Shown here: positions 1 through 64,000 of the stretch, one piece after another
Position numbering within the stretch: position 1 is the stretch's first letter
Layout: each line of letters begins with the position of its first letter
NCBI RefSeq assembly: GCF_055900595.2
Contig: NZ_CM148325.1
Strand: one strand, 5' to 3'
DNA length: 64,000 nucleotides
Position numbers and translations under genes: made by a program
The notes under the pieces: generated by a model
Database searches by the model: none
What the model was told of the DNA's origin: nothing
What the model saw: only the letters and a program-made list of their open reading frames with translations

Positions 1-925
1 AATTTTCGTTGATGAAGCAGTAAATGAGCTGCAAACCATTCAGGACATGTTGCGCTGGTCGGTGAGCCGCTTCAGCGCGGCAAATATCTGGTACGGCCAC
101 GGCACCGATAACCCGTGGGATGAAGCCGTACAACTGGTGCTGCCATCGCTCTACCTGCCGCTGGATATTCCGGAAGATATGCGCACCGCGCGTCTGACTT
201 CCAGCGAAAAACACCGTATTGTTGAACGCGTGATCCGCCGCGTCAACGAACGCATTCCGGTGGCCTACCTGACCAACAAAGCCTGGTTCTGCGGCCATGA
301 ATTTTACGTCGATGAACGTGTGCTGGTGCCGCGCTCGCCAATTGGTGAACTGATCAACAATAAATTTGCCGGACTCATCAGCAAGCAACCGCAGCACATT
401 TTAGATATGTGCACTGGAAGCGGCTGTATTGCGATTGCCTGTGCTTATGCCTTCCCGGAAGCGGAAGTCGACGCGGTAGACATCTCTCCTGACGCGCTGG
501 CGGTTGCTGAACAGAACATCGAAGAACATGGTCTGATCCACAACGTCATTCCGATTCGTTCCGATCTGTTCCGGGACTTGCCGAAAGTGCAGTACGACCT
601 GATCGTCACTAACCCGCCGTACGTTGATGCGGAAGATATGTCCGACCTGCCAAATGAATACCGTCACGAGCCGGAACTGGGTCTGGCATCTGGTACTGAC
701 GGCCTGAAACTGACGCGTCGTATTCTCGGTAATGCGGCAGATTACCTTGCTGATGATGGTGTGCTGATTTGTGAAGTCGGCAACAGCATGGTACATCTTA
801 TGGAACAATATCCAGATGTTCCGTTCACCTGGCTGGAGTTTGATAACGGCGGTGATGGTGTGTTTATGCTCACCAAAGAGCAGCTTATTGCTGCACGAGA
901 ACATTTCGCGATTTATAAAGATTAA
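1..925 (+). CDS. prmB: Ribosomal protein L3 glutamine N5-methyltransferase, 5'-truncated by the window edge (about 3 codons missing)
   Basis: Frame is open from the window edge to TAA at 923-925; translation [19 protein letters not shown]... carries SAM-methyltransferase motifs ([16 protein letters not shown]) and matches PrmB/YfcB. Confidence 0.9.
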
Positions 926-959
926 GTAAACACGCAAACACAACAATAACGGAGCCGTG

Positions 960-2045
960 ATGGCTGGAAACACAATTGGACAACTCTTTCGCGTAACCAC
1001 CTTCGGCGAATCGCACGGGCTGGCGCTCGGCTGCATCGTCGATGGTGTTCCGCCAGGTATTCCGCTGACGGAAGCGGACCTGCAACACGATCTCGACCGT
1101 CGTCGCCCTGGGACATCGCGCTATACCACCCAGCGTCGTGAGCCGGATCAGGTCAAAATTCTCTCCGGTGTTTTTGAAGGCGTTACTACCGGCACCAGCA
1201 TTGGTTTGTTGATCGAAAACACTGACCAGCGTTCTCAGGATTACAGCGCAATTAAAGACGTTTTCCGTCCAGGCCATGCCGATTACACCTACGAACAAAA
1301 ATATGGCCTGCGCGATTATCGCGGCGGCGGTCGTTCTTCCGCTCGCGAAACCGCCATGCGCGTTGCAGCAGGGGCGATTGCCAAAAAATATCTCGCTGAG
1401 AAATTTGGTATTGAAATTCGCGGCTGCCTGACCCAAATGGGCGACATTCCGCTGGAAATCAAAGACTGGTCTCAGGTCGAGCAAAATCCATTCTTCTGCC
1501 CGGATCCGGACAAAATCGAAGCCTTAGATGAACTGATGCGCGCGCTGAAAAAAGAGGGCGACTCTATTGGCGCGAAAGTCACCGTGGTGGCCAGTGGCGT
1601 CCCTGCCGGACTTGGCGAGCCGGTCTTTGATCGCCTGGATGCCGACATCGCCCACGCGCTGATGAGCATCAACGCGGTGAAAGGCGTGGAAATTGGCGAC
1701 GGCTTTGACGTGGTGGCGCTGCGCGGCAGCCAGAACCGCGACGAAATCACCAAAGACGGTTTCCAGAGCAACCATGCGGGCGGCATTCTTGGTGGCATCA
1801 GCAGCGGGCAGCAAATTATCGCCCATATGGCGCTGAAACCAACCTCCAGCATTACTGTGCCTGGACGCACCATTAACCGCTTTGGCGAAGAAGTTGAGAT
1901 GATCACCAAAGGCCGTCACGATCCTTGTGTTGGGATCCGCGCGGTGCCGATCGCGGAAGCGATGCTGGCGATCGTTTTAATGGATCACCTGTTACGGCAA
2001 CGGGCGCAAAATGCTGATGTGAAGACTGATATTCCACGCTGGTAA
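960..2045 (+). CDS. aroC: Chorismate synthase
   Basis: ORF track 957-2045; known N-terminus [20 protein letters not shown] begins at the ATG at 960 (track used the upstream in-frame GTG). Confidence 0.95.
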
Positions 2046-2047
2046 AA

Positions 2048-2872
2048 ATGAACAAAACTGCGATTGCGCTGCTGGCCCTGCTTGCCAGTAGCGCCAGCCT
2101 GGCAGCGACGCCGTGGCAAAAAATAACCCAACCTGTGCCGGGTAGCGCACAATCGATAGGCAGTTTTTCTAATGGCTGTATCGTCGGTGCTGATACGCTG
2201 CCGATACAGTCCGAACATTATCAGGTCATGCGTACCGATCAGCGTCGCTATTTCGGGCACCCGGACCTGGTGATGTTTATCCAGCGTCTGAGTCGCCAGG
2301 TGAGCAATCTGGGCATGGGTACAGTGCTGATTGGCGATATGGGGATGCCTGCTGGTGGTCGTTTCAACGGCGGTCACGCCAGCCACCAGACCGGACTGGA
2401 TGTGGACATCTTCCTGCAACTGCCGAAAAAACGCTGGACCTCCGCGCAACTCTTGCGCCCGCAAGCATTAGATTTGGTTTCCCGCGACGGTAAACACGTT
2501 GTCCCCACGCTGTGGAAGCCCGAAATTTTCAGCTTGATTAAACTCGCCGCGCAGGACAAAGACGTCACGCGCATTTTTGTTAATCCGGCGATTAAACAAC
2601 AACTTTGCCTTGATGCGGGCACCGATCGCGACTGGTTGCGCAAAGTGCGACCCTGGTTCCAGCATCGCGCCCATATGCATGTACGATTACGTTGTCCTGC
2701 CGATAGTCTGGAGTGTGAAGATCAACCTTTACCGCCACCGGGCGATGGTTGCGGGGCAGAACTGCAAAGCTGGTTTGAACCTCCAAAACCGGGAACAACA
2801 AAGCCTGAGAAGAAGACACCGCCTCCGTTGCCGCCTTCCTGCCAGGCGCTACTGGATGAGCACGTGATCTAA
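2048..2872 (+). CDS. mepA: Penicillin-insensitive murein DD-endopeptidase
   Basis: 274-aa ORF with signal peptide [19 protein letters not shown] and MepA-like body; starts 2 nt after the aroC stop. Confidence 0.92.
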
Positions 2873-3681
2873 TGGAAACGTTTAATAGCCTGTTTATGGT
2901 TTCCCCGCTGTTGCTGGGACTCCTCTTTTTTGTCGCCATACTGGCGGGATTTATCGACTCTATTGCCGGGGGCGGTGGGCTACTCACCATTCCGGCATTA
3001 ATGGCGGCGGGGATGTCTCCGGCTAACGCGCTGGCAACCAATAAACTGCAAGCCTGCGGTGGCTCTATTTCTGCCACTATCTACTTTATTCGCCGCAAAG
3101 TGGTTAGCTTAAGCGATCAGAAACTCAATATCGCCATGACCTTTATTGGCTCAATGAGCGGCGCTTTGCTGGTGCAGTACGTTCAGGCTGATGTCTTGCG
3201 GCAGATTTTGCCCATTCTGGTGATTTGTATTGGTCTTTATTTCTTACTGATGCCCAAACTGGGAGAAGAAGATCGCCAGCGTCGGATGTATGGACTGCCA
3301 TTTGCGCTGGTAGCAGGGGGCTGCGTTGGTTTTTACGATGGATTCTTTGGCCCGGCTGCCGGATCGTTTTACGCGTTAGCCTTCGTTACGCTGTGCGGCT
3401 TTAACCTCGCCAAAGCCACGGCCCACGCCAAATTACTCAACGCAACGTCTAATATCGGCGGTTTGCTGCTGTTTATTCTCGGCGGCAAAGTGATTTGGGC
3501 GACAGGATTTGTGATGCTGGTGGGGCAGTTCCTCGGCGCGCGCATGGGGTCAAGACTGGTGTTGAGCAAAGGGCAAAAGCTGATTCGCCCGATGATTGTT
3601 ATCGTCTCGGCGGTGATGAGTGCCAAATTACTTTATGATAGCCACGGACAGGAGATCCTCCACTGGTTGGGGATGAACTAA
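2872..3681 (+). CDS. yfcA: TauE/SafE-family inner-membrane protein (probable anion exporter)
   Basis: 269-aa hydrophobic ORF with glycine-rich membrane repeats; start overlaps mepA stop (ATGA). Confidence 0.85.
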   Translation: METFNSLFMVSPLLLGLLFFVAILAGFIDSIAGGGGLLTIPALMAAGMSPANALATNKLQACGGSISATIYFIRRKVVSLSDQKLNIAMTFIGSMSGALLVQYVQADVLRQILPILVICIGLYFLLMPKLGEEDRQRRMYGLPFALVAGGCVGFYDGFFGPAAGSFYALAFVTLCGFNLAKATAHAKLLNATSNIGGLLLFILGGKVIWATGFVMLVGQFLGARMGSRLVLSKGQKLIRPMIVIVSAVMSAKLLYDSHGQEILHWLGMN

Positions 3682-4229
3682 TGAATAGTACACACCACTA
3701 TGAGCAGTTGATTGAAATTTTTAATAGCTGCTTTGCCGATGAATTTAATACCCGTCTGATTAAAGGCGACGACGAACCGATCTATCTTCCTGCTGATGCG
3801 GAAGTACCGTATAACCGAATCGTCTTTGCTCACGGCTTTTATGCCAGCGCAATTCATGAGATTTCGCACTGGTGTATTGCCGGGAAAGCGCGCCGTGAGC
3901 TGGTTGATTTCGGCTACTGGTATTGTCCCGATGGACGCGATGCCCAAACGCAAGGCCAGTTTGAAGATGTTGAAGTGAAGCCGCAGGCGCTGGACTGGTT
4001 GTTCTGTGTGGCGGCGGGATATCCGTTTAATGTCAGTTGCGACAATCTGGAAGGGGATTTCGAACCGGACCGCGTGGTATTTCAACGGCGGGTACATGCA
4101 CAGGTGATGGATTATCTGGCAAACGGTATTCCCGAGCGTCCGGCACGCTTCATTAAAGCACTACAAAATTATTATCACACGCCGAAACTTACGGCGGAAC
4201 AGTTCCCGTGGCCGGAAGCGCTCAACTGA
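3681..4229 (+). CDS. epmC: Elongation factor P hydroxylase
   Basis: 182-aa ORF MNSTHHYEQLIEIFNSCFADEF... matching EpmC/YfcM; start overlaps yfcA stop. Confidence 0.88.
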   Translation: MNSTHHYEQLIEIFNSCFADEFNTRLIKGDDEPIYLPADAEVPYNRIVFAHGFYASAIHEISHWCIAGKARRELVDFGYWYCPDGRDAQTQGQFEDVEVKPQALDWLFCVAAGYPFNVSCDNLEGDFEPDRVVFQRRVHAQVMDYLANGIPERPARFIKALQNYYHTPKLTAEQFPWPEALN

Positions 4230-4262
4230 AGCCTGCGCCACGTTTTACAATGAGGAAAGAAG

Positions 4263-4541
4263 ATGATCGCGGAGTTTGAATCACGCATTCTGGCATTAAT
4301 CGACGGTATGGTTGACCATGCCAGTGATGATGAGTTGTTTGCCAGTGGGTATTTGCGTGGCCACCTGACATTAGCCATCGCAGAACTGGAAAGTGGTGAT
4401 GACCACTCCGCCCAGGCGGTACATACGACCGTTAGCCAGAGTCTGGAAAAAGCCATTGGTGCCGGTGAATTGTCGCCGCGAGACCAGGCGCTGGTGACCG
4501 ATATGTGGGAAAATCTGTTTCAACAGGCGTCACAGCAGTAA
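4263..4541 (+). CDS. yfcL: Uncharacterised small protein YfcL
   Basis: 92-aa ORF in the conserved position after epmC, preceded by AGGAAAGAAG 5 nt upstream of the ATG. Confidence 0.8.
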
Positions 4542-4561
4542 GTTGTTGGCGTCTGGAGCGT

Positions 4562-4836
<275 letters not shown>

Positions 4837-4850
4837 GCTGCCAAAGCAGA

Positions 4851-6923
<2,073 letters not shown>

Positions 6924-6931
6924 CTATTAAT

Positions 6932-6975
6932 TGGCTGATCGGACTTGTTCGGCGTACAAGTGTACGCTATTGTGC
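6932..6975 (+). promoter_or_regulatory. fabB promoter/operator region (FadR activator site followed by the FabR palindrome)
   Basis: CTGATCGGACTTGTTCGGCG followed by the GCGTAC...GTACGC palindrome, 40-80 nt upstream of the fabB ATG; assignment is from recalled literature on fabA/fabB control. Confidence 0.55.
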
Positions 6976-7015
6976 ATTCGAAACTTACTCTATGTGCGAC
7001 TTACAGAGGTATTGA

Positions 7016-8236
7016 ATGAAACGTGCAGTGATTACTGGCCTGGGCATTGTTTCCAGCATCGGTAATAACCAGCAGGAAGTCCTGGCATCTCTGCGTGAAG
7101 GACGTTCAGGGATCACTTTCTCTCAGGAGCTGAAGGATTCCGGCATGCGTAGCCACGTCTGGGGCAACGTAAAACTGGATACCACTGGCCTCATTGACCG
7201 CAAAGTTGTGCGCTTTATGAGCGACGCATCCATTTATGCATTCCTTTCTATGGAGCAGGCAATTGCAGATGCTGGCCTCTCCCCGGAAGCTTATCAGAAT
7301 AACCCGCGCGTTGGCCTGATTGCAGGTTCTGGCGGCGGTTCCCCGCGTTTCCAGGTGTTCGGCGCTGACGCTATGCGTAGCCCGCGCGGCCTGAAAGCGG
7401 TTGGCCCGTATGTGGTCACCAAAGCGATGGCATCTGGCGTTTCTGCCTGCCTCGCCACGCCGTTTAAAATTCACGGCGTTAACTACTCCATCAGCTCCGC
7501 GTGTGCGACTTCCGCACACTGTATCGGTAACGCAGTAGAGCAGATCCAACTGGGCAAACAGGACATTGTGTTTGCTGGCGGCGGCGAAGAGCTGTGCTGG
7601 GAAATGGCTTGCGAATTCGACGCGATGGGCGCGCTGTCTACTAAATACAACGACACCCCAGAAAAAGCCTCCCGTACTTACGACGCTCACCGCGACGGTT
7701 TCGTTATCGCTGGCGGCGGCGGTATGGTGGTGGTTGAAGAGCTGGAACACGCGCTGGCGCGTGGGGCTCACATCTATGCTGAAATCGTTGGTTACGGCGC
7801 AACGTCTGATGGTGCAGACATGGTTGCTCCGTCTGGCGAAGGCGCAGTTCGCTGCATGCAGATGGCGATGCACGGTGTTGATACGCCAATCGACTACCTG
7901 AACTCTCACGGTACTTCAACTCCGGTTGGCGACGTGAAAGAGCTGGCGGCTATCCGTGAAGTATTCGGTGATAAGAGCCCGGCGATTTCTGCAACCAAAG
8001 CAATGACCGGTCACTCTCTGGGCGCTGCGGGTGTGCAGGAAGCTATCTACTCTCTGCTGATGCTGGAACACGGCTTTATCGCACCGAGCATCAACATTGA
8101 AGAGCTGGACGAGCAGGCTGCGGGTCTGAACATTGTGACCGAAACGACCGATCGCGAACTGACTACCGTTATGTCTAACAGCTTCGGCTTCGGTGGCACC
8201 AACGCCACGCTGGTAATGCGTAAGCTGAAAGATTAA
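7016..8236 (+). CDS. fabB: 3-oxoacyl-ACP synthase I (KAS I)
   Basis: 406-aa [25 protein letters not shown]... with active-site context SSACATS and C-terminal [14 protein letters not shown]. Confidence 0.96.
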
Positions 8237-8242
8237 TTCGGA

Positions 8243-8300
8243 GTAGGTCGGATAAGACGCGTCAGCGTCGCATCCGACGATACGCGCCAGTGCCGCCTCC
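8243..8300. repeat. REP palindromic element
   Basis: GTAGGTCGGATAAGACGCGTCAGCGTCGCATCCGAC followed by a GTGCCG/CGGCAC hairpin. Confidence 0.8.
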
Positions 8301-8310
8301 GGCACTAAAG

Positions 8311-8340
8311 AAAAAGGGAACCCGATGGTTCCCTTTTTCA
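8311..8340 (+). terminator. Intrinsic terminator downstream of fabB (bidirectional appearance)
   Basis: AAAAAGGGAACC-CGAT-GGTTCCCTTTTTCA: GC-rich stem with a 3' T-run and a 5' A-run. Confidence 0.75.
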
Positions 8341-8499
8341 CATCATTGACAATCGCCGCCTGTTCCAGGCAAACTTCCCGCTTTGTCGATTTCCTTCTGA
8401 AAAGACGTACGCGTTAAATCCTGCCAACGCGTACCGTAACCCTGAAACCAGAGAGATGAGACGGGGAAATTCCTCGCCTTGCGCTGCATTCTGGAGTAA

Positions 8500-10673
<2,174 letters not shown>

Positions 10674-10771
10674 TACGTATCCTTATACCTGAAATCATCG
10701 CAAGTATGCCTGGCCGCGAGATTATGGCACACTTGTCCGGTTAACTCTCGTCTCATACAGGTAACACAAAC

Positions 10772-11908
10772 GTGAAAATCCTTGTTGATGAAAATATGCC
10801 TTATGCCCGCGACTTATTTAGCCGTTTGGGTGAGGTGACTGCGGTTCCGGGGCGTCCAATCCCAGTAGCTCAACTGGCAGACGCGGATGCGCTGATGGTG
10901 CGTTCGGTCACGAAAGTGAATGAATCTTTGCTGGCAGGAAAACCCATTAAATTTGTTGGCACAGCCACAGCGGGAACCGACCATGTCGATGAAGCATGGT
11001 TAAAGCAGGCGGGAATTGGTTTTTCCGCAGCACCTGGCTGTAATGCGATTGCGGTGGTGGAATATGTTTTCTCCTCACTGCTGATGCTTGCTGAACGCGA
11101 TGGATTTTCACTGCATGAGCGTACCGTGGGGATCGTGGGCGTTGGTAACGTTGGTCGGCGTTTACAGGCGCGACTGGAAGCGCTGGGGATCAAAACCTTG
11201 CTTTGCGATCCGCCGCGTGCCGATCGTGGGGATGAGGGCGATTTCCGTTCGCTGGATGAATTAGTCCAGCATGCGGATATCCTGACATTCCATACGCCAC
11301 TCTTTAAAGACGGACCGTACAAAACGCTGCATCTGGCGGACGAAAAACTGATTCGTAACCTGAAGCCGGGAGCGATCTTGATTAACGCCTGCCGTGGCGC
11401 AGTCGTCGATAATACTGCCCTGTTGACCTGTCTGAATGAAGGTCAGAAGTTAAGCGTAGTGCTGGATGTCTGGGAAGGCGAACCGGAACTCAACGTAGAA
11501 TTGCTGAAAAAAGTGGATATCGGCACGCCGCATATTGCGGGCTACACCCTCGAAGGTAAAGCCCGTGGCACGACGCAAGTGTTTGAAGCGTATAGCAAGT
11601 TTATTGGGCGTGAGCAACACGTTGCGCTTGATACGTTGCTACCCGCGCCAGAGTTTGGCCGTATTACACTGCATGGTCCGCTCGATCAACCGACGCTGAA
11701 AAGGCTGGTGCATTTGGTGTATGATGTGCGCCGCGATGACGCACCGCTGCGTAAAGTCGCCGGGATACCGGGTGAGTTCGATAAACTGCGCAAAAACTAT
11801 CTTGAGCGCCGTGAATGGTCATCTCTGTATGTGATTTGTGATGACGCCAGTGCGGCATCATTGCTGTGTAAACTGGGTTTTAACGCCGTTCATCATCCGG
11901 CACGTTAA
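10772..11908 (+). CDS. pdxB: Erythronate-4-phosphate dehydrogenase
   Basis: 378-aa ORF, GTG start, [22 protein letters not shown]..., Rossmann motif GIVGVGNVG. Confidence 0.93.
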
Positions 11909-11973
11909 TCTCTTCTTCATGCTCTCTGCTGTAACATTGGCAGAGAGCTTTGCTATTTCTGGAGTAAACCACC

Positions 11974-12987
11974 ATGTCTGAAGGCTGGAACATTGCCGTC
12001 CTGGGCGCAACTGGCGCTGTGGGCGAAGCCCTGCTTGAAACGCTGGCTGAACGTCAGTTCCCGGTTGGGGAAATTTATGCACTGGCACGTAACGAAAGCG
12101 CAGGCGAACAACTGCGCTTTGGTGGTAAGACAATCACCGTGCAGGATGCCGCTGAATTCGACTGGACGCAGGCGCAACTGGCGTTTTTTGTCGCAGGCAA
12201 AGAAGCTACCGCTGCCTGGGTTGAAGAAGCGACCAACTCAGGTTGCCTGGTGATCGACAGCAGCGGATTGTTTGCTCTCGAACCTGACGTACCGCTGGTG
12301 GTGCCGGAAGTTAACCCGTTTGTACTGACCGATTACCGCAACCGAAATGTCATCGCCGTACCGGACAGCCTGACCAGCCAGCTGTTGGCAGCACTGAAAC
12401 CGTTAATCGATCAGGGCGGTTTGTCACGTATCAGCGTCACCAGCCTGATTTCTGCCTCCGCCCAGGGTAAAAAAGCGGTCGATGCGTTAGCAGGGCAGAG
12501 CGCGAAACTGCTGAACGGTATTCCGATTGACGAAGAAGATTTCTTCGGTCGTCAGCTGGCGTTCAATATGCTGCCGTTACTGCCGGATAGCGAAGGTAGC
12601 GTGCGTGAAGAACGTCGTATCGTTGACGAAGTACGCAAAATTCTGCAAGACGAAGGGCTGATGATTTCGGCAAGTGTTGTTCAGGCACCGGTATTTTACG
12701 GTCATGCTCAGATGGTCAACTTTGAAGCTCTGCGTCCGCTGGCGGCAGAAGAAGCGCGTGATGCGTTTGCCCAGGGCGAAGATATTGTGCTCTCTGAAGA
12801 GAACGAATTCCCGACGCAGGTGGGGGATGCTTCTGGTACGCCGCATCTTTCCGTTGGCTGCGTACGCAATGACTACGGTATGCCGGAGCAAGTCCAGTTC
12901 TGGTCAGTGGCCGATAATGTTCGCTTTGGCGGCGCGCTGATGGCAGTAAAAATCGCCGAGAAACTGGTGCAGGAGTATCTGTACTAA
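11974..12987 (+). CDS. usg: USG-1 protein (aspartate-semialdehyde dehydrogenase paralogue)
   Basis: 337-aa ORF with N-terminal NAD motif VLGATGAVG. Confidence 0.9.
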
Positions 12988-13799
12988 TGTCCGACCAGCA
13001 ACAACCGCCAGTTTACAAAATTGCGCTGGGCATTGAGTACGACGGCAGTAAGTATTACGGCTGGCAACGGCAGAACGAAGTACGCAGTGTGCAGGAGAAA
13101 CTGGAAAAGGCACTCTCTCAGGTGGCGAACGAACCGATCACCGTCTTTTGTGCCGGGCGTACCGACGCAGGCGTACACGGTACAGGGCAGGTTGTGCATT
13201 TCGAAACTACCGCGCAGCGTAAAGACGCTGCGTGGACGTTGGGCGTAAATGCGAATTTACCTGGTGACATCGCCGTGCGTTGGGTTAAAGCTGTACCTGA
13301 TGATTTTCATGCCCGATTTAGCGCCACGGCTCGCCGTTATCGCTACATCATCTACAATCATCGGCTGCGTCCGGCAGTGCTGAGTAAAGGGGTAACCCAT
13401 TTTTACGAACCGCTGGACGCTGAACGGATGCATCGGGCCGCGCAATGCCTGCTGGGCGAGAATGATTTCACCTCGTTCCGTGCGGTGCAGTGCCAGTCCC
13501 GAACCCCGTGGCGCAATGTTATGCATATTAACGTCACGCGTCACGGTCCTTATGTGGTGGTAGATATCAAAGCAAATGCCTTTGTACATCATATGGTGAG
13601 GAATATTGTCGGCAGCCTGATGGAAGTCGGTGCCAACAACCAGCCGGAGAGCTGGATAGCAGAACTGCTGGCAGCAAAGGACAGAACGCTGGCGGCAGCA
13701 ACGGCAAAAGCGGAAGGGCTGTATCTGGTTGCGGTGGATTACCCTGACCGGTTTGATCTTCCAAAACCGCCAATGGGCCCGCTATTTCTGGCGGACTAA
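12987..13799 (+). CDS. truA: tRNA pseudouridine(38-40) synthase
   Basis: 270-aa ORF with catalytic motif GRTDAGVHG; start overlaps usg stop (TAATG). Confidence 0.93.
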
Positions 13800-13881
13800 C
13801 GAGAATAAAGCTCGGAAAATTTCAGGCTGTAGCCAACGTAGTTACGGCCTGAGAGATAACGAGTACAAGGCATAGGCAAAT

Positions 13882-14541
13882 ATGGACCTGATTTATTTCC
13901 TCATCGATTTTATCCTGCACATTGACGTGCATCTGGCAGAACTGGTCGCAGAGTACGGCGTCTGGGTTTATGCCATCCTGTTTTTGATTTTGTTCTGTGA
14001 AACCGGTCTGGTGGTAACGCCGTTCTTACCGGGAGATTCGCTGCTGTTTGTTGCAGGGGCACTGGCCTCGCTTGAAACCAACGATCTCAATGTTCATATG
14101 ATGGTGGTACTGATGTTAATTGCCGCGATTGTTGGTGATGCGGTCAACTACACCATAGGACGGTTGTTCGGTGAGAAATTATTCAGTAATCCGAACTCGA
14201 AAATTTTTCGTCGTAGCTATCTCGACAAAACTCATCAGTTTTATGAAAAACACGGCGGCAAAACCATTATTCTCGCCCGTTTTGTGCCAATCGTCAGAAC
14301 GTTTGCCCCCTTTGTCGCAGGGATGGGCCACATGTCGTACCGTCATTTCGCTGCCTATAACGTGATCGGCGCACTGTTGTGGGTACTGCTTTTTACCTAC
14401 GCAGGCTATTTCTTCGGTACAATTCCGATGGTTCAGGATAACCTTAAGCTGCTGATCGTCGGGATTATTGTGGTTTCCATTTTGCCGGGCGTTATCGAAA
14501 TTATCCGTCACAAACGCGCTGCGGCACGCGCCGCAAAATAA
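13882..14541 (+). CDS. dedA: DedA-family inner-membrane protein
   Basis: 219-aa hydrophobic ORF in the conserved position after truA. Confidence 0.9.
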
Positions 14542-14696
14542 AAAGTAACTCCGCGGTTCGACCACTTTTTTATCCAAAGTTTCGGGCTGTTATGTTTTAA
14601 TGTGCAACATTCATGGTCTGTTGGGGGCAAAAATGGCATTATGCGTCCCCAAAGATAAAACTGGCATCGAACCAGGTTCAGACAGAAAGGTCCCTA

Positions 14697-15611
14697 ATGA
14701 GCTGGATTGAACGAATTAAAAGCAACATTACTCCCACCCGCAAGGCGAGCATTCCTGAAGGTGTGTGGACTAAGTGTGATAGCTGCGGTCAGGTATTATA
14801 CCGCGCTGAGCTGGAACGTAATCTTGAGGTCTGTCCGAAGTGTGACCATCACATGCGTATGACAGCGCGTAATCGCCTGCATAGCCTGTTAGATGAAGGA
14901 AGCCTTGTGGAGCTGGGTAGCGAGCTTGAGCCGAAAGATGTGCTGAAGTTTCGTGACTCCAAGAAGTATAAAGACCGTCTGGCATCTGCGCAGAAAGAAA
15001 CCGGCGAAAAAGATGCGCTGGTGGTGATGAAAGGCACCCTGTATGGAATGCCGGTTGTCGCTGCGGCATTCGAGTTCGCCTTTATGGGCGGTTCCATGGG
15101 GTCTGTGGTAGGTGCACGTTTCGTACGTGCCGTTGAGCAGGCGCTGGAAGATAACTGCCCGCTGATCTGCTTCTCCGCCTCTGGTGGCGCACGTATGCAG
15201 GAAGCACTGATGTCGCTGATGCAGATGGCGAAAACCTCTGCGGCACTGGCAAAAATGCAGGAGCGCGGCTTGCCGTACATCTCCGTGCTGACCGACCCGA
15301 CCATGGGCGGTGTTTCTGCAAGTTTCGCCATGCTGGGCGATCTCAATATTGCTGAACCGAAAGCGTTAATCGGCTTTGCCGGTCCGCGTGTTATCGAACA
15401 GACCGTTCGCGAAAAACTGCCGCCAGGATTCCAGCGCAGTGAATTCCTGATCGAGAAAGGTGCGATTGACATGATCGTCCGTCGTCCGGAAATGCGCCTG
15501 AAACTGGCGAGTATTCTGGCGAAGTTGATGAATTTGCCAGCGCCGAATCCTGAAGCGCCGCGTGAAGGCGTAGTGGTGCCACCGGTACCGGATCAGGAAC
15601 CTGAGGCCTGA
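14697..15611 (+). CDS. accD: Acetyl-CoA carboxylase carboxyltransferase beta subunit
   Basis: ORF track 14613-15611; known N-terminus MSWIERIK starts 28 codons in; zinc-finger CDSCGQ...CPKCDHH present. Confidence 0.93.
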
Positions 15612-15680
15612 TAACTGATAAGGGCAGGGCCACTGGCTCTGCCCTTTTGCTATTCTCACCGTAACGAATCAGCGGATACC

Positions 15681-16949
15681 ATGATTATCAAACGCACTCC
15701 TCAAGCCGCGTCGCCTCTGGCTTCGTGGCTTTCTTATCTGGAAAACCTGCACAGTAAAACTATCGATCTTGGCCTTGAGCGCGTAAGCCAGGTCGCGGCA
15801 CGTCTTGGCGTTCTGAAACCAGCGCCATTTGTGTTTACCGTTGCGGGTACGAATGGCAAAGGCACCACCTGCCGTACGCTGGAGTCGATTCTGATGGCGG
15901 CAGGGTACAGAGTGGGCGTCTACAGTTCGCCGCATCTGGTGCGTTATACCGAGCGCGTACGTGTGCAGGGCCAGGAATTGCCGGAATCGGCCCACACAGC
16001 CTCTTTTGCGGAGATTGAATCGGCACGCGGTGATATTTCCCTGACCTATTTCGAGTACGGTACGCTGTCGGCGTTGTGGCTGTTCAAACAGGCACAACTT
16101 GACGTGGTGATTCTGGAAGTAGGGCTGGGCGGACGTCTGGATGCAACCAATATTGTCGATGCTGATGTTGCGGTGGTGACCAGCATTGCGCTGGATCATA
16201 CCGACTGGTTGGGGCCAGATCGCGAAAGCATTGGTCGTGAGAAAGCAGGGATTTTCCGCAATGAAAAACCGGCAATTGTCGGAGAGCCGGAAATGCCTTC
16301 TACCATTGCTGATGTGGCGCAGGAAAAAGGTGCACTGTTACAACGTCGGGGCGTTGAGTGGAACTATTCCGTCAGCGATCATGACTGGACGTTTAGCGAT
16401 GCTCACGGCACGCTGGAAAATCTGCCGTTGCCGCTTGTCCCGCAACCGAATGCCGCAACGGCGCTGGCGGCACTGCGTGCCAGCGGGCTGGAGGTCAGTG
16501 AAAATGCCATTCGCGACGGGATTGCCAGCGCAATTTTGCCGGGACGTTTCCAGATTGTGAGCGAGTCGCCACGCGTTATTTTTGATGTCGCGCATAATCC
16601 ACATGCGGCGGAATATCTCACCGGGCGTATGAAAGCGCTACCGAAAAACGGGCGCGTGCTGGCGGTTATCGGTATGCTACATGATAAAGATATTGCCGGA
16701 ACTCTGGCCTGGTTGAAAAGCGTGGTTGATGACTGGTATTGTGCGCCACTGGAAGGGCCGCGCGGTGCCACGGCAGAACAACTGCTTGAGCATTTGGGTA
16801 ACGGCAAATCATTTGATAGCGTGGCGCAGGCATGGGATGCCGCAATGGCGGACGCTAAAGCGGAAGATACCGTGCTGGTGTGTGGTTCGTTCCACACGGT
16901 CGCACATGTCATGGAAGTGATTGACGCGAGGAGAAGCGGTGGCAAGTAA
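15681..16949 (+). CDS. folC: Dihydrofolate synthase / folylpolyglutamate synthase
   Basis: 422-aa ORF with P-loop TVAGTNGKGTT. Confidence 0.93.
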   Translation: MIIKRTPQAASPLASWLSYLENLHSKTIDLGLERVSQVAARLGVLKPAPFVFTVAGTNGKGTTCRTLESILMAAGYRVGVYSSPHLVRYTERVRVQGQELPESAHTASFAEIESARGDISLTYFEYGTLSALWLFKQAQLDVVILEVGLGGRLDATNIVDADVAVVTSIALDHTDWLGPDRESIGREKAGIFRNEKPAIVGEPEMPSTIADVAQEKGALLQRRGVEWNYSVSDHDWTFSDAHGTLENLPLPLVPQPNAATALAALRASGLEVSENAIRDGIASAILPGRFQIVSESPRVIFDVAHNPHAAEYLTGRMKALPKNGRVLAVIGMLHDKDIAGTLAWLKSVVDDWYCAPLEGPRGATAEQLLEHLGNGKSFDSVAQAWDAAMADAKAEDTVLVCGSFHTVAHVMEVIDARRSGGK

Positions 16950-17601
16950 GTTTCAGAATCGGTTAGTGGGTACGATCGTGCTGGTGGCGCTGGGGGTGAT
17001 TGTACTTCCAGGGTTGCTGGACGGGCAGAAAAAACATTATCAGGATGAGTTCGCGGCTATCCCGCTGGTGCCAAAAGCGGGCGATCGCGATGAGCCTGAT
17101 ATGATGCCAGCCGCCACCCAGGCGCTGCCGACGCAGCCGCCGGAAGGCGCAGCGGAAGAGGTGCGGGCAGGTGATGCCGCCGCGCCGTCGCTCGATCCGG
17201 CCACTATTGCAGCCAATAACACCGAGTTTGAACCGGAACCTGCACCGGTCGCTCCACCGAAGCCGAAACCGGTGGAACCGCCTAAACCGAAGGTTGAAGC
17301 AGCACCTGCGCCGAAGCCAGAACCGAAGCCGGTCGTGGAAGAAAAAGCCGCCCCGACGGGTAAAGCGTATGTCGTCCAGCTGGGCGCGCTGAAAAATGCC
17401 GATAAAGTGAATGAGATTGTCGGTAAGCTGCGCGGTGCCGGTTATCGGGTTTATACGTCGCCATCCACGCCGGTGCAGGGTAAAATTACCCGTATTCTGG
17501 TTGGGCCAGATGCCTCGAAAGATAAGCTGAAAGGTTCGCTGGGTGAACTCAAGCAGCTTTCTGGCTTAAGTGGCGTGGTGATGGGCTATACACCGAATTA
17601 A
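16939..17601 (+). CDS. dedD: Cell-division protein DedD (SPOR domain)
   Basis: ORF track 16921-17601; GTG start giving (M)ASKFQNRLVGTIVLVALGVIVLP with GAGGAG 6 nt upstream; Pro/Ala/Lys-rich linker then SPOR-like C-terminus; overlaps the folC 3' end. Confidence 0.88.
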   Translation: MASKFQNRLVGTIVLVALGVIVLPGLLDGQKKHYQDEFAAIPLVPKAGDRDEPDMMPAATQALPTQPPEGAAEEVRAGDAAAPSLDPATIAANNTEFEPEPAPVAPPKPKPVEPPKPKVEAAPAPKPEPKPVVEEKAAPTGKAYVVQLGALKNADKVNEIVGKLRGAGYRVYTSPSTPVQGKITRILVGPDASKDKLKGSLGELKQLSGLSGVVMGYTPN

Positions 17602-17610
17602 TACGGTTTT

Positions 17611-17772
<162 letters not shown>

Positions 17773-17863
17773 TGATTGCCCGATGCCGCAAAGGCATGAA
17801 AAGTCGATGGCGTTGAATATATTTTCAGCGCCATTTTTATTGATGCGCGGGAAGGAAATCCCT

Positions 17864-17879
17864 ACGCAAACGTTTTCTT
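17864..17879 (+). promoter_or_regulatory. PurR operator (PUR box) of the cvpA-purF operon
   Basis: ACGCAAACGTTTTCTT matches the PurR consensus ACGCAAACGTTTTCGT, about 60 nt upstream of the cvpA ATG, followed by a TAGAAT -10-like hexamer. Confidence 0.7.
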
Positions 17880-17935
17880 TTTCTGTTAGAATGCGCCCCG
17901 AACAGGATGACAGGGCGTAAAATCGTGGGACACAT

Positions 17936-18424
17936 ATGGTCTGGATTGATTACGCCATAATCGCGGTGATTGCTTTTTCCTCTCTGGTTAGCCTGATCCG
18001 CGGCTTTGTTCGTGAAACGTTATCGCTGGTGACATGGGGTTGTGCTTTCTTTGTCGCCAGTCATTACTACACTTACCTGTCAGTCTGGTTTACGGGCTTT
18101 GAAGACGAACTGGTTCGAAATGGGATTGCCATCGCGGTACTGTTTATCGCGACACTGATCGTTGGCGCTATCGTGAACTTCGTGATAGGTCAGTTGGTTG
18201 AGAAAACCCACCTGACGGGCACCGACCGGGTGCTGGGCGTCTGTTTCGGTGCGTTGCGCGGTGTGTTGATTGTTGCTGCCATTCTCTTCTTTCTCGACTC
18301 CTTTACCGGGGTGTCGAAAAGCGAAGACTGGAGCAAATCACAGCTGATCCCGCAGTTCAGTTTTATCATCAGATGGTTTTTTGATTATCTGCAAAGCTCG
18401 TCAAGTTTCTTGCCCAGAGCGTAA
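17936..18424 (+). CDS. cvpA: Colicin V production membrane protein
   Basis: 162-aa hydrophobic ORF immediately upstream of purF. Confidence 0.9.
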   Translation: MVWIDYAIIAVIAFSSLVSLIRGFVRETLSLVTWGCAFFVASHYYTYLSVWFTGFEDELVRNGIAIAVLFIATLIVGAIVNFVIGQLVEKTHLTGTDRVLGVCFGALRGVLIVAAILFFLDSFTGVSKSEDWSKSQLIPQFSFIIRWFFDYLQSSSSFLPRA

Positions 18425-18460
18425 GTGCTCTGAGATGTGGCTTAACGAGGAAAAAGACGT

Positions 18461-19978
18461 ATGTGCGGTATTGTCGGTATCGCCGGTGTTATGCCGGTTA
18501 ACCAGTCGATTTATGATGCCTTAACGGTGCTTCAGCATCGCGGTCAGGATGCCGCCGGCATCATCACCATTGATGCCAATAACTGCTTCCGTTTGCGTAA
18601 AGCGAACGGGCTGGTGAGCGATGTCTTCGAAGCTCGCCATATGCAGCGTTTGCAGGGCAATATGGGCATTGGTCATGTGCGTTACCCCACGGCTGGTAGC
18701 TCCAGCGCCTCTGAAGCGCAGCCGTTTTACGTTAACTCCCCGTATGGCATCACGCTTGCCCACAACGGCAATCTGACCAACGCTCATGAGTTGCGTAAAA
18801 AACTGTTTGAAGAAAAACGCCGCCACATCAACACCACTTCCGACTCGGAAATTCTGCTTAATATCTTCGCCAGCGAGCTGGACAACTTCCGCCACTACCC
18901 GCTGGAAGCCGACAACATCTTCGCCGCCATCGCCGCTACAAACCGCTTAATCCGCGGCGCGTATGCCTGTGTGGCGATGATTATCGGCCACGGTATGGTG
19001 GCTTTCCGCGATCCTAACGGTATTCGTCCGCTGGTACTGGGGAAACGTGATATCGACGACAATCGCACAGAATATATGGTCGCTTCCGAAAGCGTTGCGC
19101 TCGATACCCTGGGCTTTGAGTTCCTGCGTGATGTCGCCCCAGGCGAGGCGATTTACATCACTGAAGAAGGGCAGCTGTTTACCCGTCAGTGCGCTGACAA
19201 CCCGGTCAGCAATCCGTGCCTGTTCGAGTATGTTTACTTTGCCCGTCCGGACTCGTTCATCGACAAAATTTCCGTTTACAGCGCACGTGTGAATATGGGC
19301 ACCAAGCTGGGCGAGAAAATTGCTCGTGAATGGGAAGATCTGGATATCGACGTGGTGATCCCCATTCCGGAAACCTCGTGTGATATCGCGCTGGAAATCG
19401 CCCGTATTCTGGGTAAACCGTATCGTCAGGGCTTTGTGAAAAACCGCTACGTTGGTCGCACGTTTATCATGCCGGGTCAGCAGCTGCGTCGTAAGTCCGT
19501 GCGCCGTAAACTGAACGCCAACCGCGCTGAATTCCGTGATAAAAACGTCCTGCTGGTCGATGACTCCATCGTCCGTGGCACCACTTCTGAGCAGATTATC
19601 GAGATGGCACGCGAAGCCGGAGCGAAGAAAGTGTATCTCGCCTCAGCGGCACCGGAAATTCGCTTCCCGAACGTTTACGGTATCGATATGCCGAGCGCCA
19701 CGGAACTGATCGCTCACGGTCGCGAAGTAGATGAAATTCGCCAGATCATCGGTGCTGACGGGTTGATTTTCCAGGACCTCAACGATTTGATCGAAGCCGT
19801 TCGCGCTGAAAACCCGGATATCCAGCAGTTTGAATGCTCGGTGTTCAACGGCGTCTACGTCACCAAAGATGTTGATCAGGGCTACCTCGATTTTCTCGAT
19901 ACTTTACGTAATGACGACGCCAAAGCAGTGCAACGTCAGAACGAAGTGGAAAATCTCGAAATGCATAACGAAGGATGA
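18461..19978 (+). CDS. purF: Amidophosphoribosyltransferase
   Basis: 505-aa ORF starting MCGIVGIAG (N-terminal nucleophile Cys) with PRPP-binding motif [13 protein letters not shown]. Confidence 0.96.
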
Positions 19979-20072
19979 TGCCTTCGCTCAGGGTGCCGGT
20001 CTGGCACCCTGACTTGCAACTCCCGCCGAAATCCTGCAAAGTCTGCCTGCAAGTCTGACAGGGCAACTATTT

Positions 20073-20642
20073 ATGAAACGACTCATTGTAGGCATCAGCG
20101 GTGCCAGCGGCGCGATTTATGGCGTGCGTTTATTACAGGTTCTGCGTGATGTCGCAGATGTTGAAACGCATCTGGTAATGAGCCAGGCGGCGCGCCAGAC
20201 CTTATCCCTTGAAACGGATTTCTCCCTGCGTGATGTGCAGGCATTAGCCGATGTCACGCACGATGCGCGCGATATTGCCGCCAGCATCTCTTCTGGTTCT
20301 TTCCAGACGTTGGGGATGGTGATTTTACCCTGTTCAATCAAAACCCTGTCCGGCATTGTGCATAGCTATACGGATGGCTTACTGACCCGTGCGGCAGATG
20401 TGGTGCTGAAAGAGCGTCGCCCGCTGGTGCTCTGCGTGCGTGAAACACCGCTGCACTTAGGCCACCTGCGTTTAATGACTCAGGCGGCGGAAATCGGTGC
20501 GGTAATTATGCCTCCCGTTCCGGCATTTTATCATCGCCCGCAATCCCTTGATGATGTTATAAATCAGACGGTTAACCGTGTTCTTGACCAGTTTGCGATA
20601 AATCTACCCGAAGATCTCTTTGCCCGCTGGCAGGGCGCATAA
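20073..20642 (+). CDS. ubiX: Flavin prenyltransferase UbiX
   Basis: 189-aa ORF MKRLIVGISGASGAIYGVRLLQVL, flavoprotein fold signature. Confidence 0.93.
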   Translation: MKRLIVGISGASGAIYGVRLLQVLRDVADVETHLVMSQAARQTLSLETDFSLRDVQALADVTHDARDIAASISSGSFQTLGMVILPCSIKTLSGIVHSYTDGLLTRAADVVLKERRPLVLCVRETPLHLGHLRLMTQAAEIGAVIMPPVPAFYHRPQSLDDVINQTVNRVLDQFAINLPEDLFARWQGA

Positions 20643-20823
20643 CTCCACTGTTGCCCTGTTTCAGGGCAATTTTGCAACCGCGATCAAATCCTCAACATTT
20701 TGTTTCTGCCATTCAATCGAAACGCTGCGATTCAACCGCTATACCTGCTATCTTCAACTTCAGGACAATAATGCAACGTCTTGTTAACATATTTAACGTT
20801 GAATGTTACTGTTGTCGTCAAGA

Positions 20824-20839
20824 TGGCATAAGACCTGCA
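20824..20839 (+). promoter_or_regulatory. Sigma-54 (-24/-12) promoter of argT
   Basis: TGGCAT-N5-CTGCA with GG and GC 12 nt apart, about 70 nt upstream of the argT ATG; argT is a known NtrC/sigma-54 target. Confidence 0.7.
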
Positions 20840-20906
20840 TGAACGAGCCTGCAAACACACAACACAATACACAACATAAAAAAGCCATTTCACTTGAGGG
20901 TTATGT

Positions 20907-21689
20907 ATGAAGAAGTCGATTCTCGCTCTGTCTTTGTTAGTCGGGATTTCCGCAGCAGCTTCCAGCTACGCGGCGCTGCCGGAGACGGTACGTATCGGAA
21001 CGGATACCACCTATGCACCGTTCTCATCGAAAGATGCCAAAGGTGACTTTGTTGGCTTTGATATCGATCTCGGTAACGAGATGTGCAAACGGATGCAGGT
21101 GAAATGTACCTGGGTTGCCAGTGACTTTGACGCGCTGATCCCCTCACTGAAAGCGAAAAAGATCGACGCCATTATTTCGTCGCTTTCCATTACCGATAAA
21201 CGTCAGCAGGAGATTGCCTTCTCCGACAAACTGTACGCCGCAGACTCTCGTCTGATTGCTGCCAAAGGTTCACCGATTCAGCCAACGCTGGATTCACTGA
21301 AAGGTAAACATGTGGGTGTGCTGCAGGGATCAACCCAGGAAGCGTATGCCAATGATAACTGGCGCAGTAAGGGTGTCGATGTGGTGGCCTATGCTAACCA
21401 GGATTTGGTCTATTCCGATCTGGCTGCAGGACGCCTGGATGCCGCTCTGCAAGATGAGGTTGCTGCCAGCGAAGGTTTCCTCAAGCAACCTGCCGGTAAA
21501 GATTTCGCTTTTGCAGGCCCTTCAGTGAAAGACAAAAAATACTTCGGTGACGGCACCGGTGTCGGGCTACGTAAAGATGATGCTGAACTGACGGCTGCGT
21601 TTAATAAGGCGCTTGGCGAGCTGCGTCAGGACGGCACCTACGACAAGATGGCGAAAAAGTATTTCGACTTTAATGTCTACGGTGACTGA
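20907..21689 (+). CDS. argT: Lysine/arginine/ornithine-binding periplasmic protein
   Basis: 260-aa ORF with signal peptide and about 70% identity to the adjacent hisJ paralogue. Confidence 0.93.
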
Positions 21690-21906
21690 TACGTCGCAGG
21701 GAAGCTGTACCTGATGGAATGATCATGGTGCACGCCAGGTTTGTTGCACTATCGTGGTGCATTAAAATGCATACTTAAGCATTTTTAATGAAAAATAATA
21801 CGTCTAACGGGGCGGGATATTTTGCCTTGATGGTCAATTTTATGGCACGATAAGTGTAACAAACCTGTAAATATTCCCTATAAAAAGACTGTCAGTTGAG
21901 GACATT

Positions 21907-22689
21907 ATGAAAAAACTGGTGCTATCGCTCTCTCTGGTTCTGGCCTTCTCCAGCGCAACGGCGGCGTTTGCTGCGATTCCGCAAAACATCCGCATCGGTA
22001 CCGATCCGACCTATGCGCCATTTGAATCAAAAAATTCACAAGGTGAACTGGTTGGCTTCGATATCGATCTGGCGAAGGAATTGTGCAAACGCATCAATAC
22101 GCAATGTACGTTTGTCGAAAACCCGCTGGATGCGTTAATCCCGTCCTTAAAAGCGAAGAAGATTGACGCCATCATGTCATCGCTTTCCATTACGGAAAAA
22201 CGTCAGCAGGAAATTGCCTTCACCGACAAACTGTACGCTGCCGACTCTCGTCTGGTAGTGGCGAAAAATTCCGATATTCAGCCGACAGTCGAGTCGCTGA
22301 AAGGCAAGCGCGTAGGCGTATTGCAGGGCACCACCCAGGAGACGTTCGGTAACGAACACTGGGCACCAAAAGGCATTGAAATCGTCTCTTATCAGGGGCA
22401 GGACAACATTTATTCTGACCTGACTGCCGGACGTATTGATGCCGCATTCCAGGATGAGGTCGCCGCCAGCGAAGGTTTCCTCAAACAACCCGTTGGTAAA
22501 GATTACAAATTCGGTGGCCCGTCTGTTAAAGATGAAAAACTGTTTGGCGTAGGGACCGGCATGGGTCTGCGTAAAGAAGATAACGAATTGCGCGAGGCAC
22601 TGAACAAAGCCTTTGCCGAAATGCGCGCTGACGGTACTTACGAGAAATTAGCGAAAAAGTACTTCGATTTTGATGTTTATGGTGGTTAA
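21907..22689 (+). CDS. hisJ: Histidine-binding periplasmic protein
   Basis: 260-aa ORF with signal peptide [22 protein letters not shown], followed by hisQMP. Confidence 0.93.
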
Positions 22690-22778
22690 TCGCCATCGGT
22701 GAAAGAAAGCCCGCTCCCTTCGGGTAACCGGAGGGAGACAAGAGGCGGTAATTCACCACACACGACAGGACAGGCAGC

Positions 22779-23465
22779 ATGTTGTATGGGTTTTCAGGTG
22801 TTATTTTACAGGGTGCGCTCGTCACGCTGGAGCTGGCTATCAGCTCTGTAGTGCTCGCTGTAATCATCGGTTTAATTGGCGCTGGCGGTAAGCTCTCGCA
22901 AAATCGGCTTTCGGGCCTTATTTTCGAAGGCTACACCACGCTGATTCGTGGCGTGCCGGACTTGGTGTTGATGCTGCTGATTTTCTACGGTTTGCAGATT
23001 GCACTAAACACGGTGACGGAGGCGATGGGCGTCGGGCAGATTGATATCGATCCGATGGTCGCTGGTATTATTACTCTCGGTTTTATCTACGGTGCTTATT
23101 TTACCGAAACGTTCCGTGGCGCGTTTATGGCTGTGCCGAAAGGGCATATAGAGGCGGCGACGGCGTTCGGTTTTACTCGTGGGCAAGTGTTTCGGCGGAT
23201 CATGTTTCCGGCGATGATGCGTTACGCCCTGCCAGGCATTGGCAACAACTGGCAGGTGATTCTCAAATCTACCGCTTTGGTTTCGTTACTCGGCCTGGAA
23301 GATGTGGTCAAAGCCACGCAACTGGCAGGCAAAAGTACCTGGGAACCGTTCTATTTCGCCATCGTCTGTGGCGTGATTTATCTGGTTTTCACCACCGTTT
23401 CCAATGGTGTGCTGCTGTTCCTTGAGCGCCGCTACTCCGTGGGTGTGAAGAGGGCTGACCTGTGA
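22779..23465 (+). CDS. hisQ: Histidine ABC transporter permease
   Basis: 228-aa polytopic ORF with ABC permease EAA-type loop. Confidence 0.92.
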   Translation: MLYGFSGVILQGALVTLELAISSVVLAVIIGLIGAGGKLSQNRLSGLIFEGYTTLIRGVPDLVLMLLIFYGLQIALNTVTEAMGVGQIDIDPMVAGIITLGFIYGAYFTETFRGAFMAVPKGHIEAATAFGFTRGQVFRRIMFPAMMRYALPGIGNNWQVILKSTALVSLLGLEDVVKATQLAGKSTWEPFYFAIVCGVIYLVFTTVSNGVLLFLERRYSVGVKRADL

Positions 23466-24178
23466 TCGAAATCTTACATGAATACTGGAAACCGCTGTTG
23501 TGGACCGACGGTTATCGCTTTACCGGTGTGGCGATTACCCTTTGGTTGCTGATTTTGTCGGTTGTGATAGGTGGAGTTCTGGCGCTGTTTCTGGCGATTG
23601 GTCGCGTCTCCAGCAATAAATACATCCAGTTTCCAATCTGGTTATTTACTTATATTTTTCGCGGTACACCGCTGTATGTTCAATTGCTGGTGTTCTATTC
23701 CGGCATGTACACGCTGGAGATTGTTAAGGGTACCGAGTTCCTTAACGCCTTTTTCCGCAGTGGCCTGAATTGTACTGTGCTGGCGCTGACGCTTAACACC
23801 TGTGCTTACACCACCGAGATTTTTGCCGGAGCAATCCGTTCGGTACCGCACGGAGAAATTGAAGCCGCCAGAGCCTATGGCTTTTCGACCTTTAAAATGT
23901 ATCGCTGCATTATTTTGCCTTCAGCGCTGCGTATTGCGTTACCGGCCTACAGTAATGAAGTAATCCTGATGCTGCACTCTACTGCGCTGGCGTTTACGGC
24001 CACGGTGCCGGATCTGCTGAAAATAGCCCGTGATATTAACGCCGCCACGTATCAACCTTTTACCGCTTTCGGTATCGCCGCGGTGCTCTATTTAATCATC
24101 TCTTATGTCCTGATCAGTCTGTTCCGCAAAGCGGAAAAACGCTGGTTGCAGCATGTGAAACCTTCTTCAACGCACTGA
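23462..24178 (+). CDS. hisM: Histidine ABC transporter permease
   Basis: 238-aa polytopic ORF, GTG start overlapping the hisQ stop. Confidence 0.92.
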
Positions 24179-24185
24179 GAATACG

Positions 24186-24959
24186 ATGTCCGAGAATAAA
24201 TTAAACGTTATCGATTTGCACAAACGCTACGGCGAACACGAAGTGCTGAAAGGGGTCTCACTGCAAGCGAATGCCGGTGATGTCATAAGTATCATCGGTT
24301 CGTCGGGATCGGGGAAAAGTACCTTTCTGCGCTGCATTAACTTCCTCGAAAAACCGAGCGAAGGATCGATCGTCGTTAACGGCCAGACGATCAATCTGGT
24401 GCGCGATAAAGACGGTCAACTCAAAGTCGCCGATAAAAATCAGCTGCGCTTACTGCGCACACGCCTGACGATGGTATTCCAGCACTTCAATCTCTGGAGC
24501 CATATGACGGTGCTGGAAAACGTCATGGAAGCGCCGATTCAGGTGTTAGGCCTGAGCAAGCAGGAAGCGCGCGAGCGGGCGGTGAAGTATCTGGCGAAAG
24601 TCGGGATAGACGAACGTGCGCAGGGGAAATACCCGGTGCATCTGTCCGGTGGTCAGCAACAGCGTGTTTCCATCGCGCGGGCGCTGGCGATGGAACCGGA
24701 AGTTTTACTGTTTGATGAACCTACCTCGGCGCTCGATCCTGAACTGGTAGGCGAAGTGCTGCGTATTATGCAGCAACTGGCAGAAGAGGGAAAAACCATG
24801 GTGGTGGTGACTCACGAAATGGGCTTTGCTCGCCATGTTTCTACTCACGTCATTTTTCTCCATCAGGGGAAAATAGAGGAAGAGGGCGCGCCAGAACAGT
24901 TATTCGGTAACCCGCAAAGTCCTCGTCTGCAACAGTTCCTTAAAGGTTCGCTGAAATAA
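24186..24959 (+). CDS. hisP: Histidine ABC transporter ATP-binding protein
   Basis: 257-aa ORF with Walker [10 protein letters not shown], signature LSGGQQQRV and Walker [12 protein letters not shown]. Confidence 0.95.
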
Positions 24960-25154
24960 TTCCCTCTCCGGTGGCTAACGCTGCCGGAGTATTTCATGGG
25001 GAATTTGCGAGTCCGCTTCCGCTGAAATGTAAAAGTTGCAGTCCGCTAAAAATACTTCTGAATTCGCTGTCCAAAGATAAAAACTGCCTGCTGCATTGGG
25101 TGTAAATCGTGGTTATTGTCGCGTCATCTTAAATTTGAGGGGTGACGGAACGCC

Positions 25155-26045
25155 ATGACAATATCGACAACTTCCACGCCGCATGATGCGGTATTTAAAT
25201 CTTTTTTACGCCATCCAGACACCGCGCGGGATTTTATTGATATTCATCTTCCCGCGCCGCTGCGCAAACTGTGTGATTTAACGACGCTCAAACTGGAACC
25301 AAACAGTTTTATTGATGAAGATCTGCGGCAATATTATTCCGACCTCTTGTGGTCTGTGAAAACGCAGGAGGGAGCGGGTTATATTTATGTGGTGATAGAG
25401 CACCAAAGTAAGCCGGAGGAATTAATGGCTTTTCGCATGATGCGCTATTCCATCGCGGCGATGCAAAACCATCTGGATGCAGGCTATAAAGAGCTTCCAT
25501 TGGTGATCCCAATGCTGTTTTATCATGGTTGCAGAAGTCCTTATCCTTATTCACTCTGCTGGCTTGATGAATTTGCCGAGCCTGCGATAGCCCGCACAAT
25601 ATATTCATCGGCTTTTCCGCTGGTGGATATTACCGTGGTGCCGGATGACGAGATTATGCAACATCGCAAAATGGCGCTGTTGGAGTTAATTCAGAAACAT
25701 ATTCGTCAGCGCGATCTGTTGGGATTAGTCGACCAAATTGTTTCGCTGCTAGTTACAGGGAACACTAATGACAGACAGCTAAAAGCCCTGTTTAATTACG
25801 TATTACAAACGGGAGATGCCCAGCGTTTCCGTGCATTTATTGGTGAGATAACAGAACGCGCACCACAAGAAAAGGAGAAACTGATGACCATTGCTGACAG
25901 ATTACGTGAAGAAGGCGCAATGCAGGGCAAACACGAAGAAGCTCTGCGTATTGCTCAGGAGATGCTGGAGAGAGGTTTAGACAGAGAATTAGTTCTGATG
26001 GTGACCCGACTTTCGGCAGACGATCTTATCGCGCAAAGCCACTAA
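25155..26045 (+). CDS. rpnB: Recombination-promoting nuclease RpnB (Transposase_31 / PD-(D/E)XK family, domesticated transposase-like)
   Basis: 296-aa [36 protein letters not shown]... typical of YfcI/Rpn paralogues; no flanking terminal inverted repeats seen. Confidence 0.85.
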
Positions 26046-26092
26046 TCCTGTAACACCGGGAATTAACTGGCGGATGTTTGCAGTACACCACA

Positions 26093-26986
26093 TCAGTGAA
26101 CAACATCCGCCAGCGCCTCTTCTAAATCGTACCAGCGAAACGCAAAACCCGCTTCTTCCAGCCTTTTGGGCAAAGCCCGTTGTCCACCTAATACCAGTAC
26201 TGAAGATTCGCCCATTAACAGCCGAATGGCGGTCGCGGGGACGCGCAAAATGGCCGGACGATGCAGTGCATGACCGAGCGCATGGGCAAATTGTTCATTG
26301 CGTACCGGGTAGGGCGAAACCATATTAAACGACCCGCGTAGCTCGTTATCCAGCAGCCAGAGAATACCGTTGACCATATCATCGATATGAATCCAGGCCA
26401 GATACTGCCGACCAAAGCCAATCGGCCCGCCCAGGCCAAGACGAAACGGCGGCAGCATTTTACCGAGGATCCCGCCGTCCGGTGCAAGCACCACGCCGGT
26501 ACGCAGCAGGCACACACGTGTTTTGTCGCTTTGCGCCCGACAGGCAATCTCTTCCCAACGAGCGCAGAGTTTGTGGGTAAATTCGTTATGCGGCGGTTCC
26601 TCTTCAGTAACAACCACTTCACCTAAGTCGCCATAATAGCCCGTTGCCGAACCGGAAATGAGTACCGACGGCGGCGTGTCGCTGGCATTAATCAAATCGA
26701 CCAGTTTTTGCGTAATATTCCAGCGGCTTTGGCAGAGACGCTCTTTTTGCTCGTGAGTCCAGCGTTTATCAGCAATCGGTTCTCCGGCCAGGTTGATTAC
26801 CGCATCAACGCCGTTGAGGTTACTTTGATCGGCAAGCCCTTGCCATAGTGTCACCCGGGGGCCGATAACGGAGCTGGCTTTCTGCGGGTTACGCGTCACT
26901 ACCGTGATTTGATGGCCCAGCTCCAGCAAACGCGGAATCAAATGGCGACCAATTAATCCCGTCCCTCCGGTGATCACTATGTTCAT
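26093..26986 (-). CDS. yfcH: NAD-dependent epimerase/dehydratase-family protein
   Basis: 297-aa ORF with N-terminal Rossmann motif ITGGTGLIG. Confidence 0.88.
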
Positions 26987-27006
26987 GCAGCCTCCCGATA
27001 TGGCGG

Positions 27007-27369
27007 TTAACGCTGCCAGCTTAAGGTCATGGATACCGAATCAGCGTAGCGCAGCGCGTGCAGTTTATCGATCTCTACTTCAGCATACGTTACCCAGTGA
27101 TGTTCACGTGCGATATCGAGCACATCCTGAGTTAATTTCTCCAGCAAAGAGAAACGGTTATTCTCTACGTGCTGAATAATGTTTTTCGTTACGGTGCGAT
27201 AATTCAGCGCATCGTTGATATCTTCGCTGGTGCGCGCTTTATCGGCGGGGTAGTGGATCGTCACGTTGATAACTATATCCTGACGGTTGTTAATTTCTTC
27301 TTCCTTAATTCCGATAAACGTACGTAAACGAAGGTTCTTTATACGAATAATAGCGGCAGGTTGTGCCAT
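27007..27369 (-). CDS. folX: Dihydroneopterin triphosphate 2'-epimerase
   Basis: 120-aa [28 protein letters not shown] (FolB/FolX fold). Confidence 0.92.
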
Positions 27370-27425
27370 TGCAGGTTCTCCGTTGTTTTACTTAGGATTA
27401 AATAATACACGAGAACCTGTTTCTG

Positions 27426-28904
<1,479 letters not shown>

Positions 28905-28907
28905 TGA

Positions 28908-29462
28908 GTGATGAAACTGATGTTTGCATCGGACATTCATGGGTCGTTACCGGCGACGGAACGTGTTCTGGAGTTGTTTGCCCAAAGCGGTGCCCAGTGG
29001 CTGGTGATCCTTGGCGACGTGTTGAATCACGGCCCGCGTAATGCTTTACCGGAGGGTTACGCGCCAGCCAAAGTCGCTGAACGGCTTAATGAAGTGGCAC
29101 ATAAAGTTATCGCTGTGCGCGGCAACTGCGACAGCGAAGTGGACCAAATGCTGCTGCATTTCCCGATAACCGCGCCGTGGCAACAGGTATTACTGGAAAA
29201 ACAACGTCTGTTTTTGACGCATGGTCATCTATTTGGTCCGGAAAATCTGCCCGCTTTAAACCAGAACGATGTGCTGGTGTACGGTCATACCCATCTGCCA
29301 GTGGCAGAACAGCGGGGGGAGATATTCCACTTCAACCCCGGCTCGGTGAGTATTCCGAAAGGCGGTAATCCGGCGAGTTATGGCATGCTGGATAATGACG
29401 TACTGAGTGTAATCGCACTCAATGATCAAAGTATCATTGCGCAGGTCGCGATTAATCCGTAA
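28908..29462 (+). CDS. yfcE: Mn-dependent metallophosphoesterase (phosphodiesterase)
   Basis: 184-aa ORF with calcineurin-like motifs SDIHG, GDVLNHG, GNCD, GHTH. Confidence 0.9.
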   Translation: MMKLMFASDIHGSLPATERVLELFAQSGAQWLVILGDVLNHGPRNALPEGYAPAKVAERLNEVAHKVIAVRGNCDSEVDQMLLHFPITAPWQQVLLEKQRLFLTHGHLFGPENLPALNQNDVLVYGHTHLPVAEQRGEIFHFNPGSVSIPKGGNPASYGMLDNDVLSVIALNDQSIIAQVAINP

Positions 29463-29519
29463 TTTACCCACAACTCAAAATGCGCCGTAAGAGCGCCAGA
29501 AAAAGAAGGTTTCCTGATA

Positions 29520-30062
29520 ATGGAACAGCGTCGTTTGGCAAGTACTGAATGGGTGGATATTGTCAATGAAGAGAATGAAGTCATTGCACAAGCCAGCCGG
29601 GAACAAATGCGGGCACAGTGTCTGCGTCATCGTGCAACTTACATCGTCGTGCATGATGGCATGGGCAAAATTCTGGTCCAGCGTCGTACCGAGACAAAAG
29701 ACTTTTTACCCGGCATGTTAGATGCGACCGCAGGCGGTGTGGTCCAGGCCGATGAGCAACTGCTGGAGTCAGCGCGTCGCGAAGCGGAAGAAGAGTTGGG
29801 CATTGCCGGTGTCCCCTTTGCCGAGCACGGGCAGTTCTATTTCGAAGATAAAAATTGCCGTGTCTGGGGCGCGTTGTTCAGTTGTGTCTCGCACGGTCCC
29901 TTCGCCCTACAGGAAGATGAAGTCAGTGAAGTTTGCTGGCTGACGCCGGAAGAAATCACCGCACGCTGCGATGAGTTCACTCCAGACTCGCTGAAAGCGC
30001 TGGCGTTGTGGATGAAGCGCAATGCCAAAAATGAAGCCGTAGAGACTGAAACGGCAGAATGA
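29520..30062 (+). CDS. yfcD: Nudix hydrolase
   Basis: 180-aa ORF with Nudix-box-like REAEEELG. Confidence 0.88.
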
Positions 30063-30095
30063 AAAAAGAGCCGCAATTGCGGCTCTTAACATTTT
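30062..30095. terminator. Bidirectional intrinsic terminator between convergent yfcD and yfcC
   Basis: AAAAAAGAGCCGC-AATT-GCGGCTCTT with a flanking A-run and T-rich tail. Confidence 0.7.
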
Positions 30096-31615
30096 TAGTG
30101 GTAGCCCATCAACTGAGCGCCGATAACCACGACGCTGGACATAATAAACAGCAGTCCAAGCAGTGTCGCGCCCACCTTCAGCCAGTTACGGAAGTCCACC
30201 CGACAAACACCGAGCGTTGCCATTAACGAAGCTGAGGTCGGGTAAATGATGTGACTGAAGCCATCACCAAACTGGAACGCCAGCACGGTAACCTGACGGT
30301 TAACACCGACCAGATCGCCAAGCGGTGCCAGTAACGGCATGGTTAACGCCGCCTGACCAGAACCGGATGTCACGAAGAAATTAAATACCGCCTGGAAGAG
30401 CAACATAAACCAGGCTGCAACTGCGTTATCCAGACCGCTAATGGCATTGGCAATGCTGTTTAGAATGGTATTTAACACACTGGCATCACCCGCTTCACCG
30501 TTACCGACCAGCAACAAAATCCCTTTGGCGAAACCCACCAGTAGGGCAGGGGCGATCATCATTCGCGCCCCTTCGGTGAAGGATGAAGCCATGGTATTAA
30601 CCGTCATACCGTTTAGGCGGAAAACAACGCCGATGATGCCAATTACTAGCCCCATCGTGAAGAACTGGCTGGCTATTTCTGGAATAAACCAGGCATTGAC
30701 GATAACGCCCCAAATTACCCAGATCATGACGGCGGTTAAAACAATCAATACCAGCCAGTCACCAAAGGTAAATGGACGCTGTTCTACATCCGCCTGTTTT
30801 TCGCGGAAGAAACGATCGGACTCATGAACGCGTGACAACAGCGGATTCTTTTTCACCCGCGAGGCGTACACCATAGTGAAGACCAGACCAATCAGAGTAG
30901 AGATTACCCATACCACGATGCGCAAACCGGAGCCAGAAAGCACCGGAACACCAGCGATCCCCTGAGCAACAACCACACAAAACGGGTTCATCCACGAACT
31001 GGCAAAACCGATTTGCGTGGCGATATAAGTCACCAGGACGGTGGTAATACTGTCATAGCCCAGCCGGACCATTAGCGGTGCGATGATAATGGCAAAGGCG
31101 ACGGCCTCTTCCCCCATACCAAATACCGCGCCGCCAAGTGAAAAGAGAATAAACAAGGCAGGGATAAAGAGAATTTCATTCCCGCGTGTATGCCGAATAA
31201 GTGCCAGGATGCCGTTATCAATGGTTCCTGTACGCATCACGATGCCAAACGCGCCGCCAATCACCAGCATAAACATGATGATGCCAACGGCTGTCCCGTA
31301 TTTCGATCCTGAGGTTAATCCTTCAAACGGGAAATTCATCAGGCCCGGGCGTTCATCGCCCGTCGAGAACAGTTGCACGCGGTGATACTCAGGTTCGCCC
31401 GCCTCGTTAGTCAGAATGCGAAATGAGTGCGGATCTACGACTTTGCGTGTTTTTGTTTGACCATCAACCTGATACTGCACTTCCTGACTGTCAAACATCC
31501 CCACCGGAACTACCCAGGTGGCAAGGCTGGTTAAAATAGCAACAAAAAAGATAATCACCAGCGTATCGGGCATTGCCCATCTTCTGGTTGGTTTGGATTC
31601 AGTGATTGCGGACAT
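30095..31615 (-). CDS. yfcC: YfcC-family (DcuC-like) inner-membrane transporter
   Basis: ORF track 30095-31636; start placed at MSAITESKPTRRWAMPDTL (506 aa); highly hydrophobic polytopic protein. Confidence 0.88.
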   Translation of the reverse strand: MSAITESKPTRRWAMPDTLVIIFFVAILTSLATWVVPVGMFDSQEVQYQVDGQTKTRKVVDPHSFRILTNEAGEPEYHRVQLFSTGDERPGLMNFPFEGLTSGSKYGTAVGIIMFMLVIGGAFGIVMRTGTIDNGILALIRHTRGNEILFIPALFILFSLGGAVFGMGEEAVAFAIIIAPLMVRLGYDSITTVLVTYIATQIGFASSWMNPFCVVVAQGIAGVPVLSGSGLRIVVWVISTLIGLVFTMVYASRVKKNPLLSRVHESDRFFREKQADVEQRPFTFGDWLVLIVLTAVMIWVIWGVIVNAWFIPEIASQFFTMGLVIGIIGVVFRLNGMTVNTMASSFTEGARMMIAPALLVGFAKGILLLVGNGEAGDASVLNTILNSIANAISGLDNAVAAWFMLLFQAVFNFFVTSGSGQAALTMPLLAPLGDLVGVNRQVTVLAFQFGDGFSHIIYPTSASLMATLGVCRVDFRNWLKVGATLLGLLFIMSSVVVIGAQLMGYH

Positions 31616-31733
31616 AGCGCAGATATTCCCTTGCACAAAACAAAGTGGTAAGTATGCAAAGTGAGATGGCGCAATTCATTGATGCAGCGCAGTTAAGCAA
31701 GATAATCAGAAAGGATTAATGCAAATTAAGAGA

Positions 31734-31764
31734 ATAAAAAACCGGAAATAGTGACTATTTCCGG
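31734..31764 (-). terminator. Intrinsic terminator downstream of pta
   Basis: Reverse strand reads CCGGAAATAGTCACTATTTCCGG followed by TTTTTT; a second hairpin ATCCGCAGC...GCTGCGGAT lies at about 31772-31794. Confidence 0.7.
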
Positions 31765-31804
31765 TTCAGGTATCCGCAGCGCAAAGCTGCGGATGATGAC
31801 GAGA

Positions 31805-33949
31805 TTACTGCTGCTGTGCAGACTGAATCGCAGTCAGCGCGATGGTGTAGACGATATCGTCAACCAGTGCGCCACGGGACAGATCGTTAACCGGCTTGCG
31901 CATACCCTGCAGCATCGGCCCGATGGAGATCAGATCGGCAGAACGTTGTACCGCTTTGTAAGTGGTGTTACCGGTGTTCAGATCCGGGAAGATGAACACG
32001 GTAGCGCGACCAGCAACCGGAGAATTCGGCGCTTTGGATTTCGCAACGTCAGCCATTACCGCAGCGTCGTACTGCAGCGGACCGTCGATCATCAGGTCAG
32101 GACGTTTTTCCTGCGCCAGACGAGTTGCTTCGCGAACTTTCTCTACGTCGCTACCTGCACCAGAAGTACCGGTGGAGTAGGAGAGCATTGCAACGCGCGG
32201 TTCGATACCGAAGGCCGCGGCGGAATCAGCGGACTGAATCGCGATTTCTGCCAGCTGTTCTGCGGTCGGATCCGGGTTGATCGCACAGTCACCGTAAACG
32301 TAAACCTGTTCCGGCAGCAGCATGAAGAACACGGAAGATACCAGGGAGCTACCCGGTGCAGTTTTGATCAGCTGCAGCGGCGGACGAATGGTGTTTGCGG
32401 TGGTGTGAACAGCACCGGAAACCAGACCGTCAACTTCATCCTGTTCCAGCATCAGCGTACCGAGAACCACGTTGTCTTCCAGCTGTTCGCGGGCAACGGT
32501 TTCGGTCATGCCTTTGTTCTTACGCAGTTCAACCAGGCGGCCAACATAGCTTTCGCGAACCACTTCTGGATCGACAATTTCAATGCCAGCACCCAGTTCT
32601 ACGCCCTGAGATGCTGCAACGCGGTTGATCTCAGCCGGGTTACCCAGCAGTACGCAAGTTGCGATACCACGTTCAGCACAGATAGCGGCTGCTTTAACGG
32701 TACGCGGTTCGTCGCCTTCCGGCAGCACGATACGTTTGCCCGCTTTGCGCGCCAGTTCGGTCAGCTGATAACGGAAGGCTGGCGGAGACAGACGACGGCT
32801 GCGCTCAGAGGTGGCAGTCAGAGAGTCAATCCAGTCAGCGTTGATGTAGTTAGCAACGTATTCCTGAACTTTCTCGATACGCTCGTGATCGTCAACCGGA
32901 ACTTCGAGGTTGAAGCTCTGCAGGCTCAGAGAAGTCTGCCAGGTGTTAGTGTTCACCATAAATACCGGCAGGCCGGTAGCGAAAGCGCGCTCGCACAGTT
33001 TGGAAATGCGCGCGTCCATTTCGTAGCCGCCAGTCAGCAGCAGGGCACCGATTTCTACGCCGTTCATGGCAGCCAGGCAAGCTGCAACCAGTACGTCAGG
33101 ACGGTCTGCGGAAGTTACCAGCAGAGAACCGGCACGGAAGTGCTCCAGCATGTGCGGAATGCTGCGTGCGCAGAAAGTGACAGATTTCACGCGACGAGTG
33201 TTGATATCGCCTTCGTTGATGATGGTGGCGTTCAGGTGGCGAGCCATATCGATCGCACGGGTCGCGATCAGATCAAAGCTCCACGGCACCGCGCCGAGAA
33301 TCGGCAGCGGGCTGGATTCTTGCAGCTTCGCCGGATCAACATTGTTTACTTTTGCTTTGGAAGAGTCGTCGAAAATCTCGGACAGATCCGGGCGAGTACG
33401 ACCCTGTTCATCAACCGGTGCGTTCAGTTTGTTAACGATAACGCCAGTGATGTTGGTGTTTTTTGCACCACCGAAGCTGTTGCGAGTCAGTTCGATACGC
33501 TCTTTCAGCTGTTCCGGGGTGTCAGTGCCCTGAGACATAACGAAGACGATTTCCGCGTTCAGCGTTTTAGCGATTTCGTAGTTCAGAGACTGGGCAAACT
33601 GATGCTTACGTGTCGGGACCAGACCTTCAACCAGAACGACTTCAGCGTCTTTGGTGTTAGCGTGGTAGTTCGCGACGATCTCTTCCATCAGCACATCTTT
33701 CTGATTGCTGGAAAGCAGACCTTCAACGTAGCTCATTTTCAGCGGTTCAGCGGCTGTCGTGGTGGAAGAGTTCGCACGCACGATAGTCGTGGTCTGATCG
33801 GGCGCATCGCCACCGGTACGCGGCTGAGCGATAGGTTTGAAAACGCTCAGACGAACGCCTTTGCGTTCCATTGCACGGATCACGCCAAGGCTGACGCTGG
33901 TCAGACCGACGCTGGTTCCGGTAGGGATCAGCATAATAATACGGGACAC
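31805..33949 (-). CDS. pta: Phosphate acetyltransferase
   Basis: 714-aa [35 protein letters not shown]...; adjacent to ackA. Confidence 0.96.
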
Positions 33950-34023
33950 GGTTTATCCTCTTTCGTTACCGCCGGTTTGGCGGGTTACAAAACAGCACCG
34001 CCAGCTGAGCTGGCGGTGTGGAA

Positions 34024-35226
34024 TCAGGCGGTCAAGCGGCAGGCGTCTTGCGCGATAACCAGCTCTTCGTTGGTCGGAATCACAACAGCAGGGCGGGTGC
34101 CTTCTTTGTTGATGAAACCAGATTTGCCGAAACGTGCAGCCAGGTTGCGCTCATGATCAACTTCAAAGCCCAGCACGCCCAGTTTGCCCAGAGACAGTTC
34201 ACGAACCATCGCGGCATTTTCACCGATACCACCGGTGAATACAACAGCGTCCAGACGACCATCCATCAGCGCGGTGTAGGCACCGATGTATTTCGCCAGA
34301 CGGTGGCAGTAAACGTCCATTGCGCGCTTCGCGTCTTCTTTTGTCGCGTAGTTGTCTTCAACATAACGGCAGTCGCTGGTGACTTCGGTCAGACCCAGCA
34401 GGCCAGACTCTTTGGTCAGCATTTTGTTGATTGCGTCAACGCTCATGCCCAGAGTGTCGTGCAGGTGGAAGATGATCGCAGGATCGATATCGCCAGAGCG
34501 AGTACCCATTACCAGACCTTCCAGCGGGGTCAGACCCATAGAGGTGTCAACGCATTTACCGTTGCGGATAGCAGAAACGGAACCACCGTTACCCAGGTGG
34601 CAGGTGATGATGTTCAGCTCTTCTACCGGTTTGTTCAGCATTTTTGCCGCTTCCTGGGTTACATAGAAGTGGCTGGTGCCGTGCGCGCCGTAACGACGGA
34701 TGCCGTGCTCTTTGTACAGGTTGTACGGCAGGGCGTAGAGGTAAGACTCTTCCGGCATAGTCTGGTGGAACGCGGTGTCAAATACAGCAACGTTTTTGTC
34801 TTTCAGCTGAGGGAAAGATTTCAGTGCTTCTTCGATACCGATCAGGTGAGCCGGGTTGTGCAGCGGTGCAAAAGAAGCTGCATCTTTGATACCCTGAATA
34901 ACAGACTCATCGATCACTACGGAGCTGGTATACTTTTCGCCGCCGTGTACGATACGGTGACCGATAGCGGTCAGCTGCGCAGACAGTTCTGGTTTTTGTG
35001 CCAGAATAGTATTAACGATAAAGTTGAGCGCTTCGCTGTGAGCGGCGCCTGCACCTAAAGCCGCTTCCTGTTTATTGCCGTCCATTTTCCATTTGATACG
35101 TGCTTCGGGCAGGTGGAAACATTCGGCTAAACCAGAAAGGTACTCTTCACCATTTACTGCATCGATGATTGCAAATTTCAGTGAAGAACTACCGCAGTTC
35201 AGAACCAGTACTAACTTACTCGACAT
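34024..35226 (-). CDS. ackA: Acetate kinase
   Basis: 400-aa [25 protein letters not shown] (ASKHA fold). Confidence 0.96.
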
Positions 35227-35563
35227 GGAAGTACCTATAATTGATACGTGGCTAAAAAAACGTCAGGGAGCCATAGAGCGTAGCGCATGATGACACTGAC
35301 ATTTATGATTAACATCATGCACTGCAAATTTTTTTTGCATGATGGAAGAAATATCTTGAGTCTATGCCATTTTGCGTAATTTTCAGCCAATGGCATAATG
35401 TATATGAATTTGACGACTCAATGAATATGTACTACTTAGGCCTTCAGGCTGCTAAAGGATACCTGATAGTGGGTATGGAAGACAAAATGTTTTGAACGTT
35501 GTCCCGCTGAGTTGTGAATTTGCACAAATTTTTGAATCTTTATATGTGAAGTTGAGGTGAAGC

Positions 35564-36019
35564 ATGTCAACGCCGGATAATCGTTCTGTTAATTTTTTTA
35601 GCTTGTTTCGCCGGGGACAGCATTACTCAAAGACGTGGCCGTTGGAAAAACGCCTTGCCCCGGTCTTTGTCGAAAATCGCGTTATCAAGATGACGCGCTA
35701 TGCGATCCGTTTTATGCCGCCAATCGCCGTATTTACTCTCTGCTGGCAGATTGCCCTGGGCGGTCAGCTGGGCCCGGCAGTTGCCACTGCGCTGTTCGCC
35801 TTAAGTTTACCCATGCAAGGACTATGGTGGCTGGGCAAGCGTTCTGTAACGCCATTACCTCCTGCAATCCTTAACTGGTTTTATGAAGTTCGCGGTAAAT
35901 TGCAAGAGTCTGGACAGGTGTTGGCACCCGTTGAAGGTAAGCCTGATTACCAGGCATTAGCTGACACGCTTAAGCGTGCCTTCAAACAACTGGATAAAAC
36001 TTTCCTTGATGATTTGTAA
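35564..36019 (+). CDS. yfbV: UPF0208-family membrane protein
   Basis: 151-aa ORF with two hydrophobic segments; divergent from ackA. Confidence 0.85.
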
Positions 36020-36023
36020 TTGA

Positions 36024-36596
<573 letters not shown>

Positions 36597-36606
36597 GGAG
36601 GCCCAT

Positions 36607-37257
36607 GTGCGGTGCAAAGGTTTTCTGTTTGATCTTGATGGAACGCTGGTGGACTCCCTGCCTGCGGTAGAACGGGCGTGGAGCAACTGGGCCAGACGTC
36701 ATGGGTTAGCGCCGGAAGAGGTGCTGGCTTTCATTCACGGTAAACAGGCCATCACCTCTTTGCGCCATTTTATGGTGGGCAAATCCGAGGCAGACATTGC
36801 TGCCGAATTTACGCGTCTGGAGCAAATCGAGGCCACGGAAACCGAAGGTATTACCGCACTTCCGGGGGCAGTCGCTTTACTCAATCATCTGAATAAAGTG
36901 GGGATTCCATGGGCCATTGTGACGTCTGGCTCCATGCCCGTAGCGCGAGCGCGCCACAAAATAGCCGGACTTCCCGCGCCAGAGGTGTTTGTAACCGCTG
37001 AGCGAGTGAAGCGCGGAAAACCAGAACCTGATGCGTATCTGTTAGGCGCGCAGCTGCTGGGGCTTGCGCCGCAGGAGTGTGTGGTGGTGGAAGATGCTCT
37101 CGCTGGCGTGCTTTCAGGCCTGGCGGCGGGTTGCCATGTGATTGCAGTTAACGCTCCGGCAGATACCCCGCGCCTGAATGAGGTCGATTTAGTCCTCCAC
37201 AGTCTGGAGCAAATTACTGTGACCAAACAGCCAAATGGCGATGTTATTATTCAGTGA
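36607..37257 (+). CDS. hxpA: HAD-superfamily hexitol/sugar phosphatase
   Basis: ORF track 36562-37257; start placed at the GTG giving (M)RCKGFLFDLDGTLVDS, with GAGGAGG 6 nt upstream. Confidence 0.85.
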   Translation: MRCKGFLFDLDGTLVDSLPAVERAWSNWARRHGLAPEEVLAFIHGKQAITSLRHFMVGKSEADIAAEFTRLEQIEATETEGITALPGAVALLNHLNKVGIPWAIVTSGSMPVARARHKIAGLPAPEVFVTAERVKRGKPEPDAYLLGAQLLGLAPQECVVVEDALAGVLSGLAAGCHVIAVNAPADTPRLNEVDLVLHSLEQITVTKQPNGDVIIQ

Positions 37258-37275
37258 AACACCTGATCATGATTT

Positions 37276-37300
37276 AGCCCCGTCTCGTCGGGGCTTTTTT
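37276..37300 (+). terminator. Intrinsic terminator downstream of hxpA
   Basis: AGCCCCG-TCTCGT-CGGGGCT followed by TTTTTT. Confidence 0.8.
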
Positions 37301-37343
37301 ATGGCAGAATCAAGTCATCCCCCTCAATTAACAAGGATAAGTT

Positions 37344-39176
37344 GTGAACGGTGAATTGATTTGGGTTCTTTCATTACTGGCCGTTGCCATCGTCTTGTTT
37401 GCGACGGGCAGAGTGCGTATGGATGCGGTCGCTTTGTTTGTTATTGTCGCGTTTGCATTAAGCGGAACGCTGACGGTCCCCGAAGTATTTTCCGGCTTTT
37501 CCGATCCTAACGTTGTCCTGATTGCCGCCTTGTTCATTATTGGCGATGGTTTGGTCCGTACCGGTGTTGCCACCGTAATGGGGACATGGCTGGTCAAAGT
37601 GGCAGGCAACAGTGAAATCAAAATGTTGGTTTTGTTGATGCTGACCGTCGCGGGGCTTGGCGCGTTTATGAGTTCAACCGGCGTTGTCGCTATCTTTATT
37701 CCCGTGGTGTTAAGCGTTGCCATGCGTATGCAAACGTCGCCGTCGCGCCTGATGATGCCGTTAAGTTTTGCCGGGCTGATAAGCGGCATGATGACGCTGG
37801 TGGCGACGCCGCCGAACCTGGTAGTCAACAGTGAATTGCTGCGTGAAGGCTATCATGGTTTTAGTTTCTTTAGCGTAACACCTATTGGCCTGGTCGTGCT
37901 GGTGCTGGGTATTTTGTATATGTTAGTGATGCGTTTCATGCTGAAAGGGGATACCCAGACCCCACAGCGCGAAGGCTGGACGCGTCGAACTTTTCGCGAT
38001 CTTATTCGTGAATATCGACTGACCGGGCGTGCGCGTCGTCTGGCTATTCGCCCCGGTTCGCCTATGATTGGTCAACGGCTGGACGATCTCAAATTACGTG
38101 AGCGTTATGGTGCTAACGTCATCGGTGTTGAACGCTGGCGGCGTTTTCGTCGCGTTATCGTGAATGTTAACGGGGTTTCTGAATTTCGCGCGCGTGACGT
38201 TTTGCTTATTGATATGTCTGCGGCTGATGTCGATCTCCGGCAATTCTGTAGTGAGCAATTGCTGGAGCCGATGGTACTACGCGGCGAGTATTTTTCTGAC
38301 CAGGCACTTGATGTGGGCATGGCAGAGATTTCATTAATTCCTGAGTCAGAACTTATTGGTAAATCGGTGCGCGAAATTGGTTTTCGTACCCGCTACGGAC
38401 TGAATGTGGTGGGGCTAAAGCGCAATGGCGAGGCGATGGAAGGTTCGCTGGCGGATGAGCCTCTGCTGCTGGGCGATATCATCCTGGTTGTGGGTAACTG
38501 GAAACTGATCGGTATGCTGGCAAAACAGGGGCGTGACTTTGTGGCGCTGAACTTACCCGAAGAGGTAAGTGAAGCATCGCCAGCACACAGTCAGGCACCT
38601 CATGCCATTTTTTGCCTGGTGTTGATGGTAGCGTTAATGCTTACCGATGAAATCCCTAATCCTGTTGCCGCTATCATCGCCTGCCTGCTGATGGGGAAAT
38701 TCCGTTGTATCGATGCTGAAAGCGCCTATAAATCCATTCACTGGCCGAGCATTATTTTGATCGTTGGGATGATGCCGTTTGCTGTGGCATTACAGAAAAC
38801 GGGAGGTGTCGCGCTGGCGGTGAAAGGGCTGATGGACATTGGCGGCGGTTACGGGCCACATATGATGCTGGGTTGTTTGTTTGTCTTGTCGGCGGTTATT
38901 GGGCTATTTATCTCTAATACCGCAACGGCGGTGTTGATGGCTCCGATTGCGCTGGCTGCTGCCAAAACGATGGGTGTGTCGCCTTATCCATTTGCGATGG
39001 TCGTGGCGATGGCAGCATCCGCCGCCTTTATGACACCGGTTTCTTCACCTGTTAACACACTGGTTTTAGGCCCGGGAAATTACAGCTTCAGTGACTTTGT
39101 GAAGTTGGGGGTACCGTTCACCATTATCGTGATGGCGGTTTGTGTGGTGATGATCCCGATGCTGTTTCCGTTTTGA
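37344..39176 (+). CDS. yfbS: Putative anion transporter with two central TrkA-C domains
   Basis: 610-aa ORF, GTG start; hydrophobic N- and C-terminal halves flank a soluble middle with RCK_C-like repeats. Confidence 0.88.
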
Positions 39177-39181
39177 CAAGA

Positions 39182-39232
39182 GCCTGATGTCGCATCCGGC
39201 GCTTATTGCCTGATGCGACGCAGACTCCGGCT
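39182..39232. repeat. REP palindromic element
   Basis: GCCTGATGTCGCATCCGGCGCTTATTGCCTGATGCGACGC between the convergent yfbS and yfbR. Confidence 0.8.
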
Positions 39233-39234
39233 GC

Positions 39235-39834
39235 TTACAGCGGTGAATCCTGGCTAATCTCATCGAGCGAAAGATGGAAGCTGGGAACAAAGACTTCCAT
39301 GAAGTAGTCCATCTCCTGGCTGCGGCGCGCTTCAAGCGTCGCTTCCAGTCGCGTTTTTGCCAGCAAGAATTCATTATTTCCCGCCGCGAGTTCTTCCAGA
39401 CATTTCAGATATGCACACAGTGCATCTGCCTGTTTCACCAGAGATTTCTCTTCATCGCTGTATGCATGCTCGTCAATTAACGGCGCAAAAATATCCTGCA
39501 GCTCTTCCGGAACCATATCGACCAGTTTTTGCTGAGCGATTTTTTCAATAGCCTTGTATTCCTGAGCGATTTGCGAATTGAAGTATTTCACCGGGGTAGG
39601 GAGATCGCCGGTAAGCACTTCTGAGGCATCGTGGTACATCGCCAGTAAAGCGATACGTTCGGCGTTGACATTACCGCCAAATTTACGATTTTTGATAGCT
39701 GCCAGCGCATGGGCGACCATCGCTACCTGCAAACTGTGTTCGGACACATTTTCCGTCCGCACGTTGCGCATTAGCGGCCAGCGGTTAATGAGTTTCAGGC
39801 GGGAGAGATGGGCAAAAAAATGGCTCTGTTTCAT
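39235..39834 (-). CDS. yfbR: 5'-deoxynucleotidase (HD domain)
   Basis: 199-aa ORF with HD motifs VSEHSLQVA and [11 protein letters not shown]. Confidence 0.9.
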
Positions 39835-39917
39835 AGTGACCTTACGTATGATGACATCATCAGGTCATTGTGGCGGGATAACACTGCCGGATGCAATCTC
39901 CGGCAGTGAAATTAAGA

Positions 39918-41135
39918 TTACAGCTGATGATAACCAGAAAGGAAACGCGCGAACTTACTCAAAGACAGCTCGATATCATCAACACGTGGTAGTGTGACAA
40001 TGCGGAAGTGATCCGGCCACGGCCAGTTGAATGCTGTCCCTTGAACCAGCAGGACTTTTTCCTGCAACAGGAAATCCAGCACCATTTTCTGGTCGTCGTG
40101 AATGTTAAAGCGTTTAGCGTCGATTTTCGGGAACATATACAGCGCACCGCGCGGTTTCACGCAGGAAACGCCCGGAATGTCGTTGATCAATTCCCACGCG
40201 CGGTTACGCTGCTCATAAAGACGCCCGCCGGGAGTAATAAATTCACTGATGCTCTGATAACCGCCTAGTGCGGTCTGAATGGCGTGTTGCGCAGGAACGT
40301 TAGCACACAGGCGCATCGAAGCCAGCATTTCCAGACCTTCGATGTAACCTTTAGCGTGTTTTTTCGGCCCGTTCAGCACCATCCACCCCTGACGGAAGCC
40401 TGCAACGCGGTACGTTTTCGACAATCCGTTAAAGGTAATGGTCAGCAGATCAGGTGCCAGCGGCGCAATTGAGTGATGCTCAGCGTCATCGTAGAGAATT
40501 TTGTCATAAATTTCATCGGCGAAGATAATGAGATTATGCTGACGTGCAATCTCCACTATCTCCATTAAAAGCTCTTTGGAATAAACTGCGCCGGTTGGGT
40601 TATTTGGGTTGATAATAACGATTCCACGCGTACGAGGCGTAATTTTAGCGCGAATATCATCAAGGTCCGGGAACCAGTCAGAGGATTCATCGCAAAGATA
40701 ATGCACCGCTTTACCGCTGGAGAGCGAAACCGCCGCAGTCCAAAGAGGGTAATCAGGCGCAGGAACTAACATTTCGTCCCCGCTGTTCAGCAATGCCTGC
40801 ATTGCCTGAACGATAAGCTCCGATACACCATTGCCGATGTAAATATCTTCCACGGTAACATCACGCATGCCACGAGCCTGGTAGTGCTGCATGATGGCTT
40901 TACGCGCGGAGTAAAGCCCTTTGGAATCGCAATACCCTTGAGCGGTAGGCAGGTTGCGAATCACGTCAACGAGGATTTCATCTGGCGCGTCAAAACCGAA
41001 CGGGGCAGGATTGCCGATGTTCAGTTTCAGTACCTTGTTACCTTCTTCTTCCAGGCGTTTTGCTTCTTTCAGCACCGGACCACGGATGTCGTAACAGACA
41101 TTCTCTAATTTGCTGGATTTTTCAATGGGGGACAT
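39918..41135 (-). CDS. alaA: Glutamate-pyruvate aminotransferase
   Basis: 405-aa ORF, class I aminotransferase; PLP-lysine context FNGLSKTYRVAGFR. Confidence 0.93.
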   Translation of the reverse strand: MSPIEKSSKLENVCYDIRGPVLKEAKRLEEEGNKVLKLNIGNPAPFGFDAPDEILVDVIRNLPTAQGYCDSKGLYSARKAIMQHYQARGMRDVTVEDIYIGNGVSELIVQAMQALLNSGDEMLVPAPDYPLWTAAVSLSSGKAVHYLCDESSDWFPDLDDIRAKITPRTRGIVIINPNNPTGAVYSKELLMEIVEIARQHNLIIFADEIYDKILYDDAEHHSIAPLAPDLLTITFNGLSKTYRVAGFRQGWMVLNGPKKHAKGYIEGLEMLASMRLCANVPAQHAIQTALGGYQSISEFITPGGRLYEQRNRAWELINDIPGVSCVKPRGALYMFPKIDAKRFNIHDDQKMVLDFLLQEKVLLVQGTAFNWPWPDHFRIVTLPRVDDIELSLSKFARFLSGYHQL

Positions 41136-42051
41136 GAATCTTGACCTTTTTTGCTGTTATCGCCACTCCCTGCCGTGGAAGTCAGCTTAGAACAATGTAC
41201 TCCCCCAGGACGGCGTTTTGAAGGTCTGCAGAATAAGATTTTGCCAGAGGGGAAGACTCGATTGTGCTGTTAATAACTTAATAATGGCAAAATAATGAGG
41301 TGTATATGCTTAGTAATTAATGTTATGTAGTGAATTGTTCTGATTCTTAATTGTGAGTGTGGTTTTTTTATCTGTAAGATAATTGTTTGAAAATGCCTCG
41401 TTTAAGAATTCACTAATGAATCGTGATGATGATATTTCCGCATTACGGAGAGTTTAACAGCGTGATGATTTCCGAGGTGTCGTAATGGGTGCAAGGTGTG
41501 AAACTATTGTTAAGCGGGATTAATGAATGAGGATGATGCTAATTAATTATTATTTAATATTCAAAAAGGTTTTGTTGTGCTTATTAATAATAGAAGATTA
41601 CTTTGCCTAACATAACATAACTTTGCATCAGATAATTCGCAATGACCCTTATAAATAAAAGGTTTTTGGGGTAAAATGCTCGCATAAATGACGGATCCCT
41701 GCTCTTGATGCCGCCTCACCATTGCTGTTTGTACGTGTTCGCGTATGACCAGCGATGCTGCACGAGAGTGGAACAAGGACTCACATTTACATTTATACAA
41801 ACACGCGCATGTCATAAATACAAAAGAGTGAGTAACTTAATAGATATGCGATTCCTGAAGATATATTCTGTGATCTACTTCAGGCATTATAACGGAACAA
41901 TGTGAGTCGCTTTTTTAGTGCAACTCATATGCATTTTTACTTTCGTCCGGGTTCCGGATGAAACTGCCAGGGAGGCACATTACAAATGGAATTGCTTGTT
42001 TGTGTGTGCACAGCATTAACCAGCTCAGTACGAGCCGCCAGTAAGTGATAA

Positions 42052-42993
<942 letters not shown>

Positions 42994-43036
42994 TCGACGG
43001 ACCATAGATAATTCCTGGGACAATAGTGTAAAAACG

Positions 43037-43076
43037 AGCCGCTGGGGGTGTTTTAAACCCCAGCGGCTTTTTTTTA
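43037..43076 (+). terminator. Intrinsic terminator downstream of lrhA
   Basis: AGCCGCTGGGGGT-loop-ACCCCAGCGGCT followed by TTTTTTTT. Confidence 0.85.
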
Positions 43077-43622
43077 GTAAAAAGCCTTCCTCGTATCGTG
43101 CAGAACGCACAAAACTGTTCATTTTTCAATCAACAGAGATTCACGTCCCGAACGCACAAATAATCGCCTGAAAAAAATCACCTGCTACAATGATGTTAAA
43201 AAATACGTAAATTTGTTGCTGCGTTTTTGTTATGGAATGACAAAAGCGTGTCACAGATCAAGAAAATACTCTCTTTTGGGGGGAGGAATCGACACAAATT
43301 CCTGTCAAAATAGACCCGTATTTTTTCCATTGCTTCACAACGGACACGATTCAACAACATCTAATTATCCTGGAGTCGTCAAGGATCTGGGGTGAAAGGG
43401 CATTAAATGCTAATGGTGTTGATATTATGTAAACTAATGTGAAGAAACTTTTGTTAAAGTTGACAAAAGGTTATAGAAAGGAGTAAAAGACCACATCAAT
43501 TAGCTGTATAAAAGAGTTTCTACAGTGATTGTAAGGTTTTTTTTATTCCTCCCCATGAATCGATGTGGCGTCCATCTGCCGTGAAGAGCAGTGAATCTGG
43601 CGCTACTTTTGATGAGTAAGCA

Positions 43623-44066
43623 ATGAGTATGTCAACATCCACTGAAGTCATCGCTCATCACTGGGCATTCGCTATCTTTCTTATCGTTGCCATTGGCCTG
43701 TGTTGCCTGATGCTGGTAGGCGGTTGGTTTTTAGGCGGTCGCGCACGCGCGAGGTCGAAAAACGTTCCGTTTGAATCCGGTATCGACTCGGTCGGCTCCG
43801 CCCGCTTACGCCTGTCCGCCAAGTTTTATCTGGTGGCCATGTTCTTCGTTATCTTCGACGTTGAAGCGCTGTATCTGTTCGCATGGTCAACCTCTATCCG
43901 CGAAAGCGGCTGGGTAGGCTTTGTGGAAGCTGCAATTTTTATTTTTGTGTTACTGGCAGGTCTGGTTTATCTGGTGCGTATTGGCGCGCTGGACTGGACG
44001 CCCGCGCGTTCACGCCGCGAGCGTATGAACCCGGAAACGAACAGTATCGCTAATCGTCAACGCTAA
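43623..44066 (+). CDS. nuoA: NADH-quinone oxidoreductase subunit A
   Basis: 147-aa membrane ORF opening the nuo operon. Confidence 0.95.
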
Positions 44067-44081
44067 CCGCGAGGCATTAAG

Positions 44082-44744
44082 ATGGATTATACGCTCACCC
44101 GCATAGATCCCAACGGTGAGAACGACCGTTACCCCCTGCAAAAGCAGGAGATCGTAACCGACCCTCTGGAGCAAGAAGTTAACAAAAACGTGTTTATGGG
44201 CAAGCTCAATGACATGGTTAACTGGGGTCGTAAAAACTCAATTTGGCCGTATAACTTCGGTCTTTCCTGCTGTTACGTTGAGATGGTGACTTCGTTTACC
44301 GCGGTGCATGACGTGGCACGTTTTGGCGCAGAAGTATTGCGTGCTTCGCCGCGTCAGGCTGACCTGATGGTGGTTGCAGGAACCTGCTTTACCAAAATGG
44401 CACCGGTTATTCAGCGTCTGTATGACCAGATGCTGGAGCCAAAATGGGTTATCTCAATGGGTGCCTGTGCCAACTCTGGCGGTATGTACGATATTTATTC
44501 CGTTGTGCAGGGCGTTGATAAATTCATCCCGGTTGATGTGTATATCCCGGGCTGCCCGCCACGTCCTGAAGCGTACATGCAGGCACTGATGCTGTTGCAG
44601 GAATCTATCGGTAAAGAACGTCGTCCGCTCTCCTGGGTGGTTGGCGATCAGGGCGTTTATCGCGCCAATATGCAATCAGAGCGCGAACGCAAGCGCGGTG
44701 AACGCATTGCCGTTACCAACCTGCGTACACCTGACGAGATTTAA
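44082..44744 (+). CDS. nuoB: NADH-quinone oxidoreductase subunit B
   Basis: 220-aa ORF with N2 cluster cysteines (CCYVEM, GTCF, CPPRP). Confidence 0.95.
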
Positions 44745-44837
44745 TTTGCGCCTGTCGGCAAAGGGATTTTTCTTCGCTTATTCCTAAATCTATTTCGCGA
44801 AGCTTACTGCGCCGACAGTCACCACGGACCATTTGCA

Positions 44838-46640
44838 ATGGTGAACAATATGACCGACTTAACCGCGCAAGAACCCGCCTGGCAGACCCGCGATCATCTT
44901 GATGATCCGGTGATTGGCGAACTGCGCAACCGTTTTGGGCCGGATGCCTTTACTGTTCAGGCGACTCGCACCGGGGTTCCCGTTGTGTGGATCAAGCGTG
45001 AACAATTACTGGAAGTGGGTGATTTCTTAAAGAAACTGCCGAAACCTTACGTCATGCTGTTTGACTTACACGGCATGGACGAACGTCTGCGCACACACCG
45101 CGAAGGGTTACCTGCCGCGGATTTTTCCGTTTTCTACCATCTGATTTCTATTGATCGTAACCGCGACATCATGCTGAAGGTGGCGCTGGCAGAAAACGAC
45201 CTGCACGTACCGACCTTCACCAAGCTGTTCCCGAACGCTAACTGGTATGAGCGTGAAACCTGGGATCTGTTTGGCATTACTTTCGACGGTCACCCCAATT
45301 TGCGCCGCATCATGATGCCGCAAACCTGGAAAGGTCACCCGCTGCGTAAAGATTACCCGGCGCGCGCTACCGAATTCTCGCCGTTTGAGCTGACCAAAGC
45401 CAAACAGGATCTGGAGATGGAAGCCCTGACCTTCAAACCGGAAGAGTGGGGGATGAAGCGCGGCACCGAAAATGAAGACTTCATGTTCCTCAACCTCGGT
45501 CCGAACCACCCGTCGGCGCACGGTGCTTTCCGTATCGTTTTGCAACTCGATGGCGAAGAGATTGTCGACTGCGTACCAGACATCGGTTACCACCATCGTG
45601 GTGCGGAGAAAATGGGCGAGCGCCAGTCATGGCACAGCTACATTCCGTATACCGACCGTATCGAATATCTCGGTGGCTGTGTTAACGAGATGCCGTATGT
45701 ACTGGCGGTAGAGAAACTGGCCGGGATCACCGTACCAGATCGCGTTAACGTGATCCGCGTAATGCTCTCCGAACTGTTCCGCATTAACAGCCATCTGCTG
45801 TACATCTCGACCTTTATTCAGGACGTCGGTGCGATGACGCCAGTGTTCTTCGCTTTTACCGATCGTCAGAAAATCTACGATCTGGTGGAAGCGATCACTG
45901 GTTTTCGTATGCACCCGGCGTGGTTCCGTATTGGCGGCGTAGCGCACGACCTGCCGCGTGGCTGGGATCGCCTGCTGCGTGAGTTCCTCGACTGGATGCC
46001 GAAACGTCTGGCGTCTTATGAGAAAGCGGCGCTGCAAAACACCATTTTGAAAGGCCGTTCCCAGGGCGTAGCCGCCTACGGCGCGAAAGAGGCGCTGGAG
46101 TGGGGCACCACTGGCGCGGGCCTGCGTGCTACCGGGATCGACTTCGATGTGCGTAAGGCGCGCCCTTATTCTGGCTATGAAAACTTCGACTTTGAAATCC
46201 CGGTTGGTGGTGGTGTTTCTGACTGCTACACCCGCGTAATGCTGAAAGTGGAAGAACTGCGTCAGAGTCTGCGCATTCTTGAGCAGTGCCTCAACAACAT
46301 GCCGGAAGGCCCGTTCAAAGCGGATCACCCGCTGACCACGCCGCCGCCGAAAGAGCGCACGCTGCAACATATCGAAACCCTGATCACCCACTTCCTTCAA
46401 GTGTCGTGGGGGCCGGTGATGCCTGCCAATGAATCTTTCCAGATGATTGAGGCGACCAAAGGGATCAACAGTTACTACCTGACCAGCGACGGCAGCACCA
46501 TGAGTTATCGCACCCGTATCCGTACGCCGAGTTATGCGCATTTGCAGCAAATTCCGGCGGCGATCCGCGGCAGCCTGGTGTCTGACCTGATTGTTTATCT
46601 GGGCAGTATCGATTTTGTTATGTCAGATGTGGACCGCTAA
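44838..46640 (+). CDS. nuoC: NADH-quinone oxidoreductase subunit C/D (fused)
   Basis: Single 600-aa ORF covering both the NuoC-like and NuoD-like halves; an alternative start at MTDLTAQ (44850) is possible. Confidence 0.93.
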
Positions 46641-46642
46641 TT

Positions 46643-47143
46643 ATGCACGAGAATCAACAACCACAAACCGAGGCTTTTGAGCTGAGTGCGGCTGAGCGTG
46701 AAGCGATTGAGCACGAGATGCACCACTACGAAGACCCGCGTGCGGCGTCCATTGAAGCGCTGAAAATCGTTCAGAAACAGCGTGGATGGGTGCCAGACGG
46801 CGCGATCCACGCGATCGCTGACGTTCTGGGTATTCCCGCAAGTGATGTCGAAGGCGTGGCTACTTTCTACAGCCAGATCTTCCGCCAGCCGGTTGGTCGC
46901 CATGTGATCCGTTATTGCGACAGCGTGGTCTGTCACATTAACGGTTACCAGGGCATTCAGGCGGCACTGGAGAAAAAACTGAACATCAAACCAGGGCAAA
47001 CGACGTTTGACGGTCGCTTTACGCTGCTGCCAACTTGCTGCCTGGGGAACTGCGACAAAGGGCCAAACATGATGATCGATGAGGACACTCATGCGCATCT
47101 GACCCCAGAAGCGATTCCTGAACTGCTGGAGCGGTATAAATGA
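46643..47143 (+). CDS. nuoE: NADH-quinone oxidoreductase subunit E
   Basis: 166-aa ORF with 2Fe-2S cysteines ([16 protein letters not shown]). Confidence 0.95.
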
Positions 47144-48477
47144 AAAACATTATCCGTACTCCCGAAACGCATCCGCTGACCTGGCGTCTGCGTGATGACA
47201 AACAGCCAGTGTGGCTGGACGAATATCGCAGCAAAAACGGTTACGAAGGAGCGCGTAAAGCGCTGACCGGGCTGTCTCCGGACGAGATCGTCAATCAGGT
47301 TAAAGACGCTGGCCTGAAAGGGCGCGGCGGTGCGGGCTTCTCGACTGGCCTGAAATGGAGCCTGATGCCGAAAGACGAATCCATGAACATCCGTTACCTG
47401 CTGTGTAACGCCGATGAAATGGAGCCGGGCACTTATAAAGACCGCCTGCTGATGGAGCAACTACCGCACCTGCTGGTGGAAGGTATGCTCATCTCCGCAT
47501 TTGCGCTGAAAGCTTACCGTGGCTACATCTTCTTGCGTGGCGAATATATCGAGGCGGCAGTGAATCTGCGCCGTGCCATTGCCGAAGCCACCGAAGCAGG
47601 GCTGCTCGGCAAAAACATTATGGGAACAGGTTTCGATTTCGAACTGTTCGTCCATACCGGGGCAGGGCGCTACATCTGCGGGGAAGAAACAGCGTTAATC
47701 AACTCCCTGGAAGGGCGTCGCGCTAACCCACGCTCGAAGCCCCCTTTCCCGGCAACCTCTGGCGTTTGGGGCAAACCGACCTGTGTCAACAACGTCGAAA
47801 CCCTGTGTAACGTTCCGGCGATACTCGCTAACGGCGTGGAGTGGTATCAGAACATCTCGAAAAGCAAAGATGCTGGCACCAAGCTGATGGGCTTCTCAGG
47901 TCGGGTGAAAAATCCGGGTCTGTGGGAACTGCCGTTTGGCACCACCGCACGCGAGATCCTCGAAGATTACGCCGGTGGTATGCGTGACGGCCTGAAATTC
48001 AAAGCCTGGCAGCCAGGCGGCGCGGGGACCGACTTCCTGACCGAAGCGCACCTTGACCTGCCGATGGAATTCGAAAGTATCGGTAAAGCGGGCAGCCGTC
48101 TGGGTACGGCGCTGGCGATGGCGGTTGATCACGAGATCAACATGGTGTCGCTGGTACGAAACCTGGAAGAATTTTTCGCCCGTGAGTCCTGCGGCTGGTG
48201 TACGCCGTGCCGCGACGGTTTGCCGTGGAGCGTGAAAATTCTGCGCGCGCTGGAGCGTGGCGAAGGTCAGCCGGGCGATATCGAAACACTTGAGCAACTG
48301 TGTCGATTCTTGGGTCCGGGTAAAACTTTCTGTGCCCACGCACCTGGTGCAGTGGAGCCGTTACAGAGCGCCATCAAATATTTCCGCGAAGAATTTGAGG
48401 CGGGAATCAAACAGCCGTTCAGCAATACCCATTTGATTAATGGGATTCAGCCGAACCTGCTGAAAGAGCGCTGGTAA
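47140..48477 (+). CDS. nuoF: NADH-quinone oxidoreductase subunit F
   Basis: 445-aa ORF with NADH/FMN motif [19 protein letters not shown] and 4Fe-4S cysteines; start overlaps nuoE stop. Confidence 0.95.
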
Positions 48478-48529
48478 CCGAATTTCGATTAACGCTCAGT
48501 CTCTGACTGAGAAAACTGGAAGCATGCTA

Positions 48530-51256
48530 ATGGCTACAATTCATGTAGACGGCAAAGAATACGAGGTTAACGGAGCGGACAACCTGCTGGAAGCTTGTCT
48601 GTCTCTGGGCCTTGATATTCCTTACTTTTGCTGGCATCCGGCGCTGGGAAGCGTCGGTGCTTGCCGCCAGTGTGCGGTGAAGCAATACCAAAACGCGGAA
48701 GACACGCGTGGTCGCCTGGTGATGTCCTGTATGACACCGGCTTCCGATGGCACCTTTATTTCCATTGACGACGAAGAAGCGAAACAGTTCCGTGAAAGCG
48801 TGGTCGAGTGGTTGATGACCAACCACCCGCACGACTGTCCGGTATGTGAAGAGGGCGGTAACTGCCATCTTCAGGATATGACCGTGATGACCGGACACAG
48901 CTTCCGTCGCTACCGTTTCACCAAACGTACCCACCGCAATCAGGATCTGGGGCCGTTCATCTCTCACGAAATGAACCGTTGCATCGCCTGCTACCGCTGC
49001 GTGCGTTACTACAAAGATTACGCTGACGGTACAGATCTGGGCGTTTACGGTGCACATGACAACGTCTACTTCGGTCGCCCGGAAGACGGCACCCTGGAAA
49101 GCGAATTCTCCGGTAACCTGGTCGAAATTTGCCCGACCGGCGTATTCACCGACAAAACCCACTCCGAGCGTTATAACCGTAAATGGGATATGCAGTTTGC
49201 GCCGAGCATCTGCCAGCAATGTTCCATCGGCTGTAACATCAGCCCCGGCGAGCGTTATGGCGAACTGCGTCGTATCGAAAACCGTTACAACGGTACGGTA
49301 AACCACTACTTCCTCTGCGACCGAGGTCGTTTCGGTTACGGTTACGTCAACCTGAAAGATCGTCCGCGTCAGCCAGTACAGCGTCGTGGCGATGATTTCA
49401 TTACCCTCAACGCCGAACAGGCAATGCAGGGCGCGGCAGATATTCTGCGTCAGTCGAAGAAAGTCATCGGCATCGGTTCTCCGCGTGCCAGCGTGGAAAG
49501 CAACTTTGCGCTGCGTGAGCTGGTGGGCGAAGAAAACTTCTACACCGGTATCGCTCACGGTGAGCAGGAACGTCTGCAACTGGCGCTGAAAGTACTGCGT
49601 GAAGGCGGCATTTATACTCCGGCTCTGCGCGAAATCGAATCTTACGATGCGGTACTGGTGCTGGGCGAAGACGTTACCCAGACCGGCGCGCGCGTCGCGC
49701 TGGCAGTGCGTCAGGCGGTGAAAGGTAAAGCGCGCGAAATGGCAGCAGCACAGAAAGTGGCTGACTGGCAGATTGCGGCAATCCTCAACATCGGTCAACG
49801 TGCGAAGCATCCGCTGTTTGTGACTAACGTTGATGACACCCGTCTGGATGATATCGCGGCGTGGACTTACCGCGCACCGGTTGAAGATCAGGCGCGTTTA
49901 GGTTTTGCCATCGCCCATGCGCTGGATAACTCTGCACCAGCGGTTGACGGTATCGAACCTGAGCTGCAAAGCAAAATCGACGTCATCGTGCAGGCACTGG
50001 CTGGTGCGAAGAAACCGTTAATTATCTCCGGGACGAACGCTGGTAGCGCTGAAGTGATTCAGGCTGCGGCTAACGTCGCGAAAGCCCTGAAAGGTCGCGG
50101 CGCTGACGTCGGTATCACCATGATTGCCCGCTCTGTCAACAGCATGGGGTTGGGCATTATGGGCGGCGGTTCGCTTGAAGAAGCGTTGACCGAACTGGAA
50201 ACAGGACGCGCCGACGCGGTGGTGGTGCTGGAGAACGATCTGCATCGTCACGCTTCCGCTACCCGCGTGAATGCTGCGCTGGCGAAAGCGCCGCTGGTGA
50301 TGGTGGTTGACCATCAACGTACGGCGATCATGGAAAACGCCCATCTGGTGCTTTCCGCCGCCAGCTTTGCTGAAAGCGACGGTACGGTGATCAACAACGA
50401 AGGCCGCGCCCAACGTTTCTTCCAGGTTTACGATCCGGCTTATTACGACAGCAAAACTGTGATGCTGGAAAGCTGGCGCTGGCTGCACTCGCTGCACAGC
50501 ACCCTGCTGAGCCGTGAAGTGGACTGGACGCAGCTCGACCATGTGATTGACGCTGTTGTGGCGAAAATCCCGGAACTGGCAGGTATCAAAGATGCTGCGC
50601 CGGATGCGACATTCCGTATTCGTGGGCAGAAACTGGCCCGTGAGCCGCACCGTTACAGCGGTCGTACCGCCATGCGCGCCAACATCAGCGTTCATGAGCC
50701 GCGTCAGCCGCAGGATATTGACACCATGTTCACCTTCTCGATGGAAGGTAACAACCAGCCGACCGCGCACCGTTCGCAAGTGCCGTTTGCCTGGGCGCCG
50801 GGCTGGAACTCCCCGCAGGCGTGGAACAAATTCCAGGACGAAGTGGGCGGCAAACTGCGCTTTGGCGATCCGGGCGTGCGTCTGTTTGAAACCAGCGAAA
50901 ACGGTCTGGATTACTTCACCAGCGTACCGGCACGCTTCCAACCGCAGGACGGGAAATGGCGTATCGCGCCGTACTACCACCTGTTTGGCAGCGATGAATT
51001 GTCACAGCGTGCTCCGGTCTTCCAGAGCCGTATGCCGCAGCCGTACATCAAACTCAACCCCGCGGATGCCGCGAAGTTGGGGGTGAACGGGGGTACACGC
51101 GTCTCCTTTAGTTACGATGGCAACACGGTCACGCTGCCGGTTGAAATCGCCGAAGGACTGACGGCAGGGCAGGTGGGCTTGCCGATGGGCATGTCCGGCA
51201 TTGCTCCGGTGCTGGCTGGCGCGCATCTTGAGGATCTCAAGGAGGCACAACAATGA
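48530..51256 (+). CDS. nuoG: NADH-quinone oxidoreductase subunit G
   Basis: ORF track 48524-51256; start placed at [11 protein letters not shown] (908 aa); multiple Fe-S cysteine clusters. Confidence 0.95.
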
Positions 51257-52230
51257 GTTGGATATCACCGGAACTGATTGAGATCCTGCTGACCATCCTC
51301 AAAGCGGTGGTGATCCTGCTGGTGGTTGTCACCTGCGGGGCATTCATGAGCTTTGGCGAACGTCGCCTGCTGGGTCTGTTCCAGAACCGTTACGGACCTA
51401 ACCGTGTTGGCTGGGGCGGTTCGCTCCAGCTGGTCGCGGACATGATCAAAATGTTCTTTAAAGAAGACTGGATCCCGAAATTCTCGGATCGCGTCATCTT
51501 TACTCTGGCACCGATGATTGCCTTTACCTCGCTGCTGCTGGCCTTTGCGATTGTGCCAGTCAGTCCGGGTTGGGTGGTTGCCGACCTGAACATCGGGATT
51601 TTGTTCTTCCTGATGATGGCAGGTCTGGCGGTTTACGCGGTGCTGTTTGCGGGCTGGTCAAGTAACAACAAATACTCGCTGCTGGGTGCGATGCGTGCTT
51701 CTGCGCAGACCCTGAGCTACGAAGTGTTCCTCGGGCTTTCCCTGATGGGCGTGGTGGCGCAGGCCGGTTCATTCAACATGACCGACATCGTTAACAGCCA
51801 GGCGCACGTGTGGAACGTCATCCCGCAATTCTTTGGTTTTATTACCTTTGCCATCGCGGGCGTGGCGGTGTGTCACCGTCACCCGTTTGACCAGCCGGAA
51901 GCCGAGCAGGAACTGGCGGATGGTTACCACATTGAGTATTCCGGCATGAAGTTCGGTCTGTTCTTCGTGGGCGAATACATCGGGATTGTGACCATCTCCG
52001 CATTGATGGTGACGCTGTTCTTCGGTGGCTGGCAAGGCCCGTTCTTACCGCCATTCATCTGGTTCGCGCTGAAAACCGCGTTCTTTATGATGATGTTCAT
52101 TTTGATTCGTGCGTCGTTACCGCGTCCGCGTTATGACCAGGTAATGTCCTTCGGCTGGAAAATCTGCCTGCCGCTGACGCTGATCAACTTGCTGGTAACG
52201 GCGGCTGTCATTCTCTGGCAGGCGCAATAA
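51253..52230 (+). CDS. nuoH: NADH-quinone oxidoreductase subunit H
   Basis: 325-aa polytopic ORF; start overlaps nuoG stop. Confidence 0.95.
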
Positions 52231-52244
52231 GGGGCACTAAGACC

Positions 52245-52787
52245 ATGACCTTAAAAGAATTGTTAGTAGGTTTCGGCACCCAGGTTCGTAGTATCTGGAT
52301 GATCGGCCTGCACGCGTTCGCCAAACGCGAAACGCGAATGTACCCGGAAGAGCCGGTCTATCTGCCGCCCCGTTATCGTGGTCGCATCGTTCTGACCCGC
52401 GACCCGGACGGCGAAGAGCGTTGCGTAGCCTGTAACCTCTGCGCGGTAGCCTGCCCGGTCGGCTGTATCTCGCTGCAAAAAGCAGAAACCAAAGACGGTC
52501 GCTGGTATCCGGAATTTTTCCGCATCAACTTCTCACGCTGCATTTTCTGTGGTCTGTGCGAAGAAGCCTGTCCGACTACGGCGATTCAGTTAACCCCGGA
52601 TTTCGAAATGGGGGAATACAAGCGCCAGGATCTGGTTTATGAGAAAGAGGATCTGCTGATCTCCGGTCCGGGCAAATACCCGGAATATAACTTCTACCGG
52701 ATGGCAGGTATGGCAATCGACGGCAAAGATAAGGGCGAAGCAGAGAACGAAGCCAAGCCTATCGACGTCAAGAGCCTGTTACCGTAA
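52245..52787 (+). CDS. nuoI: NADH-quinone oxidoreductase subunit I
   Basis: 180-aa ORF with two ferredoxin motifs ([12 protein letters not shown] and [12 protein letters not shown]). Confidence 0.95.
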
Positions 52788-52798
52788 GGAGAGGGGCA

Positions 52799-53353
52799 AT
52801 GGAGTTCGCTTTTTATATCTGTGGCCTGATAGCCATACTTGCGACCTTGCGAGTGATCACCCATACCAATCCGGTACACGCATTGCTGTACCTGATTATT
52901 TCGCTGCTGGCGATTTCCGGGGTGTTCTTCTCATTGGGCGCTTACTTCGCCGGTGCGCTGGAAATTATCGTCTACGCGGGTGCCATTATGGTGCTGTTCG
53001 TGTTCGTGGTGATGATGCTCAACCTGGGCGGTTCGGAAATCGAACAGGAACGCCAGTGGCTGAAACCGCAGGTGTGGATTGGTCCGGCAATTTTGTCAGC
53101 CATCATGCTGGTGGTGATTGTTTACGCCATTCTCGGTGTTAACGATCAGGGTATCGACGGTACGCCAATCAGTGCTAAAGCAGTGGGTATTACGCTGTTC
53201 GGGCCTTACGTACTGGCGGTGGAACTGGCTTCTATGCTGCTGCTGGCTGGTCTGGTTGTGGCCTTCCACGTCGGTCGTGAAGAGCGTGCGGGTGAAGTGC
53301 TGAGCAATCGTAAAGACGACAGCGCGAAAAGAAAAACGGAGGAGCACGCATGA
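52799..53353 (+). CDS. nuoJ: NADH-quinone oxidoreductase subunit J
   Basis: 184-aa membrane ORF. Confidence 0.93.
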
Positions 53354-53652
53354 TCCCCTTACAACATGGACTGATCCTCGCGGCAATCTTATTCGTTCTT
53401 GGCTTAACCGGTCTGGTTATCCGTCGCAATCTGCTTTTTATGCTGATTGGTCTGGAAATCATGATTAACGCCTCTGCGCTGGCCTTTGTGGTCGCCGGAA
53501 GCTACTGGGGCCAGACCGACGGTCAGGTGATGTACATTCTCGCCATCAGCCTCGCGGCGGCGGAAGCGAGTATCGGCCTTGCGCTGCTGCTGCAACTTCA
53601 CCGTCGTCGCCAGAACCTGAACATCGATTCAGTAAGTGAGATGCGCGGATGA
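53350..53652 (+). CDS. nuoK: NADH-quinone oxidoreductase subunit K
   Basis: 100-aa membrane ORF; overlaps nuoJ stop and nuoL start. Confidence 0.93.
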
Positions 53653-55490
53653 ACATGCTTGCCTTAACCATTATTTTGCCATTGATTGGCTTCGTCCTGC
53701 TGGCGTTCTCCCGTGGGCGCTGGTCTGAAAACGTCTCGGCGATCGTGGGCGTAGGCTCTGTGGGCCTGGCGGCGCTGGTAACTGCCTTTATCGGCGTTGA
53801 CTTCTTCGCTAACGGTGAGCAGGCATACAGCCAGCCACTGTGGACATGGATGTCGGTAGGCGACTTTAACATCGGTTTCAATCTGGTGCTGGACGGCCTG
53901 TCGCTGACCATGCTCTCGGTGGTCACCGGTGTCGGTTTCCTTATTCACATGTACGCCTCCTGGTATATGCGTGGTGAAGAGGGCTACTCTCGCTTCTTCG
54001 CCTACACCAACCTGTTCATCGCCAGCATGGTGGTTCTGGTTCTTGCCGACAACCTGCTGCTGATGTACCTCGGCTGGGAAGGCGTGGGCCTGTGCTCCTA
54101 TCTGTTGATCGGTTTCTATTACACCGATCCGAAGAATGGCGCAGCGGCAATGAAAGCGTTTGTCGTGACCCGTGTGGGTGACGTGTTCCTCGCTTTCGCG
54201 CTGTTCATTCTCTACAACGAACTGGGCACCCTGAACTTCCGTGAAATGGTGGAACTGGCACCCGCGCACTTTGCTGACGGCAATAACATGCTGATGTGGG
54301 CGACGCTGATGCTGCTGGGCGGTGCGGTTGGTAAATCTGCGCAGCTACCGTTGCAGACATGGCTTGCCGACGCGATGGCGGGCCCGACGCCTGTCTCCGC
54401 GCTGATCCACGCTGCAACAATGGTAACCGCGGGTGTCTACCTGATCGCCCGTACCCACGGCCTGTTCCTGATGACACCAGAAGTTCTGCATCTGGTGGGT
54501 ATTGTCGGGGCAGTTACGCTGCTGCTGGCCGGTTTTGCCGCGCTGGTACAGACCGATATCAAACGTGTTCTCGCTTACTCTACCATGAGCCAGATTGGCT
54601 ACATGTTCCTCGCGCTTGGCGTACAGGCATGGGATGCGGCGATTTTCCACTTGATGACCCACGCGTTCTTTAAAGCGCTGCTGTTCCTGGCATCCGGTTC
54701 CGTCATTCTGGCCTGCCATCACGAACAGAACATCTTCAAGATGGGCGGTCTGCGTAAATCTATTCCGCTGGTTTATCTCTGCTTCCTGGTGGGTGGTGCA
54801 GCACTGTCGGCACTGCCGCTGGTTACTGCGGGCTTCTTCAGTAAGGATGAGATCCTCGCGGGTGCGATGGCGAATGGTCATATCAATCTGATGGTGGCAG
54901 GTCTGGTCGGTGCGTTTATGACCTCGCTCTACACCTTCCGTATGATTTTCATCGTCTTCCACGGGAAAGAACAAATTCACGCTCACGCCGTGAAAGGGAT
55001 TACTCACAGCCTGCCGCTGATTGTGCTGCTGATCCTTTCCACCTTCGTTGGCGCACTGATTGTACCGCCGCTGCAGGGCGTGCTTCCGCAAACTACGGAA
55101 CTGGCGCACGGCAGCATGTTGACCCTGGAAATTACCTCTGGCGTGGTCGCGGTGGTTGGTATTCTGCTGGCAGCCTGGCTGTGGCTGGGTAAACGTACTC
55201 TGGTGACCTCCATCGCCAACAGTGCGCCGGGCCGTCTGCTGGGTACCTGGTGGTACAACGCCTGGGGCTTTGACTGGCTGTACGACAAAGTGTTCGTCAA
55301 GCCGTTCCTGGGTATTGCCTGGTTGCTGAAACGCGATCCGCTGAACTCAATGATGAACATCCCGGCTGTCCTTTCCCGCTTTGCAGGTAAAGGTCTGCTG
55401 TTAAGCGAGAACGGTTATCTGCGCTGGTATGTGGCATCCATGAGCATCGGTGCGGTCGTGGTGCTGGCACTGTTGATGGTACTGCGTTGA
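53649..55490 (+). CDS. nuoL: NADH-quinone oxidoreductase subunit L
   Basis: 613-aa antiporter-like membrane ORF. Confidence 0.95.
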
Positions 55491-55527
55491 GTTAAGGATT
55501 GTGGGCTTGCCCCTGGGCATATAAGAA

Positions 55528-55568
55528 CGTAGGTCGGATAAGCCGCCTTCGCGGCGCATCCGACACTA
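55528..55568. repeat. REP palindromic element inside the nuo operon (nuoL-nuoM spacer)
   Basis: GTAGGTCGGATAAGCCGCCTTCGCGGCGCATCCGACAC. Confidence 0.8.
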
Positions 55569-55655
55569 CAACCACAATCCGAAGAGAATTTTCTGTCGTG
55601 AGAATTCGTTGAAAATCCGGTCCTGACGGGACTTTTACAAGGAATAAAGATCGCC

Positions 55656-57185
55656 ATGTTACTACCCTGGCTAATATTAATTCCCTTTATCGGCGGCTTC
55701 CTGTGCTGGCAGACCGAACGCTTTGGCGTCAAGGTGCCGCGCTGGATCGCGCTGATCACCATGGGATTGACGCTGGCGCTGTCGCTGCAACTGTGGTTGC
55801 AGGGCGGTTATTCACTGACGCAATCCGCCGGAATTCCGCAGTGGCAGTCTGAATTCGACATGCCGTGGATCCCGCGTTTTGGTATCTCTATCCATCTCGC
55901 CATTGACGGGCTATCGCTGCTGATGGTCGTGCTGACCGGTCTGCTCGGTGTGCTGGCGGTACTCTGTTCGTGGAAAGAGATCGAAAAATATCAGGGCTTC
56001 TTCCACCTCAACCTGATGTGGATCCTGGGCGGCGTTATCGGCGTGTTCCTTGCCATCGACATGTTCCTGTTCTTCTTCTTCTGGGAAATGATGCTGGTGC
56101 CGATGTACTTCCTGATCGCACTGTGGGGGCATAAAGCCTCTGACGGTAAAACGCGTATCACGGCGGCAACCAAGTTCTTCATTTACACCCAGGCGAGTGG
56201 TCTGGTGATGCTGATCGCCATCCTGGCGCTGGTTTTTGTTCACTACAATGCGACTGGCGTCTGGACCTTCAACTATGAAGAGCTGCTGAATACGCCGATG
56301 TCTAACGGCGTGGAATACCTGCTGATGCTGGGCTTCTTCATCGCCTTCGCAGTGAAAATGCCGGTGGTTCCGCTGCATGGCTGGCTGCCGGATGCGCACT
56401 CTCAGGCACCGACTGCCGGTTCCGTTGACCTCGCGGGGATCTTGCTGAAAACTGCCGCTTACGGTTTGCTGCGTTTCTCCCTGCCGCTGTTCCCGAACGC
56501 GTCGGCAGAGTTTGCACCAATCGCTATGTGGCTGGGTGTTATCGGCATCTTCTACGGTGCGTGGATGGCCTTCGCCCAGACCGATATCAAACGTCTGATC
56601 GCCTACACCTCGGTTTCCCACATGGGCTTTGTGCTGATTGCTATCTACACCGGCAGCCAGTTGGCCTACCAGGGCGCGGTAATCCAGATGATTGCGCACG
56701 GCTTGTCGGCAGCGGGTCTGTTTATTCTCTGCGGTCAGCTTTATGAACGTATCCATACCCGCGACATGCGCATGATGGGCGGTCTGTGGAGCAAGATGAA
56801 ATGGCTGCCAGCACTGTCACTGTTCTTTGCGGTGGCAACGCTTGGGATGCCGGGCACCGGTAACTTCGTCGGCGAATTTATGATTCTGTTCGGCAGCTTC
56901 CAGGTTGTCCCGGTGATTACCGTTATCTCTACCTTTGGGCTAGTCTTTGCATCTGTTTATTCGCTGGCGATGTTGCATCGCGCTTACTTCGGTAAAGCGA
57001 AAAGCCAGATTGCCAGCCAGGAACTGCCAGGGATGTCGCTGCGTGAGCTGTTTATGATCCTGTTGCTGGTGGTGCTGCTGGTACTGCTGGGCTTCTATCC
57101 GCAGCCGATTCTGGATACCTCGCACTCCGCGATTGGCAATATCCAGCAGTGGTTTGTTAATTCCGTTACTACTACAAGGCCGTAA
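55656..57185 (+). CDS. nuoM: NADH-quinone oxidoreductase subunit M
   Basis: 509-aa antiporter-like membrane ORF. Confidence 0.95.
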   Translation: MLLPWLILIPFIGGFLCWQTERFGVKVPRWIALITMGLTLALSLQLWLQGGYSLTQSAGIPQWQSEFDMPWIPRFGISIHLAIDGLSLLMVVLTGLLGVLAVLCSWKEIEKYQGFFHLNLMWILGGVIGVFLAIDMFLFFFFWEMMLVPMYFLIALWGHKASDGKTRITAATKFFIYTQASGLVMLIAILALVFVHYNATGVWTFNYEELLNTPMSNGVEYLLMLGFFIAFAVKMPVVPLHGWLPDAHSQAPTAGSVDLAGILLKTAAYGLLRFSLPLFPNASAEFAPIAMWLGVIGIFYGAWMAFAQTDIKRLIAYTSVSHMGFVLIAIYTGSQLAYQGAVIQMIAHGLSAAGLFILCGQLYERIHTRDMRMMGGLWSKMKWLPALSLFFAVATLGMPGTGNFVGEFMILFGSFQVVPVITVISTFGLVFASVYSLAMLHRAYFGKAKSQIASQELPGMSLRELFMILLLVVLLVLLGFYPQPILDTSHSAIGNIQQWFVNSVTTTRP

Positions 57186-57191
57186 ATCGCC

Positions 57192-64000: not shown

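Follow-up and report, generated by a model that had tools for sequence, protein, structure and literature searches.

The region analysed here lies within a 64,000-nucleotide window (the whole stretch of DNA that was analysed) and carries cvpA, purF, ubiX and argT on the plus strand. The genes and the elements between them are given below in window coordinates, with the evidence for each in brackets.

17936-18424, plus strand: cvpA (NCBIfam; identity to annotated E. coli chromosomes)
18461-19978, plus strand: purF coding sequence, stop codon TGA at 19976-19978 (open reading frame list; TIGR01134, E = 7e-163; E. coli annotation)
19988-20012, acting as plus-strand RNA: hairpin H1, TCAGGGTGCC-GGTCT-GGCACCCTGA, 10 bp with a 5-nt loop (fold; conserved pairing)
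20014-20016, plus strand: 3' ends of cvpA-purF RNA in MG1655 (Term-seq 2428685; SMRT-Cappable-seq 2428683)
20014-20042, plus strand: block M, TTGCAA (20014-20019), a 17-nt spacer and CAAAGT (20037-20042) (46 of 46 spacers)
20044-20065, plus strand: stem H2, UGCCU at 20044-20048 with GGGCA at 20061-20065, which includes the ubiX Shine-Dalgarno sequence AGGG at 20060-20063 (fold)
20073-20642, plus strand: ubiX coding sequence, the downstream cistron, into which some transcripts continue (open reading frame list; NCBIfam; E. coli annotation)
20651-20674, plus strand: hairpin TTGCCCTG-TTT-CAGGGCAA (20651-20669) followed by TTTTG (hairpin search)
20907-21689, plus strand: argT (NCBIfam; identity to annotated E. 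coli chromosomes)

Directly behind purF, the inverted repeat CAGGGTGCC-GGTCT-GGCACCCTG that had been reported in an earlier note is present at 19989-20011 with the sequence claimed, and since T19988 also pairs with A20012, the hairpin, termed H1, has ten perfect pairs in the window strain (19988-20012), seven of them G-C. It begins 10 nt 3' of the purF stop, the open reading frame ending at 19978, and is not followed by a T-run, both as the note had stated, with the next 9 nt (CTTGCAACT) containing three T residues and no run. Likewise, a consensus terminator scan did not flag the site. The fold has an energy of -20.2 kcal/mol (z = -4.6), with none of 200 shuffles equally stable, and 12 stem/loop combinations of perfect hairpins of at least 10 bp were observed in the 64-kb window versus 0.43 expected from dinucleotide shuffles. 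A permissive Rfam scan of 19500-20500 gave chance-level matches only. A REP/BIME element was considered and rejected, as H1 is single-copy and carries no REP consensus.

A 33-nt query spanning H1 was found in exactly one place in 5425 of 5426 complete E. coli genomes (E up to 10), and in the genome matches this place always lies between purF and ubiX and bears no annotated feature. Over the query, 2043 of these genomes are identical to the window and 3373 differ by one base, which in the aligned strains is a G at 19989, as in K-12. This K-12-type G creates a G.G mismatch near the stem base and leaves an 8-bp core stem, while in one further strain the loop has lost 1 nt and the stem is unaffected; E. 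coli polymorphism in H1 is confined to harmless positions. A single genome, that of E. coli B27 (L001, NZ_AP027424.1 1522221-1523255), gave only an 87% identical match to the query; there ubiX is unannotated, the purF-argT gap is ~400 nt versus ~930 nt, and a degenerate remnant of the ubiX start is present, with H1 and the TTGCAA block both intact.

Two other features touch the end of purF. Minimum-energy folding predicted a 6-bp stem (CGAAGG-AUGAUG-CCUUCG) across the stop codon at window positions 19968-19985, which is also seen in E. albertii and in the form GAAGGU/ACCUUC in Citrobacter (L006) and Photorhabdus (L058), and is absent from Enterobacter. There is also a 27-codon open reading frame at 19975-20058, overlapping the purF stop through ATGA, which was rejected and is probably no gene because the invariant bases lie in other frames in other genera and many relatives have no ATG. 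The CFT073 annotation places an unknown gene, c2854, in the same operon, and this may be the 27-codon frame or an antisense one.

Conservation of H1 was assessed with orthologs taken at first from a PurF genome scan, which yielded spacers from Escherichia, Citrobacter sp. and E. cloacae. As a UbiX homolog search returned almost only Escherichia and Citrobacter, metagenomes were then scanned for spacers at the DNA level, using a pattern in which nothing but the end of purF and the start of ubiX was fixed. The resulting set comprises 46 distinct purF-ubiX spacers from at least seven genera, and exact look-up of UbiX placed Citrobacter koseri, Enterobacter hormaechei, Leclercia, Silvania, Kosakonia and Scandinavium among them. 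An H1 equivalent is present in all 46, with a stem of 7-11 bp, a loop of 3-6 nt and a start 6-13 nt past the purF stop, and is followed in every case by two to five T residues in the next 8 nt, never by a T-run. When each of the 46 was compared with its own shuffles, a median of 0.5% of shuffles folded equally well. The stems themselves are lineage-specific (CAGGGTGCC, GTGAGGGC, GCGAGGGC, GCAAGGGCGC, GCGCCCCTC, ACGCCCTCTC and CGCCTCCGG), and within the Enterobacter group the stem is fixed and the loop hypervariable.

MAFFT with RNAalifold missed H1 in the 46 spacers because stems of different sequence were misaligned, and a covariance model was built on the Enterobacter-type subset and used for realignment. 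In this alignment, which leans to the structure because it was fitted to the model, seven of eight modelled pairs showed changes on both sides and 96.7% of cells were paired (slid controls: 27-57%), with a covariation score of 0.214 versus 0.081 for shuffles, a value reached by none of 500. Against this model bias we added the per-sequence shuffles given above and an alignment anchored on TTGCAA. The anchored alignment, with 36 sequences, showed U-A 23 times, C-G 12 times and G-C once at pair -2; G-C 23 times, A-U ten times and C-G twice at pair -3; and C-G 25 times and U-A three times at pair -8. Furthermore, G.U pairs occur in H1 on the plus strand (L005, L006, L106 and L118), which indicates that the selected structure is the mRNA and not a DNA palindrome. 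These comparisons of sequence clearly point to H1 pairing having been kept by selection across the Enterobacteriaceae.

Position 3' of purF is occupied differently in some relatives. Where no ubiX follows purF (L007, L009, L010 and L016), a canonical hairpin with a T-run stands behind the gene, and in three Erwiniaceae-like loci (L023, L093 and L115) a hairpin with a T-run is found before ubiX at the same position.

Published maps of RNA 3' ends cover the site. The Term-seq data of Adams et al. 2021 list a 'primary' purF 3' end in MG1655 at 2428685 on the minus strand (Supplementary file 1, PMC7815308), with ~26,300 and ~27,500 reads in two of three condition sheets (PMC7815308); judging by sheet order, these two would be LB OD 0.4 and M63, with the end absent from LB OD 2.0. 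From the coordinates of purF (2428721-2430238) and ubiX (2428057-2428626) in NC_000913.3, this end corresponds to window position 20014, which is 2 nt downstream of the 10-bp stem, or 4 nt when counted from the core stem of K-12. The earlier note had named Term-seq of purF transcripts as its check, and the published data thus supply a precise end 2 nt past the stem. Likewise, SMRT-Cappable-seq (Yan et al. 2018, Supplementary Data 1, PMC6131387) lists a 'novelTTS' at 2428683, equal to window position 20016, for transcripts that carry a 5'-triphosphate and start at 2430799, the cvpA promoter (PMC6131387).

The same long reads show that not all of these transcripts end at H1. With M9, 868 reads were counted at the start, of which 254 end at the site and 191 pass it, with 68 ending within 50 bp downstream and a median read-through of 99 nt; with rich medium the figures were 190 reads at the start, 113 ending at the site, 25 passing, 29 ending within 50 bp downstream and a median read-through of 126 nt. 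Thus, taking the reads that end at the site or pass it as the total, ~57% (M9) and ~82% (rich) end at H1 while 43% and 18% pass, and many of these 'passing' reads halt soon after, in early ubiX. The cvpA-purF and cvpA-purF-ubiX variants are both listed with the same start site, and the purF site is tabulated without individual discussion or an assigned mechanism (PMC6131387). Co-transcription of ubiX, which the note had raised as a possibility, is borne out by the longer variant, and uniform read-through lacking 3' ends at the hairpin, the outcome it had named as refuting, is not what the published maps show.

Our interpretation, to which we assign a probability of about 0.7, is that H1, a stem-loop lacking a U-tract, sets the 3' end of the cvpA-purF mRNA, protects it and thereby attenuates ubiX. 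Most transcripts made from the cvpA promoter, which PurR controls, would end a few nt past H1, with a minority running through ubiX. The first end would be made downstream, by Rho that loads on the untranslated, C-rich spacer and the beginning of ubiX, or else by an endonuclease, after which 3'-to-5' exonucleases would trim the RNA back to the stable H1, which would shield the upstream message from them. The expected outcome would be abundant, stable purF mRNA and far less ubiX mRNA from a single promoter. The proposal made in the earlier note, of a 3' stabilising type of stem-loop and not a canonical intrinsic terminator, is supported by the lack of a U-tract and by the Term-seq end 2 nt past the stem.

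This reading follows from the match between H1 and a class described by Dar and Sorek 2018, in which precise steady-state 3' ends lie just past stable stem-loops without a U-tract (PMC6061677), the downstream sequence is biased towards C over G, and the ends arise when PNPase and RNase II trim RNAs that Rho has terminated at diffuse positions (PMC6061677). At purF, the 38 nt after the stem (20013-20050) have a C/G count of 15/7, which ranks at the 97th percentile within the window, and the mean count in the orthologs is 13.0 C against 5.7 G over 35 nt. No bicyclomycin-sensitive (Rho) region is listed by Adams et al. between 2427800 and 2428999 (Supplementary file 2, PMC7815308), a point against the reading, in which Rho is one candidate for the agent that makes the first end.

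The spacer behind H1 contains a second conserved element. TTGCAA-N17-CA(A/C)AGT, which we term block M, is present in 46 of 46 spacers, 0-6 nt behind the end of H1, in a C-rich, G-poor stretch. Of its 30 columns 14 are invariant (TTGCAA............TC..GCA.AGT.), compared with a control value of 6 of 50 third-codon positions (12%) in each flanking gene. Compared with the sigma-70 consensus, TTGCAA-17-CAAAGT fits in spacing and matches 7 of 12 positions, including A at -11 and T at -7, and falls below the scan threshold. No transcription start near window position 20049 was present in the Cappable-seq files, which are possibly incomplete, and SMRT-Cappable-seq contains no ubiX-only unit, although its library was size-selected for >1 kb (PMC6131387) and a ubiX-only transcript of ~0.6 kb would therefore be missed. 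A literature search on the ubiX promoter, dedF, ubiX with bicyclomycin, and the sequence itself found nothing relevant.

A sigma-54 promoter, TGGCAC-N5-TTGCA, was also considered for this junction and rejected, as the elements in TGGCACCCTGACTTGCA stand one base too far apart and the 3' arm of H1 is not TGGCAC in other genera. Nearby RpoN SELEX peaks fall in the argT and cvpA intergenic regions (2425832 and 2429072), with none for the purF-ubiX spacer (PMC8743547).

From its conservation and layout we tentatively suggest that block M may be an unannotated ubiX regulatory site, most simply a weak, PurR-independent internal promoter, an idea that we hold to be possible and not probable. If it were true, H1 and block M would together form a compact junction of purF end and ubiX start, synthesis of the prenyl-FMN cofactor for ubiquinone would be partly uncoupled from purine repression, and the share of read-through would be tuned by growth condition, as in the M9 and rich-medium figures of 43% and 18%.

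Between block M and ubiX lies the stem H2, which has five modelled pairs with 91.5% of cells paired and in most genera takes the form GCCCU with AGGGC. As it is largely invariant, covariation cannot test it. H2, which encloses the Shine-Dalgarno sequence, may hold ubiX translation low.

The strongest competing explanation is that H1 is a weak, non-canonical intrinsic terminator with a poor U-tract, CUUGCAACU, perhaps aided by NusA or NusG, whose ends are nibbled by a few nt. In stability the stem equals those of intrinsic terminators, the mapped 3' ends are precise, and Adams et al. call no Rho region at the locus. The purF end is found, according to the strain and the mapping method, 2-6 nt beyond the stem, a distance with which weak hairpin-driven termination plus slight trimming is strictly speaking still compatible. 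These ends are, however, nearer the stem than is usual for intrinsic release, which typically occurs 7-9 nt past it; moreover, only two to five T residues stand in the 8 nt behind the stem in all 46 spacers, the consensus terminator scan does not call H1, and further read ends are spread diffusely downstream. When run-off transcription was carried out in vitro with pure holoenzyme, cvpA, purF and ubiX had similar sigma70/sigmaS ratios, which fits read-through when no factors are present and speaks weakly against this explanation. The Erwiniaceae-like loci with a hairpin and T-run at the same place before ubiX count in its favour, and they suggest that a site may shift from one state to the other through changes in U content, in line with a proposal of Dar and Sorek (PMC6061677). 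Taken together, we regard a weak intrinsic terminator as unlikely, while giving it serious weight.

H1 could alternatively act chiefly on ubiX translation, with its C-rich 3' arm (CCCUG) competing with H2 for the Shine-Dalgarno AGGG in the read-through RNA. A CCCU or CCUC motif is indeed found on one arm of H1 in every lineage, the Shine-Dalgarno region reads AAGGG, and in L092 an 11-nt stretch of complementarity joins the 3' arm plus TTGC to GCAAGCAAGGG; but such complementarity is expected of any GC-rich stem, the Shine-Dalgarno sequence is already paired locally by H2, and the stability of H1 far exceeds that of the alternative pairing. As the mapped 3' ends would also be left unexplained, we give this explanation little credence.

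That H1 adjoins the invariant TTGCAA block, with its promoter-like spacing, might instead suggest that the hairpin is the by-product of a DNA element, namely a palindromic operator beside a ubiX promoter. We consider this very improbable, since it is the pairing and not the stem sequence that is conserved, a DNA palindrome would be mismatched where G.U pairs occur on one strand, and the loop varies in length from 3 to 6 nt. Finally, a functionless chance palindrome, for which nothing speaks beyond the small size of the feature, is already refuted by the conservation of pairing, and is equally at odds with the fold z-score, the shuffle counts and the mapped 3' ends.

Downstream of ubiX, the read-through transcript likely ends at the hairpin at 20651-20669, a position for which no 3' end appears in Adams et al. 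(PMC7815308). Directly behind it, at 20672-20691, lies a look-alike of the first half of block M (TTGCAAC-N7-AAATCC), the only other match to TTGCAAC-N5-10-AATCC in the window (0.09 expected), which other genera carry within a linear block, TTTTGYAAC.GCGATCAWATCCTCRACATTTAAT, that is conserved upstream of argT. Kosakonia keeps this block and is missing the 5' arm of the ubiX hairpin. Further towards argT, TGGCATAAGACCTGCA at 20823-20838 fits the sigma-54 -24/-12 pattern. The argT leader itself is a GcvB target. The argT-ubiX spacer contains an RpoN SELEX peak (PMC8743547), and the argT start sites from SMRT-Cappable-seq map to window positions 20762 and 20820 (PMC6131387). There is also an 'orphan' RNA 3' end at ~20874 (MG1655 2427825, minus strand) with 576,000-961,000 reads, far above the purF end (PMC7815308), located 34 nt upstream of the argT start in CA-rich sequence with no hairpin.

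With H1 read as a protective, end-defining stem-loop, a single promoter under PurR control would yield much purF mRNA but little of ubiX, and the simple picture of a cvpA-purF-ubiX operon that the annotation conveys is corrected. H1 is an ordinary member of an already known class of mRNA 3'-end structures, and its site already stands in two published 3'-end catalogues. Modestly new are the selection on its pairing across the Enterobacteriaceae and its fusion to an invariant 29-nt block, which appears to be undescribed; neither alters the current understanding of termination.

Among known systems, H1 resembles the class of Dar and Sorek, sharing with it a GC-rich stem-loop directly before a precise end, the absence of a U-rich tail, and a C-over-G bias with diffuse ends downstream. 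It differs in being intra-operonic, between two co-transcribed genes, whereas that class marks the ends of transcription units, and at the purF site Rho dependence and trimming by PNPase and RNase II are putative. H1 is similar in size and energy to canonical intrinsic terminators and like them stands behind a stop codon, and a true one takes its place in relatives without a downstream ubiX; unlike these, H1 has no U-tract of 7-9 nt, its RNA ends lie 2-6 nt rather than 7-9 nt past the stem, and read-through is substantial.

Stem-loops between cistrons can give the genes of one operon different mRNA stabilities, as do the REP element between malE and malF and the puf hairpins of Rhodobacter. 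H1 likewise stands between an abundant upstream and a scarce downstream cistron, and RNA of the upstream part builds up with a 3' end at the hairpin, although unlike the malE-malF REP element H1 occurs once and bears no REP consensus. It also resembles the condition-dependent partial terminators that create operon variants, in whose published table the purF site itself is entered (PMC6131387).

Follow-up and report, generated by a model that had tools for sequence, protein, structure and literature searches.

The AT-rich palindromic block upstream of hisJ in Escherichia coli is very probably the ArgR operator of hisJQMP

The stretch of DNA analysed here (“the window”) comprises 64,000 nucleotides of an E. 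coli genome and contains the genes purF, ubiX, argT, hisJ, hisQ, hisM and hisP in this order, all on the + strand. The argT-hisJ spacer of 217 bp, carried by 5421 out of 5426 complete genomes of E. coli, is home to an AT-rich block at 21757-21792 with the ATG of hisJ (21907) 115-150 nt downstream. The coordinates of the genes, of the regulatory elements within the spacer and of its inverted repeats are collected in Table 1. Upstream of argT, the sequence TGGCATAAGACCTGCA (20824-20839) represents the known sigma-54 promoter of this gene; the same sequence is found in published E. coli sigma-54 ChIP-seq data and in Salmonella.

Table 1. Features of the argT-hisJ region, with positions numbered along the window.
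Feature	Position	Strand	Description
argT	20907-21689	+	ORF, gene 5' of the spacer
Distal NtrC half-box GGAATGATCATGGTGCA	21716-32	.	E. coli keeps only the right half GGTGCA, 21727-32
Long inverted repeat I1, left arm CAGGTTTGTTGCACTATCGTGGT	21736-58	+	pairs with 21844-67; overlaps most of the NtrC box
Proximal NtrC box TGCACTATCGTGGTGCA	21745-61	.	0 mismatches to TGCACY-N5-GGTGCA; overlaps the block at 21757-61
ARG box A GGTGCATTAAAATGCATA	21756-73	.	15.9 bits, rank 1 of ~64,000 18-mers in the window; contains palindrome 1
ARG box B1 AATGCATACTTAAGCATT	21766-83	.	13.3 bits, rank 4 in the window; conserved ArgR box
ARG box C TAAGCATTTTTAATGAAA	21776-93	.	11.6 bits, rank 7 in the window; 2-bp spacer (CT) from box A
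ARG box B2 AATGAAAAATAATACGTC	21787-21804	.	7.8 bits, rank 26 in the window; canonical 3-bp spacer (TTT) from B1
Conserved hairpin GTCTAACGGGGCGGG, loop ATAT, TTTGCCTTGATGGTC, then AATTTTAT	21802-35	+	arms 21802-16 / 21821-35
TTGCCT, presumed hisJ sigma-70 -35	21822-27	+	TTTGCC invariant in 49 orthologs; 17 bp from B2 fits the account in PMC6640053
Sigma-54-type element TGGCACGATAAGTGTA	21843-58	+	2 mismatches to TGGCACGNNNNTTGCW; -24 GG intact, -12 GC is GT
Long inverted repeat I1, right arm GGCACGATAAGTGTAACAAACCTG	21844-67	+	covers the core promoter
CACGAT, presumed sigma-70 -10	21846-51	+	within the sigma-54-type element
hisJ CDS, regulated gene, first of the histidine/arginine transport operon hisJQMP	21907-22689	+	ORF and translation; matches K-12 hisJ b2309

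The block reads gtgcattaaaatgcatacttaagcatttttaatgaa. A preliminary description of this DNA had pointed to overlapping inverted repeats upstream of hisJ, and these are present as described. They comprise a perfect palindrome of 6+2+6 nt, TGCATTAAAATGCA (21758-71, hereafter palindrome 1), a perfect 8-nt inverted repeat formed by CATTAAAA (21760-67) and TTTTAATG (21783-90), and a further inverted repeat of AAAATGCATA and TAAGCATTTT that is 90% complementary. Palindromicity by itself is weak evidence in AT-rich DNA, because 28 of 400 Markov simulations of the spacer yielded at least two perfect 6+6 palindromes; the two that are found in its 217 bp are thus only marginally above chance.

ArgR sites were scored with a symmetrised 18-bp matrix built from 20 boxes of 10 K-12 operators (carA, argF, artJ, artP, argA, argG, argR, argD, argE/C and argI), with hisJ left out. 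The training boxes scored 8.4-22.6 bits, and TGCAT emerged as a common variant of the TGAAT half-site. We take the boxes of the matrix to match the classical ones of argF/argI, carAB, argR, argECBH, argA and argD. A weight-matrix scan had been proposed in the preliminary description, and with ArgR it yields four ARG-like boxes at the block (A, B1, C and B2; ranks 1, 4, 7 and 26) and places the three best tandem pairs of the window there as well. The highest-scoring pair is A+C (21756 + 21776, 2-bp spacer) with 27.4 bits, followed by B1+B2 (21766 + 21787, 3-bp spacer) with 21.2 bits and by 21756 + 21777 (3-bp spacer) with 18.0 bits; outside the hisJ block, the best tandem pair of the whole window reaches 15.0 bits. 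Both the pair with the 3-bp spacing of tandem ARG boxes and the pair with the 2-bp spacing known from the argR operator therefore top all other pairs in the window. The starts of the four boxes (21756, 21766, 21776 and 21787) are about one helical turn apart, which puts all half-sites on the same face of the helix, and the boxes lie 102-150 nt 5' of the hisJ ATG. With 21-27 bits, the pair scores at hisJ just reach the lower end of the range for the biosynthetic operators (27-41 bits) or fall short of it.

To relate these scores to local composition, the 61-bp block with its 30% GC was shuffled 5000 times with dinucleotides preserved. None of the 5000 shuffles reached the 27.4 bits of the best pair, three reached 21.2 bits at 3-bp spacing and five contained four boxes of at least 7.5 bits; pure chance or AT-richness is thereby ruled out as the source of the ArgR match. 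Counting matches to the IUPAC consensus WNTGAATWWWWATTCANW, which fits 21756-73 with three mismatches, is uninformative on its own (nine matches in the window versus 6.8 expected). Elsewhere in the window, two overlapping AT-rich 18-mers at 41541-41565 have the second and third best single ARG-box scores (14.5 and 14.0 bits) and no tandem partner; their ARG-like scores are probably compositional.

ArgR has been studied at this control region in K-12, and what is said here about binding and repression by ArgR, as about occupancy by NtrC, comes from that literature, while the sequence match, its statistics, the conservation and the architecture were computed in this work. According to the brief account in PMC6640053 (citing Caldara 2007), the control region of hisJ contains two 18-bp ARG boxes with a 3-bp gap between them, which arginine-bound hexameric ArgR occupies in footprints; the distance from this site to the -35 further downstream is 17 bp. 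The same account calls repression of hisJ by ArgR in vitro weak yet direct, and ascribes it not to steric exclusion but probably to a conformational change of the DNA induced by ArgR. A ChIP-exo study gives one ArgR peak-pair at hisJ (PMC4381063), and deletion of argR leads to higher activity of a hisJ promoter reporter (bioRxiv 10.1101/2024.03.30.587424). The K-12 form of palindrome 1, TGCATTGAAATGCA, was listed in 2008 as a putative ArgR motif (PMC2585105), and this prediction is the sole match of a literature search with the literal sequences of the block.

The preliminary description had named ArgR, Nac or another dimeric regulator as possible owners of the block, had advised a comparison with mapped sites and had regarded the lack of any regulator footprint as evidence to the contrary. 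According to these papers, published ArgR footprints and a ChIP-exo signal fall on the same K-12 control region, and an ArgR footprint has been published for K-12 hisJ itself (PMC6640053 citing Caldara 2007). ArgR is hence borne out as the candidate, by the best ARG-box cluster of the window together with footprints, ChIP-exo and argR-dependent repression in K-12. The notion of a dimer on one palindrome gives way to a hexamer on two tandem 18-bp boxes. From the one-line description of the published boxes we infer that their register most likely corresponds to 21766-83 and 21787-21804, because exactly 17 bp separate the end of B2 from the invariant TTGCCT (21822-27), the presumed -35. B1 is then probably the published upstream ARG box, and B2 probably the downstream one.

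For a comparative analysis, 80 hisJ loci were retrieved from Enterobacteriaceae, nearly all of which keep the argT-hisJ synteny, and 79 spacers were aligned. Conserved blocks are GGTGCA (21727-32), TGGTGCA (21755-61), TGCATA.TTAAGC (21768-80; 80-90% conserved), ATG.AAAA (~21788-95), TTTGCCTT (21821-28) and TGGCACGATA (21843-52). No such conservation is seen for ATTAAAA (21761-67), the centre of palindrome 1. Of the possible box starts, 21766 alone has a median ArgR score above zero in the orthologs (8.6 bits, with at least 8 bits in 64% of 74), and in 51 of the 79 species the best pair begins at its equivalent, the second box ending at a constant 100-107 bp from the ATG. Box A occurs in 5% of the aligned orthologs and in Escherichia only. 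Box B2 is weakly conserved as an ARG box (median -0.6 bits), and other genera carry ATGCAAAA in its place. Judged by the alignment, then, the evolutionarily conserved box is 21766-83 (TGCATACTTAAGCA) and not the more conspicuous TGCATTAAAATGCA. The expectation that the palindrome should be conserved in orthologous promoters accordingly holds for the core box, while palindrome 1 itself is specific to Escherichia. In the TGCATAsTTAAGC core, the non-consensus bases A13 and G14 are retained with a strictness that the matrix does not demand, so that a second constraint may act on it.

The Buttiauxella loci (L031-L038 and L043) are without the conserved TGCATAsTTAAGC block. In the region aligned to ~21830-21870, their best ARG-like pair, for example TATGCATAAATTGGCATG and CATGCAATTTTATCCGGT separated by AAA, coincides in part with the TGGCAT-type sigma-54 promoter, so that the operator may be placed differently in this genus.

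At its left end the block runs into the proximal NtrC box. This box is the only match to TGCACCNNNNTGGTGCA with at most one mismatch on either strand of the 64-kb window, all others having three mismatches. Its right half, GTGCA, is also the left arm of palindrome 1, and the NtrC box shares 6 bp with box A. The distal GGTGCA is at least 90% conserved in the 79 orthologs, and other genera have a full distal box, such as TGCACTGATGTGGTGCA, centred ~153 bp from the -12 C. Together with ATCGTGGTGCA, the distal half-box forms a direct repeat. Measured against an enhancer of at least two boxes spaced by about three helical turns, the second element (21716-32) has retained only GGTGCA, and the spacing is 29 bp in the window; an additional CAT makes it 32 bp in K-12. 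An NtrC ChIP-seq peak at 2424941-2425021 (23.7-fold) has been assigned to hisJQMP (PMC4066584). Using the +1978 shift between K-12 genome versions, which we checked against the argT sigma-54 site, this peak maps to ~21699-21776 of the window, with the proximal NtrC box beneath it. Nitrogen control, another option of the preliminary description, stands insofar as an NtrC box adjoins and overlaps the operator, but it is not an alternative to ArgR.

Other genera carry a canonical sigma-54 promoter, TGGCACGATAACTGCA, with NtrC-like boxes at distances of ~153, 124 and often 102 bp from its -12 C. The proximal box of Escherichia lies 104 bp from the -12, and ~20 bp, or two helical turns, are absent between it and the conserved ARG box. 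The long form of the spacer, which is found in Salmonella, Citrobacter, Enterobacter, Klebsiella and Kosakonia, is by parsimony probably the ancestral one. Because these ~20 bp are absent in Escherichia, palindrome 1 is, on the comparison of spacers, a lineage-specific junction of the right half-site of the NtrC box with the left half of the conserved ARG box.

In each of the six Escherichia sequences, the sigma-54-type element reads GT and not GC at -12; both GG and GC are present in 61 of the 79 orthologs. Within it, TGGCACGATA is 70-99% conserved across the 79 orthologs and the T at 21857 only ~10%. A sigma-54 promoter of the form GG-N10-GC is thus not found downstream of the NtrC box in the window, in which the count of sigma-54 consensus matches is uninformative on its own (100 versus 127 expected). 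For K-12, sigma-54 ChIP-seq (PMC4591121) and RpoN gSELEX (PMC8743547) both report the argT promoter and no site at hisJ. A strong NtrC ChIP-seq peak without a sigma-54 site at hisJ raises the question of the route by which NtrC acts on E. coli hisJQMP; routes considered are read-through from argT, a residual sigma-54 promoter, and a remote enhancer that serves argT.

We infer a sigma-70 promoter for hisJ with TTGCCT as -35 and CACGAT as -10; a scan for consensus promoters and terminators yielded no sigma-70 promoter at threshold, and the one terminator-like site, at 21801-14, was weak. In published evolution experiments, repeatedly selected up-mutations of hisJ comprise a SNP at -86 to any base, a deletion at -78 and an insertion of AATT at -71 (bioRxiv 10.1101/2024.03.30.587424), and a further published up-mutation, GC-to-TT at -62/-61, destroys the -24 GG. 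They map to 21821, 21829, 21836 and 21845-46, all downstream of the block and none in the ARG boxes. Those at -86, -78 and -71 flank the presumed -35 and are located in the 3' arm and the U-tract of a hairpin. The 3' arm of this hairpin (21821-35) contains the invariant TTTGCC and overlaps the presumed -35. Minimum-energy folds from many genera contain the hairpin, with outer stems that differ in sequence and show compensatory changes across 49 orthologs. In an alignment of 49 sequences, its partners pair in 74.3% of the cells versus 38-48% for slid partners, and its covariation score is 0.262 versus 0.085-0.142, a value reached in none of 500 shuffles. It may be a terminator or an attenuator of argT. 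The Term-seq files examined from PMC7815308 give 3' ends in the argT 5'UTR and ORF and none in the argT-hisJ spacer.

The long inverted repeat I1 brackets the ArgR operator. Its core of 15 nt is 93% complementary and extends to 22 bp in the RNA fold; a repeat of this kind appeared in one of 400 simulations and is specific to Escherichia, where the right arm replaces the canonical -12 region (AACTGCA-CC...) of other genera. As RNA, the spacer folds with -73.4 kcal/mol versus -49.0 +/- 4.2 for shuffles (z = -5.8), dominated by the 22-bp stem of I1. We rejected the strong z-score as an Escherichia-specific signal, the median of the orthologs being ~ -4, and regard stable folding as common to the spacer in general. 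The palindromic NtrC boxes are mutually complementary and could account for part of the stability. Rfam gave no match at an E-value of at most 1 over 21500-22900.

Within E. coli, 5421 out of 5426 genomes have the 71-bp stretch of NtrC box and operator (21736-21806) with an identity of 98.5% or more. Only 26 of the 5421 are identical to the window over this stretch, and only 16 of the 5421 reach 99% identity over the entire spacer. The window differs from K-12 by an A instead of G at 21764, in the centre of palindrome 1, with which box A scores 15.9 bits compared with 10.1 bits in K-12. The 3 bp CAT are absent at ~21725, and the two ATCNTGGTGCA repeats are spaced by 29 and not 32 bp.

Taken together, the block is with high probability the ArgR operator of the hisJQMP promoter, a real operator that has already been characterised in K-12 and whose binding by ArgR is predicted for the allele of the window. 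Other readings of the same bases have to be weighed against it. The block might mainly be architectural, with an intrinsic bend or an IHF-type site that helps NtrC at 21716-61 to loop to the sigma-54-type promoter at 21843-58, its likeness to ArgR sites being secondary. Its place between the NtrC boxes (in most genera centred ~102, 124 and 153 bp away from the -12 C) and the conserved TGGCAC-N5-TGCA promoter would suit such a role, as would the A/T tracts AAAA, TTTTT and AAAAA, which are roughly one helical turn apart, and ArgR repression is itself attributed to a conformational change of DNA in the account of PMC6640053. We nevertheless consider this reading unlikely. There is no IHF consensus (WATCAR-N4-TTR), the best match in 21740-21812 having three of nine specified positions wrong, as in 3.7% of the positions of the window; the conserved bases are the ARG positions T3, G4, A6, T7, A12, C15 and A16 and not the A-tracts; and in Escherichia the GC at -12 is lost, with no sigma-54 binding reported at K-12 hisJ. 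An architectural role would, moreover, be compatible with binding of ArgR. That the block extends the NtrC enhancer with additional low-affinity TGCA...TGCA sites is very unlikely, even though TGCA recurs at 21758, 21768 and 21778, the interval of the ChIP-seq peak reaches ~21776 and other genera have a third NtrC-like box just upstream of the conserved TGCATA block. The half-sites of TGCAT-N4-ATGCA are spaced 3 bp more closely than those of the NtrC dyad TGCAC-N7-GTGCA, 21762-21810 is without a match to the NtrC consensus at up to three mismatches, and the two 18-bp boxes described in PMC6640053 (citing Caldara 2007) were footprinted with ArgR and not with NtrC.

A further idea is that the inverted repeats act as RNA, as a hairpin of CAUUAAAAUGC and GCAUUUUUAAUG in the argT 3'UTR or in a read-through transcript from argT to hisJ. 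The fold of the spacer is stronger than that of shuffles in the window and in orthologs alike, a local hairpin is seen in the minimum-energy folds of several Escherichia sequences, and we found no strong terminator between argT and the block. The hairpin is AU-rich and weak, however, in other genera ~24 bp interrupt its 5' arm ATTAAAA, which is not conserved, Rfam holds no match, and the conservation of sequence fits a protein site better than base pairing, so that we regard an RNA role as extremely unlikely. To Nac, a LysR-type regulator named in the preliminary description, we assign next to no probability as the owner of the block. The sequence ATACTTAAGCATTTT (21771-85) fits ATA-N9-TAT with one mismatch, and hisJQMP is nitrogen-regulated; but the motif has only six specified positions, its TAT half reads TTT in the window and differs among orthologs, and binding of Nac at hisJ was not reported in the literature examined. 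This candidate of the preliminary description has therefore been dropped. For Lrp (four of 15 positions wrong), CRP (five of 10 wrong) and the LysR-type core, too, the block contains no convincing consensus match.

In the favoured reading as an ArgR operator, an arginine-loaded ArgR hexamer would bind a pair of 18-bp ARG boxes, most likely in the canonical register 21766-83 + 21787-21804, and would partly repress the sigma-70 promoter of hisJ just downstream. Repression would be weak because the boxes sit upstream of the -35, and in the view of the literature, as summarised in PMC6640053, it would come about through distortion of the DNA by ArgR and not through steric exclusion of RNA polymerase. 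Escherichia would have a second register at its disposal, 21756 + 21776 with a 2-bp spacer. The 5 bp at the left end of the block would at the same time serve as the right half-site of the consensus NtrC box at 21745-61, as part of the nitrogen-control enhancer of the locus.

For the evolution of the arrangement we offer a tentative scenario, which we think more doubtful than probable. In Escherichia, the loss of ~20 bp might have fused the NtrC box to the ArgR operator and created box A, resulting in competition between ArgR and NtrC. Together with the loss of the GC at -12 and the gain of the 22-bp repeat, control of hisJ might have shifted from a sigma-54/NtrC promoter that carries an ArgR site to a sigma-70 promoter at which arginine and nitrogen signals meet in one composite site, with the rare A allele strengthening the ArgR side.

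Control of hisJQMP by ArgR and binding of NtrC upstream of it are already known in K-12, and a reading of the bare sequence has here picked out a genuine, experimentally mapped operator. The comparison across genera adds that the ancestral box would be 21766-83, that the obvious palindrome is a lineage-specific junction at which an NtrC half-site meets half of an ARG box, and that the canonical -12 element of sigma-54 promoters, present in other genera, has been lost in Escherichia. Competition between ArgR and NtrC and the route of nitrogen control to E. coli hisJQMP arise from it as testable hypotheses.

Among known systems, the closest is the hisJ operator of K-12 (Caldara et al. 2007, J Mol Biol 373:251, as cited in PMC6640053), which is the same locus and differs by one base in 71 bp. 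In both, two 18-bp ARG boxes with a 3-bp spacer precede a sigma-70 -35, with weak repression reported for K-12 in that account; the window, in contrast, has the rare A at 21764 and is without the CAT between the NtrC half-boxes. The classical operators of argF, argI, carAB P2, argECBH, argA, argD, argG and argR share with hisJ the design of the boxes, the TGAAT/TGCAT-N4-ATTCA/ATGCA consensus and the 21-bp spacing of the box centres. Their boxes overlap the -35 or the -10, however, and their pairs of 27-41 bits go along with strong repression, whereas the boxes of hisJ lie upstream of the -35, reach 21-27 bits and repress weakly. Salmonella dhuA/hisJ is said to have been presented by Ames and Nikaido in 1985 as an example of an NtrC enhancer with a sigma-54 promoter. 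With the NtrC/sigma-54 architecture of the glnAp2 type, the hisJ locus has in common one or more 17-bp TGCACY-N5-GGTGCA dyads 100-150 bp 5' of TGGCAC-N5-TTGCA. Escherichia hisJ departs from this type in that the -12 is GT, only half of the distal box is left, ~20 bp are absent and the sites of NtrC and ArgR overlap by 6 bp.

Follow-up and report, generated by a model that had tools for sequence, protein, structure and literature searches.

The question raised by this locus is whether an open reading frame that was taken for a domesticated transposase is a tamed mobile element at all and, if not, what its product does in the cell. The frame lies in a 64,000-nucleotide stretch of DNA (contig NZ_CM148325.1 of RefSeq assembly GCF_055900595.2), which is referred to in full as the window.

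Identity, family and predicted fold of the gene

Comparison with K-12 confirmed that the open reading frame is a real gene and the chromosomal rpnB of E. coli, the name given to it in the original prediction. The encoded protein was 98% identical to K-12 RpnB at the amino acid level and lies in the same hisP-rpnB-yfcH synteny. The hisP stop codon and the rpnB ATG are separated by a gap of 195 nt, with hisJ, hisQ, hisM, and hisP located 5' of the gene and yfcH, folX, and yfcG located 3' on the opposite strand, and the resulting order, hisJQMP-rpnB-yfcH-folX, is that of K-12. The gene, its neighbours, and the codons of its catalytic residues are as follows.

24186..24959, + strand: hisP, final gene of the hisJQMP operon (RefSeq annotation; NCBIfam HisP equivalog 577.6 bits, cut-off 466)
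25155..26045, + strand: rpnB-L coding sequence (yfcI), ATG start, 296 codons and 296 aa, full-length PD-(D/E)XK nuclease (toxin)
25185-25187, 25341-25343, and 25398-25400, + strand: codons of RpnB residues D11, D63, and E82, respectively, equivalents of RpnA residues (residue list from PMC5350276)
25404-25406, 25434-25436, and 25647-25649, + strand: codons of RpnB residues Q84, R94, and D165 (PDDE), respectively, equivalents of RpnA residues (same list)
26093..26986, - strand: yfcH, TIGR01777 epimerase-family oxidoreductase, convergent neighbour 3' of rpnB

The window protein has the same length (296 aa) as K-12 RpnB (YfcI, b2305) and shares with it the position between hisP and yfcH, the context of an internal start, and the short class of the C-terminal product RpnB-S, both treated below. 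Seven substitutions separate the window protein from that of K-12 (V74A, L118I, K148T, A233T, D272E, M281L, and P288A), the last of which was absent from the other eight orthologues compared.

Membership of the Transposase_31/Rpn PD-(D/E)XK family, also part of the original prediction, was upheld by the profile searches, the catalytic residues, and the predicted core of the protein. The Pfam profile Transposase_31 (PF04754) matched over positions 1-202 of 203 (E 3.5e-91; 304.8 bits, cut-off 21), and the NCBIfam profile TIGR01784 scored 185.3 bits against a cut-off of 52.1. None of the NCBIfam equivalog models reached its cut-off for RpnB, the RpnA model giving 466 against 583, and the NCBIfam model named 'ISNCY family transposase' scored 462 bits, under its cut-off of 583. 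A C-terminal three-helix HTH_Rpn_C domain (PF27070) was also present.

The five K-12 paralogues were named RpnA to RpnE by Kingston et al. (PMC5350276), who found that purified RpnA is a Mg-dependent endonuclease, in vitro activity being reported for RpnA only, and that the RpnA mutants D11A, D63A, E82A, and Q84K lose all activity. RpnA (YhgA) was 66% identical to RpnB but is encoded at a different locus, feoC-rpnA-bioH. In our alignment every residue required in RpnA was kept in RpnB, namely D11, D63, E82, Q84, R94, and the PDDE motif with D165, and M244 was aligned as well.

To these alignments we added a structural model, for which AlphaFold2 was given 77 diverse homologues; the pool of homologues is large, with one search alone counting 8,314 cluster representatives at 50% identity (E <= 0.001). 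The model of RpnB (mean pLDDT 91.6) revealed an alpha-beta-beta-beta-alpha-beta core in which D63 opens the second strand (residues 62-70), E82 closes the third (residues 73-83), and Q84 lies one residue beyond. After intervening helices, the C-terminal end is formed by a long helix (residues 237-272) and two short helices. The closest solved nuclease folds were those of the endonucleases NucS, AddA, and N.BspD6I, and the predicted fold of RpnB is restriction-endonuclease-like rather than the DDE/RNase H fold of transposases. Designer pentatricopeptide repeat proteins were also matched in the PDB, with E values as low as 5e-14, but these matches were rejected as an artefact because each single stretch was insignificant, the score being the sum of ten repeats on one 30-residue helix pair.

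Toxin and antitoxin in one reading frame

The natural role of rpnB had been called poorly defined, a description overtaken by the literature: since 2023 the rpn genes have been described as toxin-antitoxin systems of the gene-within-gene kind that have a role against phages (PMC10400941). Overexpression of RpnB was reported to raise RecA-independent recombination 19-fold, to lower viability by 98.7%, and to induce SOS rapidly, RpnB being more toxic than RpnA (PMC5350276). According to Zhong et al. (PMC10400941), all E. coli rpn genes contain an internal translation start that gives rise to RpnS, the C-terminal tail of the protein, and RpnB-S was detected in K-12 cells by ribosome profiling and tagging. 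In the same work, RpnB-L without RpnB-S was more toxic than the native gene making both, and SOS induction dependent on RpnB was blocked by RpnB-S, which acts specifically on RpnB-L, but not by RpnA-S, so that the two inhibitors are not interchangeable. RpnA-S was found to be a three-helix bundle (PDB; 7th0) that dimerises and joins RpnA-L in a 2:2 complex, and the RpnS region was found to vary among strains in four-residue units that tune specificity (PMC10400941).

The corresponding elements of the window allele lie near the 3' end of the gene.

25872..25877, + strand: Shine-Dalgarno AAGGAG, read from the sequence, 6 nt 5' of the internal ATG
25884..26045, + strand: rpnB-S, internal ORF in the rpnB-L frame, 53 aa from M244 (ATG 25884-25886), antitoxin and dimerisation domain
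25914..25931, + strand: hypervariable spot of RpnB-S, codons 254-259; the window carries the short allele (A-MQGKH)

AAGGAG and the internal ATG were identical in 9/9 Escherichia orthologues compared. M244 is the same residue as the mapped start of RpnA-S, and in the paralogue alignment M244 and E241 were invariant in RpnA, RpnB, RpnC, and RpnE, K240 also being conserved alongside the mapped RpnA-S start. M244 and E241 coincide with residues altered in the mutant that abolishes RpnA-S (K240R, E241D, M244L; PMC10400941). The 49-residue chain of 7th0 aligned to residues 244-295 of RpnB and superposed on the C-terminal three-helix domain of the RpnB model at 1.1 A. At the start of rpnB-L the ribosome-binding context was much weaker than the AAGGAG of rpnB-S, in line with the report that RpnS is in excess relative to RpnL (PMC10400941). 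A sigma-70 consensus scan returned no promoter for rpnB-L or, on the + strand 5' of 25884, for rpnB-S; PMC10400941 cites dRNA-seq evidence of transcription start sites within every K-12 rpn gene. Judged by its sequence, the window allele appears to have the parts of a gene-within-gene toxin-antitoxin system, with the internal start, its ribosome-binding site, and the catalytic residues all in place.

Our preferred reading, to which we assign a probability of about 0.8, is that rpnB is a single-gene, two-protein toxin-antitoxin module composed of the nuclease RpnB-L and the internal antitoxin RpnB-S, and inherited vertically. RpnB-L (296 aa), as a PD-(D/E)XK DNA endonuclease, would if left unchecked lead to DNA damage, SOS, and cell death. 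The three-helix RpnB-S (53 aa) would be made in the same frame from the ATG at 25884 behind its strong AAGGAG and, being identical to the C-terminus of RpnB-L, would bind that C-terminus and render the nuclease inactive. Phage infection or a related physiological cue is proposed to release this inhibition, unleashing the nuclease and aborting the infection.

The gene, its internal start, its catalytic residues, and its fold are results of the present analysis. Toxicity and specific neutralisation have been established by experiment for the 98%-identical K-12 protein. The antiphage role has been demonstrated only for the plasmid paralogue RpnP2, which protects against T-even phages (PMC10400941) and is the only Rpn member with such a phenotype; for RpnB it may be supposed by analogy. 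No model in PADLOC-DB 2.0 matched RpnB, and that library may predate the description of the family as defence.

RpnP2 and the other plasmid Rpn proteins resemble RpnB in combining Transposase_31 with HTH_Rpn_C and in the logic of a toxin with an internal antitoxin. They differ in being encoded on conjugative plasmids, in being less than 60% identical to RpnB among the matches listed, and in their upstream region, where a TGTGATA motif resembling an extended -10 takes the place of the chromosomal block described below. Classical two-gene type II toxin-antitoxin systems likewise have a protein antitoxin, helical and HTH-like, that binds the toxin directly, and the likeness extends to an inverted repeat over the promoter and leader region, at which autoregulation of rpnB is putative. 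Unlike in those systems, the antitoxin of rpnB has no gene to itself but is encoded by the C-terminal portion of the toxin's reading frame, and the two are therefore obliged to co-evolve.

The antitoxin segment occurs in two length classes. The short class (...EEGA-MQGKH..., 296 aa) was that of the window and of K-12, whereas the long class (...EEGRNDGLILGKR..., 300 aa; RNDGLILGKR) has 12 additional nt at codon 254, 11 residues past M244, and was found in 1,225 complete E. coli genomes. Both classes were also found in other Escherichia species. Within a class, the DNA identity of the RpnB-S segment was 96-97%, even between E. coli and E. albertii, whereas between classes it was 86-87% even inside E. 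coli, a difference of ~13%, larger than that separating the flanking genes of E. coli from those of E. albertii. Homologues had lengths of 296, 300, 304, and up to 320 aa. The four-residue dimorphism sits where variable repeats were placed by Zhong et al., 8-20 residues past the internal Met, and the class pattern fits, at the level of sequence, the hypervariable specificity region that they described (PMC10400941). It hints either at a polymorphism that may predate the species or at exchange between them. Over nine Escherichia orthologues, dN/dS was 0.046 for codons 1-243 (nuclease) and 0.27 for the RpnB-S part, from which it follows that the nuclease is maintained and that the inhibitor segment evolves faster. 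The two natural classes offer material for tests of toxin-antitoxin specificity.

The chromosomal slot, the rpnB-less allele and rival explanations

The claim that rpnB sits in a conserved chromosomal slot held, with a qualification. The slot was the same in five Escherichia lineages, the hisP-rpnB-yfcH order of E. coli recurring in E. albertii and E. whittamii and in the cryptic clades represented by Escherichia sp. E1V33 and Escherichia sp. MOD1-EC7003, but the gene itself has been lost from 670 of the 5,426 complete E. coli genomes (12%), in which an 'empty' junction, recognised with a 126-nt probe, was intact. The gene was present at no less than 80% query coverage in 4,744 of the 5,425 complete E. 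coli genomes with a match. Across Escherichia the N-terminal, nuclease part of the gene was 91-96% identical, similar to the flanking genes, and this flank-like divergence in an unchanged slot indicates vertical inheritance within the genus. The nearest homologues outside Escherichia, from Citrobacter (69%), Kluyvera (68%), and Salmonella (66%), all lie in unrelated slots and are thus not positional orthologues of rpnB.

In rpnB-less genomes such as Esc12 and FCI5, 158 nt separate hisP from yfcH. Two features of the filled allele bear on the loss.

25066..26066, no strand assigned: segment absent from rpnB-less genomes, comprising rpnB with 89 nt upstream and 21 nt downstream (filled versus empty alignment)
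25619..25626, + strand: Chi octamer GCTGGTGG inside rpnB, overlapping the 9-nt repeat CTGGTGGAT (25620-25628), which recurs as CTGGCGGAT at 26067-26075

The filled and empty alleles shared their flanks up to 25065 and again from 26067, and in place of 25066-26066 the empty allele had ~27 nt (ATCTATATTTATTCATCAGCGTTTCCG). Within this remnant, TATTCATCAGCGTTTCCG matched the rpnB interior at 25602-25619 in 16/18 positions, a match reached by 1/300 shuffles, and the match continues into the 9-mer CTGGTGGAT that recurs as CTGGCGGAT at the right junction. Since an internal remnant is retained and the right breakpoint falls in a 9-nt direct repeat, the empty allele is, on the evidence of the alignment, a secondary deletion that keeps a scrap of rpnB and not a pristine target site. 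At the Chi octamer the window allele differs from the K-12 RpnB gene, which has GTTGGTGG there. Several further natural alleles had an in-frame deletion of part of the nuclease domain with the RpnB-S frame kept, and in these alleles, as in the population-level deletion, the junctions lie at short repeats. The absence of rpnB from 670 genomes implies that the gene is dispensable and makes this lineage a natural resource for add-back phage assays.

These deletions bear on the possibility that rpnB is a purely selfish addiction module, costly to lose and of no benefit to the host. The toxin-antitoxin behaviour demonstrated by Zhong et al. (PMC10400941) is what such a module would show, a phage phenotype specific to RpnB is absent from published work, and the in-frame alleles shed nuclease parts while preserving the antitoxin frame, as if the antidote must outlive the toxin. 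However, a vertically inherited, single-copy chromosomal gene profits little from addiction, purifying selection on its nuclease domain is strong across species (the dN/dS of 0.046 given above), and one lineage lost toxin and antitoxin together with no apparent difficulty. We consider this explanation unlikely, although it is the best surviving of the rivals.

The proposal that rpnB serves RecA-independent recombination and gene acquisition, as a facilitator of horizontal transfer rather than in defence or as a toxin, fares slightly worse. It draws on the 19-fold recovery of recombinants, yet this effect requires overexpression, deletion of rpnA to rpnD left basal recombination unchanged (PMC5350276), and the constructs used there unknowingly co-expressed RpnB-S (PMC10400941). 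The joining of both the in-frame and the population-level deletions at short repeats also speaks for it, whereas the restriction of fast variation to the inhibitor segment is a better fit to conflict.

For mobility of the gene itself, we searched for repeats by local alignment with 1,000 shuffles under two definitions of its ends, the flanks 24960-25154/26046-26092 and the ends of the segment missing from rpnB-less genomes. Under both definitions the best score for terminal inverted repeats was 12, attained in 848 of 1,000 shuffles, and for flanking direct repeats or a target-site duplication it was 14, attained in 394 and 374 of 1,000. A separate repeat search likewise yielded no inverted pair connecting the two ends of rpnB. 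The absence of terminal inverted repeats and target-site duplication noted in the original prediction was thus borne out, the flank search giving nothing above chance. The gene had a median of one place per genome in the 5,426 complete E. coli genomes, and rpnB itself was on none of the plasmids among their 20,395 replicons. Members of the Rpn family at large were found in 4,845 of 72,556 plasmid records, mostly conjugative plasmids, and nearly all of these relatives, among the matches listed, were less than 60% identical to RpnB. Five records of the plasmid collection matched RpnB at 95-99%, and the one listed was a 4.9-Mb record of chromosome size. With ISNCY transposases and TnsA of Tn7, rpnB shares a historical annotation and, in the case of TnsA, a PD-(D/E)XK core; unlike insertion sequences, it lacks terminal repeats and a target duplication, does not behave as a multi-copy element, and has no transposase gene as a partner.

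That rpnB is a domesticated or relic IS transposase captured by the host, or a still cryptic mobile element, is a reading largely refuted and in our judgement highly improbable: its Pfam name, the 462 bits of the ISNCY model, and the patchiness of the family on plasmids and of rpnB among E. coli strains speak for it, but that score lies under the cut-off, the end repeats are not above chance, the gene is single-copy and no plasmid carries it at rpnB-level identity, the rpnB-less allele represents a deletion that keeps an internal remnant rather than a clean empty target, and the fold is predicted to be restriction-endonuclease-like. Zhong et al. judged a transposase function of the family highly unlikely and reported a lack of terminal repeats, variable ends, and the lack of any precedent for an autonomous PD-(D/E)XK transposase (PMC10400941), and we saw no sign that the family ever transposed. 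The label of domesticated transposase is therefore to be corrected: rpnB is a nuclease toxin-antitoxin gene, neither mobile by itself nor a tamed transposase. As a system it is already known and published and nothing here is new in kind, our minor additions being the deletion remnant in 670 genomes, the slot across Escherichia, the two antitoxin classes, and the upstream block.

Some contigs carried hybrid rpn genes, namely rpnA'-'rpnB (L024, with feoC to the left and yfcH to the right), rpnC'-'rpnB (L025 and L026, with panD to the left and yfcH to the right), and rpnE'-'rpnB (L027), the crossovers landing on 17-26-nt runs common to the paralogues. Neither of the two junctions tested, rpnA-rpnB and rpnC-rpnB, was carried by any of the 5,426 complete E. 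coli genomes, the two rpnC-rpnB contigs were SPAdes contigs with a coverage of just 0.65-2.2, and the name of L024 is of the k141 style. We rejected these hybrids, which at first suggested large inversions between paralogues, and regard them, given their absence from complete genomes and the low coverage, as probable though unproven assembly chimeras.

Upstream block and flanking hairpins

Three further elements were found in the gaps on either side of rpnB.

24966..24989, + strand: terminator-like hairpin of hisP, with a GC-rich stem of 10 bp and TATTT after it (terminator scan; -18.3 kcal/mol, z -3.3)
25113..25154, + strand: rpnB upstream block, putative core promoter and 5' leader of rpnB-L, common to paralogues and conserved across Escherichia species
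26067..26113, no strand assigned: 12-bp perfect inverted repeat (stable hairpin) in the rpnB/yfcH convergent gap, arms 26067-26078 and 26102-26113, spanning the yfcH stop codon (26093-26095)

The terminator-like hairpin behind hisP was present in rpnB-less genomes as well. Apart from a PrrB/RsmZ match below threshold (15 bits against 44), which was discarded, an Rfam scan of 24900-26200 found nothing.

The upstream block (~42 nt) was common to rpnA, rpnD, and rpnE and to the chromosomal homologues of Citrobacter, Salmonella, and Kluyvera, and was absent from rpnC and from the plasmid copies. Compared between rpnB and rpnE, the upstream regions gave a score of 41, reached by 0/300 shuffles. In every member that has it, the block contained a -10-like hexamer TAnnnT (here TATTGT, 25114-25119), and in rpnB a Shine-Dalgarno-like GGTGA lies 9 nt from the ATG. 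The same upstream/downstream comparison revealed no homology among paralogues 3' of the rpnB stop codon. These boundaries suggest that what was duplicated among the paralogues is a unit extending from about -45 as far as the stop codon, which probably includes its own core promoter, and the conserved block may control expression of the toxin.

Within the block, an inverted repeat (CGTCATCTT/GGGGTGACG) occupies 25122-25130 and 25139-25147. The 5' leader folded into a hairpin at -20.9 kcal/mol (z -3.4), which can form in rpnB and rpnE as well as in the homologues of Salmonella and Citrobacter, but not in rpnA, rpnD, or the homologue of Kluyvera. It showed no compensatory changes, and the variant of Escherichia sp. 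MOD1 breaks one pair. The repeat at 25122-25147 is a candidate for either a hairpin that hides the ribosome-binding site or an operator; as an RNA structure it can be put forward only as a hypothesis because compensatory variation is lacking and because rpnA, rpnD, and the Kluyvera homologue have the hairpin in degraded form.

A more speculative synthesis, which we hold to be rather doubtful as a whole, would combine three such elements. RpnB-S would be a trans-species balanced polymorphism, perhaps maintained by phages; the inverted repeat at 25122-25147, over the -10, leader, and ribosome-binding region, would be an operator for the HTH-like dimer of RpnS or a hairpin that throttles the toxin by hiding the ribosome-binding site; and the Chi/short-repeat site at 25619-25628 would be a hotspot of recurrent deletion.

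On the other side of the gene, the inverted repeat between rpnB and yfcH folded on the + strand at -27.7 kcal/mol (z -4.1), and the yfcH-rpnB pair is among the listed convergent transcriptional overlaps of E. coli (PMC12288877).

Length variation within rpnB

Several E. coli and Shigella rpnB alleles lacked an internal part of the nuclease domain through an in-frame deletion; these were found in the following proteins:

P0013, P0021, P0023, P0025 and P0011: rpnB alleles with an in-frame deletion, mapping to window positions ~25490-25720

The junctions of the example deletions (...KELPLV|DITVV... and ...ARK|MALLE...) appear to be located at short repeats. The reading frame of the antitoxin RpnB-S was intact in all of these alleles, as expected if loss of the toxin is tolerated and the antitoxin is retained. 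A second length polymorphism of rpnB, unrelated to the RpnB-S repeats, was also located in the nuclease domain, where the E. albertii gene (locus L007) contained four copies of CCTTAT versus two in the window at the position equivalent to 25541-25552, giving PYPYPYPY in E. albertii and PYPY in the window.

A Chi octamer was located at one junction of the population-level deletion of rpnB:

25619-25626, with the junction also at 26067-26075: Chi octamer GCTGGTGG, inside rpnB

The octamer coincided exactly with the right-hand junction of the deletion, and K-12 rpnB differed in having GTTGGTGG where the window has Chi. There were 15 Chi sites in the window, all of them on the + strand, compared to the 2.2 expected from shuffles. 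The overlap between Chi and the deletion junction may be a coincidence.

Hybrid rpn genes and a stray RpnB fragment

Four metagenome contigs contained hybrid rpn genes (contig positions):

L024, 751-1641: rpnA-rpnB hybrid
L025, 1224-2111: rpnC-rpnB hybrid
L026, 2013-2900: rpnC-rpnB hybrid
L027, 188-1078: rpnE-rpnB hybrid

In these genes the 5' portion and left flank were supplied by rpnA (with its neighbor feoC), rpnC (with panD) or rpnE, the 3' portion and right flank (yfcH-folX) were derived from rpnB, and the crossovers were within the most conserved runs of 17-26 nt. If real, such hybrids would signal megabase inversions between rpn paralogues. However, the two junctions tested, rpnA-rpnB and rpnC-rpnB, were found in 0 of 5,426 complete E. 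coli genomes, and both SPAdes rpnC-rpnB contigs had a coverage of only 0.65-2.2. Based on these data, we set aside the hybrids as real recombinants and concluded that they are probably assembly chimeras.

A 380-nt contig (L013) with a coverage of 0.9, labelled Novosphingobium sp. BW1 and belonging to a Novosphingobium assembly, encoded a protein fragment 96% identical to the final 98 residues of RpnB and is almost certainly E. coli contamination in that assembly.

Flanking sequences and plasmid copies

Across window positions 22779-24959, the DNA identities of hisM (93.4%) and hisP (95.7%) to K-12 (L004) were lower than the ~97% of hisQ, rpnB, and folX, suggesting that a patch of the his transport operon is recombined or divergent. 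Immediately before rpnB was a block shared with other chromosomal rpn genes:

25113-25154: conserved ~42-nt upstream block, with equivalents in loci L014, L016, L017, L018, L020 and L023

This block comprised a TAnnnT hexamer, the inverted repeat CGTCATC...GGTGACG, and GGTGA; it was not found at rpnC. Plasmid rpn copies instead had a TGTGATAnnAT motif ~35 nt before the start codon.

On two conjugative plasmids (IncI1/IncK2; L028 and L030), the Rpn gene was preceded by an overlapping ORF and directly followed by another, the start of which overlapped the Rpn stop codon:

L028, 1173-1418 (locus positions): 81-aa ORF
L030, 1209-1454 (locus positions): 81-aa ORF

Separate downstream small proteins of the RpnSs type have been described (PMC10400941), and the 81-aa ORF may correspond to these.

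Follow-up and report, generated by a model that had tools for sequence, protein, structure and literature searches.

What does a perfect 12-bp inverted repeat do at the junction of two convergent Escherichia coli genes, rpnB and yfcH, and which of the two transcripts does it serve? The repeat lies in the window, the whole 64-kb stretch of DNA analysed here, which comes from an E. coli strain other than K-12 (94.7% identity to MG1655 over 25950-26250). An earlier note on this DNA had described the repeat as no canonical intrinsic terminator and had supposed that it might be an RNA stability or processing element shared by both transcripts. We examined the geometry, folding and conservation of the repeat, together with the published transcript ends and Rho data of K-12.

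A stable hairpin spans the end of yfcH

As shown in Table 1, rpnB and yfcH run towards each other, and the intergenic gap between them is 47 nt. The left arm of the repeat begins 21 nt after the rpnB stop codon (26043-26045), and the stop codon of yfcH (UGA, 26093-26095, minus strand) sits in the hairpin loop. Both the repeat search and our own scan returned two arms of 12 nt each, 100% complementary, with 23 nt between them. The perfect 12-bp repeat described earlier is therefore present across the junction, with 12 of 12 positions paired in both scans; its start had been placed one base late (26068 instead of 26067), and its loop, put at about 21 nt, measures 23 nt. The location of the right arm within the last yfcH codons was correctly described, and the arm matches codons 291-294, CTG GCG GAT GTT, which encode L-A-D-V. 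The left arm forms the 3' half of the stem in yfcH-sense RNA and the 5' half in rpnB-sense RNA.

Table 1 Features at the rpnB-yfcH junction, in window coordinates.
Feature	Position	Strand	Description
Plus-strand genes		+	hisQ-hisM-hisP-rpnB
Minus-strand genes		-	yfcH-folX-yfcG
rpnB CDS	25155..26045	+	recombination-promoting nuclease, 296 aa
rpnB-S intragenic antitoxin ORF	25884-26045	+	53 aa, from Met244 of RpnB, AAGGAG upstream
yfcH CDS	26093..26986	-	TIGR01777-family oxidoreductase/epimerase, 297 aa
Left arm CTGGCGGATGTT	26067..26078		intergenic; repeat search and separate inverted-repeat scan
Loop	26079..26101		23 nt; holds the yfcH stop codon and the last two sense codons
Right arm AACATCCGCCAG	26102..26113		reverse complement of yfcH codons 291-294
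rpnB-specific segment	25065..26066	+	1002 nt; right breakpoint directly before the left arm
Homologues of K-12 yfcH 3' ends 2422633/2422635/2422637	26057..26061	-	inferred for the window strain
Homologue of alternative K-12 yfcH terminus 2422778	25916	-	stem-loop antisense within rpnB
Homologue of K-12 Rho region peak 2422836	25858	-	low resolution, 800-nt windows
Candidate Rho loading region	25867..26066	-	C-over-G-rich untranslated yfcH-sense readthrough RNA

The chance expectation for such repeats was obtained from 200 dinucleotide shuffles of the window. Counting perfect inverted repeats with arms of 12 nt or more and loops of 3-40 nt, the window holds four, where 0.15 would be expected, and at least one such repeat occurred in 28 of the 200 shuffles (p ~0.14 per window). 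The class is clearly enriched in the window, but one such repeat alone is not beyond chance, and its mere presence is a hint and no proof. Three further perfect repeats, of 12-13 bp, lie at 8310-8339 (GAAAAAGGGAACC, loop 4), 31740-31766 (AACCGGAAATAG, loop 3) and 59218-59280 (ATTTTATTTTCC, loop 39), and the first two look like ordinary terminators.

The folding-energy calculation, suggested earlier as a check on the repeat, showed a stable structure on both strands. The plus-strand RNA folded at -22.6 kcal/mol (z = -4.7) and the minus-strand RNA at -26.0 kcal/mol (z = -4.0), and on neither strand was any of 200 shuffles as stable. On the yfcH-sense strand a small inner helix forms within the 23-nt loop and leaves an apical loop of ~5 nt. 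Among 13 Escherichia alleles the fold energies span -18 to -30 kcal/mol.

We next considered the tails of the hairpin, taking at least 5 U in the 8 nt directly past the stem as a canonical U-tract. Both tails of the window allele, UUAAUUCCCGG / UUAAUUCCCG on the yfcH-sense strand and CGCCUCUUCUAAAUC / CGCCUCUUCU on the rpnB-sense strand, are without such a tract. The yfcH-sense tail has 4 U among its first 6 bases in the window allele, 3 U in 8 in K-12 (UUAACUCCCG) and zero U in the allele that lacks rpnB (CGGAAACGCU, CGGAAACG). The terminator scan called the hisP terminator at 24966-24989 and left the junction hairpin uncalled, and an Rfam scan of 24500-27500 with E up to 10 gave no match at the hairpin. 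The absence of a U run and the silence of the terminator scan bear out the earlier view that this is not a canonical intrinsic terminator.

K-12 yfcH transcripts end just past the stem

All transcript data come from K-12 MG1655 and were carried over to the window strain by homology; the K-12 junction allele differs from the window at 5 of 80 positions and has a stem of 11 bp. In K-12 (NC_000913.3) yfcH ends at 2422601, and the last base of the stem is 2422627. Term-seq placed the dominant yfcH 3' end at 2422637 in LB at OD 2.0 and at 2422635 in M63, classed as "primary yfcH / antisense yfcI" (Adams et al. 2021, PMC7815308 Supp. file 1), and the list for LB at OD 0.4 is without a yfcH 3' end (PMC7815308). 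An independent TRS study reported "Primary" yfcH termini with peaks at 2422633 and 2422635 (PMC10687069 Supp. Data 2/3), and an "Alternative primary" terminus at 2422778, by a second stem-loop antisense inside rpnB (PMC10687069 Supp. Data 3). In two independent studies, the mapped K-12 ends thus lie +6, +8 and +10 nt past the stem. The TERMITe tables hold no entry for yfcH or rpnB.

Readthrough beyond these ends is recorded in bicyclomycin (BCM) DirectRNA-seq. There a region of Rho termination, on the yfcH strand and antisense to yfcI, was placed at 2422836, with upstream/downstream counts of 179/18 without BCM and 93/123 with it (Rho score 13.15, p 2.1e-26; PMC7815308 Supp. file 2). The peak of this region lies ~209 nt past the stem, antisense to rpnB, and its signal, taken over 800-nt windows, could partly stem from Rho-suppressed antisense promoters inside rpnB and not from yfcH readthrough. 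The yfcH-sense RNA over +1..+200 is mildly enriched in C over G (C/G = 1.41; 94th percentile among the 200-nt windows of the window). For the opposite direction, neither K-12 3'-end dataset (PMC7815308, PMC10687069) contains an rpnB/yfcI 3' end, which low rpnB expression could hide in both, and neither reports a Rho region antisense to yfcH. Of the proposed stability or processing element shared by two transcripts, the part concerning yfcH is supported by K-12 3' ends 6-10 nt past the stem in two studies, and the part concerning rpnB found no such counterpart in these datasets.

The hairpin probably protects the 3' end of yfcH mRNA

We consider it fairly probable that the inverted repeat is the 3'-terminal stem-loop of the yfcH transcript and protects a Rho-terminated mRNA, with Rho limiting antisense transcription into rpnB. 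The transcript ending at the hairpin is probably folX-yfcH. The hairpin, the K-12 3' ends, the BCM-dependent readthrough and the C-over-G skew are observations; from here on we infer the order of events, including the trimming by exonucleases. RNA polymerase on yfcH would mostly run past the hairpin, because the hairpin has no U-tract. The ribosome would leave at the UGA in the loop, and Rho would load on the C-rich, G-poor untranslated RNA antisense to rpnB and halt transcription within roughly 200 nt. The 3'-to-5' exonucleases (PNPase, RNase II) would next shorten the RNA, reaching the stem-loop near +151 before the junction hairpin, whose stability would block them, so that at steady state a sharp end would be left 6-10 nt past the stem. 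In this way the hairpin would determine where the mature yfcH mRNA ends and probably how stable it is, and antisense transcription into rpnB would be limited by Rho, not by the hairpin. The same structure forms in rpnB-sense RNA because the DNA is palindromic, and the hairpin may do the same job there. Several points count against a protective role: an intrinsic terminator would likewise release its transcript at +6 to +10, all transcript data are from K-12 with its 11-bp allele, the BCM signal is coarse and may owe something to antisense promoters, the yfcH end is missing from the OD 0.4 list, the stem shows no covariation, and the hairpin is weakened on the yfcH-sense strand in E. whittamii and absent outside Escherichia.

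For Rho-dependent transcripts, a class of precise steady-state 3' ends just past stable stem-loops without U-rich tails has been described, in which the RNA downstream is enriched in C over G and the stem-loops guard against PNPase and RNase II (Dar & Sorek 2018, PMC6061677). The yfcH hairpin resembles this class in having a stable U-less stem-loop, with folds of -22.6 to -27.6 kcal/mol, and a precise 3' end a few nt on, followed by C-over-G-rich RNA and BCM-dependent readthrough. It differs in that half of its stem is coding and the stop codon lies in the 23-nt loop, and the exonuclease dependence that marks the ends of the class is for the yfcH end a candidate property. The yfcH hairpin is probably an ordinary member of this known class, and its 3' end already stands in published genome-wide tables. 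That the 3' end of the yfcH transcript is now defined matters little beyond annotation; the hairpin also adds one more Rho-dependent gene capped by a U-less stem-loop, half of which is coding sequence.

Termination at the hairpin itself

The same ends could arise if the hairpin were a weak non-canonical intrinsic terminator, at whose partly U-containing tail (UUAAUUCC) a fraction of the polymerases would be released at +6 to +10, with Rho clearing the readthrough. We regard this as unlikely. The distance of +6 to +10 from the stem is the usual one for intrinsic release, and the window allele offers 4 U in the first 6 bases of its tail. A canonical intrinsic terminator has a loop of 3-8 nt, and on the yfcH-sense strand the inner helix closes the 23-nt loop to an apical loop of ~5 nt. 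Other genera have yfcH hairpins with a real U-tract, GCCCGGT-aagc-ACCGGGC CTCTTTTATTT in Salmonella and a hairpin ending CCGGAATGGCGATTTTAT in Citrobacter. Like the hisP intrinsic terminator (24966-24989), the yfcH hairpin is G+C-rich, lies just past its gene and has a 3' end 6-10 nt on. Unlike a canonical intrinsic terminator, however, it has no U-tract, a far longer loop and strongly Rho-dependent readthrough. The tail carries no U run, least of all in the rpnB-less allele, and the terminator scan did not call the site. Moreover, under BCM the downstream coverage equals or exceeds the upstream coverage (123 vs 93), so little autonomous termination is apparent.

Collision-driven bidirectional terminators were reportedly proposed by Ju et al. 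in 2019. Applied to this junction, the hairpin would pause polymerases in both directions, and head-on and trailing collisions would end yfcH and rpnB (or hisP readthrough); this reading appears improbable to us. Its setting fits well, with convergent genes, a 47-nt gap and a hairpin encoded on both strands, and one-sided substitutions in the stem retain rpnB-sense pairing. The yfcH-rpnB pair is also among the 165 convergent excludons found in at least 50% of 58 MG1655 transcriptomes (ExcludonFinder, PMC12288877), and the collision model of Wang et al. 2022-23 accommodates hairpins unlike intrinsic terminators (bioRxiv 10.1101/2022.10.23.513370). The model describes its terminators as Rho-independent, however, whereas the Rho score of 13.15 on the yfcH strand is among the clearer ones, and no rpnB 3' end occurs in either 3'-end dataset. 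The yfcH hairpin therefore shares with bidirectional terminators and convergent excludons its place between convergent genes, its readability on both strands and the excludon listing, but those terminators have 3' ends on both strands and are Rho-independent, whereas here an end is on record for the yfcH strand only and Rho dependence is strong.

The antitoxin part of rpnB

Zhong et al. 2023 (PMC10400941) describe rpnB as a gene within a gene, of the toxin-antitoxin kind. In K-12, residue 29 counted from Met244 is D, which matches the D29 stop mutant of Zhong et al. 2023 (PMC10400941), and 4 of the 7 amino-acid differences between the RpnB proteins of the window strain and K-12 fall within the 53 residues of rpnB-S. 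The Rho region (~25858) lies just beyond the rpnB-S start, so yfcH readthrough is antisense to the whole rpnB-S ORF.

The hairpin and the Rho site could act as a yfcH/rpnB control point. The share of polymerases that get past the hairpin, or the efficiency of Rho, would tune the antitoxin mRNA (by transcriptional interference or RNase III cleavage, as in an excludon), and on the other strand the hairpin would stabilise the 3' end of the rpnB-S mRNA. We hold this to be quite improbable. If true, the stabiliser role would explain the substitutions that preserve rpnB-sense pairing. As mildly useful context, rpnB is a toxin-antitoxin/defence gene whose antitoxin part is overlapped by antisense readthrough from yfcH, checked by Rho, and E. 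coli genomes differ in whether they carry the rpnB cassette, one breakpoint of which falls at the base of the stem.

The hairpin is kept within Escherichia and absent outside it

Of 5426 complete E. coli genomes, 5355 carry the 80-nt junction, each at one place, and 4685 of these 5355 genomes have the rpnB-yfcH arrangement. About 70 E. coli genomes are without the junction altogether. The perfect 12-bp allele is rare, since only 14 of the 5426 genomes are at least 99% identical to the window over the 80 nt of the junction; over 25950-26250 about a dozen are. Val294 is encoded by GTC in K-12 and most strains, as against GTT in the window, and the GTC allele forms 11 bp with a top pair of U.G (plus strand) or C.A (minus strand).

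The REP/BIME repeat family was excluded, given one place per genome in 5355 genomes and no Rfam family. Like REP/BIME elements, the yfcH hairpin is a palindrome at a convergent junction that could stabilise an upstream mRNA; unlike those elements, which have many dispersed copies, it is single-copy, half coding and without the REP consensus.

The arrangement with rpnB is dispensable for the hairpin. In 670 of the 5426 complete genomes, including Nissle-type strains, rpnB is missing and both arms are kept, which indicated that the hairpin belongs to the yfcH side and not to rpnB, and its earlier description as a feature of the rpnB-yfcH junction needs to be corrected in this respect. The hairpin is intact in E. 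coli HCP4S3_I4, where an internal stop has led to the annotation of rpnB as a pseudogene. E. coli SCU-301, which is without the junction, has a longer rpnB allele of 300 aa; the island next to it includes nhaC and a gene for a trans-sulfuration enzyme, and an 11-bp perfect inverted repeat, CTGTCTCTTGC-N10-GCAAGAGACAG, stands directly past its rpnB stop.

Among 13 Escherichia sequences, the left arm varies in 2 of 12 columns; its non-coding flanks vary more, the spacer in 9 of 21 columns and the non-coding part of the loop in 6 of 14. Compensatory double changes were found at 0 of 12 pairs in these sequences, and one-sided changes at 6 stem pairs. In E. whittamii the yfcH-sense fold falls to -19.3 kcal/mol, with a plus-strand fold of -25.8, and the hairpin is decayed on the yfcH-sense strand of this species and in Escherichia sp. 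MOD1-EC7003.

Of the 6 variable pairs, 5 keep G.U on the plus (rpnB/hisP-sense) strand and have A.C in yfcH-sense RNA, an asymmetry that does not reach significance (about 0.11). Pairing is thus kept on the rpnB-sense strand although the mapped 3' ends are all on the yfcH strand. Read on the plus strand, 4 of the 6 stem changes turn C into T, and a C-to-T mutation bias may be an alternative cause of the asymmetry.

For relatives, 80 yfcH loci were compared, with the yfcH stops located by tblastn-anchored coordinates. The repeat was absent outside Escherichia in these 80 loci, and every genus examined had some hairpin past yfcH, non-homologous between lineages. The earlier note had named transcript ends elsewhere, together with a lack of conservation in relatives, as what would speak against its reading. 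Within E. coli the opposite was found, the K-12 ends being at the hairpin and the repeat being kept, and beyond Escherichia the repeat is absent.

These comparisons bear on a further possibility, that the repeat is a chance or neutral palindrome, for example a small template-switch inverted duplication of the yfcH codons CTGGCGGATGTT, at which exonucleases stop incidentally. A 12-bp inverted repeat does turn up in 28 of 200 shuffled windows, CTGGCG is a very common E. coli hexamer, and a neutral origin would agree with the lack of compensatory changes, the absence outside Escherichia and the decay in E. whittamii and Escherichia sp. MOD1-EC7003. But the repeat stands just where a 3'-end structure is expected, and 3' ends are mapped at it; its non-coding arm varies less than the flanks, it survives the gain or loss of rpnB, and a hairpin follows yfcH in every genus examined. 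We therefore judge a neutral palindrome to be very improbable.

A breakpoint of the rpnB segment lies at the base of the stem

In the rpnB-less genomes, a 27-nt filler, ATCTATATTTATTCATCAGCGTTTCCG, replaces window positions 25065-26066, and yfcH is reached 158 nt after hisP. Homology to the window resumes at exactly 26067 in all 670 genomes, and the left breakpoint is likewise sharp, just after GAATT. A simple deletion between GAATT repeats was excluded as the origin of this allele by the unique 27-nt filler, and the presence of the same filler in all 670 genomes suggested that it probably goes back to a single historical event. The rpnB segment was found to have neither terminal inverted repeats nor a clean target duplication.

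In K-12 (NC_000913.3) each of the five rpn genes (rpnA-E) faces a convergent gene downstream, namely bioH, yfcH, panC, yjiR and yfaU, and three of these five pairs figure in the published excludon list. The rpnC gene lies within the panD-panC-panB cluster, and at its junction with panC stands a perfect inverted repeat of 10 bp, TAACTGGCGC-N11-GCGCCAGTTA, beginning TAACTGGCG (1910-1940 of the examined locus), with UUAAUUU coming next on the panC-sense strand. The 3' structures of rpnA, rpnD and rpnE are unrelated. We rejected the possibility that a TTAACTGGCG hairpin is carried or targeted by rpn genes in general, since rpnC has the motif and rpnA, rpnD and rpnE do not. Near-matches containing CTGGCG number 16 in the window against 6.5 expected, the hexamer being very common in E. 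coli, and the motif common to the rpnB and rpnC junctions is most simply explained as a coincidence arising from this abundance.

That the hairpin or a cruciform marks, at the DNA level, the boundary at which the rpnB toxin-antitoxin cassette inserted or recombined is hardly credible: homology in the 670 rpnB-less genomes does resume at the first base of the left arm, and the rpnC-panC repeat also starts TAACTGGCG, but the common filler points to probably one historical event, terminal inverted repeats and a clean target duplication are missing, CTGGCG abundance accounts for the likeness of the motifs, the breakpoint in rpnC-variant strains lies inside the hairpin and not at the stem base, and the 3' structures of rpnA, rpnD and rpnE are unrelated.

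Structures downstream of yfcH in other genera

In Salmonella arizonae and diarizonae a canonical terminator lies 40-51 nt from hisP. Hairpins that differ in this way between lineages reflect the turnover that 3'-end structures commonly show.

Citrobacter, Enterobacter, Kosakonia, Lelliottia and their relatives have a gene for a 175-aa GNAT acetyltransferase between yfcH and hisP. A hairpin stands ahead of this gene, at ~+15 to +70 nt past the yfcH stop (for example 3915-3962 in one locus), and is followed by UUUUAU and then by ATG. It gave no Rfam match, and its arms show apparent covariation (TCGCCATTCCGG/CCGGAATGGCGA, GCCATTGTGGT/ACCACAATGGC, TCGCCATTAC/GTAATGGCGA, TACGCCAT/ATGGCGTA). This hairpin is probably a yfcH terminator or an attenuator of the GNAT gene. 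In a Citrobacter sp. MAG, an rpn homologue 64% identical to RpnB lies between the GNAT gene and hisP (4509-5396), which suggests that such genes were acquired more than once downstream of hisP or that an old resident there has evolved fast.

Follow-up and report, generated by a model that had tools for sequence, protein, structure and literature searches.

We examined the region between lrhA and nuoA of E. coli in a 64,000-nt stretch of DNA (contig NZ_CM148325.1 of RefSeq assembly GCF_055900595.2, hereafter called the window), in which lrhA occupies positions 42055–42993 and a spacer of 629 bp separates it from the nuoA start codon. Because the Rho-independent terminator of lrhA ends at 43076 and nuoA starts at 43623, positions 43077–43622 are exactly the 546 noncoding bp that lie between the two (Table 1). 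The lrhA terminator folds with −29.3 kcal/mol (z score −6.05; mean z score −6.2 over 80 species), and its pairing is kept in the alignment while the sequence of the stem changes between genera. A previous sequence-only reading of this DNA had described the interval as unusually long and, in places, AT-rich, and both descriptions hold: the lrhA-nuoA gap ranks third in length among the 58 gaps that separate ORFs of at least 100 aa within the window (median 56 bp), and its G+C content is 29–43% across most of its length compared with 50–60% in the flanking genes. The K-12 RefSeq annotation places no feature inside the interval. Of 5426 complete E. coli genomes, 5423 carry it in a single copy. Its identity is 99% or more in 4932 of 5422 genomes (one copy each), against a divergence of up to 10% in the distal spacer. 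Further, the lrhA-nuoA synteny is retained in all 80 Enterobacteriaceae species genomes compared, and the length of the interval stays within ~10 bp of that of E. coli in 64 of them; in genomes of exceptional length, the large insertions that we located fall between the lrhA stop codon and the lrhA terminator. Judged by these sequence comparisons, the length of the lrhA-nuoA interval is not accidental.

Table 1. Features of the lrhA-nuoA region, in window coordinates
Feature	Position	Strand	Description
lrhA Rho-independent terminator	43029–43076	+	12-bp G+C-rich stem (43036–47/43058–69), A/U pair extension, then U8; left border of the interval
Distal spacer	43077–43192	.	Fast-evolving between genera and within E. 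coli; length conserved
Distal promoter	43183–43198	+	Extended −10 TGcTACAAT (43183–43191), start 43198
Conserved upstream modules	43193–43459	.	Nearly invariant in 80 species (conservation profile, alignments)
Module ATGTTAAAAA	43193–202
Module TTGTTGCTG	43213–21
Module ATTAACAAAAGCGTGTCACAGATCAAGAAAATACTC	43237–72		NarL-type TACYYMT heptamer at its end in most genera
Module GGGGGGAGGAATC	43277–89
Module AATTCCTGTCAAAATAG	43297–313
Module ACGGACACGATTCAACAAC	43340–58
Module AAAGGGCAT..ATGcTAATG	43394–43415
Module ATGTAAAcTAATGTGAAG	43426–43443		Resembles ArcA/CpxR direct repeat
Near-palindrome AAACTTTTGTTAA-AG-TTGACAAAAGGTT	43445–43472	.	Invariant (0.99–1.00), centered on the −35 hexamer
Main sigma-70 promoter	43460–43489	+	−35 TTGACA (43460–65), invariant 18-bp spacer, −10 TAAAAG (43484–89)
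Main starts	A43495, A43498	+	4218 and 1744 reads, respectively (Kim et al. 2012 TSS table with flanking sequence)
SL1, 5′-terminal leader hairpin	43497–43531	+	CAAUUA.GCUGUA ... UACAG UGAUUG
Single-stranded U8-AUU-CCUCCCC stretch	43537–43554	+	Conservation 0.90; predicted unpaired probability, mean 0.74 (57 leaders)
Possible 9-codon uORF	43555–43584	+	MNRCGVHLP-stop; overlaps the 5′ arm of the leader terminator
Terminator-like leader hairpin	43559–43613	+	−19.9 kcal/mol; recovered by RNAalifold
Leader hairpin, lower helix	43565–72 with 43599–606
Leader hairpin, upper helix	43576–79 with 43588–91		Invariant AAGA-containing loop
Leader hairpin, basal extension (E. coli)	43559–63 with 43609–13
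Leader U-tract	43607–13		UUUUGAU
nuoA ribosome-binding region and start codon, RyhB pairing region	43614–43634	+	AAGCAAUG, invariant across the family
nuoA coding sequence	43623–44066	+	First ~10 codons nearly invariant, synonymous sites included

Conserved modules upstream of the nuo promoter

The distal spacer has an identity to the window of 0.24–0.57 per 10-nt bin among the species compared and carries a 17-nt direct repeat specific to E. coli (43097–43113 and 43144–43160); of 4752 matching E. coli genomes, an identity of at least 99% is seen in just 18 and one of 90–95% in 1984. Between the distal spacer and the main promoter lies the series of modules listed in Table 1. The blocks in the ~420 bp before the main start surpass the 3′ end of the lrhA coding sequence in conservation, in agreement with the earlier suggestion that most of the interval is regulatory. 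The near-palindrome over the −35 hexamer contains a 9-mer, TGACAAAAG, which recurs as a direct repeat at 43238–46.

We next list the candidate transcription factor sites, all of which were assigned by consensus-level motif matching and are to be read as consensus matches only: TGTTAA-type repeats at 43194, 43408, 43428, 43438, and 43452; GTAAAnnnnnGTgAA at 43429–43; a TACYYMT heptamer at 43479–85 on the minus strand (and at 43266–72 in other genera); and a Fis-like match at 43398–412. None of the consensus motifs scanned accounts for the palindrome over the −35 hexamer or for the CGTGTC/GACACG blocks, and this palindrome is probably a candidate operator for some dimeric regulator beyond those named for nuo. 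According to the published work on nuo (Bongaerts 1995; Wackwitz 1999; Guest 2017, as cited in later papers), the nuo promoter region integrates ArcA, NarL, FNR, IHF, Fis, and CpxR, for which the conserved modules would serve as predicted platforms. The classical nuo promoter region (~560–630 bp of intergenic DNA after lrhA) is the same DNA.

Transcription starts

The main sigma-70 promoter has a conservation of 0.87–1.00, with a −10 element that reads TAAAAG in the window and TAAAAA in K-12 and other genera; Shimada 2014 reported TTGACA-18-TAAAAA in the nuoA-lrhA spacer as a promoter selected by holoenzyme SELEX. This −10 element has no consensus final T and sits 6–9 nt before the two main starts, as is usual for sigma-70, and SMRT-Cappable-seq independently gives a start at K-12 position 2405200, which is window position 43495. 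The main 5′ UTR is therefore 128 and 125 nt long. A second, distal start is found in the SMRT-Cappable-seq operon table (K-12 2405497, window 43198), seven nt downstream of the end of an extended −10 element read from the sequence, and would give a minor leader isoform of 425 nt. The start table of Kim 2012 has no entry at 43198. In the alignment, the TGcTACAAT form of the extended −10 element is specific to Escherichia, and many other genera carry TGCTAATGT in its place. The description of the whole interval as a leader of about 550 nt is only partly right: it does not fit the main transcript, and most of the interval lies upstream of the main start.

The position 43360, which Chareyre 2019 took as the nuo “+1” in their RyhB work, is not among the starts of Kim 2012, has no recognizable promoter, and has no source in the datasets examined. 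A consensus promoter and terminator scanner run on 42900–43750 called no promoter and a single chance-level terminator inside nuoA; it misses the main promoter because the −10 element lacks the final T and misses the leader hairpin because the stem has internal loops.

It is conceivable that 43198–43622 is mostly one long structured leader RNA made from the distal promoter, so that the invariant “DNA modules” would be RNA elements, but we consider this very improbable. Besides the SMRT-Cappable-seq start at 43198, several properties of the E. coli sequence would suit such an RNA, in that the 428-nt RNA folds with a z score of −4.68 and the plus strand folds far better than the minus strand (z scores of −3.5 and −0.8). 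Many species also have an unrelated hairpin at the corresponding place of the variable segment 43353–98 (mean z score −1.1), and the C/U variation facing the invariant G-run at 43266–83 would be tolerable as G-U pairs. However, the two strands fold similarly well over 22 species (z scores of −2.3 and −2.1), as expected for DNA palindromes, and the low folding z scores on both strands of the upstream 300 bp are compatible with RNA structure or DNA palindromes alike. Further, the distal start has the two weaknesses described above (its absence from Kim 2012 and the restriction of its −10 element to Escherichia), and the main promoter falls within the proposed RNA. Last, a long-range helix of 10 bp between GGGGAGGAAT (43280) and ATTCCTCCCC (43545) is perfect in E. 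coli; we rejected it as a conserved helix because genera in which one arm is altered have no compensatory change in the other.

Two covarying hairpins in the leader RNA

Across 57 species, the leader made from the main starts is 112–126 nt long. Both of its hairpins covary. In SL1, both partners have changed in 7 of the 11 pairs, and although the loop aligns poorly, pairing is kept in 73% of cells (mean folding z score −1.2 over 64 sequences). In the terminator-like hairpin, which has a ΔG of −10 to −17.5 kcal/mol in the 57 species (mean −14.9), the two helices are 97.7% and 97.1% paired compared with 26–46% for slid controls, and three to four pairs are compensated (GC to AU in 11 sequences and CG to UA in 10). 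The two sequence hallmarks of an intrinsic terminator, a stable G+C-containing hairpin and a U-rich tract 3′ of the stem, are thus both present. The 8-nt tail after the stem contains 3–6 U in all 57 species, with only 3 U in three genomes; the tract is interrupted in E. coli and weak in some genera (CACUUUGG, UAAAUUGG). We also note that the upper stem and loop of this hairpin are invariant, which is beyond the need of a plain terminator and hints at an additional ligand.

Between the two hairpins lies the open U-rich stretch with the seed-like motif UUCCUCCCC, to which the conservation and predicted unpaired probability given in Table 1 apply. Its CCUCC is a mimic of the anti-Shine-Dalgarno sequence and occupies the position expected for the Shine-Dalgarno sequence of the AUG at 43555. 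Among the alternative leader pairings, none is a convincing antiterminator; the sole candidate (43493–501 with 43558–66) is 74.5% paired compared with 22–52% for slid controls and overlaps the core stem by only 2–3 bp. No covariance model of Rfam 15 matched 43077–43622 at an E-value of up to 1, and in 41000–44200, the sole match at this threshold lies on the minus strand across the lrhA terminator and is at chance level. With gathering thresholds, the nuoG and naRNA4 families were matched elsewhere in the window.

In vivo 3′ ends of the leader

As shown by the Term-seq data of Adams et al. 2021, the leader has 3′ ends within its U-tract in vivo. One list places a 3′ end at K-12 position 2405086 (window 43609) with 282,730 reads, a Rho score of 0.82, which does not denote a Rho site, and an intrinsic terminator score of 11.56 against a cut-off of 3.0; two further lists place it at 2405082 (window 43613) with 475,924 and 124,622 reads. 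These Rho-independent ends, 14 and 10 nt upstream of the nuoA AUG, have read counts among the highest of the neighboring minus-strand entries shown, and in two Term-seq condition lists, there is no other 3′ end between this site and the 3′ end of lrhA. Taken with the mapped 5′ ends, they indicate that a leader RNA of ~115–119 nt accumulates. This RNA is not in Rfam or the K-12 annotation, is not discussed in the text of Adams et al. 2021, and was not found as a named nuoA leader RNA in our text searches of the literature. The sequence-only reading had seen room for unannotated small transcripts in the interval: a short RNA is indeed supported by Term-seq, but it is the nuo leader itself and not the product of an independent gene. 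Several starts are mapped and the leader has 3′ ends of its own, rather than the single start, continuous 5′ UTR, and absence of small transcripts that the same reading had named as the outcome against it. DirectRNA-seq coverage is 609 in the 800 nt downstream of the leader 3′ end compared with 259 upstream, indicating that read-through into nuo is substantial.

We infer that the leader 3′ ends arise by termination and not by trimming. In the alternative, which we regard as unlikely, the hairpin would be a structure that stabilizes the RNA or tunes translation 5′ of the nuoA ribosome-binding site, and the 3′ ends would be decay intermediates, produced by a cut near the ribosome-binding site (e.g. 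by RNase E after sRNA pairing) followed by 3′-to-5′ trimming to the hairpin. The E. coli stem extends to exactly 43613, one of the observed 3′ ends, as would result from trimming of a longer RNA by a 3′ exonuclease; RyhB pairs immediately 3′ of the hairpin; the U-tract is imperfect; and Adams et al. 2021 ascribe most 3′ ends of their 5′-UTR/ORF table to processing (with ~20% predicted to be intrinsic and 11% Rho-dependent). However, the intrinsic terminator score is far above the cut-off, 4–6 U directly follow the stem in most genera, and the 3′ end at 43609 falls within the U-tract, where intrinsic termination usually takes place. Further, the ends appear in all three Term-seq lists, one of which was obtained in iron-replete LB, a condition in which little RyhB is expected.

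A terminated leader could also act in trans, as an sRNA or sponge whose CCUCCCC base-pairs with a second sRNA or with the G-rich Shine-Dalgarno regions of other transcripts, coupling nuo promoter activity to other genes. This is compatible with an attenuator, and we consider it quite unlikely. The layout is that of an enterobacterial sRNA (5′ hairpin, U-rich single strand, conserved open motif, and terminator with U tail), and the mapped ends define a discrete short RNA with a terminator and a conserved seed that is predicted to be single stranded. The RNA is abundant in Term-seq, and Adams et al. 2021 report other 5′-UTR fragments that function as sRNA sponges. In Hfq-type sRNAs with C-rich seeds, a conserved C-rich motif that is left open is likewise accompanied by a 5′ hairpin and a terminator; the nuoA leader differs from them in having no known independent promoter, chaperone binding, or target. 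However, no report of Hfq or ProQ binding or of targets for this leader was found in the literature searched, the U tail of the terminator is short for Hfq binding, and a role in cis would explain the conservation of the motif equally well.

Upstream ORF and the nuoA start

The uORF that begins at 43555 is probably not a conserved peptide. Most of 81 sequences retain its ATG or GTG start, but at least six have lost it; its length varies from 8 to >25 codons, and its frame is variable, with shifts by indels of 1–2 nt. It has no Shine-Dalgarno sequence, and the Ribo-RET supplement of Stringer 2021 has no entry at its coordinates. Elsewhere in the interval, no conserved ORF was found, and spacer ORFs of at least 30 aa vary in position and length across species. 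Ribosome-mediated attenuation, in which a ribosome on the uORF would cover the 5′ arm of the terminator (43559–72) and block termination so that nuo reports translational capacity or the supply of particular tRNAs, has to be weighed against these observations, and we think it improbable. It is favored by the position of the AUG or GUG, 4–10 nt ahead of the hairpin arm in most of the 81 sequences, by uORFs that reach a UGA overlapping the nuoA AUG in at least 30 genomes, and by the U-tract upstream of the uORF, which could recruit ribosomal protein S1. Besides the variable start and frame and the empty Ribo-RET search, the complement of a Shine-Dalgarno sequence stands where the Shine-Dalgarno sequence should be, there is no run of regulatory codons, and the nucleotide conservation over the uORF is accounted for by the RNA helices. 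The leader thus resembles leader-peptide attenuators of the trpL, thrL, and pyrL type in carrying a short ORF across the 5′ arm of a Rho-independent terminator just ahead of the first structural gene but differs from them in that neither a translated ORF with a ribosome-binding site, a conserved peptide, and regulatory codons nor a clear antiterminator or translation signal was found.

The region 3′ of the hairpin contains the pairing site of RyhB, which, according to Chareyre et al. 2019, spans the ribosome-binding site and AUG of nuoA; this is supported there by compensatory mutations, with a mutagenic oligonucleotide that changes 43626–28. Our own duplex prediction for RyhB and nuoA was not significant (28 of 300 shuffled targets matched it). 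We discarded a fold of the whole-molecule duplex as meaningless and relied on the published mutational test instead.

Discussion

Overall, we conclude that positions 43077–43622 are probably a control region with a Rho-independent, attenuator-type leader terminator for nuoA-N, built in three layers (upstream DNA, promoters, and a structured leader). We read the leader as a Rho-independent attenuator or 5′-UTR-derived RNA of complex I, with components that are all of known kinds. In the mechanism that we propose, the conserved TTGACA-18-TAAAA[G/A] promoter starts the main transcript at 43495/43498, and a weaker, Escherichia-type extended −10 promoter would start a minor transcript at 43198. The main 125–128-nt leader presents, in order, the 5′ hairpin, the open U-rich/CCUCCCC segment, and the terminator-like hairpin, with a U-tract whose end lies 10 nt upstream of the nuoA AUG. 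A fraction of polymerases would stop at this hairpin and release the stable RNA of ~115–119 nt, whereas the remaining polymerases would read through into nuoA-N, and an occupant of the open segment 5′ of the hairpin (a ribosome on the AUG that lacks a Shine-Dalgarno sequence, Hfq, or an sRNA) would favor read-through. In this way, the hairpin would set or modulate nuo transcription by attenuation. Transcripts that read through would remain subject to RyhB, which could block the ribosome-binding site that directly follows the hairpin.

The closest relatives of this arrangement are the intrinsic terminators detected by Term-seq in E. coli 5′ UTRs (e.g. ispU/uppS; Adams et al. 2021), which likewise have a hairpin and U-tract in the 5′ UTR and a Rho-independent 3′ end in vivo. 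As for the other 5′-UTR RNAs of that work, the short RNA shares its promoter with the downstream mRNA, and the nuoA site comes from the same dataset. It is only tabulated there and differs from the other sites in being unusually near the start codon (10–14 nt) and in the family-wide conservation and covariation described here. The nuoG RNA motif (Rfam RF01748; 48480–48522 in the window) is also a conserved cis-acting enterobacterial hairpin in the nuo transcript but lies at the nuoF-nuoG junction and not in the operon leader; the two sequences are unrelated, and the nuoA leader has no Rfam family.

A more far-reaching version, which we offer as speculation with little expectation that all of it holds, is a family-wide riboregulator of complex I. 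Here, the attenuator would be conditional, with a ligand at the invariant loop or at CCUCCCC (a ribosome, Hfq/ProQ, an sRNA, or a metabolite); the ~119-nt RNA would also act in trans through its anti-Shine-Dalgarno-like motif; and the Escherichia isoform from 43198 could mask this motif with GGGGAGGAAU (43280–89).

No enzyme of the E. coli respiratory chain is larger or costs more iron than complex I, whose 15-kb nuo operon has been treated as controlled at initiation (by ArcA, NarL, FNR, IHF, Fis, and CpxR) and, through RyhB, at the ribosome-binding site. Reporter fusions made from the assumed “+1” at 43360 contain the native promoter and the attenuator, which may affect their interpretation. 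Further, at least one regulator not yet assigned would be indicated, on sequence grounds, by the invariant modules upstream, most of all by the palindrome that covers the −35 hexamer. A terminator conserved across the Enterobacteriaceae 10 nt before nuoA would add to this control a checkpoint after initiation, together with an abundant and uncharacterized leader RNA.

Ends of a short nuoA leader transcript

The sequence-only reading had drawn attention to a long leader region of about 550 bp upstream of nuoA, AT-rich in places, most of it taken to be probably regulatory and with room for small transcripts. In the window, the source of which is E. coli, this interval (43077-43622) runs for exactly 546 bp from the lrhA terminator to nuoA at 29-43% G+C, which confirms the observation; only two of the 58 inter-ORF gaps are longer (median, 56 bp). 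The complete lrhA-nuoA spacer (629 bp) occurs once each in 5423/5426 complete E. coli genomes and is ~98% identical to that of K-12, the annotation of which has no feature in it. The window plus strand corresponds to the minus strand of K-12; above position 43030, subtracting the window coordinate from 2448695 gives that of K-12. We also note further long intervals in which no ORF reaches 100 aa, at 34157-35563 (1407 bp), 4230-4850 (621 bp), and 60141-60728 (588 bp), and three copies of the REP-derived naRNA4 (RF02564) above the gathering threshold at 4614-4786 and 17649-17719.

The two nuoA starts printed with flanking sequence by Kim et al. 2012 map to 43495 (4218 reads, UTR of 128 nt) and 43498 (1744 reads, UTR of 125 nt), and their list contains no additional start as far as the lrhA promoter. 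SMRT-Cappable-seq independently supports the main start (K-12 2405200, i.e. 43495) and places further nuo starts at K-12 2405210 (43485) and 2405497 (43198); the extended -10 element preceding the latter is, in alignments, Escherichia-specific. Within the spacer, Shimada et al. 2014 reported a holoenzyme-binding promoter, TTGACA-18-TAAAAA. Its -10 hexamer is polymorphic at 43489, reading TAAAAG in this strain, in E. albertii, and in ~4276/5426 complete E. coli genomes, and TAAAAA in K-12 and nearly all other genera; another ~1056 E. coli genomes gave no megablast match to a 47-nt query spanning 43489, as would be expected of genomes with another base here, in the middle of the query. The interval is mostly regulatory DNA, which supports that part of the earlier interpretation, but the main leader measures 128 nt rather than 550 nt. 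The PBAD-nuoA-lacZ fusion of the RyhB study by Chareyre et al. 2019 begins at TCTAATTATCC (43360), the assumed "+1"; if 43495 is the main start, PBAD in this fusion is followed by both the native nuo promoter and the leader terminator.

The interval does yield a short transcript. By Term-seq, Adams et al. 2021 list K-12 2405086 and 2405082 (43609 and 43613) as "orphan" 3' ends, 14 and 10 nt upstream of the nuoA AUG, with read counts of 282,730, 475,924, and 124,622, a Rho score of 0.82 (not Rho-dependent), and an intrinsic terminator score of 11.56. No regulatory element is noted there for this end, and "nuo" is absent from the main text; between it and the 3' end of lrhA, no further one is recorded in two condition lists from supplementary file 1.

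In the same two lists, the "primary" lrhA 3' end lies at 43024 (K-12 2405672/3), 31 nt past the stop codon; the strong terminator hairpin (43036-69) follows 12 nt further on, and no listed end falls in its U-tract. The 17-nt AATTCCTGGGACAATAG at the lrhA 3' end (43010-26) is repeated at 43297-313. On the other side of lrhA, in the 919-bp alaA-lrhA spacer (41136-42054), a start listed by Kim et al. 2012 (11 reads) is equivalent to ~41684, and the lrhA 5' UTR appears to be ~371 nt long; the Term-seq lists place orphan 3' ends at ~41763 and ~42005, with 50 nt between the second of these and the lrhA AUG. This spacer also contains a 20-codon ORF (41986-42048) preceded at good spacing by GGGAGG, a G-rich Shine-Dalgarno sequence complementary to CCUCCC in the nuoA leader.

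Features of the lrhA-nuoA spacer (window coordinates)
Feature	Position	Remark
lrhA 3' boundary	42993	
lrhA terminator hairpin, strong, with U8	43029-43076	
Extended -10, TGcTACAAT	43183-91	7 nt upstream of start 43198
TGTTAA repeats	43194, 43408, 43452	consensus scan
NarL-type heptamer	43266-72	consensus scan; perfect in most genera, imperfect in E. coli
Fis-like site	43398-412	consensus scan
ArcA/CpxR-like direct repeats	43428-43443	consensus scan
Second NarL-type heptamer	inside promoter spacer	consensus scan
SL1 (second hairpin, at the leader 5' end)	43497-43531	begins 2 nt past main start; both-side changes at 7/11 pairs
U8-AUU-CCUCCCC	between SL1 and terminator-like hairpin	0.90 conserved; predicted 74% unpaired
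nuoA start	43623	

Conservation of the nuo control region

We compared 80 species-level Enterobacteriaceae genomes from a NuoA-based scan, including Escherichia, Salmonella, Citrobacter, Enterobacter, Klebsiella, Raoultella, Kluyvera, Kosakonia, Buttiauxella, Cedecea, and Franconibacter. lrhA lies directly upstream of nuoA in 80/80, and in 64 the spacer is within ~10 bp of the E. coli length; in the exceptional genomes, the large insertions located all lie between the lrhA stop and the lrhA terminator. Directly after the stop codon, Intestinirhabdus alba carries a 371-bp tandem-repeat insertion, and Kosakonia oryziphila and Buttiauxella agrestis carry ~133-bp insertions resembling small mobile repeats, all upstream of the terminator and leaving the nuo control region intact.

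Conservation across the spacer is blocky. The first 116 bp past the terminator (43077-43192), which contain an E. coli-specific direct repeat (CGTgCaGAACGCACAAA, 47-bp spacing), are not alignable between genera and diverge by up to 10% within E. coli, more than is usual in core DNA: identity to the window sequence reaches at least 99% in only 18 genomes and is 90-95% in 1984, and 674 are unmatched, beside a leader that is almost invariant in the species. The modules from 43193 on show 0.8-1.0 identity in 80/80 species, above the 3' end of the lrhA coding sequence, and peak at 43428-43494, which contains TTGACA-18-TAAAA(A/G). Further, nuoA codons 1 to ~10 (43623-43652) are near-invariant even at synonymous positions, with GTATGTCAACATCCAC 100% conserved, a pattern that suggests constraint at the RNA or DNA level, possibly RyhB pairing, structure, or a binding site.

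The ArcA/CpxR-, NarL-, and Fis-type matches upstream are leads to candidate sites. An invariant palindrome, AAACTTTTGTTAA/TTGACAAAAGGTT, spans the -35 hexamer, with a half-site again at 43238, and CGTGTC (43247) and GACACG (43343), noticed by reading the sequence, form an invariant pair; neither is accounted for by the motifs scanned. Across species, both strands of the upstream 300 bp fold better than shuffles (z about -2), as DNA palindromes would. In E. coli alone, folding of the plus strand is favoured, and many species also have an unrelated hairpin at 43365-95. It is therefore possible that transcripts from the distal start 43198 use this region as a long RNA leader, but such a role is not backed by covariation.

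A conserved terminator-like hairpin in the leader

Folding of the segment 43559-43613 gives a long imperfect hairpin with UUUUGAU after it, and RNAalifold recovered this hairpin from an alignment of 57 leaders. Pairing reaches 97.7% in the lower helix (43565-72 with 43599-606), where AU replaces GC in 11 sequences, UA replaces CG in 10, and GU, GC, and AU alternate, and 97.1% in the upper helix, which is almost invariant; slid controls reach only 26-46%. In 57/57 species, the leader keeps its length (112-126 nt), hairpin energy (mean, -14.9 kcal/mol), and tail of 3-6 U, and the element is single-copy, with at least 99% identity in 4932/5422 E. coli genomes. No Rfam family matches it. The Rfam scan did find the known nuoG RNA motif (RF01748, 50.3 bits) at 48480-48522, between nuoF and nuoG, a second conserved hairpin of the same operon.

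All the data are most simply read as Rho-independent attenuation: RNA polymerase starting at the conserved promoter would either stop at 43609-13 and release a leader RNA of 115-119 nt, or go on into nuoA-N, with the RyhB site at the nuoA ribosome-binding site and AUG just past the hairpin. Read-through would have to be considerable because coverage is higher downstream than upstream. In the main rival explanation, the 3' ends would result from trimming during decay, and the hairpin would act in stability or translation. A 9-codon ORF starting at 43555 overlaps the 5' arm of the hairpin, lacks a Shine-Dalgarno sequence, is without a start codon in 6 or more genomes, differs in frame and length between genera, and is not present in a Ribo-RET supplement. 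Alternative pairing of the leader 5' end with 43558-66 is weakly supported. Termination alone would not require an invariant upper stem and AAGA loop, and their conservation suggests a ligand. It is also possible that the released RNA acts in trans. Overall, all components are of known kinds, and the nuoA leader, as a putative attenuator or RNA, is new and family-wide, present in public data yet undescribed.
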